This document shows, in pieces, positions 1 to 64,000 of a stretch of DNA of 64,000 nucleotides. The DNA is from a virus. The DNA is taken from positions 1 to 64,000 of the IMG/VR virus record IMGVR_UViG_3300006927_000001; one strand, written 5' to 3'. Below the pieces are notes generated by a model that was given only the letters and a program-made list of their open reading frames with translations, was not told the origin of the DNA and ran no database searches. Numbering within the stretch: position 1 is the stretch's first letter; each line of letters starts with the position of its first letter. Position numbers and translations under genes: made by a program.

Positions 1-2620
1 CTGTACGTTTCTTAAGAATTGCTTCCTCTTTAGCAGCTTCAGCTTCCTTGAATTTAGCATGTTCTCTTTCCATACGAATCTTAAATTCAAGAATATCTAC
101 CCGTGCTTGTTCCAATCTCTTAAATAAAGCAAGAAAAGCTGCTTCTTTTTCAGGATTTCCAACAATGACATCTTTAAGTTTGGTGGTTCTTTTACCTGTT
201 AACGGATTAAATTCCGTTACAAGTTGTTTTTCTGTTTCTTTTGCTGCATCTGCACGAGCTTTGAGAACACGAGCTTGAACATCTTTATGAATACGTTCAG
301 CATGATCCATATATCGATCAAAAGCTTCAATATCCTTTGCTGCAATAGCCTTACGAGCTTCAGTTAAAAGCCGATCACGTAAACCAATATAGGCTTTAAT
401 TTTACCTCCTTCAGCTACGTCAACTTCAATACGTGTCGTTTCACTCTCAACTTTGGAATCCAATAAACGGTCTGCTTCTGTGTCCTTACGTGATTTAATA
501 TCAGAACGTATTTTATCAATTTTACGTTTGGTACCTTCTAATTTGGATTCCAACGCATCAAAAGGTTTTTTCAATCCATCAACAAGATCATCAATAGTTT
601 TCCCAAAAGAATCTTTAAAACCTGCGTCCAAACGATTGATACCAACTTCAAGACTAGCTATGAGGGTTAAGAGTCCACGATTCGCTGATAAAATATCATT
701 AGCAAATTTCTGTGAGGATTCTGCTAATTTATCATTAAAAGTATCTGCTTCAAAAGCTGCAACATGAAGTGAATTTCCAAATCTTGCCGTTGCTGCTGCA
801 GCATCTGCCAATTCAAATGCAATACTTACGGCTACAAATGCAACACTTGCAGTAGTTAATGATTTTAATGAAGCTGTCAAAGCACGTATACCTGTAGTAG
901 CTTTTGAACTACTTGCAAAAAGACTCAAAAAAGATTTACCAAAACCTATATTTGCAACAATTGCTGCACGTACAGCAACAGTATAAGAAACAAAAACTTT
1001 AATACTTGTTTTCAATGTTATTTTAATTTTCTCTAAAATTATGTCAGCACCACCTGCTGCTTCAGCAACACGAACAAACGTTTTGAGAATACTATCACCC
1101 ATTTTTGCAAAGAAAACACGAACCTTCTGCGTTTGGATCTTAGATCGTCGTCCAAGACCTTCCATACTTTCTTCATAAGCTAATCCAAAACCTTTAGCAG
1201 TTTCAGTCAATTCTTTCATTTCATCTTTAAGATCACCAGACGTGGCAACAACACCACCCATCAATCCACGAATACGTCTGAAAAATTTAGTTAATTGACC
1301 TAAACGATTTCCACTTTTTTCAGCTTCTTTACCTAGTTTTGCCATAACTTCTGCATAACCAAAAGTAGCAAATGCATTTTCAGCAGAAGTAACACCCCAT
1401 TCTGTAAAAACAGCTTGCAATTCTTCAGAAGGTTTCAACATAGCAAGAAAAACATTCCTCAAGAATGTCATAGCTTCTGCAGCTGAAACACCACGTTTTG
1501 TTGTCAATGAAATAGTTGCAAGAACTTCTTTAAGTGTAACACCTAATTCAGATGAAAGAATGGTAACACGTCCAAGTGTTTCTGCAATATCTTCCAAACG
1601 TAAGCGACCTTCAACAACAGTTGCAAACAATAATGCATTCACATGTGCAGTAGATGCAGCACTTAATTTATAAGAATTTAAAGCAGCAGTTGTTGCACTA
1701 ACTGAAGTATTTAATTCTGTCGCAGCAACAATAGAGAGTTTAATTTCTTGTCGCAAAAAACCAGTTGTATCACCAGCATCAACAATCTGATTAGACAAAG
1801 ATTGATAAGCTGATTCAGCTGCTGTCAATTGCTCAACACCAAAATCTGTGGATAATCCACGAAGTTCTTTTGACCACTCTCCAACAGATAATGCATTACG
1901 ATCTGCGATCGTACGAATTTCATGAATTCGTATACTAAATTCTTCAGCTGCTTTGGTTGCAGATATCAAAGCTTGTGCTGTTCGTAAAATTGCACGATGA
2001 ACAGCAGTTGCCAGAATGACACCTGAAAAAATTCTCCAGACACGTGTCATATTGTCAATATTCTTGGCACTTCTTTTATAACCTGTATTCTGTTTGTTAA
2101 CAACAGTTTGATTGGCCAAGAGTTGTTTGTTCAACTCAATAAGAGCAGTTGTTGCAATATTAACTTGAGTTGTAAATAATCCTAAACTAGTGACAGCCCG
2201 TTCAATAGCCTTTCTACTTAAAACAAGACTCTTCGAAGCAGCTCTAAATCGTTCAGTAAACTTTTCTGCAGCATCTGCAGCAGTACGTAAACCAGAACGT
2301 GCACGTCCCGCATGATCTGCGATCGCAGACATACGATTAGCTGCTGTTTTAGATACTGTACCAAGATTTCTAATATGTTCAGTGGTTTTAGGCAAACGTG
2401 TATTTAAACCACTCAAAGATGTATTAACATCTTTGAGTTTGGTTCGAAAAGTTCCTAACTTTTCAATTGCTTTTCCTGTAGCCTTAGTTTGAGCACGTGT
2501 AGCTACATTAGAAGCAGCTACTTTTTCTCTCTGCTTATCAATAGCTTTAGCAACTTTATTGATTGAATCAATAGCTTGCTTAGCATCAATAACATATTTC
2601 TGTGTTGACTGTTTACCCAT
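1..2620 (-). CDS. Tail tape measure protein (runs off window start)
   Basis: ATG at 2620 overlaps TAA of upstream gene (MGKQSTQKYVIDAKQAIDSINKVAKAID...). Long Ala/Leu/Lys-rich helical frame directly after the tail chaperone; missing from the ORF track, consistent with running off the window edge. Confidence 0.85.
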   Translation of the reverse strand, partial: MGKQSTQKYVIDAKQAIDSINKVAKAIDKQREKVAASNVATRAQTKATGKAIEKLGTFRTKLKDVNTSLSGLNTRLPKTTEHIRNLGTVSKTAANRMSAIADHAGRARSGLRTAADAAEKFTERFRAASKSLVLSRKAIERAVTSLGLFTTQVNIATTALIELNKQLLANQTVVNKQNTGYKRSAKNIDNMTRVWRIFSGVILATAVHRAILRTAQALISATKAAEEFSIRIHEIRTIADRNALSVGEWSKELRGLSTDFGVEQLTAAESAYQSLSNQIVDAGDTTGFLRQEIKLSIVAATELNTSVSATTAALNSYKLSAASTAHVNALLFATVVEGRLRLEDIAETLGRVTILSSELGVTLKEVLATISLTTKRGVSAAEAMTFLRNVFLAMLKPSEELQAVFTEWGVTSAENAFATFGYAEVMAKLGKEAEKSGNRLGQLTKFFRRIRGLMGGVVATSGDLKDEMKELTETAKGFGLAYEESMEGLGRRSKIQTQKVRVFFAKMGDSILKTFVRVAEAAGGADIILEKIKITLKTSIKVFVSYTVAVRAAIVANIGFGKSFLSLFASSSKATTGIRALTASLKSLTTASVAFVAVSIAFELADAAAATARFGNSLHVAAFEADTFNDKLAESSQKFANDILSANRGLLTLIASLEVGINRLDAGFKDSFGKTIDDLVDGLKKPFDALESKLEGTKRKIDKIRSDIKSRKDTEADRLLDSKVESETTRIEVDVAEGGKIKAYIGLRDRLLTEARKAIAAKDIEAFDRYMDHAERIHKDVQARVLKARADAAKETEKQLVTEFNPLTGKRTTKLKDVIVGNPEKEAAFLALFKRLEQARVDILEFKIRMEREHAKFKEAEAAKEEAILKKRT

Positions 2621-3132
2621 TAGACATCCACCACAGTAAGATTAAGAGAAACAGGTAATCTTCTTTCAATAGCTCTATCGACTTGTGCAAAAAACGCGTC
2701 AGTTGCAGGATTATTCAAAGCATCCCGCCCAACCATTGCGGCACCGTTATAAAACTCATGTTCCATATAATGTAATACTGTTGTAGACCATTGAAATTCA
2801 TAAATAAAAGATCCAGGATCAGACTTATCATCCTTGATTTCAAATTCACTTTTTGCTTCACCTGCACCCACGTCTTGTATAGTCTCTTCCAAATGACTGT
2901 AATATGGTTTCCTTATCGGTCGTATATTAACACTGACACGAAGAAAACGTCCTAAAGGTCTAAGTGTCCCTTTTGCCATCCCTGTCTCAACAGGTACACC
3001 TTCAGCAAGCCAAGCTCTTAACCATTTACGTGCAGCCTCACGAATAGTCTGACCTAAAATCCGATCAGTTCTTCGTGAAACATCTACACGATTCATTTGA
3101 ACGGCTTGGAGACCTTTGCCAAATCTAAGCAC
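2620..3132 (-). CDS. HK97 gp10-like tail completion/neck protein
   Basis: PVETG motif resembling gp10-family PVDTG; position in tail operon. Confidence 0.5.
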   Translation of the reverse strand: MLRFGKGLQAVQMNRVDVSRRTDRILGQTIREAARKWLRAWLAEGVPVETGMAKGTLRPLGRFLRVSVNIRPIRKPYYSHLEETIQDVGAGEAKSEFEIKDDKSDPGSFIYEFQWSTTVLHYMEHEFYNGAAMVGRDALNNPATDAFFAQVDRAIERRLPVSLNLTVVDV

Positions 3133-3369
3133 GTTTAACCCCTGCTAAAACAACACTTTCATGTTCTTTGTATTCTTCATACTCACGACCATGTTCATAT
3201 TGTAACATAGCTTCTTGATACCACCAACTATTATCTTCCCATTTAGAAGCTATGTCTGGGGGGAGGATTCCAAATCGCTCACAGGCTCTCCAGATGGTAT
3301 AGAGTTTTGTTCTTCCGTCGGGGATTCGGAAACTTCCTGATCCATTTCCGTCGACGTATCTGTAAAAAG
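3125..3369 (-). CDS. Tail assembly chaperone T segment (expressed as GT via -1 frameshift)
   Basis: Start-less -1 frame open from CTTTTTA (3369-3363) to TAG at 3125: YRYVDGNGSGSFRIPDGRTKLYTIWRACERFGILPPDIASKWEDNSWWYQEAML... Confidence 0.7.
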
Positions 3370-3804
3370 ATCAGAAGCTTCTTCTCCTCTTTTTTCTGTT
3401 GGCACATTGGCGTCAAAAACACAAGAAATTATTATATCCACTTCTTGTGCACTAAAACAACTCTCCATCTCTTCACGAAAATTCTTCCAAGTTTCAGGTT
3501 TCTCCATGTCAACAGTATCCCATACAAGATCGGGACTTGAAGACAAAGATGTCAAAACCATCCAATTAGTTTTTCTATCGGCCCAAATATCCAAACTTTT
3601 CAAAAAAGCAGGATCTTCTTTTAATTGTTCCTTTGTTCCTGTTTTCACGTCATAAGATGCAGGAGGTTCAGGTTTTGGACACATATCCGTAAAAGATTGG
3701 AAAGAAAGTACTGGGCCTGCAAGTAGACCTAGATTCTTACCATCACGAAATACGGGGATGGTAAGAGGTTTGGGCGGTTGAATAGTTTTACCTTGCAATT
3801 TCAT
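3250..3804 (-). CDS. Tail assembly chaperone G
   Basis: Between tail tube and tape measure genes; acidic C-terminus overlaps the T frame. Confidence 0.7.
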   Translation of the reverse strand: MKLQGKTIQPPKPLTIPVFRDGKNLGLLAGPVLSFQSFTDMCPKPEPPASYDVKTGTKEQLKEDPAFLKSLDIWADRKTNWMVLTSLSSSPDLVWDTVDMEKPETWKNFREEMESCFSAQEVDIIISCVFDANVPTEKRGEEASDLFTDTSTEMDQEVSESPTEEQNSIPSGEPVSDLESSPQT

Positions 3805-3815
3805 AATAGACCTTT

Positions 3816-4316
3816 CTATGAGGCCGTTCGGATTGACGTTGGAGAAACAGCCTTACAACGTCCAGAAATATCCAATTGGCCAGCTTGAAAATCACCACCA
3901 ACTTCCTCAACACGAAATTGAGGAAACGTAACGAGTTCATTCAAAACAGTACCACAGTCTGCTGTGATATGTACTTGAATATCAATGCAATACGGTTCAC
4001 ATGCATCACCAGTTGTGACATGTGCAGATGCAGCACCCTCCTTTTTCAAAAATTCACGAATTGATACGAGTTCCCCTGTAGAAGAAATAACTTTGTCAAA
4101 TCTCCCTTGGAACGTAACAGCCATCGGAACATCATCTTCATCTCGAACTGATCCTGTTGCAATATCACCTCGATTTGGAATATACTCACGAGGAGTAGAT
4201 TCTGTCCAAGTGTAATTGCCATCATCCATTTTAAGATCCAAAGTCAACGGTGTTCCAGTACCATCAACAAACGTAACAATTGAGTTCTTAAGTGAGACTT
4301 TTGCCGGTTCGGTCAT
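3816..4316 (-). CDS. Major tail (tube) protein
   Basis: Likely start MTEPAK at 4316 with AGGAG RBS; beta-rich 166 aa; synteny. Confidence 0.6.
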   Translation of the reverse strand: MTEPAKVSLKNSIVTFVDGTGTPLTLDLKMDDGNYTWTESTPREYIPNRGDIATGSVRDEDDVPMAVTFQGRFDKVISSTGELVSIREFLKKEGAASAHVTTGDACEPYCIDIQVHITADCGTVLNELVTFPQFRVEEVGGDFQAGQLDISGRCKAVSPTSIRTAS

Positions 4317-4326
4317 TTGAATTCTC

Positions 4327-4815
4327 CTAGAATGTCCAGAAACCCTGGTAATGACTTTCGACCGATGCCTGTTCGACAGGTGTATCAGGACGAAGTTTAC
4401 CAAAAAATGTAACGTCTATTTCCTCGTCATTTTGCGGGCGTAACTGGAGTTCACCGATTCTAGATCCATCGTTAGCAGCATCATCCGCGACATCTCCATA
4501 ACGAAAAATTTCAACACAAGACACGAATTTCGAGGCAGCTTGACCTGTTAACTCATCCATACCGTAGATAGACGGATTTGAATTATCTTGAAGGTTAACA
4601 ACGAGTATATTAACCTCTGTGTTGATTCTGAATCTACTTTTAGTTACTTCACGTATAAATGGTCCATCAATCCTTAATTCAAACCATTTTTGCTTGTCTT
4701 TCGTTCTTCTTTCTTGTCCTTCAACATGTACATGTTCAATGTCTTTTAAAGCATTGTAAAAATGCTTCACAAGAGATGCACGTACCCAACGATTCAATTG
4801 TGAAGGATAACTCAT
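4327..4815 (-). CDS. Tail terminator-like head-tail protein
   Basis: Size and synteny (immediately upstream of tail tube gene). Confidence 0.45.
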   Translation of the reverse strand: MSYPSQLNRWVRASLVKHFYNALKDIEHVHVEGQERRTKDKQKWFELRIDGPFIREVTKSRFRINTEVNILVVNLQDNSNPSIYGMDELTGQAASKFVSCVEIFRYGDVADDAANDGSRIGELQLRPQNDEEIDVTFFGKLRPDTPVEQASVESHYQGFWTF

Positions 4816-5339
4816 AAAACACCTACAATTGTATCATTGGAAATGACAAGTTGATGTTGAACAGTTCTAGAAATTATTTGATGTGGTAATTGTTCATTTA
4901 TACGACGCAAATACATGATAAAACCAGCTTTATGATCTAGCTGTTCATACTTTTTAATGTTATAGCGAACACCGTCAAGAACGATGTAAAAACTAAGATC
5001 CATTTCAAAGTTATCAGCTAATTTTTCTCCTGGCCAATCAATTATTGCAAAACGATCACCAACTTCAAATAATCCACCATACGTGAAATTTTTGTTTGCA
5101 GCAACATAAGCAAGATCATATTCAAACTTCTCAGAAGTCATCGCAGCCCAAGAAACAAATTTTCTGAGTTTTATCTGCGTACGAGTTGCGACACCAGATT
5201 TTCCTGTTTCTGGATCAAATGTAACACCTTCCTCGTATTTGTATAACTCGGCTTTCACACCATAACGCATACGTAAGCTATACAGAATTTTCCGCATATC
5301 TTGTCGTTTACGTTTTTGCTCTTGAGAAAGTCTGAACAT
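4812..5339 (-). CDS. Head closure/completion protein
   Basis: Follows capsid gene; FDPETG motif typical of head-closure proteins. Confidence 0.45.
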   Translation of the reverse strand: MFRLSQEQKRKRQDMRKILYSLRMRYGVKAELYKYEEGVTFDPETGKSGVATRTQIKLRKFVSWAAMTSEKFEYDLAYVAANKNFTYGGLFEVGDRFAIIDWPGEKLADNFEMDLSFYIVLDGVRYNIKKYEQLDHKAGFIMYLRRINEQLPHQIISRTVQHQLVISNDTIVGVL

Positions 5340-5353
5340 GATTTCTCCACTAA

Positions 5354-5377
5354 CCCTGGGGCCAAATAGCCCCAGGG
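5354..5377 (-). terminator. GC-rich hairpin after capsid gene
   Basis: CCCTGGGGC-6nt-GCCCCAGGG perfect 9-bp stem; weak U-tract. Confidence 0.5.
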
Positions 5378-5389
5378 CGATTCCAGATC

Positions 5390-6910
5390 CTAACCAAGCA
5401 AAACGCCACCACGGGCAACGTCCAATTGCTTGATGCCGAACAGTCCACCAACGTTGACTCGCGTACCTTCCTTCACATCATCGTACGCCATGTTAACACG
5501 CAATGCAATGTTCTCAAACATATCATTGGCAGAACGCACCCCTGTACCTGCCGGTGGCAAAGCCAACGGACGATTCACGAGTGTCAAAGCTTCACGTTGA
5601 TATGCGAAGTTGTAATCACCATCAGGACCAAGGCACACAATGGCATTGTTGTCGATCGCCGCATCAAGAGGACGATCCAAAAGTATCGTTGTTGACGAAG
5701 CTTGAACGATACTGTATTCACCAGGGAGCACAGTACCACCAGAAGTTTTGAAACTGACCAGTTGTCCCTCTTGTGGAACACCTGCATCAATCACAATTTC
5801 CTTCATCCAATTGGCAGGATAACCATCTGATGCCGCCAAGTGAGTCTGACCTACAGCAATGGCAACTGCTTGATTGACAAGACCCGTTGTGTACGCTTGA
5901 AGAACCGCACCACTGGCAACAGCATTCAACAACGGACGATTCAAGGTCAACGTATACGGACCAGTGCCCGCACTAGCAGTCACACGCAAAGGAGTCATAT
6001 CACCAACTATGGTGATATAAGCACCGACTGTAACAGCAGCAGTTGAAGAAACACTTGTTGCTCCTGCCAAAGCAGCTGCAGCAGTCGTGGTAGCAGTTTC
6101 TTTTCCAGCATTTCGAACACTTGGAGTATTCAATTCAAGAAAAGTATTCCATCCTGCCACACGACCCAACATCGCATCACGCAAAGCAGTACCATCATCA
6201 CCAATCTTCTCAGCCGACTTGAACAAATCAGTCTTCTGCATCATTGTTTCTGACCGTGAAGCCAGACCCAACCAACGATTTTGAAGACCAACTTTGTTCG
6301 TGTTGAATACTTCACGCATATCCAACAGATAGTCATGCGAGTTGGTTTTGGAAAGAGTTCCAAGACCACCTGCACGATTGCCAAGAAATTGATAAACTTG
6401 ACCACCCAAGCACTAATCCAAAAGACGGGAGTTTCCTCGCATCGCCGGAACCAAATACTCATCCAGAAGATCAACAAACGACTTGCTTTGCTCACCATCA
6501 CCAATGATAAATGAGCAGTAAACTCGTTGATTGAGCTTTACTTCAATGTCCGTCGCAGCAACGTCTTGATCCTCAACGTCATCAAGATCATTTTGCTTTC
6601 GTTTTCCGGTCAATTCTGCCGGTTTGCGAGTGTGAATCGTTTCACCGAATTGTGCCACCAACGGATCAAAATCTCGATGTACTGTTGCACCATAAATCAT
6701 TTGTTCCGACAGAACACGTACGGATTCACGGGCCCACACTTCCGGGATGAATGCATCCGTATCATTCGCATGAAAGCGACTAATACCGAGAACGCAATTG
6801 CGTCGATTGTAACGTTTGCTACTCCGACTGATTTTCCAACCACGATCTCTTGAACCACGAGATTCACATTGACCACGGCTATGCGGACGAGAAATGCTTT
6901 TCGCTGACAT
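5390..6910 (-). CDS. Major capsid protein (P22-coat-like) interrupted by one in-frame TAG at 6413-6415
   Basis: ORFs 6413..6910 and 5390..6409 share a frame (TTG GAT TAG TGC TTG GGT). Motifs ANDTDAFIPEVWA, FGETIHTRKP, ALTLVNRPL, LFGIKQLD; GAGGTG RBS at 6910. Confidence 0.85.
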
Positions 6911-6913
6911 ATT

Positions 6914-7792
6914 TCACCTCTGTTGAAATTTGGATTTACCTTCTTGACTCTTTTTCCTCCACGCATCATAAGCAGTAGCCCATTCCTCTTGAGTGGAGTA
7001 ATCCTTCCGTTCTGGGGGTTTGTTTGGGTTAAATTGACCTTCTACACCACCAGCTCCACCCTTTGGTGGATCTCCTGTACCTGATTTGGACTTATGCTTG
7101 AACAAATTTGAGTTCAAACCATCTTCCCGGATTTTAGCAAGAGCTTCTTTCACGGGAAGTGAAAAAGATTCTTGTTTCTTTTCCGCATTCAAACCAGTAA
7201 ACGTTAATGTTGGAACAAAATCTTCCGTGGGGTTCCCTTGTTCATCTTTCCCTTGAACATTTTCAGTCGCACCGCTGAACATCATTTGGATCTGTGAAAC
7301 ATTTTCAGCACCATGCTCGACAGCAGCGTCTGCCAAGGCTTGAGTGATACTAGATCCATGAAAACGTTTTTTCCAAAGATCACGATCTTCGGTCAACATT
7401 TTTGTATCCTTGTCATATTTCTGCGTAGCTGCTTTTGTTGCTTTTACTGTTTGCTCTTTTTCTGTCAACATTGACGTTTCAAGAGCTTCGATTTGTTGGG
7501 CAAGGGAATCTTTTGCAGCAATTGTTAGATCAGAATTACTCTTAAGAGTACCAAGTTGATCAATCAACTTCTGTTTCTCAAGTTTCTCTCCCTTAACACG
7601 TTTTTGAACAATATCATTCACTTGGGCTTGAGTAAATGTCTTTTCACTTTCGCCTGCTGGAGAATCGCCTGCTGGAGAATCGCCTGCTGGAGAATCGTCT
7701 GCTGGAGAATCGTCTGCTGGAGAATCGCCTTCCATGTACTGAAGAAGACGCCACCTCGGTAAAAAATACTTTTTTGCGGGCAAACTTTTCAT
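6914..7792 (-). CDS. Capsid scaffolding protein
   Basis: KTFTQAQVNDIVQKR motif, coiled coil, directly upstream of capsid gene. Confidence 0.8.
   Translation of the reverse strand: MKSLPAKKYFLPRWRLLQYMEGDSPADDSPADDSPAGDSPAGDSPAGESEKTFTQAQVNDIVQKRVKGEKLEKQKLIDQLGTLKSNSDLTIAAKDSLAQQIEALETSMLTEKEQTVKATKAATQKYDKDTKMLTEDRDLWKKRFHGSSITQALADAAVEHGAENVSQIQMMFSGATENVQGKDEQGNPTEDFVPTLTFTGLNAEKKQESFSLPVKEALAKIREDGLNSNLFKHKSKSGTGDPPKGGAGGVEGQFNPNKPPERKDYSTQEEWATAYDAWRKKSQEGKSKFQQR
7650..7730. repeat. 15-bp coding tandem repeat x5 (DSPAD/DSPAG)
   Basis: TCG(C/T)CTGCTGGAGAA repeated inside scaffold gene. Confidence 0.95.
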
Positions 7793-7800
7793 AATTCTTC

Positions 7801-8256
7801 CTAACTAACGCGACTCAATTTTACTTCATCGCCTGGCAAAAGATAAGGGACAAGATGCCGCCAAGCTACGGCACTAGGAATTAAATGAGCCTTGGCAATC
7901 TGTGCCATATCAGGATCTTTTCGCAAACGGCCAGCACCGAAGGAGGTCGCTACTTCTCCGATTTGTTCCGCCTCTAATTCCACATCCCTACCATGTACTA
8001 CTAATTGGTATGCAATTTCATATGTTGCCAGTTCGATTGCCTCAGGAACAGTTGTATCTGTCCCACGAGGAAATTCAAGAACTTGAGCAGCATCATTCTT
8101 TGCACCAACAAAATTAAGATTTTCGATCAAAGCTGTTGCTTTTTTCAAGCCTTTTGTTTTTGTATCTGAATCATATTCATTCCAACCTTCATCCTCAATA
8201 CGATCATTGAGGACGTAAGTATCAGCGGCGGCAACTGTTCCATAAAATGTACTCAT
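7801..8256 (-). CDS. Head-tail adaptor (DnaT-like phage family)
   Basis: YGTVAAADTY...AT.LIE.L.F.G.K...Q.LEFPR signature. Confidence 0.7.
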   Translation of the reverse strand: MSTFYGTVAAADTYVLNDRIEDEGWNEYDSDTKTKGLKKATALIENLNFVGAKNDAAQVLEFPRGTDTTVPEAIELATYEIAYQLVVHGRDVELEAEQIGEVATSFGAGRLRKDPDMAQIAKAHLIPSAVAWRHLVPYLLPGDEVKLSRVS

Positions 8257-9965
8257 TCTTGATTCTCCGCACCTTCACCACGTGTCTTTTTACCATCTTT
8301 TTCATCTGGTTTCTCTTTATCAAACTCAGGTGCACCACGGTCCCCATCAGCATTTTCTGGACCACCTTGTGCTTCTAAAGTAAGTTTGATACGTTCAGCA
8401 CGATCTTTCTTAGCTTGATTTACAACATCTTTCTTGAAACCAATGGCAACTGCCGCCGTTTTATCGTCGACAAGCCCAGCTTCATGAGACGAAAGAATGA
8501 TTTGTGGATCGGATGTAAGTGTGTCCGCAGTATCAATTTCTTTATGAATTGTTTTCAAGGTATCTTCTGGAATATCTCCACCCACAAGAATTGTGGCAAT
8601 TTTCTTGGAAATTGTTTTGCGAAATTCAGCAGAAGGAACTTTATTTTGTAATTCCTCCAACTCTCCAGCTTCATCCCTTCGATCTTTATCATTTTTAAGA
8701 TTATACGTTTTTGGATAGGTTACTTGGATCTCAGATCCTTCACCCTCAAAAGCACGCCAATGTACGCCTATCTCTCGTTCTAGACGCTGTAGCAAGAGTC
8801 CAATGAAAGATAATGATGATTCCAAACTACGACTATCAAATTCTTGTGAAGAAGCTGATTGTCGTCTGGGACTCATACTTTGAAGATTGAGGTTGAGAAG
8901 ATTGCGTATGTCTTTTTTAAGTTGCTCACCCTTTTCCATACTTACACGAAGTGTATCAGGATCAGGAGAGATGAATCCTGGTTTTTCTAGACCTTTACCA
9001 ATTCTTCGACCTTGACCTTGACCCAATTTAATTTCTTTTGGTGCAGATGTCTTTGCCTCTGCTTCTGTTCCTGTGTCATTAGGTAAAGCTGTTTTTGCAA
9101 ATGTTTGTTCTGTTCGTGGATCAAAAAACTCGTAATAAAATGTAAAATTAGCTTTCGTTGCAAAAGATACGTCAGATGATTCAAGATTCAAAAGTGAAAT
9201 TTGATAATCTGCAACATCGATAAGTAGACTATTATCCACTTCTGCCATTGCAAACGGAATTTTTTCAATATCCAACATTACATCATTTAAGATATGACCA
9301 TCAGGATCAAAACGACGAAAACGTACACCGTCTGCTACTTTGTTATAAAGACGGTAATTGGTTATCGGTGTACTAGGAAGTCCCCATTCATCATCAACAG
9401 TTACAGTTTCTTTTAACAATAAAGCTGTGAATCCATTTATTGGACGAACAGGAGCCCAATTCAAAATATCTTCTGCAACAAAACGTACAAGATAAGGTCG
9501 TTTTGTACTTTTATCTCGTAAAGTTGATCCAAGATCAGTAAAATTGTCTACAAGCACACCAACACGTTGCATTATTAACATTTCTGCAAGTAATTGTGTA
9601 CCTACAAACTCACCCATAGATGAAGTTTCAAAATCAACTCCACCTTCAAGTCCCAAAATTGCATTTTGATAACTTTTTGGTCCACCAACTCTATGAACAT
9701 CGCCCACACGTTGAAAAACTGAATTTTTAATATCATTGATTGCTGCCTTCCCAAAAGAAGGTGCAAATGCAATTGTTTTTCTAGCTAGTAATTCAGGATC
9801 GGATTCACGATCACTAAGTTTTACAAGATATTTATTGACAAAATCTTTTCCACCTTTGAATGCTAATCGCCATTTTACCCAATCTGTCGACATCCTAATA
9901 TAAGACGCATGACGTTTAGCAATTATAGTGGCTGTTTCTAAAGGATTTACTGCTCTTTGTACCAT
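8253..9965 (-). CDS. Portal protein
   Basis: 570 aa right after terminase; GG..F..KYL, ILNW and IPF motifs of DUF4055/SPP1-like portals. Confidence 0.8.
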   Translation of the reverse strand: MVQRAVNPLETATIIAKRHASYIRMSTDWVKWRLAFKGGKDFVNKYLVKLSDRESDPELLARKTIAFAPSFGKAAINDIKNSVFQRVGDVHRVGGPKSYQNAILGLEGGVDFETSSMGEFVGTQLLAEMLIMQRVGVLVDNFTDLGSTLRDKSTKRPYLVRFVAEDILNWAPVRPINGFTALLLKETVTVDDEWGLPSTPITNYRLYNKVADGVRFRRFDPDGHILNDVMLDIEKIPFAMAEVDNSLLIDVADYQISLLNLESSDVSFATKANFTFYYEFFDPRTEQTFAKTALPNDTGTEAEAKTSAPKEIKLGQGQGRRIGKGLEKPGFISPDPDTLRVSMEKGEQLKKDIRNLLNLNLQSMSPRRQSASSQEFDSRSLESSLSFIGLLLQRLEREIGVHWRAFEGEGSEIQVTYPKTYNLKNDKDRRDEAGELEELQNKVPSAEFRKTISKKIATILVGGDIPEDTLKTIHKEIDTADTLTSDPQIILSSHEAGLVDDKTAAVAIGFKKDVVNQAKKDRAERIKLTLEAQGGPENADGDRGAPEFDKEKPDEKDGKKTRGEGAENQE

Positions 9966-11671
9966 TAGTATAGATCCGTTATGGTTGAACTTTGAGCGAT
10001 ACTTGTTGCCAATGGTAGAGCGATCTCAGCATAAGTGTCAGCATGTGCAAAGTGATCTGGCTTCACATTTTTGTAGACACCGTACTTATTTCCCCATTTA
10101 TCTTCTTGAAACACACGAACGGGTTCACGTATGTGACTTTTGAATTCAAGACTAATGTCAACAGGTATCTGAACACTTCCATTCTTATAACGTCCAAGTG
10201 AAATGTCCATCCAAGCAGTTCGGTTGACTTTTATGCTGGCGGCATCTTCATCAATGATTGCTTCACGTCCTGACTGAGAAAATAAATAGTCACAAAGTAA
10301 AGCACGTCCCCAAATCTTTTGTACAAATCTCAAAGCTGATCGTCGTTCCGGTTCTGCATCAATTACAACACCAAGACATCCATATTTTTTAAACCATTCA
10401 AGAGCTTCTTCAAAATCATCTTCACCATTTGAAACATTTCCACTGGTTGTCTTTGCTTGAAGAATTCTAGCTGATGCTAAATCATTGATTGCCATTGCTG
10501 GCATCCAACCTTCAAGTGTAAATTCCTTGATAACTGTATGTAAAACTGCACCGACATCAATTCCCATTGTTGGAATAACTTCACGTGCAGATGATGGACC
10601 ACTGTGATATCCACCTGTGCAATCCATCAAATTTTTCTCAGTTACTCTTGCTCCTTCTGCCTCATAAGTAAGTCCACCTTTTGAGTTCCACCATTCTTGA
10701 GCACGAGTTGGATCACGGTCCGCTAAGAGTTTTGCATATGCTAATTTTACAGGATCTCCGACTCGTGCCATACTGTAAAATTGACTAACATGAAATCCTC
10801 GTACGTCTCTGTTAGAATGTGAAGGAATAAAATGAGCCGTTCCACCTCGATCTCGATGCTTTAACCAAGGTTTATAAATTTCTCCATTTGGACGTTTTTC
10901 AATTGGTAGTTTACCCTTACATTGCATACATTGCAAGTAAGAATTCACTATACCTTTGTCTGTTAGAGACTCAGCAGTAACCACAAGAGAATCAGGAAAT
11001 TCCAACTCAATGATTCTGTTACAGAGAGGGCAGTTGAAATGAAAGTGTTCTTCTGTACTGAGAATGTATTCACCATTGATCCCAAATCCATCAATTGAAG
11101 GTGTACTGAGAAAAATCAAGATTATTTGTACTTGTCCACTTTGTCTTTCTTCAAGTAATGCAATACTTGCTGGTGGCATTTCATCCATTTCATCGACAAC
11201 GATCAAGGGTGTCGGAATGGACTTCAGTTTACTTCGACTATGACTTCCACGTACATATAAAGTATTACTTCCAGCACGCTTCAGTCTGACATTATTGACA
11301 TCTGAGAAAAAACCTCGCAAATGTGGCGATAATTCTAATGCAGGATCAAAACGTCCAGCTGAAAAGTCTCCAGCATCATCAGACGTGGGTAGAATATACA
11401 AGCAATCAAAACTGTTTACATCCATGTTATAAAAAGTTAAATTCATTGCCCATTCGGTATAACCCATTTGAGCAGCTTTTTGACCAACAGTCTTTTCTGC
11501 TTGCGTATCATGCATCTCCAATAGCCAAGGATGATGATCAAAACTCCATGTACCAGGAAAAGGTTTTCCCATTACACGGTATTTCTCTGCCCATTTTGAA
11601 CAACTTTTGACTGTCCTTCTTTGCAATCCTGCTGAAATTTTGGCAGCTATTTCCTCTTGAAGTGTTATCAT
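9965..11671 (-). CDS. Terminase large subunit (lambda gpA-like)
   Basis: KAAQMGYTE Walker A, VVDEMDE Walker B, STP, CxxC fingers, GIDVG nuclease motif, C-terminal DH. Confidence 0.9.
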   Translation of the reverse strand: MITLQEEIAAKISAGLQRRTVKSCSKWAEKYRVMGKPFPGTWSFDHHPWLLEMHDTQAEKTVGQKAAQMGYTEWAMNLTFYNMDVNSFDCLYILPTSDDAGDFSAGRFDPALELSPHLRGFFSDVNNVRLKRAGSNTLYVRGSHSRSKLKSIPTPLIVVDEMDEMPPASIALLEERQSGQVQIILIFLSTPSIDGFGINGEYILSTEEHFHFNCPLCNRIIELEFPDSLVVTAESLTDKGIVNSYLQCMQCKGKLPIEKRPNGEIYKPWLKHRDRGGTAHFIPSHSNRDVRGFHVSQFYSMARVGDPVKLAYAKLLADRDPTRAQEWWNSKGGLTYEAEGARVTEKNLMDCTGGYHSGPSSAREVIPTMGIDVGAVLHTVIKEFTLEGWMPAMAINDLASARILQAKTTSGNVSNGEDDFEEALEWFKKYGCLGVVIDAEPERRSALRFVQKIWGRALLCDYLFSQSGREAIIDEDAASIKVNRTAWMDISLGRYKNGSVQIPVDISLEFKSHIREPVRVFQEDKWGNKYGVYKNVKPDHFAHADTYAEIALPLATSIAQSSTITDLY

Positions 11672-11856
11672 ATGGCTTTTGGAAATTGTTTTTGAAGAAC
11701 TATTCTTTGATCTGAAATCTCTTCTCGTGTTAAATCATCGTCTATACCAGCTAACTTATCAGCTTGGGTTTTACTATAGCCTTTTGCTTTTAGTCGAACT
11801 GCTTCACTGACTTTTTGACCATGGATTGGTTTTTCTTTCTTTGGTTTCTTTGCCAT
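11668..11856 (-). CDS. Small basic protein (MAKKPKK...)
   Basis: Translationally coupled on both sides; N-terminus resembles 13335..13604. Confidence 0.55.
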   Translation of the reverse strand: MAKKPKKEKPIHGQKVSEAVRLKAKGYSKTQADKLAGIDDDLTREEISDQRIVLQKQFPKAI

Positions 11857-12113
11857 CACACTGGACTCTCTATGATTTCTTCGGACCATGAAACGAAGTA
11901 AGCCGAATCCGCCTCGATCTCGTCGAGTATTTCCTCGCTACATACGATTTCGACAGTGTATTCGTTTGGAGCGGGCGGTATGTTCGCGGCAAGTTGCTGC
12001 GTTACATCCTCACACAAGACATCATGATCGTTCGCAAGTTTAGGATGCCATGATGTCTTGCCGGTTGCATCTGGACCAGAAATCCAGGAGGTAACAACGT
12101 GTGCTCTATACAT
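11856..12113 (-). CDS. Small acidic protein, paralogue of 13604..13867
   Basis: Shared PNE..VEI.CS.E.L..IE.DS.Y.V.WSEEI. Confidence 0.65.
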   Translation of the reverse strand: MYRAHVVTSWISGPDATGKTSWHPKLANDHDVLCEDVTQQLAANIPPAPNEYTVEIVCSEEILDEIEADSAYFVSWSEEIIESPV

Positions 12114-13338
12114 TGATAATGCTCTCTGACTGATCCACAGCAAAACAAGCCCACTTCAAAACTCGATCTCCCGTCGTGTACAAAGCGAATCCATGCTTGG
12201 TGCTCGTGTTATGTGCCGACGAAGAGTACGTCATCCCTTTGCCGTTTGTTAAGCCGAACAACATGTCATCGCCGTCAAGTTGCCAACTACCATGAGGTGA
12301 AGCGGTCAAGTCAGCATCCACATCTACTGCGTTGCGTTGATACCATATTCCGCCGGTGCATTCGTACAGGTATGCTATACCATTACCGTTGTAAACTTGC
12401 AACTGCCACATATTGTCGGAATCAGTGTACCGAGCAATGAATATCCCATACCCGGATGCTGCGGGAGTCCACTTCATGCTGATGAAGATGTCCGCTTCGC
12501 CGCATTCAACGGCGTGATGCCGATAGGCATCGGAGGCTTCAACCTGTTCAACACCATTGCTCACGATTTCGGTATCCGTGAGTCCAGACTGAATCCATGC
12601 CGTTGCCGTGCCACTTGCCGCGTTCTCCCATCCGGCACCATCTGTCGATCCAAGATCGCTTGAGTCCGCACGATCAAACGTGTCACTTTGCAGCGGTGTC
12701 GGATACCATGTATCTTCAGTGATGAACACTTCACTGAAATCCCCGATGTTGCTATATCCCGTACACGTCCAATGGTATAACCCGTAATTGGCGTAATCCC
12801 GAGCATAGACGAGCTTGGTAACACCCGACTGCTTCAGAAGAAAATAGTGACCAAATGGGTCCGGCCTTGGGATCATGTAAAACTCAAACGGCTCTGATGC
12901 CACGTAGGGAGTTAGGATTGAACCCGTTCCAATTATATTCAGAGCATCTGCTGTGCCCCGTGAGATTCCGTCAGGTGCCCAGCCTGTTATCTTGTTGGCA
13001 CACATTCCAGCATACACATATGTGTCAAATCCGTTCGGAACTTTCATCCCCCATATGCAACCGGGGGAAGCGTTGACTGCATACGTGTCGTCGGTTGCCC
13101 ATACTTGCTTAAACCAACCGACAGCCGATGTGTCATCAGTTAAATTCCCGTCAACAATTGACCATTGAGCACCGTCAATTTGCGTAAGAGCCAGCGTGCC
13201 CGGCCCAGGTTCGCACGTTCGCGGCGATGCGATCGGTGCGGCTTCCGGCGTGGTAAATTGGTCACGTAACAAATATGCAATACCCCCTACAGGATATTCA
13301 CGACTACTCAAACCTAGTCCCATGCCTAAGTCTCTCAT
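12106..13338 (-). CDS. Beta-sandwich (lectin/LamG-like) virion-associated protein, copy B
   Basis: Start MRDLGMGLG at 13338; shares SDTF.RA.S...GSTDG and TKHG motifs with 13875..15119. Confidence 0.55.
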   Translation of the reverse strand: MRDLGMGLGLSSREYPVGGIAYLLRDQFTTPEAAPIASPRTCEPGPGTLALTQIDGAQWSIVDGNLTDDTSAVGWFKQVWATDDTYAVNASPGCIWGMKVPNGFDTYVYAGMCANKITGWAPDGISRGTADALNIIGTGSILTPYVASEPFEFYMIPRPDPFGHYFLLKQSGVTKLVYARDYANYGLYHWTCTGYSNIGDFSEVFITEDTWYPTPLQSDTFDRADSSDLGSTDGAGWENAASGTATAWIQSGLTDTEIVSNGVEQVEASDAYRHHAVECGEADIFISMKWTPAASGYGIFIARYTDSDNMWQLQVYNGNGIAYLYECTGGIWYQRNAVDVDADLTASPHGSWQLDGDDMLFGLTNGKGMTYSSSAHNTSTKHGFALYTTGDRVLKWACFAVDQSESIINV

Positions 13339-13604
13339 ACGAAGTACATCTCCAACGGTAGTCCTTTGATCCATGTAACTCGACGTTTTGAAATTGATTT
13401 ATTGTCGATATCTTCCCCTTCACCTGTAACATAACCTGCGACACTGGCAGAAACTCCCTTACCCATCAATTTTGCTTTGGATTGAGCTTTTTTGATGGAA
13501 TTAGGTTTATATTTCTTTCCTTTGTGTTTTGGTTTCTTTCCAGAGGTGACTGGTTTCTTTTTTGCAACTTTTTTCTTTCCAGGAGTGACTGATTTCTTTG
13601 CCAC
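13335..13604 (-). CDS. Lys-rich small protein, chimeric at duplication junction
   Basis: GTG start AKKSVTPGKKK; ends EMYFV like 15116..15424. Confidence 0.55.
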   Translation of the reverse strand: MAKKSVTPGKKKVAKKKPVTSGKKPKHKGKKYKPNSIKKAQSKAKLMGKGVSASVAGYVTGEGEDIDNKSISKRRVTWIKGLPLEMYFV

Positions 13605-13867
13605 TATGTAATCTCCTCTGACCATAAAACTTCGTAGTCTGAATCTAATTCAATTGCTGCCAAAACTTCATCTGAGCATTCAATCTCGATTGCACACTCA
13701 TTGGGAACACAAATTAGATTTTTAGAAGGTTGTTCGGACACATCAACATGTTTGAATATTACATATTCGTCCATAAGTAGTGGATGATTTGTTGGTGCAT
13801 CAGATGGATCATCTTCCATTGCGACCCATGGACTCACGATTAGTGCACGATTACGATCTGGCATCAA
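13604..13867 (-). CDS. Small acidic protein, paralogue of 11856..12113
   Basis: Sequence similarity to 11856..12113. Confidence 0.65.
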   Translation of the reverse strand: MMPDRNRALIVSPWVAMEDDPSDAPTNHPLLMDEYVIFKHVDVSEQPSKNLICVPNECAIEIECSDEVLAAIELDSDYEVLWSEEIT

Positions 13868-13874
13868 AATATCC

Positions 13875-15119
13875 TTATGGACTCACAGGCGAAATCAATG
13901 TTAATTCTGGATGACGTTTCCAAACATTGATTTCATGTATAAAATTTGTTCCTGACCATTGAACAATACATCCATGTTTTGTAGCTGTTTTATTTGTGAC
14001 AGCACCTGCATACGTAAATTTGTATTCACCCCCGATGTGTACTGAAATCTCTTCATCGTCTGCTGATACTCGAATAGGTTGTACACCAGAATCATATGTT
14101 ACATCATAATCAGAAGCTCGAGTTGTACTACTACCAGCTTCTTTTTCAACTAAACGTAAATATGCATCTGAACGATAAGTCATCCAGTGATTGTCAAAAT
14201 CTGTCCATCGAAATGCTGTTCCACCCCAAACACCATAAGTATCTGATTCAACATCGATTTCAATATTGATGTCAGACTGATTAGTTTCTGCAATTGCGTA
14301 CTGGAAAGTACCGTCATGCCACTCAGCTGTTAGACGATTTGTTGAAATAGAGCATGTTTGGGTACCATGGTCTTCCCAAGCAATACCATCTCCCCCAATT
14401 TCTTCTGCTGCAAGCCCGTCTGTCGAACCAATATTATTTGAATTGGCACGTGTGAACGTATCACTCAATAGTAGCATATCAGACGTGTCAACACTTTCAA
14501 CAATTTCAAAATCATCTACCCAGAAATTATCATTGTACGCAGAAATACCAGCATAAATGTCAGAGTCGTTACCAACAATTGTTTCCCAGACAATTGTCCA
14601 ATCTGTATAGATTCCACCCTTGATTGCGAAAAAACATCCATCTACGCGTACTATGATGACAACTTCATACCACGTATCAGCAGCGATTGTACCAATACGT
14701 GATTGTCCAAGTGAACTGACCCATGCAAGCAAACCCGTTGACCAAAAATACAATTGAGGATCATCAGTAGTTAATGCAAATGCATTGGAACCACTGATTC
14801 CAAGAAATGGGGCAAAAACAGTAGAATCTTTTTTCACTTTGATCAAAAATGCTGTACCAGCTTTACGTGTAAATGTATTCGTGGTACGTAAAACCAAATC
14901 ACCCCACGTAGGTGTCGATTGAGCTGTTGCAACGATTTCATCACCAGTGATTTCAAAATCACCGTCGTTTTGAACAGCCGTCAACGCTCCATGAGGAGAT
15001 GCAATTGGATTAGACTCGTCTCCACCGTCAAATCTTTCTTGCACCAAGTAAGTAGCTTGCTCACCAGAAGTGGCTAAAGCACAATTACTCAATCCGATTC
15101 CACATCCAAGATTTCTCAT
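13875..15119 (-). CDS. Beta-sandwich (lectin/LamG-like) virion-associated protein, copy A
   Basis: 414 aa, Trp/Thr/Asp-rich beta pattern; paralogue of 12106..13338. Confidence 0.55.
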   Translation of the reverse strand: MRNLGCGIGLSNCALATSGEQATYLVQERFDGGDESNPIASPHGALTAVQNDGDFEITGDEIVATAQSTPTWGDLVLRTTNTFTRKAGTAFLIKVKKDSTVFAPFLGISGSNAFALTTDDPQLYFWSTGLLAWVSSLGQSRIGTIAADTWYEVVIIVRVDGCFFAIKGGIYTDWTIVWETIVGNDSDIYAGISAYNDNFWVDDFEIVESVDTSDMLLLSDTFTRANSNNIGSTDGLAAEEIGGDGIAWEDHGTQTCSISTNRLTAEWHDGTFQYAIAETNQSDINIEIDVESDTYGVWGGTAFRWTDFDNHWMTYRSDAYLRLVEKEAGSSTTRASDYDVTYDSGVQPIRVSADDEEISVHIGGEYKFTYAGAVTNKTATKHGCIVQWSGTNFIHEINVWKRHPELTLISPVSP

Positions 15120-15424
15120 ACGAAGTACATCTCCACACTGACAACAACAGCATTTTTAATAGCTATTTTTGTCAGTGAACTAACTGGAAAAACAGTTCGA
15201 GTAGACACAGTCATCGTATCCGTTGTCAATGGGTCACCAACTAAGATATCAGCTGCTGGTGTCAATGCAATCTCAACAAGTGTTTCTTCCGGTAAAGCAT
15301 CTGCTGGTGCTGACTTCAAAGCCAAAGCTGTTTCTACCAATTTATCCAAAGACTCAAGTGTTGTTAAACCTGTAACATTGAGTAGACGGTAATTTGTCGC
15401 AATTGTTGGTGCAAATCCACTCAT
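15116..15424 (-). CDS. Hypothetical structural protein
   Basis: Start MSGFAPT at 15424, just after the upstream stop. Confidence 0.5.
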   Translation of the reverse strand: MSGFAPTIATNYRLLNVTGLTTLESLDKLVETALALKSAPADALPEETLVEIALTPAADILVGDPLTTDTMTVSTRTVFPVSSLTKIAIKNAVVVSVEMYFV

Positions 15425-15425
15425 A

Positions 15426-15983
15426 TTACACTCCATCATCCGCAGATGTGTACGTGATGGTGATTTCAAGAATTTCACCATTGTCCAAAGACTTGCTGGA
15501 TGCGAAATCACCAGCAGACCACAATGTTCCAGTTGATCCACCCTTCGTGTTATTTGATGTCAAAAATGCACCGTAAATTACAGTTGCATCTTGATTGATC
15601 GTAAACGATGCTGGGGATGCAGAGTTATCAATCGATTGACTTGCAACAGAACCACCTGTCCAAGCTACACGATTTGCTTGAGAGTAATCCGTAATCTCAG
15701 ACCAACTTGCATGGCTTGACATTGTATCAGCGGCAACAGGAGTACCTGTACCTTTGATACCAACATACCAAGTTGTGATTTGAGATCCAGCATCGAGCAT
15801 AACATCCAAAGTGTGATCAAGACCCACATTGACAATAATATTGTCAAATTCTTCAACCCACTTGATTGAACCATCTGCTCGTTTTCCGACGAGCTTATAA
15901 TGACCTTTCAAACGAATGGTCCTGGACGGTTGACGTGCTCGAATCTTGTTCATGAATCGTTCAACAAACTTGAGTCTTGGCAT
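15426..15983 (-). CDS. Phage fibre/baseplate-associated structural protein
   Basis: N.IVNVGLDH.LD, ASFTIN, YGAFL, LWSAGDF, ITYT pattern common in phage structural proteins. Confidence 0.55.
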   Translation of the reverse strand: MPRLKFVERFMNKIRARQPSRTIRLKGHYKLVGKRADGSIKWVEEFDNIIVNVGLDHTLDVMLDAGSQITTWYVGIKGTGTPVAADTMSSHASWSEITDYSQANRVAWTGGSVASQSIDNSASPASFTINQDATVIYGAFLTSNNTKGGSTGTLWSAGDFASSKSLDNGEILEITITYTSADDGV

Positions 15984-15999
15984 GATTTTGTATCCTATG

Positions 16000-18150
16000 T
16001 TAGTTGTACCAAATTCGCATCTTAACTGACCCTAAACGTGCTTCTCTGTTTGAAGCATCAGTGTTTTCAACATTGAAAGCAACTCCAAATTGGATGTTAT
16101 GACGTACTTGAGCAGCTGTAGGAGTACTACCCCAAAGATCATCCATATCTCCCATTTGACGCATACCTAATGTTGAAGGTAAAGGAGTTCCAGGTGGCCA
16201 AACCCATTTACTAGCTGTTCTGGCTTTATTATCACCAGTAGCTGATCCACCTATATATAATTGAACACTCTGATCTTTACAATAACTCAAATCAGATGCA
16301 CAAATGTATGCTACTTCAACACCTTTGATCGTTGCTCCAACAGGTACATCATCTTGAAACAAAAACTTATTATACACTCCAGTTCTTGTTCCAGAACCGG
16401 GTATAGTTACTTTTCGTGTGTCACTAACATCAAGTAACCACCAACCAGTAATTTCGTTATTACTTTGTTTCCAAGGTGTCACACTTAAAGGCATCACTGT
16501 TGGAAAAGGCCAATTTTCTGGCTCAGTTTGTGAATAGAAAAATGCTTCACAAACATTTGTAGTTCCAGTCCCAAGAGCTACAGGTAAAAATAACCACATG
16601 TTACTTCCATCTGCATTACCATGACGAATAGCACCTTGAAACATATGATCATCTACAGGCCAATCAATAGGTCCAACTGAAGCTGCATTTCCTTCTGCCA
16701 TTAAAGATCGTTGAGCAAAATTAAAACCTCCCCCTTCGTACCAAATAAATGATTCTCTGTAAGGATTTGAAACAGTATTTGGATCAAGTTCCATGTCAAC
16801 GATTGGTGCAGTAACAAGAATATCCCAAGCTGCGGAAGAATTCAAAATTTTCTTAGAAATTCGCATTCCTGCAGAATGTGTATGAAAAACATCCCATTTA
16901 CCATCTGGTCGTTTGAATCCTGGTATAAGTGCACCGTAACCAGTTGTACGAATATAAATGTAACCTTGATCCCAATCACCAATTGTGCTAAATGGTCTTA
17001 TTCTTTCTCCAACATCATATACATTAACAGTGTGTTTCAGCTTCAAATTACTGCTAACATAGCCAACAGTAGGTGAAAGAGTATCCAAAACTGTAAGAAA
17101 TTTGTCTGCCCAATCAATTCTTGCAGATACTTTTGATGGAGTATACGACCATTGAATTTCATCATCCCACTTACCGTCAGTTTGCTTGAAATTGCCATCT
17201 GTAAGTACTCTTACAAAACTGTCAGAGATAACACCATCTTGAAAACCAAAAGGTTCAGATATTGTGTCACTGATCTTGAATCCTTCACTGATTTGGTAAT
17301 GATTTGAGTTATCTAATTGAGGACTTTGACCCATTTGAACTTCTTCAGTCAAAGATCGTTGAAATTTAGGTACTCCTGGATGAACTGAACCCAAAATCAA
17401 GCCTTCAGTATGTAAAACCTTGATTTTGGACGGTGTATTAGTTTCACCGAGCTTCAAACCTTCAACTTTAAGAGCATTTAACATAAACGATGTAGAATCA
17501 CTGAAAACCAAACCTTCATTCGGCTTAGCAGTTGTTACATGCTTATCAACAGTACCAAAAACTAGACCTTCTGTATGAGAAACATTGATTACAGGATTAT
17601 TTGCACTTCCGAGTACAAATCCTTCAGTTAATTCAACTGCTGCTTTAATTGTATCCCCATCTCCAAGTCGTAAAACTTCATACATATGTTGCTTACGCTT
17701 TATAGTAATTGTTGATCCAAATTTTAGACCTTCAACCAACGTAACTGTGCTTTGATTGTCTACTAAACCGCTGAGAATTAGACCCTCAGTATGTAGTCCC
17801 TTGATGTTGGTTATATAACTCTCACCAAGTTTTAGGCCCTCTGTATATGTAATACCTTTAAAAACGCCAACAACCGTGTCTCCTAATAACAGTCCATCAC
17901 TTTTGGATACAGGATCAACACCTTTGTTTGTTTCACCGAGTATAAGTCCCTCTGTAAGTGATACATGGTAGGTGGCTTTTGAAGATATAGAATCGCCAAG
18001 AGTTATGCCTTCCGCTAAAGATACTGCAAAAGCTGTAATTTGATAAGTTACAGCATCACCTAAGACAAAACCTTCACCCGAGTCAGAAGGAAGTCCAAGT
18101 CCTCCTGATCCAGCACCTCCTATTCGATGTCTACAACGAGCATCAACCAT
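16000..18150 (-). CDS. Fibre/spike-like structural protein with EGLxLG repeats
   Basis: Many TEGL(I/K/V)(L/F)G repeats in the N-terminal half; globular C-terminus with VPVGATIKGVEV. Confidence 0.55.
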   Translation of the reverse strand: MVDARCRHRIGGAGSGGLGLPSDSGEGFVLGDAVTYQITAFAVSLAEGITLGDSISSKATYHVSLTEGLILGETNKGVDPVSKSDGLLLGDTVVGVFKGITYTEGLKLGESYITNIKGLHTEGLILSGLVDNQSTVTLVEGLKFGSTITIKRKQHMYEVLRLGDGDTIKAAVELTEGFVLGSANNPVINVSHTEGLVFGTVDKHVTTAKPNEGLVFSDSTSFMLNALKVEGLKLGETNTPSKIKVLHTEGLILGSVHPGVPKFQRSLTEEVQMGQSPQLDNSNHYQISEGFKISDTISEPFGFQDGVISDSFVRVLTDGNFKQTDGKWDDEIQWSYTPSKVSARIDWADKFLTVLDTLSPTVGYVSSNLKLKHTVNVYDVGERIRPFSTIGDWDQGYIYIRTTGYGALIPGFKRPDGKWDVFHTHSAGMRISKKILNSSAAWDILVTAPIVDMELDPNTVSNPYRESFIWYEGGGFNFAQRSLMAEGNAASVGPIDWPVDDHMFQGAIRHGNADGSNMWLFLPVALGTGTTNVCEAFFYSQTEPENWPFPTVMPLSVTPWKQSNNEITGWWLLDVSDTRKVTIPGSGTRTGVYNKFLFQDDVPVGATIKGVEVAYICASDLSYCKDQSVQLYIGGSATGDNKARTASKWVWPPGTPLPSTLGMRQMGDMDDLWGSTPTAAQVRHNIQFGVAFNVENTDASNREARLGSVKMRIWYN

Positions 18151-18724
18151 TCTGTTTACCTAGGGCATCAATAATTCTTCCACTGATTCGATCAACAACA
18201 TCTGGATCTTCAATTTCACAACTGATAGATTCAATTACCTCACTTGCAAAAGCCAAACCTGCTGTTCGATCCATCATTGATCCAGCACCCTTTTCAAGAC
18301 GTTCAGCAGTTCTGACAAGTTTTTCACAAGAACTAACAAGTTGTTGAATTCTAGCAGACCACATTAATAATTGTTGTGTGTCTTCACATTGATTCAAAAT
18401 CTGTTCAATCATCAATCTTGTGACACCAATTTCACCACGAAGACTTTTTGCTTGCTCACTTTCAGCAAACTCATCCATACGTTCTTGCCAAATGCTCAAA
18501 CGATAATCATGAGTTCTTTCTTTTCGTACAGTTGTTGCTTTCTTTTCACCTCCGTGCCTTGCACATGTATGTGAATTTATATAATCCGTAGGATTTGCAA
18601 CTTCCAATAGATGACGTTCTACACAAGCAGCCATTGAGAGATAAGGACATTGACCATGTTTCCCACCAGATTGACATCGACCAGGATCAGCGTCATGTTC
18701 TATCCGATGTAACTTTTTATCCAT
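18143..18724 (-). CDS. Candidate terminase small subunit (Cys/His N-terminus, CxxHGG)
   Basis: RCQ...QCPY...CARHGG then helical SLRGEIG..R domain, as in HGGxSTG-type proteins. Confidence 0.45.
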   Translation of the reverse strand: MDKKLHRIEHDADPGRCQSGGKHGQCPYLSMAACVERHLLEVANPTDYINSHTCARHGGEKKATTVRKERTHDYRLSIWQERMDEFAESEQAKSLRGEIGVTRLMIEQILNQCEDTQQLLMWSARIQQLVSSCEKLVRTAERLEKGAGSMMDRTAGLAFASEVIESISCEIEDPDVVDRISGRIIDALGKQNG

Positions 18725-18799
18725 AAAATCCTCGGGGTCTTGACCCGCATCGCAACCCCAAGGATCGAGACCCGAAGGTCCACGCCCAAAGGGCAAAAA

Positions 18800-19054
18800 T
18801 TAATTTCCTTGAAGTTCATCCAGAAATTCTTGGATATCTTCAACATCAGCTGCAGCCATTTCTTTCATGGCTAAATCCAACTTCTTACGAAGTTTCTTTC
18901 CTTTGTGACCATCTTTACGTAAAGTTTTACGTAAACGTGCACGTGCAATATTTGGATGTGACTTCATTACAGCAGCACGTTCAGCATTGTTGTTTTCCTG
19001 ACATTTTTCAAAAAGTGTTGTCAGTAAGGGCACGAGTAAAGTAAACCAGTTCAT
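18800..19054 (-). CDS. Small protein with hydrophobic N-terminus
   Basis: MNWFTLLVPLLTTLFEKC; coupled to protease gene. Confidence 0.5.
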   Translation of the reverse strand: MNWFTLLVPLLTTLFEKCQENNNAERAAVMKSHPNIARARLRKTLRKDGHKGKKLRKKLDLAMKEMAAADVEDIQEFLDELQGN

Positions 19055-19851
19055 AAAGTACCTCCTTTAGGACCTGCGGGTTGACTGGGATCATCAGGTG
19101 CTAAAGTCTCGGCACAACACCAAGCTCCCCCTGTTGACCAATTAGATTCCGAATCATAAAGACGCCCATTGTCGCCTCTAGACTTAGAGTACGAATCACA
19201 ATAACGGACAAGAAAGCGGCGACCATCATGTAAGAGGTCTTCACCGCAAATAGAATGCCCTTTACGTCCATAACAGATCGGCATGTCATGAAGTAAAGCA
19301 GAAGCAAATTCTTCCTTTGAGCCAATAGAAAACCACCCATTTTTAGCAACACGCAAATGACGGGCTGTGTCCCTCCACCCTTGTGGCATATTTCGACTAA
19401 AGGGTGTATTCTCCTGGTAAGTATGCTTAAAATTAGCATGTTTGTCGCTAAAAAGAATACCTACTTCTGTGAGATGTTCCATTGCACCCCAGCACGTTGA
19501 TCCTGAATTACGGCTTCTGGCTACTTGATTATAGCCAGACATAGGAGAAGGAATGAACATGTATTTTTTGCCGTATTGAACAGCATACCGAATCGCATAG
19601 CAGCGACATGCGGCATTATACACGCAACTTGATTCAGGATTCTGGTTATAAACGTAATCAAAAAAGTTTTGAAGAGCATAGTTCTTTGATTTACGATCAT
19701 CAATACGATCTTTCCACTCATTTCGCGGAATGACAAAAGAAGACGGAAAAGATACTCCAAAAGATTCTTCAGAGTGAATTAACCCACCCAGTTCCTGTCC
19801 TGGTTTCCATTCATCTCTAACAATATCAATTAATGCGGGATTTATGTTCAT
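19051..19851 (-). CDS. Papain-like (C1-type) cysteine peptidase
   Basis: NQ...SSCVYNA (Gln/Cys), GHSI (His), DSY at the NSW position. Confidence 0.65.
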   Translation of the reverse strand: MNINPALIDIVRDEWKPGQELGGLIHSEESFGVSFPSSFVIPRNEWKDRIDDRKSKNYALQNFFDYVYNQNPESSCVYNAACRCYAIRYAVQYGKKYMFIPSPMSGYNQVARSRNSGSTCWGAMEHLTEVGILFSDKHANFKHTYQENTPFSRNMPQGWRDTARHLRVAKNGWFSIGSKEEFASALLHDMPICYGRKGHSICGEDLLHDGRRFLVRYCDSYSKSRGDNGRLYDSESNWSTGGAWCCAETLAPDDPSQPAGPKGGTL

Positions 19852-20468
19852 TTAGTAATTGCCTCAACTAATGCTTCAGTTGTTTCAGGTAAAGGCATGA
19901 TTTTCAGAACAGTATTATCATTTAACAAAACGAGAATTCGAGAATAGCCAACTCCAGATGCGGCGTCGAGGGCTGGCTTTAGGTCTAAAGGGACTGTACC
20001 TGTTCCTGTTTTTGGAGTTGAATCAGTTATTCTAAGTTCAATTGACCCGATTTCAGATCGTGCTGCAGGAACATGTGGTGAAACAGGACTATCAGCAATC
20101 ACAACAGCTTTGGTTACTTTAAATTCAGGTGGAGGAGGTCTTGCTCCGAGAACCGTTAAATTATAATATTTCTTTTCTTTTCTGCCTTCATCTCCCATTT
20201 TAAATATTAACAGCATCTGAACTTCGTATTCTCCTGGTGCTGCCCAGATAGCGAATGTATTTCCATTATCATATTCACGTCCACGTGCTCTCGGTCCCTG
20301 TGAAATGTTAATAATTTGCCAATCAATCATGAACAACGTGAATCCGTCAGGTTCTTCATATTGTACAGTAAATTCAATTGGTTCATGTTGTTCAAACGTG
20401 AAAATTTGTGGAGTTTCTGCTTTCACTGTATCTAAGAAAATAAGCGTCAAAAATAACAAAGTAGACAT
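19848..20468 (-). CDS. Secreted/membrane protein
   Basis: Signal peptide, WAAPGEYEV Ig-like motif, poly-Pro linker. Confidence 0.55.
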   Translation of the reverse strand: MSTLLFLTLIFLDTVKAETPQIFTFEQHEPIEFTVQYEEPDGFTLFMIDWQIINISQGPRARGREYDNGNTFAIWAAPGEYEVQMLLIFKMGDEGRKEKKYYNLTVLGARPPPPEFKVTKAVVIADSPVSPHVPAARSEIGSIELRITDSTPKTGTGTVPLDLKPALDAASGVGYSRILVLLNDNTVLKIMPLPETTEALVEAITK

Positions 20469-20531
20469 AATTTTTTCCTGTGCGGGTTGTTTGAGCGTGT
20501 CAATGATTCAAGATCGTTGAATTTTAAATCC

Positions 20532-20560
20532 TTGCAGCGATCTTGTCGAGATCGCTGCAA
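20532..20560. repeat. Palindrome copy 1
   Basis: TTGCAGCGATCT-TGTCG-AGATCGCTGCAA. Confidence 0.95.
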
Positions 20561-20606
20561 ACTGAGAATTATCCCGTATATTATACGTGATTCGACCCAA
20601 AATAAT

Positions 20607-20641
20607 TCCTTGCAGCGATCTCGACAAGATCGCTGCAAGGA
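20607..20641. repeat. Palindrome copy 2
   Basis: TCCTTGCAGCGATCT-CGACA-AGATCGCTGCAAGGA. Confidence 0.95.
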
Positions 20642-20777
20642 TGCTGATTTAGGTAATTTCAGACTTCAAATCAAACCCAGCAACCCAGAATGAAGTTTTA
20701 AAGTTGAGAAAGTCTACGAAAACAGCCCACTTCTCATTTGAGGAGTGGGACTTGTTGAAAGATTCAAGATCAAAGGT

Positions 20778-20935
20778 TCATGGGCGGTAGTTTGATAAGA
20801 ATGTAATTGAAATAAGGATCATGGGCGGTGGGTTGATTTAAATGTAATTGAAATAAGAATCATGGGCGGTGGTTTGATAAGAATGTAATTAAAATAATAA
20901 ATAAGAATCATGGGCGGTGGTTTGATTTAAATGTA
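20778..20935. repeat. ~41-bp tandem repeat x4 (iteron-like)
   Basis: TCATGGGCGGTRGKTTGAT....ATGTAATTRAAATAAG units start at 20778, 20819, 20860, 20908; inverted core CCGCCCATGA at 24491. Confidence 0.9.
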
Positions 20936-21086
20936 CAGCCTTAGAAAAAATTGACCGTATCAGACCCTACAGAGCGACAGGGGTACCCTAGTTTACCTAT
21001 TCGCCCTATTTTACCTATTTGACCCACCCCGCCTAGGTAGCCTGGCCCACCTATCTTGACCAGACTACCTAGCTTGCCTAGCTTAC

Positions 21087-21593
21087 TTACTTCTCCCAGA
21101 CAGCCAGCGTTGCCCAAACTATGTCCTTTACCACGGCGTACTCAACTTGCCCAAACTGACTAGCCACCTCAGACAGCGTAGCTTCTAGATTCTCCGGAGT
21201 TAACCTACTTGGCCCAACTACCGTAGCTTGCCTAGTCCACGCAGGTTCCCCATCTTCTGTAACCAACTCAGCTTGCTCAGCTTGCTCAGCTAATGCAGCC
21301 TTCGCAAATACCTCATTGTCTTCAAGCTGTGCATTCAACCTATATACCGCACATTCCCAAAGTTCCCTAGCTTGCTTAACCCTATAAAACATCCCATACC
21401 CCTCAGCAAACCTAGCCATCCTATTTTGCAATTCTTGCTTATAGAACTCAGCTTCCCTAGCCAGCCTAGTCGTCACATCTAACCTATTCATTGTAAACCT
21501 CCTATTGTACGTGATTACCGGATACTGTGGAGACTTCGCAGCCAATCTAGATACCGCATCCTGCACATCTTGCCAGCATACTTCAGTCATCAT
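21087..21593 (-). CDS. Hypothetical protein (alternative start 21491 with AGGAGG RBS)
   Basis: Open frame with RBS; unusual AGG/CTA-rich codon usage. Confidence 0.6.
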   Translation of the reverse strand: MMTEVCWQDVQDAVSRLAAKSPQYPVITYNRRFTMNRLDVTTRLAREAEFYKQELQNRMARFAEGYGMFYRVKQARELWECAVYRLNAQLEDNEVFAKAALAEQAEQAELVTEDGEPAWTRQATVVGPSRLTPENLEATLSEVASQFGQVEYAVVKDIVWATLAVWEK

Positions 21594-21615
21594 AAACTCC
21601 CTATCTTACCAAACG

Positions 21616-21653
21616 AAAAACCCCCCTGGCCAGGGGACACCTGACCAGGGGGG
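21616..21653 (-). terminator. Intrinsic terminator after divergent ParB-like gene
   Basis: Minus strand CCCCCCTGGTCAGG-loop-CCTGGCCAGGGGGG followed by TTTTT. Confidence 0.75.
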
Positions 21654-21668
21654 GGTACGTAGACACCC

Positions 21669-22925
21669 CTACTTGGAGGGGGCTTCTTCCGCGACTCCAT
21701 CAGTCGAGGGGGTAAAACTGAGAGGGGTTTTGTGCCCCAGTTCGTTGAAGAAGGCGAAATCGTTGGCGATAATTGCCGTAAGGCAATCACCCAAAGAGAC
21801 TTGCACATCCCCCAAAAGGAGGGTCCAGTTCTCCATGTTCTTCCGATCGATAACGGGCGGCTTGTAGCCCGAAATCAGGTTTTTGATGACAGCTTCCACC
21901 TGATCGGGGGATGCCGGTTTATCTTGCTTCTCCCCCAAAATGGGAACGTATCGTGCTGGAACTTTGCCGTCTTTTGTCCGACCAAGTAGAACTTGAGCAG
22001 TTTCCTTGTCCAGCTTACCGGCAGGAATCCCCCCGTTTGGGGAATACAACATTTTTCCGCCGTCATCAGTGGCCACCTTGATCTTGATGCGATCAAAAAT
22101 CTTGAGTCCCCCATTGGCGGGGATACTCGCGACCATCGCCCAACGGTGATACTTTTGGCGATTGCCACGATTGGCCTGCGTCATCTTGCCGGAAATCGGA
22201 TCGAAGCGATCAGATAGACCCAATTGTCTACCTAGGTCAAGTTCGGTGATTCCCGGTTGTTCAGCCAAAAAGATGATGGCGTTGCGAAGTAACCCGCAAG
22301 GCGAGTAACCCGCTTTGCTGTTTTGGGCGTTTTCGTCCGCCAACATCTTGTGAGTGACAGCAATTGACGTGAATTCACGCCTTGTGGCATAGAATTCATA
22401 CTCGCGAGGGGCGTCAATGTGCCCCCTCAATTGGGCTAGCACGACCGTTCCGGGTGCGGCATAATTCCGACGTTGCCCGCACAAGGCGAAGTCCGTGGGC
22501 TTGATCCCTTTGACCGATTCCAGCGAATCCGCCAATTGATCGTAAGTAATGGTTTCCGAATCCCCCGATTCCCCTTTTGGGAAATTCAAGGTTTTCTCAC
22601 CCAATTCGCGAAATTCCGCAATCCGTTCTTCACGTTGCAGCATTGCAACCGCGACCGGATCTTCAGCAATTGCCGCGAACAGATCACAGGGGTTCTCCTC
22701 GTTCAAAGCCGCAAACAGCTTCGAGATTTCGTTAACGGTGTACGTTATGATCGTTCCTTTGCTCATATCGTACCCATTGGCCATGTCAGGCGGGATTTGA
22801 CCCAACGGACTTGACCAGGAATCCGAATCGTCGCGTCCAGGATTGTATGCCGGGGATTTAGTCTCGACATTCCAAAACGCCCACAATTGACCGATTGATA
22901 CGGTCTGCACTTTCATTTTTGACAT
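21669..22925 (-). CDS. Highly divergent ParB-like protein
   Basis: Start MSKMK at 22925. LCGQRR (GxRR), ENAQ...YSP, GITELDLGRQLG HTH in ParB order. Confidence 0.5.
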   Translation of the reverse strand: MSKMKVQTVSIGQLWAFWNVETKSPAYNPGRDDSDSWSSPLGQIPPDMANGYDMSKGTIITYTVNEISKLFAALNEENPCDLFAAIAEDPVAVAMLQREERIAEFRELGEKTLNFPKGESGDSETITYDQLADSLESVKGIKPTDFALCGQRRNYAAPGTVVLAQLRGHIDAPREYEFYATRREFTSIAVTHKMLADENAQNSKAGYSPCGLLRNAIIFLAEQPGITELDLGRQLGLSDRFDPISGKMTQANRGNRQKYHRWAMVASIPANGGLKIFDRIKIKVATDDGGKMLYSPNGGIPAGKLDKETAQVLLGRTKDGKVPARYVPILGEKQDKPASPDQVEAVIKNLISGYKPPVIDRKNMENWTLLLGDVQVSLGDCLTAIIANDFAFFNELGHKTPLSFTPSTDGVAEEAPSK

Positions 22926-22957
22926 GATTCTACTTTCATTAGTGAGGTTTGAACTGT

Positions 22958-23294
22958 GCCAGCATAGGCAAGATAGGCCGATTTGAGTCATTCTGTGCAT
23001 ACACAACCAAATGCACCAAGTTTGCGATTTTTTGGTTGCGTACACTTCGGACAATATTTGATTCTATCTTCAGCGTGTATTCCATCATTCAAGTATCGTA
23101 GCAAGTCTATTCCGACTGTACCGAATTGTTTTTTTGCGTGTTCGTCAGTGGTCAAACTTTCCACGATTCCAAACAAAAACGCAGAATTAAATTCATTGAG
23201 ATTCTGTATCCTCTGTTTGAATGCTGCTAGTTGGGTTAGTGTTTCCTGTCTTGACATGATTCTTTCCTATCTAGCCTATCTTGCCTATGCTGGC
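22958..23294. repeat. 21-bp perfect inverted repeat pair enclosing ORF 22988..23257
   Basis: GCCAGCATAGGCAAGATAGGC (22958-22978) / GCCTATCTTGCCTATGCTGGC (23274-23294). Confidence 0.95.
22988..23257 (-). CDS. Small protein with C-terminal Zn-binding Cys motif
   Basis: AGGAAAG RBS; CPKC...CVC. Confidence 0.65.
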   Translation of the reverse strand: MSRQETLTQLAAFKQRIQNLNEFNSAFLFGIVESLTTDEHAKKQFGTVGIDLLRYLNDGIHAEDRIKYCPKCTQPKNRKLGAFGCVCTE

Positions 23295-23328
23295 GTACCC
23301 CCCCACATAGGGGGGTACACTGGTTGCA

Positions 23329-23488
23329 GGAACCAAGCAACCATGGCTAGATTTAGACGCCCACGTGAATACCGCCCTAGACTGGTTTAACGTCGCCCGA
23401 TAAGCCTCAAGAGTGACTAGTATACTCAATCGGTTTGAATTCAAAGGCCGTTTAACGAGTCTATGCTAGCCATGGCTGCTTGGTTCCC
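23329..23488. repeat. 22-bp inverted repeat pair (one G-U on minus strand) enclosing ~116 nt without a long ORF
   Basis: GGAACCAAGCAACCATGGCTAG (23329-23350) / CTAGCCATGGCTGCTTGGTTCC (23467-23488). Confidence 0.9.
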
Positions 23489-23490
23489 TA

Positions 23491-23670
23491 TTCTGAGTCC
23501 CTCAGTCGTCGTTTGCCAGTGTTGAAGTCTAGTTGGTTAGAAATCTACTGTGTAGCGTGAAAACGTGCTATACGGCCAGTGTGAGGACGTATAACAGCAA
23601 GATTGCCATTGCTGCGAGTAGTTTCATGTTTCACCTATCTTTCCGCAAACGACGACTGAGGGACTCAGAA
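23491..23670. repeat. 26-bp perfect inverted repeat pair enclosing a 19-aa sORF
   Basis: TTCTGAGTCCCTCAGTCGTCGTTTGC (23491-23516) / GCAAACGACGACTGAGGGACTCAGAA (23645-23670). Confidence 0.95.
23568..23627 (-). CDS. 19-aa hydrophobic peptide MKLLAAMAILLLYVLTLAV
   Basis: AGGTG RBS-like sequence 4 nt before ATG; TAG stop at 23568. Confidence 0.45.
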   Translation of the reverse strand: MKLLAAMAILLLYVLTLAV

Positions 23671-23858
23671 GATAGTACGCTATCAGCGGGTACAGTTTTT
23701 ATACAGTCTCGGTACGATTGACGACTGCCAGCACGTATGCCGGACTTTAAGTTGTGAGTCTGTTTTGCATTAGCCTTGCGATTCCTAGTTGGTGATTGTT
23801 GCGTCCCTCTACCTATACAGAAATGAGGAAAGGAATAGGGGGACTGCAAAAATCGTCG

Positions 23859-23883
23859 TAAGTCGTTGCTATCAAAGGACTTA
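23859..23883. promoter_or_regulatory. Spaced palindrome TAAGTC-N13-GACTTA upstream of the island transcript
   Basis: TAAGTCGTTGCTATCAAAGGACTTA; candidate site for a dimeric DNA-binding protein. Confidence 0.35.
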
Positions 23884-24123
23884 GGTGCCAGGCGTAAATA
23901 AGCATTTTAGTGTACAACTGTTCAGAACACAAAATTTTCATTTTGTTGCAAATATCGACGCAAAGTCTTTGACTGTAAGGCTTTAAAATTACTTTTTTTC
24001 CTGCAGGCTGTACCATACTTTCAAGGGAGCAGCAATTCCGCACATCCCTCCTGCTAGGTAGTTATAAGGACGATATTCGTGAATCAAACGTCCCCACCCG
24101 GTCGAGGGGTGCCAGGTTTCCCG

Positions 24124-24197
24124 CAATTACTTGTATTTGCTACAATTACTTGTATTTGCTACAATTACTTGTATTTGCTACAATTACTTGTATTTGC
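24124..24197. repeat. 19-bp AT-rich tandem repeat x~4
   Basis: CAATTACTTGTATTTGCTA at 24124, 24143, 24162 and 24181 (partial). Confidence 0.95.
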
Positions 24198-24210
24198 GAG
24201 AGATTCACTT

Positions 24211-24301
24211 TGATATGCCAGCGACCAGGTGGCATATCATTTTGAATCAAGCAGCTACCCACCCGAATAGGGGGGTAATTACCAGCGACCAGGTGGCAAT
24301 T
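24211..24301. repeat. Two hairpins with identical GCGACCAGG loop
   Basis: TGATATGCCA-GCGACCAGG-TGGCATATCA and AATTACCA-GCGACCAGG-TGGCAATT. Confidence 0.75.
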
Positions 24302-24667
24302 CAAAAAACTTTTTATACATTAACAGTAAACTTGATAATCCTCAAGCTGAACCAAGCTCAAACAGCCATGATTCTAGATCCACAGGTGTTTTGGCCATGA
24401 AACAGGGTCGGTGGGTTGGTAGAAATAAACATTCAGATTCAAACTCACTTGACCACTTTGTGATTTGATCTCGGCCGTCCTATAAAACCCCCGCCCATGA
24501 TCCTGAATTATTATGTATTTGACCAAGTGAAAATATACAGATCCTAATAACTAGGTAAATCACAAACCTTGCAGCACAGAAACATGATTTAGGATACTTA
24601 TCATCCCAGATCACACAGATCATGGTTGATAGGTTTGAATTAGTTCAACAGATCACCTAAAACACAA

Positions 24668-24702
24668 TCCTTGCAGCGATCTCGTCGAGATCGCTGCAAG
24701 GA
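24668..24702. repeat. Palindrome copy 3
   Basis: TCCTTGCAGCGATCT-CGTCG-AGATCGCTGCAAGGA. Confidence 0.95.
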
Positions 24703-24923
24703 ACTTTTCTACCTACAAAAGACACCTATATGCTTTAATATATGTCTGTTTTCACCTTTTTATTTTTTCTGATAAACAGTTTACCTCCCAAAAGTAAGTT
24801 AGAAAGTTAGTCTTTTATTTTCATATCTCACTTTTTTAAGAAGTTTGCAGCATGAAACCACGATCCATGAACCATATTCACGAATATAAGTTGAAAAAGT
24901 AACCGTTTCAGCCTTAAAAAATT

Positions 24924-24956
24924 CCTTGCAGCGATCTCGACAAGATCGCTGCAAGG
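24924..24956. repeat. Palindrome copy 4
   Basis: CCTTGCAGCGATCT-CGACA-AGATCGCTGCAAGG. Confidence 0.95.
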
Positions 24957-25081
24957 TTCCAGAATAACGTGATTTAGCATCCAAGACCAATGGATTCTAA
25001 CCAAATGGCCTATTATAAAATGGCCTATGAACAAAATCCATCTTATTCATAGACCAAGCAAAAACATAAATGGATCTTGAA

Positions 25082-25543
25082 TCACTCTTTATATGTTGTT
25101 TGCACACCAGCACCAGGCATAGAAGCACCTGCACCCTTTTCAACTGCACCTACCACCTTGTCTGTAGTAGCCTTGTCAGCAGCCTTGTCAGCAGCTGCTT
25201 TTGTCAGCTGCTGCTTTTTGTCAGCTGCTGCTTTGACTGCAAGTTTGGATTCCACCGTCTGGCCTGGAGCAGGAGTCGCATTTTCTGCAGCAGCCTTAGA
25301 AGGCGATCGACGTTTCAGCCATGATGCCAAATCCTCACCATCAGCCATGAACTCGGTTGCTTCAACATCTCCGGTGGTTTTTGTTAAAACTTCACCACCC
25401 TTACCAAGGAACGTGGACCTTTCCATTGAGTACGTGCCAAACGTACCATCAAGAAACCGAAACACCAAGCCAGCTAATGCATCTCCACTTAAATTACCAG
25501 CCAATGAACGAATTTTTTCCAAAACTTCTTCAGGTTGCGTCAT
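25082..25543 (-). CDS. Hypothetical protein with Ala/Lys-rich tail
   Basis: AAGGA RBS; KAAADK repeats. Confidence 0.65.
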   Translation of the reverse strand: MTQPEEVLEKIRSLAGNLSGDALAGLVFRFLDGTFGTYSMERSTFLGKGGEVLTKTTGDVEATEFMADGEDLASWLKRRSPSKAAAENATPAPGQTVESKLAVKAAADKKQQLTKAAADKAADKATTDKVVGAVEKGAGASMPGAGVQTTYKE

Positions 25544-25697
25544 GTGAAATTTCCTTTATGTTAACTAAAAACAAACATCCATTACATTCAGTCCATTCAT
25601 CCTCCAATCTTAATAATTACCACAAACAAAACATTTAGCTTTGAATCTTTTTGACCAAATCTAAATAACTCTAACTGAGCCATCATTGATCTCCACA

Positions 25698-26030
25698 TCA
25701 TGTATGCCATTTTGTCAGATCAGCAACTATCTTTTTTCGCCAAACATGTCCACATGACGGACATTGCCATTCACGAAAATCCTTCGTATCACGTGAACTA
25801 CAAAATCCCGAATCCTTACACTTGGGACACGTTCGTTTGCGATGTGCTAATTTGTCCATTTCAACGACCAATGACTTGTATTTATCTGCTCCCCAAACCA
25901 ACACCCTTGATTCAGGATCAGTGTCTGTTGCTAACAATTGTTCGCCAAATTTTCTTAGAGTCGAGTGTGTTCGTTCAAGAGGCTTCCCAAAAACAAAGAG
26001 CATACTCCTGCTCCTCATGCTTCCATTCAA
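25698..26030 (-). CDS. Zn-ribbon protein
   Basis: CPKC...CPSCGHVW; true start uncertain. Confidence 0.5.
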   Translation of the reverse strand: MNGSMRSRSMLFVFGKPLERTHSTLRKFGEQLLATDTDPESRVLVWGADKYKSLVVEMDKLAHRKRTCPKCKDSGFCSSRDTKDFREWQCPSCGHVWRKKIVADLTKWHT

Positions 26031-26517
26031 TAACTTTTTGACATCCCAAACGTGAAAATATGTCTTTTACATCCACAAATACTTGTAAATGAGCCACGTA
26101 TTCATGTTGAATTGGTATAGATGCCCAAATTCGCCCTTTGATTGCGTCCAAAATCCCCAAAGGATCTTCCAAATGTTCAATGACATCCCATAGAAACCAG
26201 TCCGTAATGTTCTCAGTATCCAAAACTTCTTGTATTATAGAGTACATGAATCCACAGAGCGGATAACGTGAACGTGCAACATTGATTCGTACAACTGAGT
26301 AATCGATACCAATAGTATGCATTCCACGTTCATTCATATAGTTAACAAACCAGCCGGTCCCGCAACCAAGATCAACACCTTTACCACCAAATTCAAACTC
26401 CAGCAACCCGAGAATAGTTTCAACCGTCGATTCACACATAGGTGAATAATATTCAACATTATGCGGCATCAATTTTTTCTCAGCTTCTGGGAGCATCATA
26501 CCCATATTCCTTTGCAA
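25975..26517 (-). CDS. Class I SAM-dependent methyltransferase
   Basis: VDLGCGTG, GIDYS, WDVIEHLEDP. Confidence 0.85.
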   Translation of the reverse strand: MQRNMGMMLPEAEKKLMPHNVEYYSPMCESTVETILGLLEFEFGGKGVDLGCGTGWFVNYMNERGMHTIGIDYSVVRINVARSRYPLCGFMYSIIQEVLDTENITDWFLWDVIEHLEDPLGILDAIKGRIWASIPIQHEYVAHLQVFVDVKDIFSRLGCQKVIEWKHEEQEYALCFWEAS

Positions 26518-27073
26518 TGAAACAAAATTCAGCCCAACGAGTACAACTAGACCAATTTACGGTGGGACGTTCACGACTATTGTACGTCTTAGATACGGAA
26601 TCAAATGCTGGCCTACAATGGCCCGCCCTTATACCTAATCCAAACAGAAAATTAACAAGGAAACCATATGACAAATCCTCAACATGCCATTCTAACAAAC
26701 ATTCTTCCGTACAACGTGCTGTCCATTGTATCCAAAATTCAAGCACTTGATCACGCTTATCTACTAAAGAATCCAAAGTACAATGATTATGTAAAAATGC
26801 CCCATACACACTCAAATCGTTACCAAACGCTCCAGGAACCGCAAACATTGAATCTACAACTAAGAATGGATTCCGTATCAAATGTACTTTCACAGCTTCA
26901 GGAAATTGTCCCAAAGAAGGTACTGCCATCCAAGATGAATCCGCATCCATACCTGACTTAACACCATAAGGTGTGAACACAGATTCATGTCCGCATGGTA
27001 ATCCTAAAGCTGTAATAGCTTTAGCTACGTAACCCGTCCCACAACGTCCTGTTCCTGTCACAATTAATTTCAT
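26480..27073 (-). CDS. Sulfotransferase-family protein
   Basis: VTGTGRCGT 5'-PSB loop, GHE, LIRNP...S 3'-PB motif. Confidence 0.75.
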   Translation of the reverse strand: MKLIVTGTGRCGTGYVAKAITALGLPCGHESVFTPYGVKSGMDADSSWMAVPSLGQFPEAVKVHLIRNPFLVVDSMFAVPGAFGNDLSVYGAFLHNHCTLDSLVDKRDQVLEFWIQWTARCTEECLLEWHVEDLSYGFLVNFLFGLGIRAGHCRPAFDSVSKTYNSRERPTVNWSSCTRWAEFCFIAKEYGYDAPRS

Positions 27074-27139
27074 CCCTTTGTTCCTTGTGTTACATTAAAG
27101 AAAAAAACAAATCATTATCGAAGGTTGCACGTTTTGCCA

Positions 27140-27421
27140 TTACATCTCCAATGTTACACGAGTTAAGTGACGGTTTTCTGCTGACATTTTACGCCATTTG
27201 ATCCAACAGCCAAGAACAAGTGATTCAGAAAATGGAAATTCCCATTCCTCAGTCTTTGCATGTACACTCCATTCTGTGATAATGCGTGCAATTAATTTTG
27301 CACACATTACCTTATTTGTGATCCAATGATCAGACCCAGGATTTTCAGTATTTCCATATGTACGAATAATCGCACGAGCTAACGACTTTGGTTCACAAAT
27401 ATTTGTAATGGTTCCTAGCAT
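27140..27421 (-). CDS. Hypothetical protein
   Basis: Coupled ORF in operon. Confidence 0.45.
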   Translation of the reverse strand: MLGTITNICEPKSLARAIIRTYGNTENPGSDHWITNKVMCAKLIARIITEWSVHAKTEEWEFPFSESLVLGCWIKWRKMSAENRHLTRVTLEM

Positions 27422-27612
27422 CCTGGTTTCTCCTCTTTGTTTCGAGTTGCAATTTGACGCAATCGTCCTATTGCAAAATCATGTAATTCTCGTGACCAAG
27501 TAAGAGCATACACAACATCTTGTATCAAACTCACATGTTCTTCTGTCAATTCAGTTTCCTTCATTATGTGCTTGGAAACTGCTTTAGCTACTTTGGCCCG
27601 GTGTGCGGACAT
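27415..27612 (-). CDS. Hypothetical protein
   Basis: GAGG RBS, coupled ORF. Confidence 0.5.
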   Translation of the reverse strand: MSAHRAKVAKAVSKHIMKETELTEEHVSLIQDVVYALTWSRELHDFAIGRLRQIATRNKEEKPGC

Positions 27613-27658
27613 TTTTTTACCTCATTCAATCTAAGTGTTGGACCATCAGGCAAGTGTG

Positions 27659-27934
27659 TTACCATAGAATTACTCCCCAATAAAAACCATGCCAACCATC
27701 ATAATAGTACGCATCAGGTGCAACATACAGATAGTTACGTTGATGCATGATCCTGGTATCATTGTTGTATGACTGAATTTGACGTTCAACTTCCAGCCAA
27801 GGATTAACAGGCTTGTATGCACGCTTTGCCAAACGTGCAGCATAACGTGTTTCCTGTTTCGCTTTCCAGGATACACGATCACCGAAACAAGCACCCGTTA
27901 ATAGTAACCAAACAACCAAGATTCTAAGTATCAT
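27659..27934 (-). CDS. Secreted hypothetical protein
   Basis: Signal peptide; GGAG RBS. Confidence 0.55.
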   Translation of the reverse strand: MILRILVVWLLLTGACFGDRVSWKAKQETRYAARLAKRAYKPVNPWLEVERQIQSYNNDTRIMHQRNYLYVAPDAYYYDGWHGFYWGVILW

Positions 27935-28070
27935 CGAACCTACTCCCTTTTAAAGTATCAAAAGTTTGTCAATTCCTGTTTCATCTTTAGCAGGTACAAC
28001 TTCCCAATATGGATCTTTCAAATCCACTTCTGTAGGTTTCGGCCATTTAAAATCATAATAACAAAATAAA

Positions 28071-28295
28071 TCATCTGAATTCTCCCAGACATCTTTCTAC
28101 ACCAAAAACCTTGGTCCCCATTTCATGTTCAAGTACAAAGTCTTGAGGATGATGAATCTGTAAGCCACATGCAACACGTATTGCCATAATTTCAATTTTT
28201 GCACGCGAACCTGGCCTTGCATTTGTTTTTTTACTTGGACCAAAAGGTATAAAATCTTCTGAATCCAACCCAGCTTCAATTGAATTATTGTACAT
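28071..28295 (-). CDS. Hypothetical phage protein
   Basis: T.ARPGS..KI..M..R...G..IHHP.D motif; RBS. Confidence 0.55.
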   Translation of the reverse strand: MYNNSIEAGLDSEDFIPFGPSKKTNARPGSRAKIEIMAIRVACGLQIHHPQDFVLEHEMGTKVFGVERCLGEFR

Positions 28296-28298
28296 TTG

Positions 28299-28808
28299 TC
28301 ACTCCTTGTAATTGTACAACTCAAAATCCTCGGCACCCCACCGACGAACTTGCTCCTTTATGCATCCATCTACATACCAATCTTGATCATCAACATCACC
28401 AATATTCAAATGTGGAATGTTAATAGGTAAACCAGCATTCACCAAACATGTTTCTATATTTTCTACTTGCCAATAATCACACGGAGGTTCAAAACCACGC
28501 ATCATTTCAGAAATTGTAATGTTGAAAAGACCACTACGTAAATGTTCAAAGACAAAAACGTCCCAAGTACATCCATTATGATATTTGACCCAATGAGCAA
28601 ATAAAGAACGAGCACGATCATAGGGATTTCGAACAGTTACACAAAAATTACCTTTAAATCCAAAAGGAATGGATGTAGTATGTTTGTCAATTTGACCATC
28701 TAACTGTGGACCCAATACTAAAACACCTGGCGGACATAAATGACGATGCAAGGACGTCGTATATGTCTTTGGTGGACCAATGATACAATGATTTCGGATC
28801 AATATCAT
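28299..28808 (-). CDS. Sulfotransferase_2-like protein (paralogue of 39340..39864)
   Basis: PPKTYTTSL, VRNPYDRARSLF, terminal DFELYNY. Confidence 0.75.
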   Translation of the reverse strand: MILIRNHCIIGPPKTYTTSLHRHLCPPGVLVLGPQLDGQIDKHTTSIPFGFKGNFCVTVRNPYDRARSLFAHWVKYHNGCTWDVFVFEHLRSGLFNITISEMMRGFEPPCDYWQVENIETCLVNAGLPINIPHLNIGDVDDQDWYVDGCIKEQVRRWGAEDFELYNYKE

Positions 28809-28811
28809 AAT

Positions 28812-29027
28812 TTACTCTTTTGGCATTATTATAAATCTAAATTTGTAAATTTCAGAGAGTGATTGAAGTAATTCAATCGTTGGATTCCCTTTATCATTTT
28901 CAATGTACCATAAATGTTGTCGACCAATACCAGCCCTCTGTGCAGCTTCATGTCGGGACAGTTTCGCTTTTGCCCGTGCAGCTTTTAATTGATTTCCGAT
29001 CATCCGTTTCTCCCTTTCATTTACCAC
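28812..29027 (-). CDS. XRE-family HTH regulator
   Basis: IG.QLK.AR...LS..EAA..AGI....L..IE...GNPTIE.L. Confidence 0.85.
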   Translation of the reverse strand: MVNEREKRMIGNQLKAARAKAKLSRHEAAQRAGIGRQHLWYIENDKGNPTIELLQSLSEIYKFRFIIMPKE

Positions 29028-29033
29028 AGATCA

Positions 29034-29708
29034 TCATTCAACAATTCCTGACCAGTAATTCATACATTCAGTAAGTTCTTTAAATGTGGGACGTGTATCT
29101 AGCACACGGTTTAATGTACAAAAATCCATACATTCTATGACACGAAAAACAATTGTAGTTCCTACACGTACAATTGGTTTGATATTTTGTCGTAATCTGT
29201 AATACCACAAAATACAAAATTCGTATATTCCTTGTTGCATTCCCCACATGAAATCTTGATCCAAAATCAACCCACCATGATTCATGTACATAAACCAGTT
29301 TTTGATAACATGAGAAGCTGTAGCTTTACATTTAAAAGCATCGATGAACATCAAACGTATGCCACAACCATTCCACTTGTATTTTTGAATGTCTCCTTCT
29401 TGAACATGTAAGCGTACACATTCTTCAGTATTTTTGAGGAATAATTCACGAAAAGATTCACCAACGGTGCCACCTTTCATCCATTCTTCCCAAATGAAAC
29501 GATCATAACAAAAATGATTCTCATTTCTTCGTAAATGTTGATTTAACAAGTCTGTTGAAAGACCTAAATATGTGCCAAATTCAATTATTTCACCATGTGT
29601 GTCACCAAGATCACGTGGAAGACCTTTTCTTAAATAACTAATTTCTGTAGGTGACAATGCCCCTTTAATATCAGAGAACTCTCGTTGTTTCCAGAAAAGT
29701 ATGGCCAC
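29034..29708 (-). CDS. Class I SAM methyltransferase (Methyltransf_24/TylF-like)
   Basis: IIEFGTYLGLST, CYDRF, LMFIDA, GGLILDQD. Confidence 0.75.
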   Translation of the reverse strand: MAILFWKQREFSDIKGALSPTEISYLRKGLPRDLGDTHGEIIEFGTYLGLSTDLLNQHLRRNENHFCYDRFIWEEWMKGGTVGESFRELFLKNTEECVRLHVQEGDIQKYKWNGCGIRLMFIDAFKCKATASHVIKNWFMYMNHGGLILDQDFMWGMQQGIYEFCILWYYRLRQNIKPIVRVGTTIVFRVIECMDFCTLNRVLDTRPTFKELTECMNYWSGIVE

Positions 29709-29764
29709 AATTTTTGCACTCCCATTTTACCAATTCTAATAGACCCACTAACCCTGATTCACAT

Positions 29765-30097
29765 TCAGGGCATGAAGGAATCTTCAATGTCGTCAATGTC
29801 TTCAAATCCTTCAGGAGGTTTGCTGGCTCTTGTACGACCTGCTGCGGAAACATGCAAGTATTGTTCCAACGCGTATTCAAGGTTTCTTCGCTCATGTTTC
29901 ACTCCTTCTTTGTCCACTACCAATTTATTGGTCTGAATTTCCACGCTATTTTCTTGCCAATCCTCTCCTGCAAGTTTAGTTTCATGAGTTTGTGTGATCC
30001 CATTCCCAGATGTTGCGATCCAAGAAGCAATGATATGGGAAATGTTTGCACAATGTCCTTCATAGTTAGGAACTTGTGGATTCAAAATCACTTTCAT
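29765..30097 (-). CDS. Hypothetical protein
   Basis: Coupled ORF. Confidence 0.45.
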   Translation of the reverse strand: MKVILNPQVPNYEGHCANISHIIASWIATSGNGITQTHETKLAGEDWQENSVEIQTNKLVVDKEGVKHERRNLEYALEQYLHVSAAGRTRASKPPEGFEDIDDIEDSFMP

Positions 30098-30291
30098 TGA
30101 TAGACTCTTTCATAATAGTAAATATTAGTGTTAGGTACCCGTCTGTATACATGCACAGGGATAGAACTTGTAGGTTTTTCAATAAAATCAACAGGTACAG
30201 GTACCCTACATTGATACAAAAAAGTGTTGCGATAGTTGCAAACTTTTATTTGCATACCATCTGCAGGTCCGCGTTTTAGTACAATGATCAT
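30094..30291 (-). CDS. Small GPxDG-motif phage protein
   Basis: LKRGPADG...HVY. Confidence 0.5.
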   Translation of the reverse strand: MIIVLKRGPADGMQIKVCNYRNTFLYQCRVPVPVDFIEKPTSSIPVHVYRRVPNTNIYYYERVYQ

Positions 30292-30295
30292 TAGC

Positions 30296-30733
30296 TCACT
30301 CCAATTGTTGTATGGCCCTTCTCATCATGTTAATTGTTACTCGACCATCACCTTGGGCGGCTATTTCTTTTGCTTTTTCCATGATTCGGAAACGTCGTTC
30401 GTCTTGCTGTTTTCTTAACCATTCAAAAGTTTCTGGCTCGTAAGTGATTTTTATTTCTGGTTGAGTCAATCTTCGTGTATGTGCTTCTACTATTTCTCTG
30501 ATTTCTTCAAGTAAACGTTTATTATCCGCACGTTCCCGTTCAAGATTTTTGAAATGAGGAAAGTAATCCACCACTCTTGATTCAGTTATCGAAATACAAC
30601 CCAAGGCATCAAATGTAGATTTCTCCCAAGGAATACTTGAATCATGTTCAACTGCAATACTAATAGCAGATGTAATATCAGGAGCAATAACTGTCATACT
30701 GTGACCTTTATGGTCAAGCTTATACAAATTCAT
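30296..30733 (-). CDS. Hypothetical protein
   Basis: Likely start MNLYK at 30733. Confidence 0.5.
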   Translation of the reverse strand: MNLYKLDHKGHSMTVIAPDITSAISIAVEHDSSIPWEKSTFDALGCISITESRVVDYFPHFKNLERERADNKRLLEEIREIVEAHTRRLTQPEIKITYEPETFEWLRKQQDERRFRIMEKAKEIAAQGDGRVTINMMRRAIQQLE

Positions 30734-30734
30734 A

Positions 30735-31331
30735 CTACCATCCCCATTCTTGACGATTTGACATGTAACCCAGCGTCGAACACCCATCACCCAAATGTTT
30801 GACAAGTGTAGGACTGTGACAAAATAACGCAATATTCAACTTTTCCAAAGCTAAACTTAAATAACCATCTATGTGTTTGTTTTCTGGTACACATGTCGGC
30901 ATAACTTCAAATAATTGTTTGGCTACATCAACATGCATACAAAAGAACAAAGCACCACACAAACCAAAACCAGCTTCTACCTGAAACCAACCTTGAATTT
31001 CTGATCTATGATGTACAGTAGACAAATATGGACTGTACACATGATCAGGATACAAATTAGAAAGGACATTACGTAAAACAGGTTTTACAATGAGATCATC
31101 TTGAACAATTCCAAACCAATCTGTACAATTGTCACAAGCATACGATAATGCTCGCCTCCAATTAGTGTATGCACCTAAAGTTGTTTGATTCTGAATCACT
31201 TGACAATCAGGTTCAACAGAATCAGGTTCACAAAAAACTGTAATATTTGTAAAATCCGCAGTTTTCAAACTTGATACAGTATTATGTATTACCACCTTTG
31301 ATCTAGGTGCAGTTGTCATCATCAATTGCAT
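30735..31331 (-). CDS. GT-A fold glycosyltransferase-like (paralogue of 61616..62311)
   Basis: TTAPR, VFCEP, LGAYTNW, VQDD, HID, HSPTLVKHLG. Confidence 0.7.
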   Translation of the reverse strand: MQLMMTTAPRSKVVIHNTVSSLKTADFTNITVFCEPDSVEPDCQVIQNQTTLGAYTNWRRALSYACDNCTDWFGIVQDDLIVKPVLRNVLSNLYPDHVYSPYLSTVHHRSEIQGWFQVEAGFGLCGALFFCMHVDVAKQLFEVMPTCVPENKHIDGYLSLALEKLNIALFCHSPTLVKHLGDGCSTLGYMSNRQEWGW

Positions 31332-32170
31332 AACATTTCATCCATTTCAATTGAAAGAACAGGTTTTTGTGACACTTGATGAATCTTTATTGCCTGTAAA
31401 TGACAACTTTCTACAAATAATACAGCAGTTGATTGTGCGTATACTTGACCTTTCCATTTACCATACGGTCCTGCAGTTTTTCTACGTTCAGCTGCAATTT
31501 TTGCTGGGTACATTTGTATAGAAGTTGCACGTATGTTATGATTCTGTAACCATGCTTCCGTGATTGGACGAAAACGTTCCAGACGATGAGTACAAATACT
31601 TTGAAAAGATCTTGGACAAAATAAAGGTCTGAGACGACGAATTTCCTCTATGTATGCTTCTTGATCATCATCAAAGATTGATGGATCTTCACAAATAACA
31701 CCATCCATGTCTATCATCATACTCGTTGTCAACCAAGATTGATGCCAATTCCAAGCAAAGATCCTTGGATTTGGGATCACTCGCTCATAAAGTAAAGGTC
31801 TATTCAGTATCGAAGCATACAAACATGCAGGCAAGATCGTGTGACCATTAAAATTTTTAAATTTCACATTTGCACGACCTTGTGTCAATGTATTAAGTGT
31901 TAAAAGAGACTGAACACTGTCATCTAATAGTAATAGTGTAGCTCCTTTTGGTATTTCACTGTCGATCCTACTACCGCCGGATTCAAAACCCGCATTAGTG
32001 TAATGACTTATGGTGGTAAAAGGTACATTCAAGTGTGTAGCAAGATGAGCAGCAGGAATCACACCACTACGAGGAATACCTATGACTCCATCAATTTTGG
32101 GCAGCTTGCTCGCAAAGGATACTACATCCTTATGCATTTGGGCCCAAGATACATAATTTATTCTTTCCAT
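31322..32170 (-). CDS. Phosphoribosyltransferase + HAD phosphatase-like fusion
   Basis: GIPRSGVIPA and LLLDDSVQS (type I PRTase); IDMDGVIC (HAD motif I). Confidence 0.75.
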   Translation of the reverse strand: MERINYVSWAQMHKDVVSFASKLPKIDGVIGIPRSGVIPAAHLATHLNVPFTTISHYTNAGFESGGSRIDSEIPKGATLLLLDDSVQSLLTLNTLTQGRANVKFKNFNGHTILPACLYASILNRPLLYERVIPNPRIFAWNWHQSWLTTSMMIDMDGVICEDPSIFDDDQEAYIEEIRRLRPLFCPRSFQSICTHRLERFRPITEAWLQNHNIRATSIQMYPAKIAAERRKTAGPYGKWKGQVYAQSTAVLFVESCHLQAIKIHQVSQKPVLSIEMDEMLCN

Positions 32171-32694
32171 GCCGCAACTCCTAAATTAACAGGTCCATGA
32201 TCTATGCCTCGTGGCTTGAAAATACTTATTGGTTCTTTGAAACCTACATCCTGTAACAATTTAACCAAAGATTGGAAAGTGAAACAAGACTTGTGAAAAT
32301 TTAGACCAGTACCTTCTGTCTCATAAGCAAATAAACGACCATTGATCCATGTCATGAAATCATCATGAGGATTCATACGTCGCCAATCATCAGGTATTTC
32401 TTCCTGAATAAATGCCGAAGTCACAACACGAAAATTCACGGTCCATACTTCAAATGATCCACCAGGTTTTAGAATCCTATATACCTCTTTCAAAGCAGCA
32501 TGTACCCTATACCAAGGAACGTGTTCAATGACATGACTTGCATACACAAGATCATATGTTTCATCTTCAATGGGAAGAAGATCGTTACCCCAGAAACAAT
32601 GATACGTGGCTGGTTGATTCAGGTCCGCTGTTAAACTGTCAAAGCCAGCAACAGGATATTCTCCGGGACCGATCTCAAGACTTTTCATGTTCAT
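32158..32694 (-). CDS. Methyltransferase type 11
   Basis: LEIGPG, YASHVIEHV, RILKPGG. Confidence 0.85.
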   Translation of the reverse strand: MNMKSLEIGPGEYPVAGFDSLTADLNQPATYHCFWGNDLLPIEDETYDLVYASHVIEHVPWYRVHAALKEVYRILKPGGSFEVWTVNFRVVTSAFIQEEIPDDWRRMNPHDDFMTWINGRLFAYETEGTGLNFHKSCFTFQSLVKLLQDVGFKEPISIFKPRGIDHGPVNLGVAAWKE

Positions 32695-32843
32695 ACTCCG
32701 AGTGAATTAATGTAATCAATAAAATCAGATACATAGTTTTCATGGAAAATATGACCGAAAGGAAATTTTTCCAACCAAGCATCCACGGATTGTGATGTAA
32801 ATAAAATTATCAATTTTTCACGAACTATCGCCTTATTCATACC

Positions 32844-33110
32844 TCAAGTTCCTTCAAGTGGGTAATCACAATCTTGTATCCATGTATCAAATGAATAACA
32901 CCAAGATCGCCCAGTGTGTCCTAACACACATTTGTAGCTTTTAAATTTAATACAAATTTCGTGGGTAGATCGTTCAAAACCTGGGATATGTCCTTTCGCA
33001 TCTACATGAAATGTGTTAATCATTGCAGTCTTATTGGCTGCGTCACATGCTTTGTCAAAGTTGGTGTTTGTGCGATATATTCGAATTTCGATTTTTTCGT
33101 TCAATTTCAT
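32844..33110 (-). CDS. Hypothetical protein
   Basis: Coupled to thyA stop. Confidence 0.5.
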   Translation of the reverse strand: MKLNEKIEIRIYRTNTNFDKACDAANKTAMINTFHVDAKGHIPGFERSTHEICIKFKSYKCVLGHTGRSWCYSFDTWIQDCDYPLEGT

Positions 33111-33940
33111 ACTTCCAGTTCTCCAAAATCAATTGCGGGATGATACTTATACAGAGACAAGTACGCTGTCCAGGATTCAAAATCCTGATCATCTTTAAAC
33201 TCTACGTGAACCATTGGTAACTTGTGAGGTGAACGTGAGAGTTGTGTAACAATACCCTCATGTTGGTTCTCATAAATGTGAGCATCAGCAAAATTAGCAG
33301 ACAATCCACCGACACTCAATCCTGACCACTTAGCCAAGAGATGCGTTAACAAAGCATATGATGCAATGTTCGTTGGAACACCAACAGGAAAGTCACATGA
33401 ACGTTGATGCCAATGCATATGGATTTTACCACCATATACAACCACGTTCCATAAGACGTGACAAGGTGGTAATGCCATACGCTCATGCTCATCTGGTCGC
33501 CAGGCTGATACAACCATACGACGATCATCGCCACCCCTTTTCAAAGCAGACAATACGTGATCAAGTTGCCCATGAGCATTCCATTGAGCACCGTAGACTG
33601 GTCCAAGATCACCTTTTCGGTAGATTTGTTTGGCTTCAGGATCAAAGATTCCGCGATCATTGAGATTGTTTGCCCATTCTTTCCAAAATGTACAACCATT
33701 TTCCTCAAACTCAGCTTGAGTCATCCTCCCTTCAATAAATGAACGAAGTTCACCAGCCATCCCTTTCCACCACATTTGTCGTGTGGTAATGAACGGGAAT
33801 CCATCAGCCAGGTCATGATCAAACCTGAGATGCGGAAGACCAATCGTTTTGTTCTTTGTTTGACCAGATTCTATACGTGTTGGACGTTTTTCCACACCAC
33901 GTGTATAAATACGACCCAAAAGATCTAAGTAAGCTTTCAT
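33107..33940 (-). CDS. thyA: Thymidylate synthase
   Basis: DLGPVYGAQW, RRMVVSAW, MALPPCH, QRSCD, NIASY, DAHIY. Confidence 0.95.
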   Translation of the reverse strand: MKAYLDLLGRIYTRGVEKRPTRIESGQTKNKTIGLPHLRFDHDLADGFPFITTRQMWWKGMAGELRSFIEGRMTQAEFEENGCTFWKEWANNLNDRGIFDPEAKQIYRKGDLGPVYGAQWNAHGQLDHVLSALKRGGDDRRMVVSAWRPDEHERMALPPCHVLWNVVVYGGKIHMHWHQRSCDFPVGVPTNIASYALLTHLLAKWSGLSVGGLSANFADAHIYENQHEGIVTQLSRSPHKLPMVHVEFKDDQDFESWTAYLSLYKYHPAIDFGELEV

Positions 33941-34434
33941 TTTAGTACCTCATTGACCCAAGCAGGTGAACGACAAATCTTGTGAGCCAATTCATCGATT
34001 GTCATTTGTGGATTACGAGACAATATCTTTACTAAATGTTTCTTGTATTCTTCAGGTTTCGTTTCAATACGTGGTTGACTTGGAATTAGAACTATCGATT
34101 CAGTATCATCTAATTTTACGATATGAATTACAATAGTTTTCCAACCCAGCAACTTTGCCACATGTACCCGAGCCAAACCATCAATTAAGACGGCATTTGG
34201 ACCCTGAGCACGACACAAGATTGGATTTTGCTGTCCAACTGACTCCATATTATCTTTCAGTTCTTTTGAACCATATTGACAAGATCGAATACTCTCATAA
34301 ACGATCTTGTCAATTGAAATCGTTTGAAGACCAGGTTTTAATTCACTATCATCTTCCGGGGGTGGAAGTTTGCTGACAGGTGCAATTAAGCAAATGCCAC
34401 ATGTCTGCAGAAATGATCTGCGTTCAACTTTCAT
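33937..34434 (-). CDS. ParB-like protein with Tat-like N-terminus
   Basis: Start MKVERRSFLQ; GQQNPI, LIDGLAR, C-terminal HTH similar to the 63220 gene. Confidence 0.7.
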   Translation of the reverse strand: MKVERRSFLQTCGICLIAPVSKLPPPEDDSELKPGLQTISIDKIVYESIRSCQYGSKELKDNMESVGQQNPILCRAQGPNAVLIDGLARVHVAKLLGWKTIVIHIVKLDDTESIVLIPSQPRIETKPEEYKKHLVKILSRNPQMTIDELAHKICRSPAWVNEVLK

Positions 34435-34553
34435 AATATTTCCATGTTCGCCACGCATCCAAGGATGCTTGATTCCAAAAAATTCTTGCACGTTCAAGTG
34501 AGGATGTACCAGCACATTCCCATAAATTCAATCCACCACATATTCCTACAAAT

Positions 34554-34781
34554 TCACGGAAAAAACGTTTTCGTATTTCGCGATATTTTTGGTTGGTTCG
34601 TTTTGTCTGTTTGTTTGGGGTATCCCCTCCTGTCCAAGCAACTTTCATCCTCAACCTCCTCTTTAGATTCAGAATCTTCTTCGTCCCAATCATCCTCAAA
34701 TTCCTCAAATTCTTCGTCGCCAGCTTCATCTTCATCCTCTTCATCTTCGATCCAGCCATCGTCTTCAAGTTCTTCACTCAT
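34554..34781 (-). CDS. Extremely acidic small protein
   Basis: First ~48 aa mostly Asp/Glu. Confidence 0.5.
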   Translation of the reverse strand: MSEELEDDGWIEDEEDEDEAGDEEFEEFEDDWDEEDSESKEEVEDESCLDRRGYPKQTDKTNQPKISRNTKTFFP

Positions 34782-35020
34782 GTAACCACCATTGTAAAAG
34801 GATTATTCCAACAAGCATACAAGACAAAACACAAAAAATCCAAAAAAGAAGTACATTGAATTTACGTTTGATCCAACAAGTTGTACAAGTATCTTCCTCT
34901 ATCAAAAGAGTTTCTTGATCACATTTTGGACATTTCATTTTACTATTCTCCCTGTAACATTCGATCCGCTTCTTCCATCTTCCACAATTACACGAAACTT
35001 AACACCTTTTTGTTCAACAT

Positions 35021-35281
35021 TCATTTGAATTCCTCCCAAACAAGTTCAAATGCACGAAACGCAGCAGGACGAAATGCTGTATTCCCGCGAGCAAAATTGT
35101 TCACCAATTTAACAGTCCCTTGTTGATGCTCTTCTTCATACTCAGGATCAAGAACTTCAATTGCCCAAGTATTGATGGCATCAAGTTCTTGTCCAAGTTT
35201 TTTCATTTCAGCTTTGATTGTTTCAACCCGGCGAGCTTTGCGATAGGCAGCAGTCTTAATGTCCATTTTGTCATCCTCCAT
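35021..35281 (-). CDS. Hypothetical protein
   Basis: GGAGG RBS before MDIK. Confidence 0.55.
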   Translation of the reverse strand: MEDDKMDIKTAAYRKARRVETIKAEMKKLGQELDAINTWAIEVLDPEYEEEHQQGTVKLVNNFARGNTAFRPAAFRAFELVWEEFK

Positions 35282-35635
35282 ATACGATGTAAATACCAGC
35301 GATCACAGTAAATGATACCAAAATCGCTATAAAACTAACCACACCTGTAAGCATGAAACTATCCAAAGTTTCAGCTTTCATCTTAGCTGGCCAAGGTTGA
35401 TAAGGGCACCTTCATCACTGATAAATGTATTGTCTTGATCACGTACTAGTCGAATAACGATTTCACTTTTCATCGTCCAAGCTCTCCTCAATACATTCAC
35501 GTGCTTCTTCAGCACCTTTACGAAGTTCCGAAAAACTACGACCGATGTTCTTTGCAACGCTCGGCAAGCGATTTCCAAAAAACAACAAAGCAATCCCAGC
35601 AATAATGAACAATTCAACGTGGCCCGGCATACCGA

Positions 35636-35833
35636 TCATTTGTTAAGCCTTTCAATTTCTTTGTTAGCACATTTCTCATAAAAGTAACCCATTAAAGCAT
35701 TATAAGTGTTGAATACTTTATGAGTTGCACATTCTTTACAAATTTCACATGTGCGTCCCATCTTTGTTTTGTACGCTGGCATGTTCGACCTCTGAATTTG
35801 TACATGATCGTCACTTGAATCAAACATGTTCAA
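35636..35833 (-). CDS. Hypothetical protein
   Basis: GAGGA RBS; CxxC. Confidence 0.4.
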   Translation of the reverse strand: MNMFDSSDDHVQIQRSNMPAYKTKMGRTCEICKECATHKVFNTYNALMGYFYEKCANKEIERLNK

Positions 35834-36065
35834 TCCTCACCCAACAGGCTAAAAAGGCTTGTTTGCAACCACCACTGACATCTTTACTGAAATGTAATTT
35901 ACGATCCCACCGATCAGCGGCAGCCATACGTATCAATTGATCCTCGATCGATCGCCTAAACTCATGGAATCCTTCTTCAGAACGTGCAATCTGGATTGCG
36001 GCGGCAATGTCTTTCAATGTAAGGGCTTGTGTACCCTCAACATCGATCTCATCCTTGGTCTTCAT
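35820..36065 (-). CDS. Hypothetical protein
   Basis: ORF in operon. Confidence 0.45.
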   Translation of the reverse strand: MKTKDEIDVEGTQALTLKDIAAAIQIARSEEGFHEFRRSIEDQLIRMAAADRWDRKLHFSKDVSGGCKQAFLACWVRIEHV

Positions 36066-36153
36066 GCTTTAACCTTTGGTATATTCTAAGTAAATTGATG
36101 ATATTGACACGTAATTGATTCCAATCCAATCACCGGTGCATCAGGTCCAGCAA

Positions 36154-36513
36154 TCATCGCCAATCTTTTCTTTGCTTAATATTGCGACGAATAGTTTCTT
36201 TTTCTGCTACTGTACCAAAAGTACTGTCAAAGTTTTCTTTGTAAGCAAGCATCCAAGCGTCCAACAACCCTCGCCCCATCAACATTTTTCCTTTCTTGCT
36301 TTTAATACTAGACAAATCGATACCTAATTTAATAGCAGTATCACAAACAAAACGACGTGATTCTAGTTTCAGTTTATGTGGTCTAATTTTGGGACCACGT
36401 ATCCTTGCCAATTCTTCACAAAGACGTATTATTAGTAAAACGTCCTGTTTATTTGGCATCCTTTTTGGTTCTAATTTCTCATTCATCAAAAAATTAGCCC
36501 ATTTATCAATCAT
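36154..36513 (-). CDS. Hypothetical protein
   Basis: Coupled to nuclease gene. Confidence 0.5.
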   Translation of the reverse strand: MIDKWANFLMNEKLEPKRMPNKQDVLLIIRLCEELARIRGPKIRPHKLKLESRRFVCDTAIKLGIDLSSIKSKKGKMLMGRGLLDAWMLAYKENFDSTFGTVAEKETIRRNIKQRKDWR

Positions 36514-37442
36514 ACTCCCCTTCCGGTCATTTTACGCAGATACTTTGCTTTAGGTGAATCACCTTCAAAGATAGCTGCTTGTGCAGATAAAGTTTCACAA
36601 CGCTCATCTGATTTTTCACGTGTCATCTGACGGAAGATATGTCCACTTTGAATAATATCCCAAAGAGCCTTATATTCGTTGAACACACTTATTTGAAAGT
36701 CTGGAGTGATCTCACATCGATGCTGAGCTACACGTGGCTTATCACCCCATGCAATCTGATCAATAGAAGTCATCATTTTTCCACCAACTGGAACACCAGT
36801 GATCCAACCGTAGGTTGCTAATTGAACAGCCCAAGTATGTTGTTTGACTTCAAGATTTGGAATCGAATTGTATGCAAAGTCACCTTCAAACATGACATAT
36901 GCATCTTTATGAGGACCATTTACACGTCCAGTAATTGCACGTATGTCAATGTATCCACCAACAGGTGAAGCTTTAGAGCAATACCCATTGACTTTCCAAT
37001 CATGTGTTACAGGAAATTGTGGGAGTACATAAGACAAATCAGGTTTTCCAAGCAAAGGAACACCATTGATGTCTTGTTGAGCAGTAAATTCCATTCGTAT
37101 GTCTTTGGCTTTACTAAGTGTTGACATCAATGAACGAAGTGCACCACTTGACGTGTACATTTCCATGACTTCACGACCAGCTTTCCAAGCAAAATCAAGA
37201 TTTTGAGATTCCACTTGTGTCGTCATGAGACTATCAAGATCAAATTGTTCATTTCCTTTTCCAAAGATAGCATCATGAATATAACACTTGACATAGGCAT
37301 CAAATGCAGAACCCACCGACATTGGTTCAGTTTGCGGATAACGTGGAGGACGATTATCTGCTAGATACTGAAGAAAGTATTTCTCAGTGTTAACACGCCA
37401 AACACCAAGAGCAGACGGACTCAAATATTCAGGGATTCTCAT
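36510..37442 (-). CDS. PD-(D/E)XK exonuclease (Cas4/RecB-like)
   Basis: YLSPSAL, GSAFD, GKPDL, DWK, QLATY. Confidence 0.75.
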   Translation of the reverse strand: MRIPEYLSPSALGVWRVNTEKYFLQYLADNRPPRYPQTEPMSVGSAFDAYVKCYIHDAIFGKGNEQFDLDSLMTTQVESQNLDFAWKAGREVMEMYTSSGALRSLMSTLSKAKDIRMEFTAQQDINGVPLLGKPDLSYVLPQFPVTHDWKVNGYCSKASPVGGYIDIRAITGRVNGPHKDAYVMFEGDFAYNSIPNLEVKQHTWAVQLATYGWITGVPVGGKMMTSIDQIAWGDKPRVAQHRCEITPDFQISVFNEYKALWDIIQSGHIFRQMTREKSDERCETLSAQAAIFEGDSPKAKYLRKMTGRGV

Positions 37443-38008
37443 TTTTTTCCACGCCTTACAACGGGTACAAACTTTTGGTTCACAAACTTCACCTTGTTGG
37501 TAGTCATGTACAATGAGACACAACCCATGATCCCTGATCCAATCATACTGTCGTAGGGAAAAAGATCAATGAGCATTTTTGTATCTTTCACATAAAGATC
37601 GATCGGCTGGACCATATACAACTTTCTTACCGTCCCAGACACACCAAACCGGTGACCTATAGACACCGGATCTGTATCTTGGTTGCGGGTTTCTAGCTCT
37701 GACAATCACGAGCATAGCTTTACCTTTCTGTCGTCTGTCATTTCAACAAGTCCTTTGTCAATTAAATCGATCTAATAATCATTCTTCTGCCTTTGATCTT
37801 CAAATTGGATAAAAGGAGATACAACACGTAAAACAGCTACACCGTCAATACAAACCCAGAGCTTATGACCTAATGTTCCAATTTGAACACCCACAACTTT
37901 AGAAGCAGTGTAATCTTGTAAAATGATCTCTTTCCCATTCTTATCCAACATTATTCAGACTCCTTACGAACACGGATCGGTCACAACCACATCGTTCACA
38001 TACTTCAC

Positions 38009-39025
38009 TCATGAGCGTGCATACCTCGCATCACGTGGAACACCATCATCCGTGAGCCCCTTATAAGCAAACCTGATCTGCGATCCAATGGGAAAACGTG
38101 GATTGTGGCATGAAATTACAATTTCCTCAGGATGCATTCGACCTTCATGGAAAGCATCATCATAACTTTCACCACTATGCATCGCACGTTCAGAATCAGT
38201 AAAACCACTGATTCCAAATCTTTCACCCTGGAATTCAACAAGAACTGTCCCCATGAGTCCACAAAGTTTACCTTCACGTCCCCATGTATAGCCAACCACT
38301 TGTCCAACATCAAGCTTGAGCTTGGTCACTTTGAGAAGATGCTTAGATCGAACTGTACCATAAAAGGAATCGGGACTACGAAGCATGAGTCCTTCACCTT
38401 CTTTAGAAGTTTCTTGATACAACATCTCATTTAGAACATTTCGAGCCACAGTTTCATTGTCTGGAAGTCGACTTTGCGAACCACGCATTGGGAGATCACG
38501 AATCATGTATTGAAATTGTTGGACAGCAGAATTGACTTTATTTTGAAGAAAAGTCAAACAATCATCAAGAATAATGATCTTTTCAAAATTTGGATTATTG
38601 ATTCGTCCATTTTGAAACAACATCAATGGTGAAGGTTGTTCAAATGTGACAAATTGGATTTTACTCCAACCTGGACCAGGTAGGAGTGTTGAAACAATTT
38701 TTCTTGTTTGTTGAAAGTTTCCACGACCAGACCATAATTCACCATCCAAAAGCATTCCAGTTGGTAAACCATCTAAAAACCAATCGGGTGCATGGATCAC
38801 ATTACCGTAACGTGACCATAGACCTGTTGCAATTGGACGTTCGAGATAACGCTCATCTTTTTTATTGTTGGCCCAAGGAACTTCAATCTTTGGAATACCA
38901 CGAGAAGCTCCGCCATCCCATATGCAGCGTTGGCCATCATACTTTGTTGATACAAACCAGCCACCAATTTTGTGCTTGCTTGGATTATAAACTTGGGCCA
39001 ACATAACGAATTCACGGTTGATCAT
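38009..39025 (-). CDS. ATP-dependent DNA ligase
   Basis: STKYDGQR (KxDG), LDGELW, EGLMLR, LLKV, OB domain. Confidence 0.9.
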   Translation of the reverse strand: MINREFVMLAQVYNPSKHKIGGWFVSTKYDGQRCIWDGGASRGIPKIEVPWANNKKDERYLERPIATGLWSRYGNVIHAPDWFLDGLPTGMLLDGELWSGRGNFQQTRKIVSTLLPGPGWSKIQFVTFEQPSPLMLFQNGRINNPNFEKIIILDDCLTFLQNKVNSAVQQFQYMIRDLPMRGSQSRLPDNETVARNVLNEMLYQETSKEGEGLMLRSPDSFYGTVRSKHLLKVTKLKLDVGQVVGYTWGREGKLCGLMGTVLVEFQGERFGISGFTDSERAMHSGESYDDAFHEGRMHPEEIVISCHNPRFPIGSQIRFAYKGLTDDGVPRDARYARS

Positions 39026-39339
39026 TTAATAATACTCCCTACTCAACGCCAGTAATTTTCACGTGTAACGTAAAAATAGAAAGAAATTACGTCAGTTTGA
39101 TACAAGCAGGTATCAAACCCAACAATCCTAGGAATCCACGTCTTTGCATGGTTATCTCTCCTTGAAGATTTTCAGAATATCGGATTCAGTATCAACGATC
39201 ACGGGTTTTCCTTTAGGTGAATCCATGAAAGTTCTAACATTTGCTCCTGAACCAAGTTCAATGAGTTCGTTAATACACTCATTACATGTATGATCACACA
39301 TAATATTGTCACAAGAATTTCTACTACATTGTAGCATAC

Positions 39340-39864
39340 TCATGAGGGCACCTCCAATGAATAATCAAATTGTTTGAAATCTCTATAAGCCCACCGACAA
39401 ACAGCCCCAACATTTGCAAGATCACCATAGTAATCTTCATTAAAAGGTTTTGACACATTCAAGTGTTCCATGTTCATAGGTAGATCAGCATCCTTCAAAC
39501 ATGATTCTATGTACTCAAGTTTCCAATACTGATAAGGGTGTTTGAATTTCTCCATCATTGTACTGATAGAAGAATTCCAAGGATTCTGTATCAAAGATGT
39601 TTGAACAAAATCCTTCCACATGATATCTTCGTAGTTAGCCAACCAATGCAAGTACAAAGAAATCGCACGTGTATAAGGATTACGAACCACAACAAAGTAT
39701 GGTCCTGTTTCTCCGTATGGTAAATGTATACCGTGTTTCTCAATCGTACCATTTAATTGTGGACCTAAGATCACTTGTCCCGGCGGACAAAGGTGACGAT
39801 GAAGAGACGATGAACCCGTTTTACAGGGTGTCAGTATAATTCTACCATCTGGTAATCGAATCAC
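39340..39864 (-). CDS. Sulfotransferase_2-like protein (paralogue of 28299..28808)
   Basis: PCKTGSSSL, VRNPYTRAISLY, DFKQFDY. Confidence 0.75.
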   Translation of the reverse strand: MIRLPDGRIILTPCKTGSSSLHRHLCPPGQVILGPQLNGTIEKHGIHLPYGETGPYFVVVRNPYTRAISLYLHWLANYEDIMWKDFVQTSLIQNPWNSSISTMMEKFKHPYQYWKLEYIESCLKDADLPMNMEHLNVSKPFNEDYYGDLANVGAVCRWAYRDFKQFDYSLEVPS

Positions 39865-40079
39865 GGCTCTACTGCTCCTGAAAGTTTTTTATTGACTTCC
39901 TGAACAATAGGAAGAAAATTTTTGGTAAATGCTTTACCATACTTGCCCGTTTGCTTATATAGCAAATGCCGTGTGGCTTTTTGATCGTCTTCTGATAAGA
40001 GATCATATTGACGAACTAGATCTGAAATCCCCATCAAAGCAATTTTCAATTTGGCGGCAACATCTATCACTTGTGGCAT
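39861..40079 (-). CDS. Hypothetical protein
   Basis: GAGGA RBS. Confidence 0.5.
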   Translation of the reverse strand: MPQVIDVAAKLKIALMGISDLVRQYDLLSEDDQKATRHLLYKQTGKYGKAFTKNFLPIVQEVNKKLSGAVEP

Positions 40080-40082
40080 GTT

Positions 40083-40709
40083 TTATTCCTCATAAAAAGT
40101 GCCAATTTTAGCCAAAATCTTGTTACGACGAACACTTGTAAAACGTTCTGAAACTTTAAGTTCAGCTGCAGTTTCTTTATTCGTGTAACCAAGTAACAAA
40201 AAATGAAGAATTCTTTTTTCAACCTCATCCTCAACAGAAAGATCACAAATCTCTCTTACTTCAAGAGGTAAATTTGGAACTTTTAAATCTGTTACATCAT
40301 GTTTCCACCTTTCTGACGCTAGATCAGTAAAACAAACTTCACGATGTTGATCCATGGTTTTTCCTTTAACAGGATTTCCACCGACCAATTCTGTACGCAT
40401 TGCCCAATTTAATCTTACACGAATGTATGCAGTTAAATTGTTATCCCTCGCAATTGAAGGAAATCGAATAACAGCATCCACAAGTGTTATAAAACCAACT
40501 TCAACAAAATCGTCTTCTTTTCTTGGGCAAAATCCCGTAAACAGAGATGCAGTTGAGACTGAAAGACTCATATGTCCAAGAATCAAACGATCTCTTTGTG
40601 TTTCATCTCCTTCTAAATAAGCATCAACGGATTCAAGATATGTGTTTTCATCTAGCCGCGGCGGAATTGTAAAAGGAAGTTTGATCGAGTATCCTCTAGC
40701 CATTGTCAC
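40083..40709 (-). CDS. Sigma-70 family factor (regions 2 and 4)
   Basis: RDRLILGHMSL...EDDFVEVGFITLVDAVIRF...LTAYI; GYTNKETAAELKVS. Confidence 0.7.
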   Translation of the reverse strand: MTMARGYSIKLPFTIPPRLDENTYLESVDAYLEGDETQRDRLILGHMSLSVSTASLFTGFCPRKEDDFVEVGFITLVDAVIRFPSIARDNNLTAYIRVRLNWAMRTELVGGNPVKGKTMDQHREVCFTDLASERWKHDVTDLKVPNLPLEVREICDLSVEDEVEKRILHFLLLGYTNKETAAELKVSERFTSVRRNKILAKIGTFYEE

Positions 40710-40876
40710 TCCATTGATTTAGGTTCCTTTTTAATTAACTCAGATCGTAATATTTTAACGTTAGAGGGAGCTTCAATACCTAAACGAATTTTATCACCAG
40801 CGATTCTGACTACAGTGATTACAATATTACCATCAATCACAATAGTTTCTTGTTCCTTGCGTGACAATACTAACAT
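40706..40876 (-). CDS. csrA: Carbon storage regulator CsrA/RsmA (56 aa, absent from ORF track)
   Basis: MLVLSRKEQETIVIDGNIVITVVRIAGDKIRLGIEAPSNVKILRSEL. Confidence 0.95.
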   Translation of the reverse strand: MLVLSRKEQETIVIDGNIVITVVRIAGDKIRLGIEAPSNVKILRSELIKKEPKSME

Positions 40877-41127
40877 TATTTACAATCCTTGTAAAAGATT
40901 TTTTCTTCAACTGTGAAATGTTTTTCTGGATTCAATACTTGTTCAACTTTTGCAAGGGCATCCAAACACCCTTTAATCGATCTGAAACCTTTTGGTCGAC
41001 CCATGGCCAATGTCTTACGATTTGAATGCTTCAAGAACCATTGATAGTGTGAAGGTATCTTGTATCCTTCAACTTGTTCATCGTATTGTTCCTCAATAAA
41101 ATGGATCTCGAATCGTGGATTCTTCAT
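40876..41127 (-). CDS. YegP/DUF1508-like protein
   Basis: FEI...YQWFLK.SN.KTLA.G..GF....GC...L..V. Confidence 0.65.
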   Translation of the reverse strand: MKNPRFEIHFIEEQYDEQVEGYKIPSHYQWFLKHSNRKTLAMGRPKGFRSIKGCLDALAKVEQVLNPEKHFTVEEKIFYKDCK

Positions 41128-41474
41128 TCTAATGCCTTCATACGTGTGAGTTCGGGATAATTTACATACGGAATCTGACCCAACAATCCTTCATCATCAT
41201 ACAAGGCATATGCACGATCAATCACATCCTTGTCAGAATAGACACTGATAATTTCTGACATCAAACGTGCATATTTAGGATATTTTTTCTCCCAAGGTTC
41301 ACGATTAGTTAAATGTGTACCAATTGTCGTTTTAGGTAGTTGTGTATGACATTGAACACAACAAAATGCCCATGAACTTCCACGACAAGGACGATCCCAC
41401 ACATCTTTCAAGTCTTCTCTACCACACAGATCACAGTCTGGTAAAGGATCTCGCACAATAGTTTTCATTCCCAT
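41124..41474 (-). CDS. Zn-finger hypothetical protein
   Basis: CDLC...WAFCCVQC. Confidence 0.55.
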   Translation of the reverse strand: MGMKTIVRDPLPDCDLCGREDLKDVWDRPCRGSSWAFCCVQCHTQLPKTTIGTHLTNREPWEKKYPKYARLMSEIISVYSDKDVIDRAYALYDDEGLLGQIPYVNYPELTRMKALE

Positions 41475-41731
41475 CTCCCATCCCTGTGGATATCAGAGTA
41501 TGATCTAGCGTCTTCTGCTTCAATTTCATCTTCTTGTTCGTCTTGAAAACCCCATCTTTCGTAATCATCATCCCCATTACGCAAACAACTTACACAAAGT
41601 GATGATCTAGAATTAATAGAAACAGTTGCACCACAAATGCATTTCATATTAAGTTGTTGTCCAGATTCATCAAAATCAGGACAAAGACCTCTTTCGTGAC
41701 CACAACAAGGCCAATCTTCACATTGTTTCAT
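41465..41731 (-). CDS. Cys-rich hypothetical protein
   Basis: CEDWPCCGH motif; GGAG RBS. Confidence 0.55.
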   Translation of the reverse strand: MKQCEDWPCCGHERGLCPDFDESGQQLNMKCICGATVSINSRSSLCVSCLRNGDDDYERWGFQDEQEDEIEAEDARSYSDIHRDGRWE

Positions 41732-41853
41732 CGTTCTTCTCCTTATAAAAGTACAGACTCCAGACGGCTACGACACCGACTAGATTGATCGTGATGATGA
41801 AAGCTTCCATGTTTTAGACTCCTTAGTCGGACACGATAACTTGGATTCCGAGG

Positions 41854-42381
41854 TTACTCCTCGATCAGAAAGACGGATGCAGCTTCAATCGCTCCTTGGG
41901 CATCCGTCAACAATGCAGGACCGACTCGGAGAAAGTTTTCGCCGTCGAGACGAGCCCAGCCAGTTCCGCTGACGATGTTTCGGCAGACCGAAAGCGGAGA
42001 TCGGTTCTCGCCAATGACCGCCACAATCACCAGTTCGGCACCGGCATCGGCTGCAGCCTGGGCTTTTGTGAATTCCTCGGTATCGTTCTTGACGTCGTTG
42101 TCGGCGAGATAGTCTGCCATAGTGTAGCAAAGCAGACTCTGTTTGGCATATTCGGCGTTGTTGTTCTCAACCAAGGCGTGGGCAGTAGCCCGGCTGACGG
42201 TCGGGATGAAGGCATCGCGGTGATGCTTCATCACCGCTGCAAACGTCAGGTTAGTTTCGATCACCTTGACCTGTCGCGGTGGAAACATGCTAGGCGGAAT
42301 CGGGGTGGCACCGGGGGCAGCGAGTGCCGCAAGTTCGTTGGTGATTTCGACGCGACAAACGTTGGAGATATGTGGTTTCAT
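41854..42381 (-). CDS. Hypothetical protein, GC-rich relative to neighbours
   Basis: Start MKPHIS with GAGG RBS. Confidence 0.6.
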   Translation of the reverse strand: MKPHISNVCRVEITNELAALAAPGATPIPPSMFPPRQVKVIETNLTFAAVMKHHRDAFIPTVSRATAHALVENNNAEYAKQSLLCYTMADYLADNDVKNDTEEFTKAQAAADAGAELVIVAVIGENRSPLSVCRNIVSGTGWARLDGENFLRVGPALLTDAQGAIEAASVFLIEE

Positions 42382-42475
42382 GTGGGCCTCGTGGGATTGG
42401 TTCGTTCTACTGAGAGTGTCTAAAGTTCTCTTCATTTCAAGAGCATAACTAAGTAAACGTAAACGAAGAATAATT

Positions 42476-42784
42476 TTATCCACTCTCCATGATCATCATA
42501 CATCTTTCAAAATCATCGGCTGTAGCATCTTGGCCAGACTCACGAAGATCTGGAATCAAACACTTTTCCAAATAATCGATCATCAATTGTCTACACTCTT
42601 GCCAATTTTGCCATTGCCATGTTTCATTACATTGAGGACAAGTAATCTTATCAGAAGGTCCAGGTGTTTGACCATCTTCTAATTCAGGTTCCTCAATACC
42701 TTGACCACATCCTGGACAATTATTCGACATGGTGACGTGTCTCCAGTGTTTGAAGTCCTCGACGGCTATTTTCCCAAAGAACAC
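42476..42784 (-). CDS. Zn-ribbon hypothetical protein
   Basis: CPGC...CPQC. Confidence 0.5.
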   Translation of the reverse strand: MFFGKIAVEDFKHWRHVTMSNNCPGCGQGIEEPELEDGQTPGPSDKITCPQCNETWQWQNWQECRQLMIDYLEKCLIPDLRESGQDATADDFERCMMIMESG

Positions 42785-43043
42785 GTATCATTGTTACTTC
42801 ATGTAACTTGTTACAAACGGCTTCGATGTCCATGTCTTCCAGCCCTGCTTTTCGCATTACTGAACAAAGATCATGAACTAAATCACGATTTTCTTCAACT
42901 TCCATACGGATCGTAATAACACCATCTTGTTCTTTAACAAAATTTGCAACAAATGAAAAGTCACGTTCAGTTTTCATCTTCATATCCTTTGGCTGCTGTT
43001 TCAAAAGCCCGGCGAGCTTGATCAACATTTTCACATTTTTCAA
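42720..43043 (-). CDS. Hypothetical protein
   Basis: ORF in operon. Confidence 0.4.
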   Translation of the reverse strand: MKNVKMLIKLAGLLKQQPKDMKMKTERDFSFVANFVKEQDGVITIRMEVEENRDLVHDLCSVMRKAGLEDMDIEAVCNKLHEVTMIRVLWENSRRGLQTLETRHHVE

Positions 43044-43251
43044 TAAACCACATGTCCATACTACTTAGCCATAAAGATTTCGTTTCGGGAATACTTTTAC
43101 ACAATCTTCCCTAGCTGTCTTTCTGTCAATGTGTTTCCAATAATCAACTCCCATGTGTCGTTGTTCAAGATACGGGATCATATGTTCAGCAAGATCGATG
43201 TCAACCCACTTCCAACCCAGAATTGACACAATTGTGACTGCTAAAGGTTGA

Positions 43252-43542
43252 TCAATCTTTGCTTCCAATTTCAGAAGAAGCTGTTTCACTTCTGCCAGTT
43301 CTTCTTTTAACATCAAGTCTCCTTTGCCAATCTGCACGTGTATCAATAACACGTAAAGGTTTCCAACTGAATAATTCACTTAAACGAAAATCATTTTGAT
43401 GTGGTAAACTATGTGATGGATTCCACATCGTGACTACTCCGACATCAAGTCGAAAATTTGTAAAAATGCACGTGTGTTCAACGTCACCAGAATAACGTTT
43501 AATTTCACAAAGAACCCAATCAGTATCCTTGAATTCAATCAT
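43252..43542 (-). CDS. Hypothetical protein
   Basis: Coupled ORF. Confidence 0.4.
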   Translation of the reverse strand: MIEFKDTDWVLCEIKRYSGDVEHTCIFTNFRLDVGVVTMWNPSHSLPHQNDFRLSELFSWKPLRVIDTRADWQRRLDVKRRTGRSETASSEIGSKD

Positions 43543-43997
43543 ACTTCAACTTCTTCCATAGGTTCAATCACAACACTAGAAGGTACATAATTTTCACGTA
43601 CTTTATCTTCCACAATCAAAGGTGCAACATATTTGATAGGTGCTAAGATTTTATCTATCATTTTCTTTTCAGCAGATGAAGCAAAATGACGTATATTTTC
43701 CAAAACTCTGCACCAATGATCAGTGATCTTGGAATCAACTTCTCGTTCACGTACCATAGTACACAAGCCAGGCCATTTTAAGTCCCAAACTTTGTGACTA
43801 ATCTGTTCAACCCAAATAGACCAAGTTTCACCATTTGGATGTTCGATCACAAATTGTGTAGCATTACGTTCTTGAATGAAACCACGTTTTCGTTCTTTGT
43901 GGTGATCCTTGAACTCAACCATCTCACCAATTGTGTATTTGTCTGCCATACGCATACGACGACGTTTCTTTTCGGCTGTTGTTTCTTTCTTACTCAT
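43539..43997 (-). CDS. Hypothetical protein (SH3-like N-terminus)
   Basis: YTIGEMVEF...RGFI; coupled ORF. Confidence 0.5.
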   Translation of the reverse strand: MSKKETTAEKKRRRMRMADKYTIGEMVEFKDHHKERKRGFIQERNATQFVIEHPNGETWSIWVEQISHKVWDLKWPGLCTMVREREVDSKITDHWCRVLENIRHFASSAEKKMIDKILAPIKYVAPLIVEDKVRENYVPSSVVIEPMEEVEV

Positions 43998-44374
43998 ATT
44001 CTATCCAATACATGTGAAGAAATATCCATATATCTACCAGTATGTACATTGACATACCATGTACGACCATCAATATAGCAGCACAAAACTGTCATACCAG
44101 TACCACGTACAGTGAAATAAGTTCCCCAATCATCATTGTCCCAATCATCGTACCAATCATCGTACCAATCATCGTACCAATCGTTTTCTTCCCATTCTTG
44201 AGTTTGACTGTATTCTAATTGGTCTTCCCAATCATCTTCCCAATCATCTTCCAAAGGTTCAACGATCATGGGTTCAACGATCATGGGTTGATAATACTCA
44301 TCAATTGCTTGATTGTGATACTTTTCTAACAAAACACTCACACGAGTATGTGCATTTTTTGATCCACTAGCCAT
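43994..44374 (-). CDS. Acidic Trp/Asp repeat protein
   Basis: DDWY x3, EDDW x2, PMIVE x2 encoded by 12- and 15-bp tandem repeats. Confidence 0.55.
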   Translation of the reverse strand: MASGSKNAHTRVSVLLEKYHNQAIDEYYQPMIVEPMIVEPLEDDWEDDWEDQLEYSQTQEWEENDWYDDWYDDWYDDWDNDDWGTYFTVRGTGMTVLCCYIDGRTWYVNVHTGRYMDISSHVLDRI

Positions 44375-44677
44375 TCTTATGTTCCTTCAAAGGATCGATT
44401 TCACATCTGTGTAAAACACAACTAACATGACCAAACTCCTATAACTGGCATAACATTTCCGCCTCTTTAAGACTAATGACTTCTTGATGACTGAAACAAG
44501 CTTTTATTGCCTCAGATCGTCTTGACCATTTACGAGCAGATTCCAGATCATGTGATACATTCGACTTTTTACATTTGAACCAACGAACACCACAATGCAC
44601 CCACGTAATGACATACAGTTGTTGACTCACATGTCGATGGTGCTTGGGTTTCATACTACGTTCATCTTTACGACGGA

Positions 44678-45010
44678 TCATTTTAATACCCTCGCTCGAA
44701 TTTCTTCTTCGGTGGGTAATACTTCCTCAGATGGAAATGTAATATCTCCAGCATAGGGAACAAGAAGACCTTTTTCCGTTAAGTAACTCATGACCCTTGA
44801 TGCCAGATCCTTGTCACATCGTTCATGATTTTCACGAACAGTGTGCTCGATCATCCTTGAAATTGGCGACCTCCATCCCGGTGGAATAGAAGATGGATTT
44901 TCCTTCCGATCTTCTTCATGTTGTTTGCGATAATGTTCAAGTTTCTTGACTACTTGGCGATACGTTTTCTTACTTAGAAGCAATGTTTCGCTTGCTTGAT
45001 AATCAATCAT
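44678..45010 (-). CDS. Hypothetical protein
   Basis: Coupled ORF. Confidence 0.5.
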   Translation of the reverse strand: MIDYQASETLLLSKKTYRQVVKKLEHYRKQHEEDRKENPSSIPPGWRSPISRMIEHTVRENHERCDKDLASRVMSYLTEKGLLVPYAGDITFPSEEVLPTEEEIRARVLK

Positions 45011-45279
45011 GTCAACCCTTTCAATCGAACGAAATCCTCATGAGTATGATAATCAACGATCTTCACATCTTCCAGGGGTTTAGCAATAATAAAAACACGT
45101 AGATGATCCAGCGGCAATGGATCTTCATTTCTAATATGAAATCCAGTATCTCTTGTTTTGGATACAGCACCATCTTTGTATTCTGTAATTTCAAAGAGTT
45201 TTTGATACTCTACAACAGCTTTGTGAGCTTCCATCAAATCTCTCCTTTCAATACGTCCAGTATGTTGTGAAATCTTCAT
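45007..45279 (-). CDS. Hypothetical protein
   Basis: Coupled ORF. Confidence 0.5.
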   Translation of the reverse strand: MKISQHTGRIERRDLMEAHKAVVEYQKLFEITEYKDGAVSKTRDTGFHIRNEDPLPLDHLRVFIIAKPLEDVKIVDYHTHEDFVRLKGLT

Positions 45280-45631
45280 TCTTTTTGTTCTCTGCCCACG
45301 TAGGACAACTCAAAGATGCTTGACGATGATTGGATTCTCGTTCAACAAAACCTCTTTTTTGTGCCATCAAATCCATATGGCTAATTGGAACATCACTATT
45401 GGGCTGATAACCACGATCCAAGGTATAAAAATCCTTAGAAGGTTCATGTACAATGAGTACATATACGTCAGCCATTGAATGTACATAAAGTAAACGATCT
45501 GCCATCCATTGACCATCTTCAAAGTGATAGCCACGATCGCAATATGGACAATCCACGTACATTTGATTTTTACATGTACGCTTTACAACAGCATGGAATC
45601 TTTCAATATGTTTGTCACACCTGGCTATCAT
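45248..45631 (-). CDS. Hypothetical protein
   Basis: GGAG RBS; CPYC. Confidence 0.5.
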   Translation of the reverse strand: MIARCDKHIERFHAVVKRTCKNQMYVDCPYCDRGYHFEDGQWMADRLLYVHSMADVYVLIVHEPSKDFYTLDRGYQPNSDVPISHMDLMAQKRGFVERESNHRQASLSCPTWAENKKNEDFTTYWTY

Positions 45632-46031
45632 CTGATACTCCTTGTACAGCGGCTTTGAGACATGCCCCTATAATACATTTGTCAACTATAGGGTGATGTA
45701 TGCTTTCACTATTTTCAGGAAACACGAAAGCACTCCATTTACCCTCAACCCAGTTAACACGGAGAACGTAACCATGTTCTTTCAACCAAGGAACCAAGAT
45801 CATTTCAACTTGTTGCCAAGTTCCGACATTTGGAACTTCACCTAATGGGGGCATTTCAAATGTATGCGGTGAACCACAGGCTTCCCATACTTTCATCATA
45901 CCTTCCATAGCCTTTCGTGGAAATCCAGCATAATTAATTTTTACTGCACGTAACCAATCAATAAAGTCACGTTGATCTTGCATCGACGACAACATAGCAA
46001 ATTCCTTTCGATCTAAGGTTCGTTTGAGCAT
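45615..46031 (-). CDS. Hypothetical protein
   Basis: WEACGSP motif shared with 46013..46777 (WKACGSP). Confidence 0.5.
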   Translation of the reverse strand: MLKRTLDRKEFAMLSSMQDQRDFIDWLRAVKINYAGFPRKAMEGMMKVWEACGSPHTFEMPPLGEVPNVGTWQQVEMILVPWLKEHGYVLRVNWVEGKWSAFVFPENSESIHHPIVDKCIIGACLKAAVQGVSDDSQV

Positions 46032-46777
46032 GATTCACCATCCACATCTGCAACGAAACCTTTCAAGAACGTCTGACGAAAACTAATACGTTTAGTGACA
46101 GACATCGTAGACAACTGAGCATAACGACTTTCACCACCAAGAAACGTTTTTGTATCCATACGAATACGATTCATTTTGGCAGCTAATCTGTTAGCCAAGT
46201 TTGACATCCATTTTGCCAGATCCTTGTCACATCGTTCATTTGATCTTTCAGGAATATGCTCAGTCATACAGCGTAACTGACCAATTACACCGTTAATTGC
46301 ATCGGCGGCATTGGACAACTGATGCATGGCGTAGGCTTCTTGAGTTGTCACTTCACCTTCATCCGTCGGTGAGCCACAAGCTTTCCATATATCAAATGTC
46401 CAATGAATATTGTGTTCAAGACCTATTTCTTTTGATCTTGCCCATGCAAAGAAACGATTTTCAACTTCCATGTCTCTGAGATCATTGTCCGTGAGTTCGG
46501 TGTCATCGTCAACGAAATCAGTGTCTTCAAAGATAGCCTCAGCTTGTTCTTCGTTGGGTTCCCTTAAAATTTTAGTTATGTCGAACATAACTATCCCATC
46601 CATGGCAATCTGTTCAATCAATAGAAGTGTATCTTCTCCTGATTCAAGATCAAACTTTTGACCATTACACTCAACAATTGGATTAGTATGAATGTACCCT
46701 CTAGCAAGTACCATTATTTGGTCTAATGGTTTATTAGGCCATTCACATTCTTCTAGTCCTTTGTAAAGTAACATCAC
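46013..46777 (-). CDS. Mosaic hypothetical protein (N-terminus paralogous to 46774..47196)
   Basis: CEW...P..QI..LARGY...FDLES.E.TLL.IEQIA shared. Confidence 0.6.
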   Translation of the reverse strand: MMLLYKGLEECEWPNKPLDQIMVLARGYIHTNPIVECNGQKFDLESGEDTLLLIEQIAMDGIVMFDITKILREPNEEQAEAIFEDTDFVDDDTELTDNDLRDMEVENRFFAWARSKEIGLEHNIHWTFDIWKACGSPTDEGEVTTQEAYAMHQLSNAADAINGVIGQLRCMTEHIPERSNERCDKDLAKWMSNLANRLAAKMNRIRMDTKTFLGGESRYAQLSTMSVTKRISFRQTFLKGFVADVDGESCSNEP

Positions 46778-47196
46778 TCACCATCCTTTCGGAGTTCGTT
46801 CCTGAATGCTTGATGAAGCCAGTCGAGAGCTGGTTCAAGATCCTTCAATTCGGTGAGTGTAGTGTCCACGTCATCAGGAAGTGAACCTTCATAACCATCT
46901 GCAAATTCATCAAGCACACGATGAGCCAGGTTCAATGAACGTGACACAGATGCCCAATGTCGAAGTCTCTTTACGTAAGGACATTCAGAGATGTCAATGA
47001 TCACTGAATCTTTGATACTAATGGCAATTTGCTCAATAGCTAAGAGAGTTTCTTCATCAGATTCAAGATCAAATACTTGACCCTGAATATGAATAACATT
47101 ATCTTCTGTTGAATAACCACGAGCCAACAATGTAATTTGTTGAACAGGATCATCAGACCATTCACAAGTTTCTTCTCCGTTGAACATTAACATCAT
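46774..47196 (-). CDS. Hypothetical protein, paralogue of 46013..46777
   Basis: Shared N-terminal motifs with 46013..46777. Confidence 0.6.
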   Translation of the reverse strand: MMLMFNGEETCEWSDDPVQQITLLARGYSTEDNVIHIQGQVFDLESDEETLLAIEQIAISIKDSVIIDISECPYVKRLRHWASVSRSLNLAHRVLDEFADGYEGSLPDDVDTTLTELKDLEPALDWLHQAFRNELRKDGE

Positions 47197-47459
47197 GATA
47201 CTGAATCCTTCCGGGAAAGTGGGGGAACATCTGCACAGCTAGTGCAGGCATAGAAGGTGCCGCGATACTCACGTATCGTTTCGAGCACACATAATACCCA
47301 TCCGCGTCGCAACTCCCAGGTTGCACGACGCATGTCTTGTGGACGAGCATGTCTCAATTGTTGTTTTATCGATGTCATGCAATGGATATTTCCAAGCCGT
47401 TGCCGCACCATACCTCTGTTAGAACCAGATAGCCTTGTAACTGGTCTCACGATCTTCAT
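47193..47459 (-). CDS. Hypothetical basic protein
   Basis: AGGAG RBS; coupled. Confidence 0.5.
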   Translation of the reverse strand: MKIVRPVTRLSGSNRGMVRQRLGNIHCMTSIKQQLRHARPQDMRRATWELRRGWVLCVLETIREYRGTFYACTSCADVPPLSRKDSVS

Positions 47460-48112
47460 TAGACTCTCCTTTTGATCTCCAGTTCACATTGACGAGCTAT
47501 ACTTTTAGCTTCTTCTTCAACTTCATCATCCACAGCAACAACCTTGCTTCTTGTCTGCAGGATTTTCAATAACAGTTCCAAGGTTTTTGTGTCAATGGTC
47601 GTGTAGTGGTAGGCAGGGAGGGGTAAGACTCCAAGCCAGAAAATACTCAGCATCCTCAGCTCTAGCTACTTCCTCTCTCCAGAAGGGTATAAACCCTCCT
47701 ACTCCATTCACCTGGGGAGTACTCCAGGGGCCATGCCATGGCCTAGGCCACCAGCAACTCATGGTAACTTTCTTCTCGGCCTTGATCTGAGCAGTCAGCT
47801 TCTTGAAACGTCGTTTCTTTGTAGCAATCATGCTTCTTTCTCCTTTGTAATAAAAGGTGACCCGCCCGTAGACGGGCACCCACAACTCATTCTCCCACCT
47901 GCCTAGATAGAATCACGCTTTCTCCTTCTTATTCTTTCTTTGTCTTGGCATATATCGCATCGATACTTCCATTGATTCCTTGGTTGTCCGCAATGCATAC
48001 AGTTTCCATTTTTGAGTTGCTTTGCTTGCCAATCAGTTTGTTTCGACATTTATTTCCTCGGCGGCTGGATATCGAATCCTTCCCTCTGTGAATCTGAACC
48101 AAAGAATTGTGA

Positions 48113-58142: not shown

Positions 58143-58973
58143 TTACAATAAAACATCACTTTTGAAACCAGCAGCCTTGGCATGTCCTCCACCGTCATGC
58201 ATTTTTGCAATTGCACTCACATCTATTTCCCCTCGGGATCTGAGTGAATAAACGTAGTAACCGTCTCCATGAACAAAGTAAGTTCCACCTACACCTGTCT
58301 CTTCAGCCAATTGTCCAGCAAGATCTGAGATCACGTCTCGCATAGTACAATTGACTACGGGAACTGGAACATCACAATGTGGAATATTGATCATGACTGC
58401 ATTTTCTTTAGCACCTTCAACAATGAGTTCCAAGTAACGTGAAAGAATGATACCTGCTTCAAATACATCATCTGAATACAATTCATTCCAAATTTTGAAA
58501 TCAAATGGGTATGTACGTAGACCATCATTGACCTCACGACTGCCTGGTAACTCCCACTTCCAAAGATCACGATCCTCTGTATAAAGAACTTGCCATGGTG
58601 GGACAGCTTCATTTTGAAAATGTTCCCAGGTCAAACGAGCACCGCTCTTGGTCATGTCAAAAACCAAAGTAAGATTGTCAAAAGACGTTCTTTCTTGTCC
58701 TGTTTCAATATTTTCAAGTTCAGCCTCGGCTGTTTTGTGGTGATCAAGACAAATAACTTGTCTTGCACGATCGCAGATCCTGTGCATTGTTTCCTTGTTG
58801 TACGAAAAATCAAGAATATAGACGACTGCATCCTCTAAATCCAATGGAACTGGTTGACTATATTGAACAGGGATAAATTGAATGTCGTCACCAGTAAGAT
58901 GATTCCATGCAACCCAAGCAGCACAGAAACCATCAAAACAAGACGCATGATACAGAACTCTGATCTTACTCAT
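58143..58973 (-). CDS. DHH/DHHA1 phosphoesterase
   Basis: YH..C.DG, LDF, LDHH, EDRDLW, SLRS, GGGH..AAG. Confidence 0.9.
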   Translation of the reverse strand: MSKIRVLYHASCFDGFCAAWVAWNHLTGDDIQFIPVQYSQPVPLDLEDAVVYILDFSYNKETMHRICDRARQVICLDHHKTAEAELENIETGQERTSFDNLTLVFDMTKSGARLTWEHFQNEAVPPWQVLYTEDRDLWKWELPGSREVNDGLRTYPFDFKIWNELYSDDVFEAGIILSRYLELIVEGAKENAVMINIPHCDVPVPVVNCTMRDVISDLAGQLAEETGVGGTYFVHGDGYYVYSLRSRGEIDVSAIAKMHDGGGHAKAAGFKSDVLL

Positions 58974-59052
58974 ACTACAAATACCTTTTTATCATATTCA
59001 TCGGGACGAATCAAACGAACAAACACATGCCCTTGTATCTCTGGAACATCCA

Positions 59053-61206
59053 TTAGGCCGCGACTCCATACATCTGTTTCAAAGCCCCAAGAGCCATAAG
59101 TTCCAAACGACGTGAATTCATCAAGGAATCATATACACGTTTATCAGAAGGCAGATGAAAACAGTCATAAATCCAACCACCACGCACCATGTCCATCCCA
59201 ATGCGATGCCCGCGATCAACAGCTTGCGTTCTGTTCTCGGGATTGAAGTCATTACTAAAAAAGAATGTCCCAGGAGAAGCAGTAAGAGTAATACCCATCC
59301 CAGCAGACCCTGGGTTGCCAACGAAGCAAACATATGGAAACCTTTCACGTTGTTGATCGTAAATCATTAATAAGTCAGCTTTTGAACCTTGGATCACATC
59401 ACCCTTAGGTGTTTCCATGAACCAACCACGTCCATCACATTTGAACGATGTCCAACCCTGTTGATGACAAATCTTACATATACGATCAATTGAACCTTGA
59501 AAACCTGCATATACATTAAAGCGACCAATCTCTTGGTGCATTTCAAGCAAGTCTGTAAGAACCTTATCTTTAGGACAAGGAACTTCATCCATTGTTCGAT
59601 GCATTTCTTGTACAAGTTTTTGTCCTGCACAATTAAAGCATTCAATTTCACGTGTTCCAAGATTGATAGATTCTTCACCTACGATTTCAGGTATAAATTC
59701 CAAAGGATCTTCATCTTCTGGAAGTTTTTCCCAAAGATACCTCACACCTTTCTGAATTTCATCTGGTAATAAAAAATGATCAGGATCATTTGTGTCGAAA
59801 TATTCAAGTTGAAAACCTTTTGCTTCACAACCAGGACAATCAATTTTCTTTCCAGTTGGTGTATCTTTGTAGATAAAACCATCGCTCAAAGTTCGTAACT
59901 TACTAAGAGCATCAACAGTCCTAACTTCGTTTGCAACGATTAATTTAGCGGCACGAAGAATTTCTTCTGTAGGTTCAACTTCAAAGATTTTGTATCGTTT
60001 TTCAGGAAGGTCTAAACAGTCCTTCTTAAATTTAACAAGGACTAATCCTTCTGTTCGATCATTCAACTTTTCAATTTCATTGACACCTTTAACATACTTG
60101 TGAAGTTTTTCCAAATTGGCAAGATTAACAAAATTCAATGTAGAATCATGAATAGGATTATCTTCTAACTTTCCACATAATTTACATTTTTCTTCATCAT
60201 CTCGCCACACTTCTAATTTCTTGTATTTACCTCCAGCGGCACCTTCGTATTCCGCAAGTATACCTAATCGCTCGCGAAAAAGATACCAATTTGCTTCTGA
60301 CAAGAAACCTGGTGCTACAATTTCACATTGTTTCCAAATATCTGCTGGTGTTTTTGGTGAAGGTGAACCTGATAATTCTGCTATGATACACTCAGTTCCC
60401 CAATGCTTACGCATTGCATCCGCAATCATTTGAGCAGCAATTGATCTTTGTGTTTCTGGTGTTTTACAACGTGAAGATTCATCCAGAACCAAAATACGTG
60501 GTGGCGGTCTATTCGGGTCCCAAGTATTAACAACCTTAACTAAACCTTGATAACTATGAAGTTGTGGAGCAATAGGTGTATTCCATTTCATGAAATCTAC
60601 TTGAGCCGCAGCAATAGCTGATAAAGGTGCAGCCCAAACTATATCTGTCCACTTAAAATCCCAAATCTTCTGTAGCATTTCAACCATGATAATGGCAGCA
60701 AGAGTTTTGCCTGTACCCATTTCACATGCCCAAAGAAAATGACGTACAGAAAAACCATGTTGAATCATGTCAATTTGATGATCATAAGGTTCAAGAGTTT
60801 TGAATACTCTGTTAGCACAATATTCCTTTATTTCTTCTGGTAAAATCAAATTCCTTTCCCATTGTGTATAAGGAGAAGGTCCAAATTTCCCCATAAAAGC
60901 TTCAAGTTGAAAGATATTTCTTTGAGTTATAGGTGCAGACCATACCTTTGTTGGCTCTGTGTATGGAGCCATATTATCAGGAAAACCATGATACCTTCGT
61001 TTTTCAAACGATGATTTTATATCATCTATCAATTCACGCACGTAACCGAAATGAAAAGCCATTCGATCACCTTCAATTCTTTTAATACGTACAGGTGTAT
61101 ATTGTCCACCTGCAAGAAAATGCGTATCAAAATGATCTTGTTCTAATAATTCTAGTGTTGACTTCGCAGCGACCATGTGCCATCTTTCTCTGATATTTTG
61201 GACCAT
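59053..61206 (-). CDS. SNF2-like SF2 helicase
   Basis: EMGTGKT, LDES, SGSP, GMGITLT, QAVDRGHRIG. Confidence 0.88.
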   Translation of the reverse strand: MVQNIRERWHMVAAKSTLELLEQDHFDTHFLAGGQYTPVRIKRIEGDRMAFHFGYVRELIDDIKSSFEKRRYHGFPDNMAPYTEPTKVWSAPITQRNIFQLEAFMGKFGPSPYTQWERNLILPEEIKEYCANRVFKTLEPYDHQIDMIQHGFSVRHFLWACEMGTGKTLAAIIMVEMLQKIWDFKWTDIVWAAPLSAIAAAQVDFMKWNTPIAPQLHSYQGLVKVVNTWDPNRPPPRILVLDESSRCKTPETQRSIAAQMIADAMRKHWGTECIIAELSGSPSPKTPADIWKQCEIVAPGFLSEANWYLFRERLGILAEYEGAAGGKYKKLEVWRDDEEKCKLCGKLEDNPIHDSTLNFVNLANLEKLHKYVKGVNEIEKLNDRTEGLVLVKFKKDCLDLPEKRYKIFEVEPTEEILRAAKLIVANEVRTVDALSKLRTLSDGFIYKDTPTGKKIDCPGCEAKGFQLEYFDTNDPDHFLLPDEIQKGVRYLWEKLPEDEDPLEFIPEIVGEESINLGTREIECFNCAGQKLVQEMHRTMDEVPCPKDKVLTDLLEMHQEIGRFNVYAGFQGSIDRICKICHQQGWTSFKCDGRGWFMETPKGDVIQGSKADLLMIYDQQRERFPYVCFVGNPGSAGMGITLTASPGTFFFSNDFNPENRTQAVDRGHRIGMDMVRGGWIYDCFHLPSDKRVYDSLMNSRRLELMALGALKQMYGVAA

Positions 61207-61619
61207 CCTTTGAATACTGTGATAAATCCAGCATGTTCAAGATGATTTTGAATCTGATTGGATATATGACGCATTTCTATTTCTTCAAAAAACATTTTAC
61301 AGAAATACGACCACGTAAAAACAGAACCTGTTGCAAGAGTTACAAACATATTCTTATGCTTTTTCGCTTCCTGTACAGTAAATTTTACTCCAGGAGTAAA
61401 TGTAAATAAGTGATGTAAATCTTCCCAAGGACACAGAATAATGAATCCTAAATTAAAATGACTCAATATATTATCATCAAACATACCTAGACAAACAAAT
61501 GCTTCACTTGCATCTTTTTCTTGTGTAGAAAGATTGATACCTGATGCTGCATCTACAACTTGACGTAAAGTTGAAAGATCAAATTCACATTGACTCAAAC
61601 CAAATACATTTTGTTTCAT
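61152..61619 (-). CDS. Hypothetical protein
   Basis: Coupled ORF with GGAG RBS. Confidence 0.55.
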   Translation of the reverse strand: MKQNVFGLSQCEFDLSTLRQVVDAASGINLSTQEKDASEAFVCLGMFDDNILSHFNLGFIILCPWEDLHHLFTFTPGVKFTVQEAKKHKNMFVTLATGSVFTWSYFCKMFFEEIEMRHISNQIQNHLEHAGFITVFKGWSKISEKDGTWSLRSQH

Positions 61620-62311
61620 TGAAAAAACTCCGGTGTCCGTGCATCCCCAAGAATTTGACCTTCCTGGTTATTCACTTCAGTTGTACTTATTTCACCTTTA
61701 TGATCTACAAGTGTTGGTGAATGTGTTAAAAGTTTCTTTCCACAAAAAGTTAATACATGACCTATAGCACAGTCTAAATGTACAGCTGAAGAATGTGGTC
61801 CTTGTGCAGCGAGTTTGAAATTTGCTTCATGAACATTTACAATTAAATTGAGATGTTCACGTGGAAATAACAAACAACACGCACCACACCAAGACATATC
61901 ACCAGGCATTTGGGGTTTGTGCCAATTACCTTTTTCAAACATAGCTGAATTGTGCTTAGAACAATAAGGTGAAATGAAACCAGGAAGATCATCTTCAAGA
62001 TCGAGGATCAACTTCCTAGTTTCACGTGAACATCCTTGCATGAATTCAATATCATCCTCACACATCATGATCCATGGACTAGCATTTACCTCTAATATTC
62101 TTTTGGCCGCATACAACCAATTATGAACAATACCAAGTTGATTAGGACTTTCATAATAGAGAACACGATCTTTATACAAGAACGGTGGAGTCTGTGGTTC
62201 TGCGAAGACAAATGGGACAATATCCCATTCAGTTAAGAAAGACCTCAACATAGACGTGATGTAATTCACGTTATCGGGTCTTGGAGAAGTTATGATCCCG
62301 GCGGCGATCAT
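61616..62311 (-). CDS. GT-A fold glycosyltransferase-like (paralogue of 30735..31331)
   Basis: ITSPR, VFAEP, LGIVHNW, CEDD, HLD, HSPTLVDHKG. Confidence 0.7.
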   Translation of the reverse strand: MIAAGIITSPRPDNVNYITSMLRSFLTEWDIVPFVFAEPQTPPFLYKDRVLYYESPNQLGIVHNWLYAAKRILEVNASPWIMMCEDDIEFMQGCSRETRKLILDLEDDLPGFISPYCSKHNSAMFEKGNWHKPQMPGDMSWCGACCLLFPREHLNLIVNVHEANFKLAAQGPHSSAVHLDCAIGHVLTFCGKKLLTHSPTLVDHKGEISTTEVNNQEGQILGDARTPEFFQ

Positions 62312-62331
62312 ACATCAGTCCTTTCAAATAA

Positions 62332-62360
62332 ACTCCGGGAGAGAAATTCTCTCCCGGAGT
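62332..62360 (-). terminator. Hairpin terminator
   Basis: ACTCCGGGAGAGA/TCTCTCCCGGAGT stem then TTATTT. Confidence 0.65.
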
Positions 62361-62375
62361 CCACCACCATCATCC

Positions 62376-63107
62376 CTATCGACGTGACTCACCTTCTGCT
62401 GCTGTTTCCACAGCCCCTTCCGGTGCATTCTCATCCTTTTCCGGTTCTATCTTGGCTGGAGGATTATTGAACTTGTTAACTTCCTCCACCAATTGTGCTT
62501 TTTCAGGCATGTCAATCACAAGATCGTAAAAGGCTGTCCGTGGACCATGCCAAATGTTTGTACCTTTCTCAATCAAATGTGCCGTTTGTGTAGCAAACCA
62601 TTTTTTGCTATCCACAATCGCCACCAAGTTAGGTGCTTCATTTCGACCAGTTGCATTGCCCATGAAATACCCTGCAAAACACTTTTGCTCAGGCAACCAA
62701 ACCAAAAATTCGACTCCATGTCCAAAACCACCTTTGATATTTTTGTCCTCAGCTTTGGTAAGACAATCTTGAAATTCTTCGGATTCAGGATCAAAGAACG
62801 AAGTTGGAGGTGGACCAAAAACCATGGCCTTCGGTCGCCATGCAAAGAATCCTGCGGCAAATTCTTCACTGAGGTCTGTCACATTGCGTCCACGAACCAA
62901 ACCAAAATGACCAATGGGAAATTCCCCCTTTTTTACTGGTTTGGATTCACCACCCATCAACTGGATATACGGGAGCCAGTCACCAACTTTTGTTGCGGCT
63001 GCAAGAGCTTTGTCTGTACTATACCTGCTAGGCTCAGTGCCTGCAAGTAAATTGTCGTCTGGTACTGCTAAAGTATTTTCTTCCGTTGTAGCGATTTCAT
63101 TACTCAT
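62376..63107 (-). CDS. Conserved replication-module protein (possible ssDNA-binding protein)
   Basis: Location, acidic tail, own terminator; function is inference. Confidence 0.4.
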   Translation of the reverse strand: MSNEIATTEENTLAVPDDNLLAGTEPSRYSTDKALAAATKVGDWLPYIQLMGGESKPVKKGEFPIGHFGLVRGRNVTDLSEEFAAGFFAWRPKAMVFGPPPTSFFDPESEEFQDCLTKAEDKNIKGGFGHGVEFLVWLPEQKCFAGYFMGNATGRNEAPNLVAIVDSKKWFATQTAHLIEKGTNIWHGPRTAFYDLVIDMPEKAQLVEEVNKFNNPPAKIEPEKDENAPEGAVETAAEGESRR

Positions 63108-63152
63108 TTTTTTCTCGTTTCAAAATCAAAGATCAAAGATCAAAGAACAAAT

Positions 63153-63191
63153 AAAAATAGATGGCAGCCCGCCCTTACATGACGGACCACC
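63153..63191 (-). terminator. G-U-rich hairpin terminator
   Basis: Minus strand GGTGGTCCGTC-7nt-GGCGGGCTGCC then ATCTATTTTT. Confidence 0.5.
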
Positions 63192-63219
63192 ACCGCACTT
63201 GCCGCCGGGCAATGTTTCA

Positions 63220-64000
63220 CTACATGTTCACAATGTTGGCAGCATCTTTCGCAGCAGCATCTTGCTTGGCATCTTCTCGCTCTTTCTTCTTGCGTTCAAC
63301 CTCGTCCTTTTTCTTCTGTTTACGGACGATATCCGCCTCACGTTGAGCTTGCTGCGAAGCCTCATCGAAATTGAGAGTCCAAGCTAATGCCAAAGATACG
63401 ATATCACTCGGACTTGTGAGTCCACCATCTGTGACCAAAGCCAAGATGGCACCGCTACCTTCAGCCACAGCTTCAAACTCTTCCTTCAACACCGTAATCT
63501 TGCGAAGATGCATTGCGGGCTGAAATTCAGCCGGTGCTGCATCTTTGCCAGCTTTCTTTGCGTCTCGAATTTCCTTGACGCGTGCCTTCATACGTGGCAC
63601 AAACGTTTGAGGCTGTTCCGTTTGAGCAGCATCCACGTGCTCTGCCTGTTCTTCTTCGGGAAGCTTGGATAGAGCATAAGCGTTGGTAAGATGGATCTTG
63701 CCAGCATCGACAAGTTCTTGAATTCCATCCTGCAACTTGTTGAGTGAAAGTCTTTGTTCCACCCACGTCTTGGATTGACACACTTTCTGTGCCAATTGTG
63801 TCACAGTCATGAAAGGATTCCGCGAAAGAATGCGGAGAAGGTGGCGACTGTACTCGGCGGGTCGTGTAACAACACGTGTTGCATTGGTGATGATCTGAGC
63901 TTCAAGCAACTCACCATCATCCATTGAAACGACGAATGCAGGAATTTCAAATCGACCTGCATCCGTTGATGCCGTGAATCGTTGCAAACCATCAATCAGT
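63220..64000 (-). CDS. ParB/Spo0J-family protein (5' end outside window)
   Basis: LIDGLQRF at window edge, N..R....PAE, HTH, WVEQRLSL.KL...IQE.V..G.I....A..L. Confidence 0.85.
   Translation of the reverse strand, partial: LIDGLQRFTASTDAGRFEIPAFVVSMDDGELLEAQIITNATRVVTRPAEYSRHLLRILSRNPFMTVTQLAQKVCQSKTWVEQRLSLNKLQDGIQELVDAGKIHLTNAYALSKLPEEEQAEHVDAAQTEQPQTFVPRMKARVKEIRDAKKAGKDAAPAEFQPAMHLRKITVLKEEFEAVAEGSGAILALVTDGGLTSPSDIVSLALAWTLNFDEASQQAQREADIVRKQKKKDEVERKKKEREDAKQDAAAKDAANIVNM

Follow-up and report, generated by a model that had tools for sequence, protein, structure and literature searches.

The 81.9-kb (81,873-bp) genome of an uncultured marine phage, 64,000 nt of which make up the window analyzed here, holds within 713 bp three abutting and mutually unrelated inverted repeats of 26, 22, and 21 bp. 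Each pair of arms encloses one small unit, and these units (cassettes C, B, and A) are followed on the minus strand by a 418-aa gene. The repeats and the features in and around them are the following:

Inverted repeat C, 23491–23516/23645–23670: 26 nt, 100% complementary, 128 nt between the arms
Inverted repeat B, 23329–23350/23466–23487: 22 nt, 95% complementary, 115 nt between the arms
Inverted repeat A, 22958–22978/23274–23294: 21 nt, 100% complementary, 295 nt between the arms
24668–24702, minus strand: terminator-like palindrome, upstream of the cassettes
23645–23670, minus strand: 5′ arm of cassette C, 26 nt, 100% complementary, paired in the predicted sense-strand fold
23568–23627, minus strand: 19-aa hydrophobic ORF, MKLLAAMAILLLYVLTLAV, with an AGGTGA ribosome-binding site and its AUG 17 nt after the 5′ arm
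23553–23565, minus strand: predicted anti-Shine-Dalgarno segment just past the stop codon, pairing with the ribosome-binding site and AUG (3+6+3 bp) in helices of the minimum-energy fold
23491–23516, minus strand: 3′ arm of cassette C, from the repeat search
23466–23487, minus strand: 5′ arm of cassette B, 22 nt, one U-G pair on the minus strand
23351–23465, minus strand: interior of cassette B, 115 nt, no convincing ORF, ordinary structure
23329–23350, minus strand: 3′ arm of cassette B, from the repeat search
23295–23318, minus strand: G/C-rich hairpin of 10 bp with a 4-nt loop, no U tract, −19 kcal/mol, adjoining the 5′ arm of A
23274–23294, minus strand: 5′ arm of cassette A, 21 nt, followed by 16 nt with an AGGAAAG ribosome-binding site and then the AUG
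22988–23257, minus strand: 89-aa ORF with a C-terminal CxxC...CxC motif, an orphan
22958–22978, minus strand: 3′ arm of cassette A, starting 9 nt past the stop codon
21669–22925, minus strand: 418-aa gene with no assigned function, its start 32 nt past the 3′ arm of A
21621–21653, minus strand: strong terminator-like hairpin, 11 of its 14 pairs G-C, with the U run TTTTTCGTTT after it

The initial annotation had described three back-to-back inverted repeats of these lengths, and the repeat search bears it out; the positions it gave also hold, except that the right arm of B starts at 23466 and not at 23467, a 1-nt offset. Its account of the contents (a 19-aa sORF in C, no long ORF in B, and an 89-aa gene with a Zn motif in A) agrees with the ORF analysis, and the hairpin that it placed between B and A is present at 23295–23318. 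The sole mismatch in 69 arm pairs lies in B; it is A23340/C23476 on the plus strand and hence U-G on the minus strand. The repeats are far beyond chance and are clustered. Exact arms within 800 nt were at most 12–15 nt long in 30 block-shuffled genomes, as against the 21 and 26 nt observed, and in a G-U-aware scan the minus-strand scores of C, B, and A (52, 44, and 43) compare with best scores of 28–38 in 10 shuffles; genome-wide, only these three pairs and two pairs formed by copies of one palindrome rise above the shuffles.

Across the 81,873-bp genome, each arm sequence occurs only at its own pair of positions, and no direct-repeat family connecting the arms was found. This bears on an origin of the cassettes as miniature inverted-repeat (MITE) or fold-back transposable elements, or remnants of them, inserted side by side. 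Terminal inverted repeats of 21–26 bp on units of 159–337 bp would fit MITE sizes, and viral genomes are reported to contain MITEs (PMC11602168). Such an origin is nevertheless very improbable: every arm is single-copy in the genome, exact copies numbered 0 for A in viral contigs, for B in viral and genome contigs, and for C in genome and metagenome contigs, there is no target-site duplication (2, 0, and 0 nt), the ends of the three are unrelated, and two of the units contain an ORF that has a ribosome-binding site of its own.

All six arms lie outside the enclosed ORFs and the ribosome-binding sites lie inside, on the strand of the neighboring genes. The 5′ arms finish 16 nt (A) or 17 nt (C) upstream of the start codon, the 3′ arms begin 9 or 51 nt past the stop, and the motif AGATAGG is common to the arm-AUG spacers of A and C. 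When the sense strand is folded, as the initial annotation had proposed, all three stems are present in the predicted minimum-energy fold (761 nt, z = −12.7), with predicted duplexes of 25–26, 22–23, and 21–22 bp for C, B, and A, respectively. The G-U mismatch had been taken to favor structure in RNA (or single-stranded DNA) over protein-binding sites; this argument is weak, since the stem scores are nearly equal on both strands (C, B, and A score 52, 38, and 46 on the plus strand, where stem A gains G-U pairs). Because of these near-equal scores, the stems do not distinguish RNA from single- or double-stranded DNA.

The 418-aa gene probably belongs to one transcription unit with the cassettes. 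The hairpin past this gene at 21621–21653 is likely the end of that unit, and the palindrome at 24668–24702 is likely the end of the preceding one. No convincing promoter was found within 850 nt upstream; the only sigma-70-like sites on the upstream minus strand are two weak ones (24559 and 24911). Sigma-54-like and extended −10 promoter readings were rejected by eye. The minus-strand genes form a block that begins near 64.3 kb, where the coding strand switches, ∼40 kb upstream of the cassettes, and the cassettes are located between DNA-metabolism or modification genes and structural genes; the earlier description of the transcript as “early” is doubtful on both counts.

The proteins encoded here have few relatives. 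The 89-aa protein finds only itself among 5.8 billion clusters, and the family of the 418-aa protein is small (30 representatives among 1.84 billion), with no relatives in viral contigs or metagenome contigs, nor by tblastn in 50,697 cultured phage records. Both proteins and their neighbors lack Pfam, PHROG, or NCBIfam matches, and the two have no PDB sequence match and no usable lead from Atlas. A blastn search with 20000–26000 against phage records gave no match, and viral contigs yielded nothing close to the 716-aa protein or the large terminase. Among cultured phages the nearest terminases are SPO1-like (23% identity), and the only closer protein relative is P0002, 66% identical, on a 2,135-bp ENA contig. 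The phage was matched in the 20 sequencing runs listed, which come from 16 studies, with no RNA run among them.

One of these runs, X15, from a hydrothermal vent as are X16 and X17, contains a relative in which the contents of cassette A differ. A contig ∼10% diverged from the phage (62 other letters over 22390–22987) matches through 22987, the 3′ arm of A included, and has unlike letters from exactly the stop codon on. According to the depth table, a second contig matches for ∼41 nt from the start codon (23255), ∼23255–23295, which includes the ribosome-binding site and the 5′ arm of A. The loose letters, translated by hand, give a different reading frame with the same ATG and with its stop one base before the other junction. 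The initial annotation had predicted swapped cargo in relatives, and in this one relative it is seen for cassette A, from start to stop codon; like the repeats, their placement, and their uniqueness, this replacement is observed directly. X15 contigs are lacking for 23397–23819, where the whole of C lies together with the right arm and interior of B.

The A arms seem to be conserved in sequence in X15, which RNA pairing alone does not need, and depth arithmetic suggests that the upstream homology stops at the outer edge of the A arm. These two observations favor a different reading, in which the arms are DNA-level frames for cassette exchange: arm and flank would provide homology between co-infecting phages, or snap back in single-stranded DNA, with no role in RNA. 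It is helped by the apparent retention of the frame sequence around a gene replaced between its start and stop codons, by the position of the cassettes inside a repeat-rich island of 4.4 kb, and by the near-perfect arms; with one mismatch in 69 pairs, the arms could also reflect DNA-level homogenization or recent origin. Exchange by homology, however, calls neither for inversion nor for flanks peculiar to one cassette; for RecA-type recombination the arms are short; the search for recombinase families gave no match; and the arms lie around ribosome-binding sites and stops, as a role at the message level predicts. We regard exchange frames with no RNA role as decidedly unlikely.

The island that surrounds the cassettes contains palindromes and iterons, among them 19-nt × 4 and 41-nt × 4 tandem repeats and four palindromes of 33–35 bp near the cassettes, and the phage encodes ParB-like proteins. 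Together with stem energies that are alike on both strands, these features would suit a replication origin, a partition site, packaging structures, or protein-binding sites, folded in single-stranded DNA or bound by protein. Loops of 115–295 nt are poor for cruciforms, however, three unrelated sequences sit badly with one binding protein, and the arms frame ORFs precisely. Moreover, X15 keeps the frame of A, yet its iterons (24109–24204) are replaced by 22 other letters and 23397–23819 is without a contig. A function of this kind is quite improbable.

Invertible segments in known systems are flanked by inverted repeats of similar size, so these repeats would also fit invertons flipped by a site-specific recombinase. 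No serine (resolvase) or tyrosine recombinase was matched in the phage genome, although a host enzyme could act; three unrelated pairs would need several specificities, and flipping A or C would merely switch a gene off in a one-strand operon. In three runs (X7, X9, and X11), five of the six arms are crossed by contigs, always in the orientation of the reference, and for the left arm of C the only overlap is 8 nt at the end of one contig. No strand-changing joint occurs in 22958–23670 in the contigs of these runs, which can miss rare forms. We judge inversion to be extremely improbable. Two other kinds of element were considered and rejected. Integron cassettes go with an integron integrase, and their attC site is a local imperfect hairpin with conserved core sites, whereas the arms here are perfect and enclose the cargo instead of following it, and no tyrosine recombinase was matched. 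A retron, in which a reverse transcriptase neighbors a noncoding RNA flanked by repeats, was rejected because the genome has no match to reverse transcriptase (RVT_1).

The reading that we prefer, which we hold to be quite possible if a little short of an even chance, is that the three repeat pairs form long-range RNA helices that close units of one minus-strand transcript and are long enough for host RNase III. That the DNA-level explanations find neither enzymes nor copies in these sequences appears to count in favor of RNA helices. The transcript would run from a noncoding region near 23.7–24.6 kb through cassettes C, B, and A and the 418-aa gene to the terminator at 21621–21653. Each helix would loop out one unit, ribosome-binding site included, and host RNase III would cut both strands of each helix of 21–26 near-perfect bp. 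Cleavage would free single-unit RNAs with both ends still paired and would also create a new 5′ end for the message of the 418-aa gene. Closure may thereby insulate the folding and the decay or translation of each unit from its neighbors, and may turn each unit into a self-contained module exchangeable between phages. We infer the co-transcription, the pairing of the RNA in the cell, its cleavage, and the effect on expression from the arrangement of the locus. No RNase III was matched in the phage genome, and the processing proposed is by the host enzyme. The initial annotation had also raised the possibility of circularized RNAs, which finds no support: neither RtcB nor the RNA ligase families have a match in the phage.

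Cassette C encodes a peptide of toxin-like character. Its 19-aa product has a GRAVY of 2.35, and among the 775 ATG sORFs of 15–30 aa in the genome it is one of only 2 that reach this hydrophobicity; small hydrophobic peptides are a feature of type I toxins, and Ibs-type toxins are 18–19 aa long. If the RNA helices form, the helix of C and the internal anti-Shine-Dalgarno pairing might together keep this putative membrane peptide untranslated until the RNA is processed. Taken alone, the interior fold of C falls short of significance (z = −1.55, a stability reached by 11 of 200 shuffles), and no promoter-like site for an antisense antitoxin RNA was seen on the plus strand of 23400–23700, by a sigma-70 consensus that may not be that of the host.

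These properties of C lead to an alternative in which the RNA helices are not cut, and instead clamp the RNA and shield both ends from exonucleases, or lock translation as the fold-back mRNAs of type I toxins do; C would then be a toxin-like module, and A and B analogous locks or stable RNAs. The extreme hydrophobicity of the peptide agrees with this, as does the predicted fold, in which the ribosome-binding site and AUG of C pair with the post-stop segment inside the 26-bp closure. There are precedents: hok mRNA is closed by a long-distance 5′–3′ (tac/fbi) fold-back interaction, with translation blocked until 3′ processing (PMC9841398), and in Staphylococcus aureus the ends of icaR mRNA pair, the 3′ UTR with the ribosome-binding site, to give an RNase III substrate and control translation (PMC3868564). 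On the other hand, the ribosome-binding site of A is outside the stem, perfect duplexes of 21–26 bp would hardly escape RNase III in a cell that has it, the fold inside C does not reach significance, and the sigma-70 scan of 23400–23700 gave no antisense promoter-like site on the plus strand. Uncut clamps or locks seem unlikely.

Cassette B has a closing stem like those of its neighbors around an interior without a gene. The possibility that it is a structured small RNA was rejected, as predicted folding of the interior does not surpass that of shuffled sequence (z = −0.31 for the minus strand, −1.52 for the plus). Rfam gave nothing at the gathering score of any family, and a tRNA and tmRNA search gave none; three chance-level eukaryotic Rfam hits (E 0.03–3.6) all lie outside the cassettes. 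The G/C-rich hairpin between B and A has a second, similar copy at 24256–24277.

Returning to helices cut by RNase III, a wider and more tentative proposal, possible but doubtful, is that stem-closed modules are a general and so far undescribed way in which tailed phages organize the parts of their transcripts, each private helix being at once a processing or insulation signal and a plug-and-play boundary, so that cargo is swapped and the frame is kept. The kinds of cargo under that proposal would include a unit without a gene and a membrane peptide, toxin-like and predicted to be doubly locked. The instance is small, at three units only, and is drawn from the geometry of the sequence and one partly seen relative. 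Should the stems work at the RNA level, the organization of phage messages would resemble that of ribosomal RNA in cells, with units looped out and excised, and these very helices would delimit what phages exchange by recombination. This would supply a mechanism for the independent expression of each small gene inside long one-strand operons and a reason why gene replacement in phage genomes often respects gene borders. Flank pairs of 21–26 nt could then serve as simple portable parts that insulate genes in synthetic operons, and cassette C would suggest how a membrane-active peptide may be carried safely until a set moment.

A search of the literature, covering titles and the openings of abstracts and mostly outside subscription journals, found no arrays of gene-enclosing stems in phage mRNAs, and several known systems share parts of the arrangement. 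On the sense strand, each unit has complementary flanks of about two helical turns or more around it, as RNase III processing helices do. Similar in plan are the leader-trailer stalks around 16S and 23S rRNA, which are cut by RNase III; there, complementary flanks loop a functional unit out of a longer transcript, as proposed here, and successive units each have their own stalk. The phage locus differs in that the cargo consists of small coding or noncoding phage units, the stems are short and near-perfect, and there is no rRNA. The RNase III sites of phage T7 are local hairpins between genes, unlike the present arms, which are 115–295 nt apart and enclose whole units. Polycistronic T7 transcripts are processed by host RNase III (PMC6938266), and in the present proposal host RNase III would likewise cut phage polycistronic RNA between genes.

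An RNase III map of Bacillus subtilis includes long-range mRNA duplexes of 10–36 bp whose cuts lie up to 505 nt apart (PMC11780869). The sizes found here (21–26 bp and 115–295 nt) are inside that range, and in both cases pairing spans hundreds of nucleotides within one mRNA, though here it is predicted. The B. subtilis sites are scattered, single, and in cellular mRNAs, whereas here private stems abut, each around one small unit. The pairing in icaR involves a short motif on the ribosome-binding site itself (PMC3868564), whereas the ribosome-binding sites here are in loops and not in stems. Cassette C resembles hok (PMC9841398) and the Ibs-type toxins in its tiny hydrophobic peptide and in its long-distance 5′–3′ closure and sequestration of the ribosome-binding site, both predicted. 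It differs from them in that the sigma-70 scan found no antisense RNA gene and in that cassettes of like design here hold a non-toxin gene and a unit with no gene. The cassette without a gene and the toxin-like 19-aa peptide are features of this particular instance.

The three inverted-repeat pairs at 22958–23670 lie ~40 kb into a block of minus-strand genes that runs from 64257 down to 1 and continues round the record ends to 70861. Methyltransferase and DNA-metabolism genes lie upstream of them, and downstream are genes of unknown function leading on to the terminase. The virus is a tailed phage with a gpA-type large terminase (only 23% identical to those of the nearest cultured phages), a P22-type coat protein, a family A DNA polymerase, a class II ribonucleotide reductase, ParB-like proteins and a ligase-like protein. 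Its record is 81,873 bp long (the window covers its first 64 kb), has 123 bp repeated at both ends and a G+C content of 40%, and most of the window is present in DNA runs labelled marine metagenome. The strand switch between the minus-strand block and the plus-strand block (64529–70880) lies beyond the window at 64258–64528; this stretch, with its perfect 16-bp inverted repeat at 64324/64371, is a candidate for divergent early promoters.

A repeat search confirmed the three abutting, mutually unrelated inverted repeats of 26, 22 and 21 nt described in the initial annotation. In the order of the coding (minus) strand, the region reads as follows.

23645–23670 / 23491–23516, minus: cassette C, perfect 26-nt arms with 128 nt between them; 5′ arm, 17-nt spacer carrying an AGGTGA ribosome-binding site, 19-aa ORF, 51 nt, 3′ arm
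C-to-B spacer, minus: 3 nt
23466–23487 / 23329–23350, minus: cassette B, 22-nt arms with one mismatch; 115 nt between them without a convincing ORF
B-to-A junction, minus: 10-nt gap; 10-bp G/C hairpin lacking a U tract, directly adjoining the 5′ arm of A
23274–23294 / 22958–22978, minus: cassette A, perfect 21-nt arms with 295 nt between them; 5′ arm, 16 nt with an AGGAAAG site, 89-aa ORF, 9 nt, 3′ arm
32 nt downstream of the 3′ arm of A, minus: start of the 418-aa gene
21621–21653: strong terminator-like hairpin at the end of the 418-aa gene

The longest exact arms in 30 block-shuffled genomes were 12–15 nt. When stems were scanned with G-U pairs allowed over both strands of the whole genome, only five exceeded the best of 10 shuffles (best scores 28–38), namely the three cassettes and two pairs that arise between copies of a single 33–35-bp palindrome. 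Every arm is restricted to its own two places in the 81,873-bp genome, which speaks against the cassettes being MITEs, as do the lack of a target-site duplication and of exact arm copies elsewhere (for A viral contigs were searched, for B viral and genome contigs, for C genome and metagenome contigs). A retron would need a reverse transcriptase, and none was found in the phage genome.

The minimum-energy fold of the sense strand contains all three stems and the G/C hairpin (z −12.7), but the antisense strand folds nearly equally (z −11.3). The single mismatch in B is indeed U-G on the sense strand, as had been noted in arguing for RNA; however, stem A is lengthened by G-U pairs on the plus strand, and the stem scores for C, B and A are similar (minus strand 52/44/43, plus strand 52/38/46). 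The strand evidence for RNA versus DNA is thus close to neutral. The position of the arms favours a role at the level of the message, as all six lie in untranslated flanks with the ribosome-binding sites inside the enclosures. No match to RNase III was found in the phage genome, so any cutting would depend on the host enzyme. The suggestion that the cassettes yield circular RNAs is not supported: RtcB and RNA ligase were both sought in the phage and neither was found.

The 19-aa peptide of C is in the top two for hydrophobicity among the 775 ATG-initiated ORFs of 15–30 aa in the whole genome. The fold predicted for C pairs this peptide's ribosome-binding site and AUG with sequence immediately 3′ of the stop codon; the interior fold is not significant overall (z −1.55). 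The interior of B has no unusual structure (z −0.31), evidence against a dedicated structured RNA at that site. A 15-bp helix is predicted within the 89-aa ORF (22997–23045), where its zinc-type motif is encoded. A 13-nt start context, AGAATCATGTCAA as read on the coding strand, is common to the 89-aa gene (23251–23263) and the 418-aa gene (22919–22931).

No relative was recovered from any collection searched, and contigs of four DNA sequencing runs (X7, X9, X11 and X15) were compared with the window. Those of X7, X9 and X11, which differ from it by 0–1 letters, run across five of the six arms, always in the reference orientation. X9 record 27 (23214–23598) takes in A's right arm, the hairpin and the whole of B and stops just inside the sixth, the left arm of C, of which it reaches only 8 nt. 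Against invertons and integron cassettes, only one orientation was seen in the contigs, which can miss rare forms, no strand-changing joint is listed within 22958–23670, and no serine or tyrosine recombinase was found in the phage genome.

The hydrothermal vent run X15 contains a diverged relative. Its record 12 has 62 other letters over its match to 22390–22987, beyond which come 90 unlike letters beginning exactly at the stop codon of the 89-aa ORF. In another X15 contig 198 letters are unlike those of the window as far as 23254; from the start codon (23255) onwards it matches for ~41 nt (a length worked out from depths of 0.38 and 15 per 141-nt bin). This match comprises the ribosome-binding site and the 5′ arm of A and ends near the arm's outer edge. 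Hand translation of the loose letters, taking those printed to be the ones next to the junctions, gives a different ORF from the same ATG (Met-Asp-Leu-Cys-Lys-Thr-Cys) with its stop one base before the other junction. Because the unlike letters lie between stop and start codons, the flanks match and a different ORF begins at the same ATG, these sequences indicate that the frame of cassette A is kept around unrelated cargo, a swap that the initial annotation had proposed looking for in relatives. X15 has no contig cover over 23397–23819 (B from its interior through its right arm, and the whole of C), and in it the 19-nt repeats at 24109–24204 are replaced by 22 other letters. The comparative evidence is thin but telling.

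The cassettes sit within a 4.4-kb repeat-rich island, and the arms may instead be part of an origin or partition structure, though with low probability. All DNA-level readings taken together are less likely than RNA helices. Repeats of the island include the following.

20528–20560, 20607–20641, 24668–24702 and 24924–24956: four copies of a perfect 33–35-bp palindrome, terminator-like on both strands
20773–20945: four 41-nt tandem repeats, core CATGGGCGGTGG
24117–24211: 19-nt tandem repeat, about four to five copies, iteron-like

The palindromes, which may be terminators or ParB-type binding sites, bracket the island, which holds the cassettes, the 418-aa gene and a 168-aa gene; on either side, the pair of copies could also base-pair with one another, across 47 or 206 nt, and no exact copy was found in viral contigs. 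An inverted copy of the core CATGGGCGGTGG lies on the opposite side of the island (24482–24514), and the 41-nt repeats also contain GAATCATGG words similar to the shared start context. The G/C hairpin has a second copy (24256–24277, 86% like 23296–23317), flanked by two 22-nt direct repeats at 24218 and 24282 (24218–24303). A 34-nt piece (23853–23886) is common to many otherwise unlike contigs of all four runs, with loose ends on both sides and depth up to 78; either a short motif of wide occurrence or mere chance matching at 80% likeness may account for it. The segment with the 168-aa and 418-aa genes (20950–22900) may have been acquired: its G+C is 0.45–0.54 (about 0.51–0.54 in the 418-aa gene), whereas that of the genome is 0.40, and a strong C-over-G skew marks the 168-aa gene.

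The overall reading of the initial annotation, an early transcript cut by RNase III into stem-closed RNAs, is partly upheld: the size fit to the RNase III range, the arm placement and the cargo swap in A support it, whereas the G-U argument is weak and neither early transcription nor circularisation is supported. We tentatively regard as most likely that the stems are gene-enclosing RNA helices for processing or insulation, with modular exchange of their cargo; that the helices act as a clamp or lock without being cleaved is considerably less probable. The literature searched did not describe phage genes enclosed one by one in abutting stems of their own, and the layout appears to be unpublished. 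The present instance is small, mid-genome and marine, and its notable cargo is a cassette without a gene and one with a toxin-like peptide. The closest architecture is that of the rRNA processing stalks; the RNase III sites of T7 are local hairpins. Host RNase III processes the polycistronic RNAs of T7 (PMC6938266), the two UTRs of icaR mRNA pair to form an RNase III substrate (PMC3868564), and in hok mRNA a 5′–3′ fold-back closes the message and prevents its translation (PMC9841398). Bacterial RNase III cleaves long-range duplexes within single mRNAs, 10–36 bp in length and with up to 505 nt between cuts (PMC11780869), and the arm and loop sizes of the cassettes fit the range mapped there.
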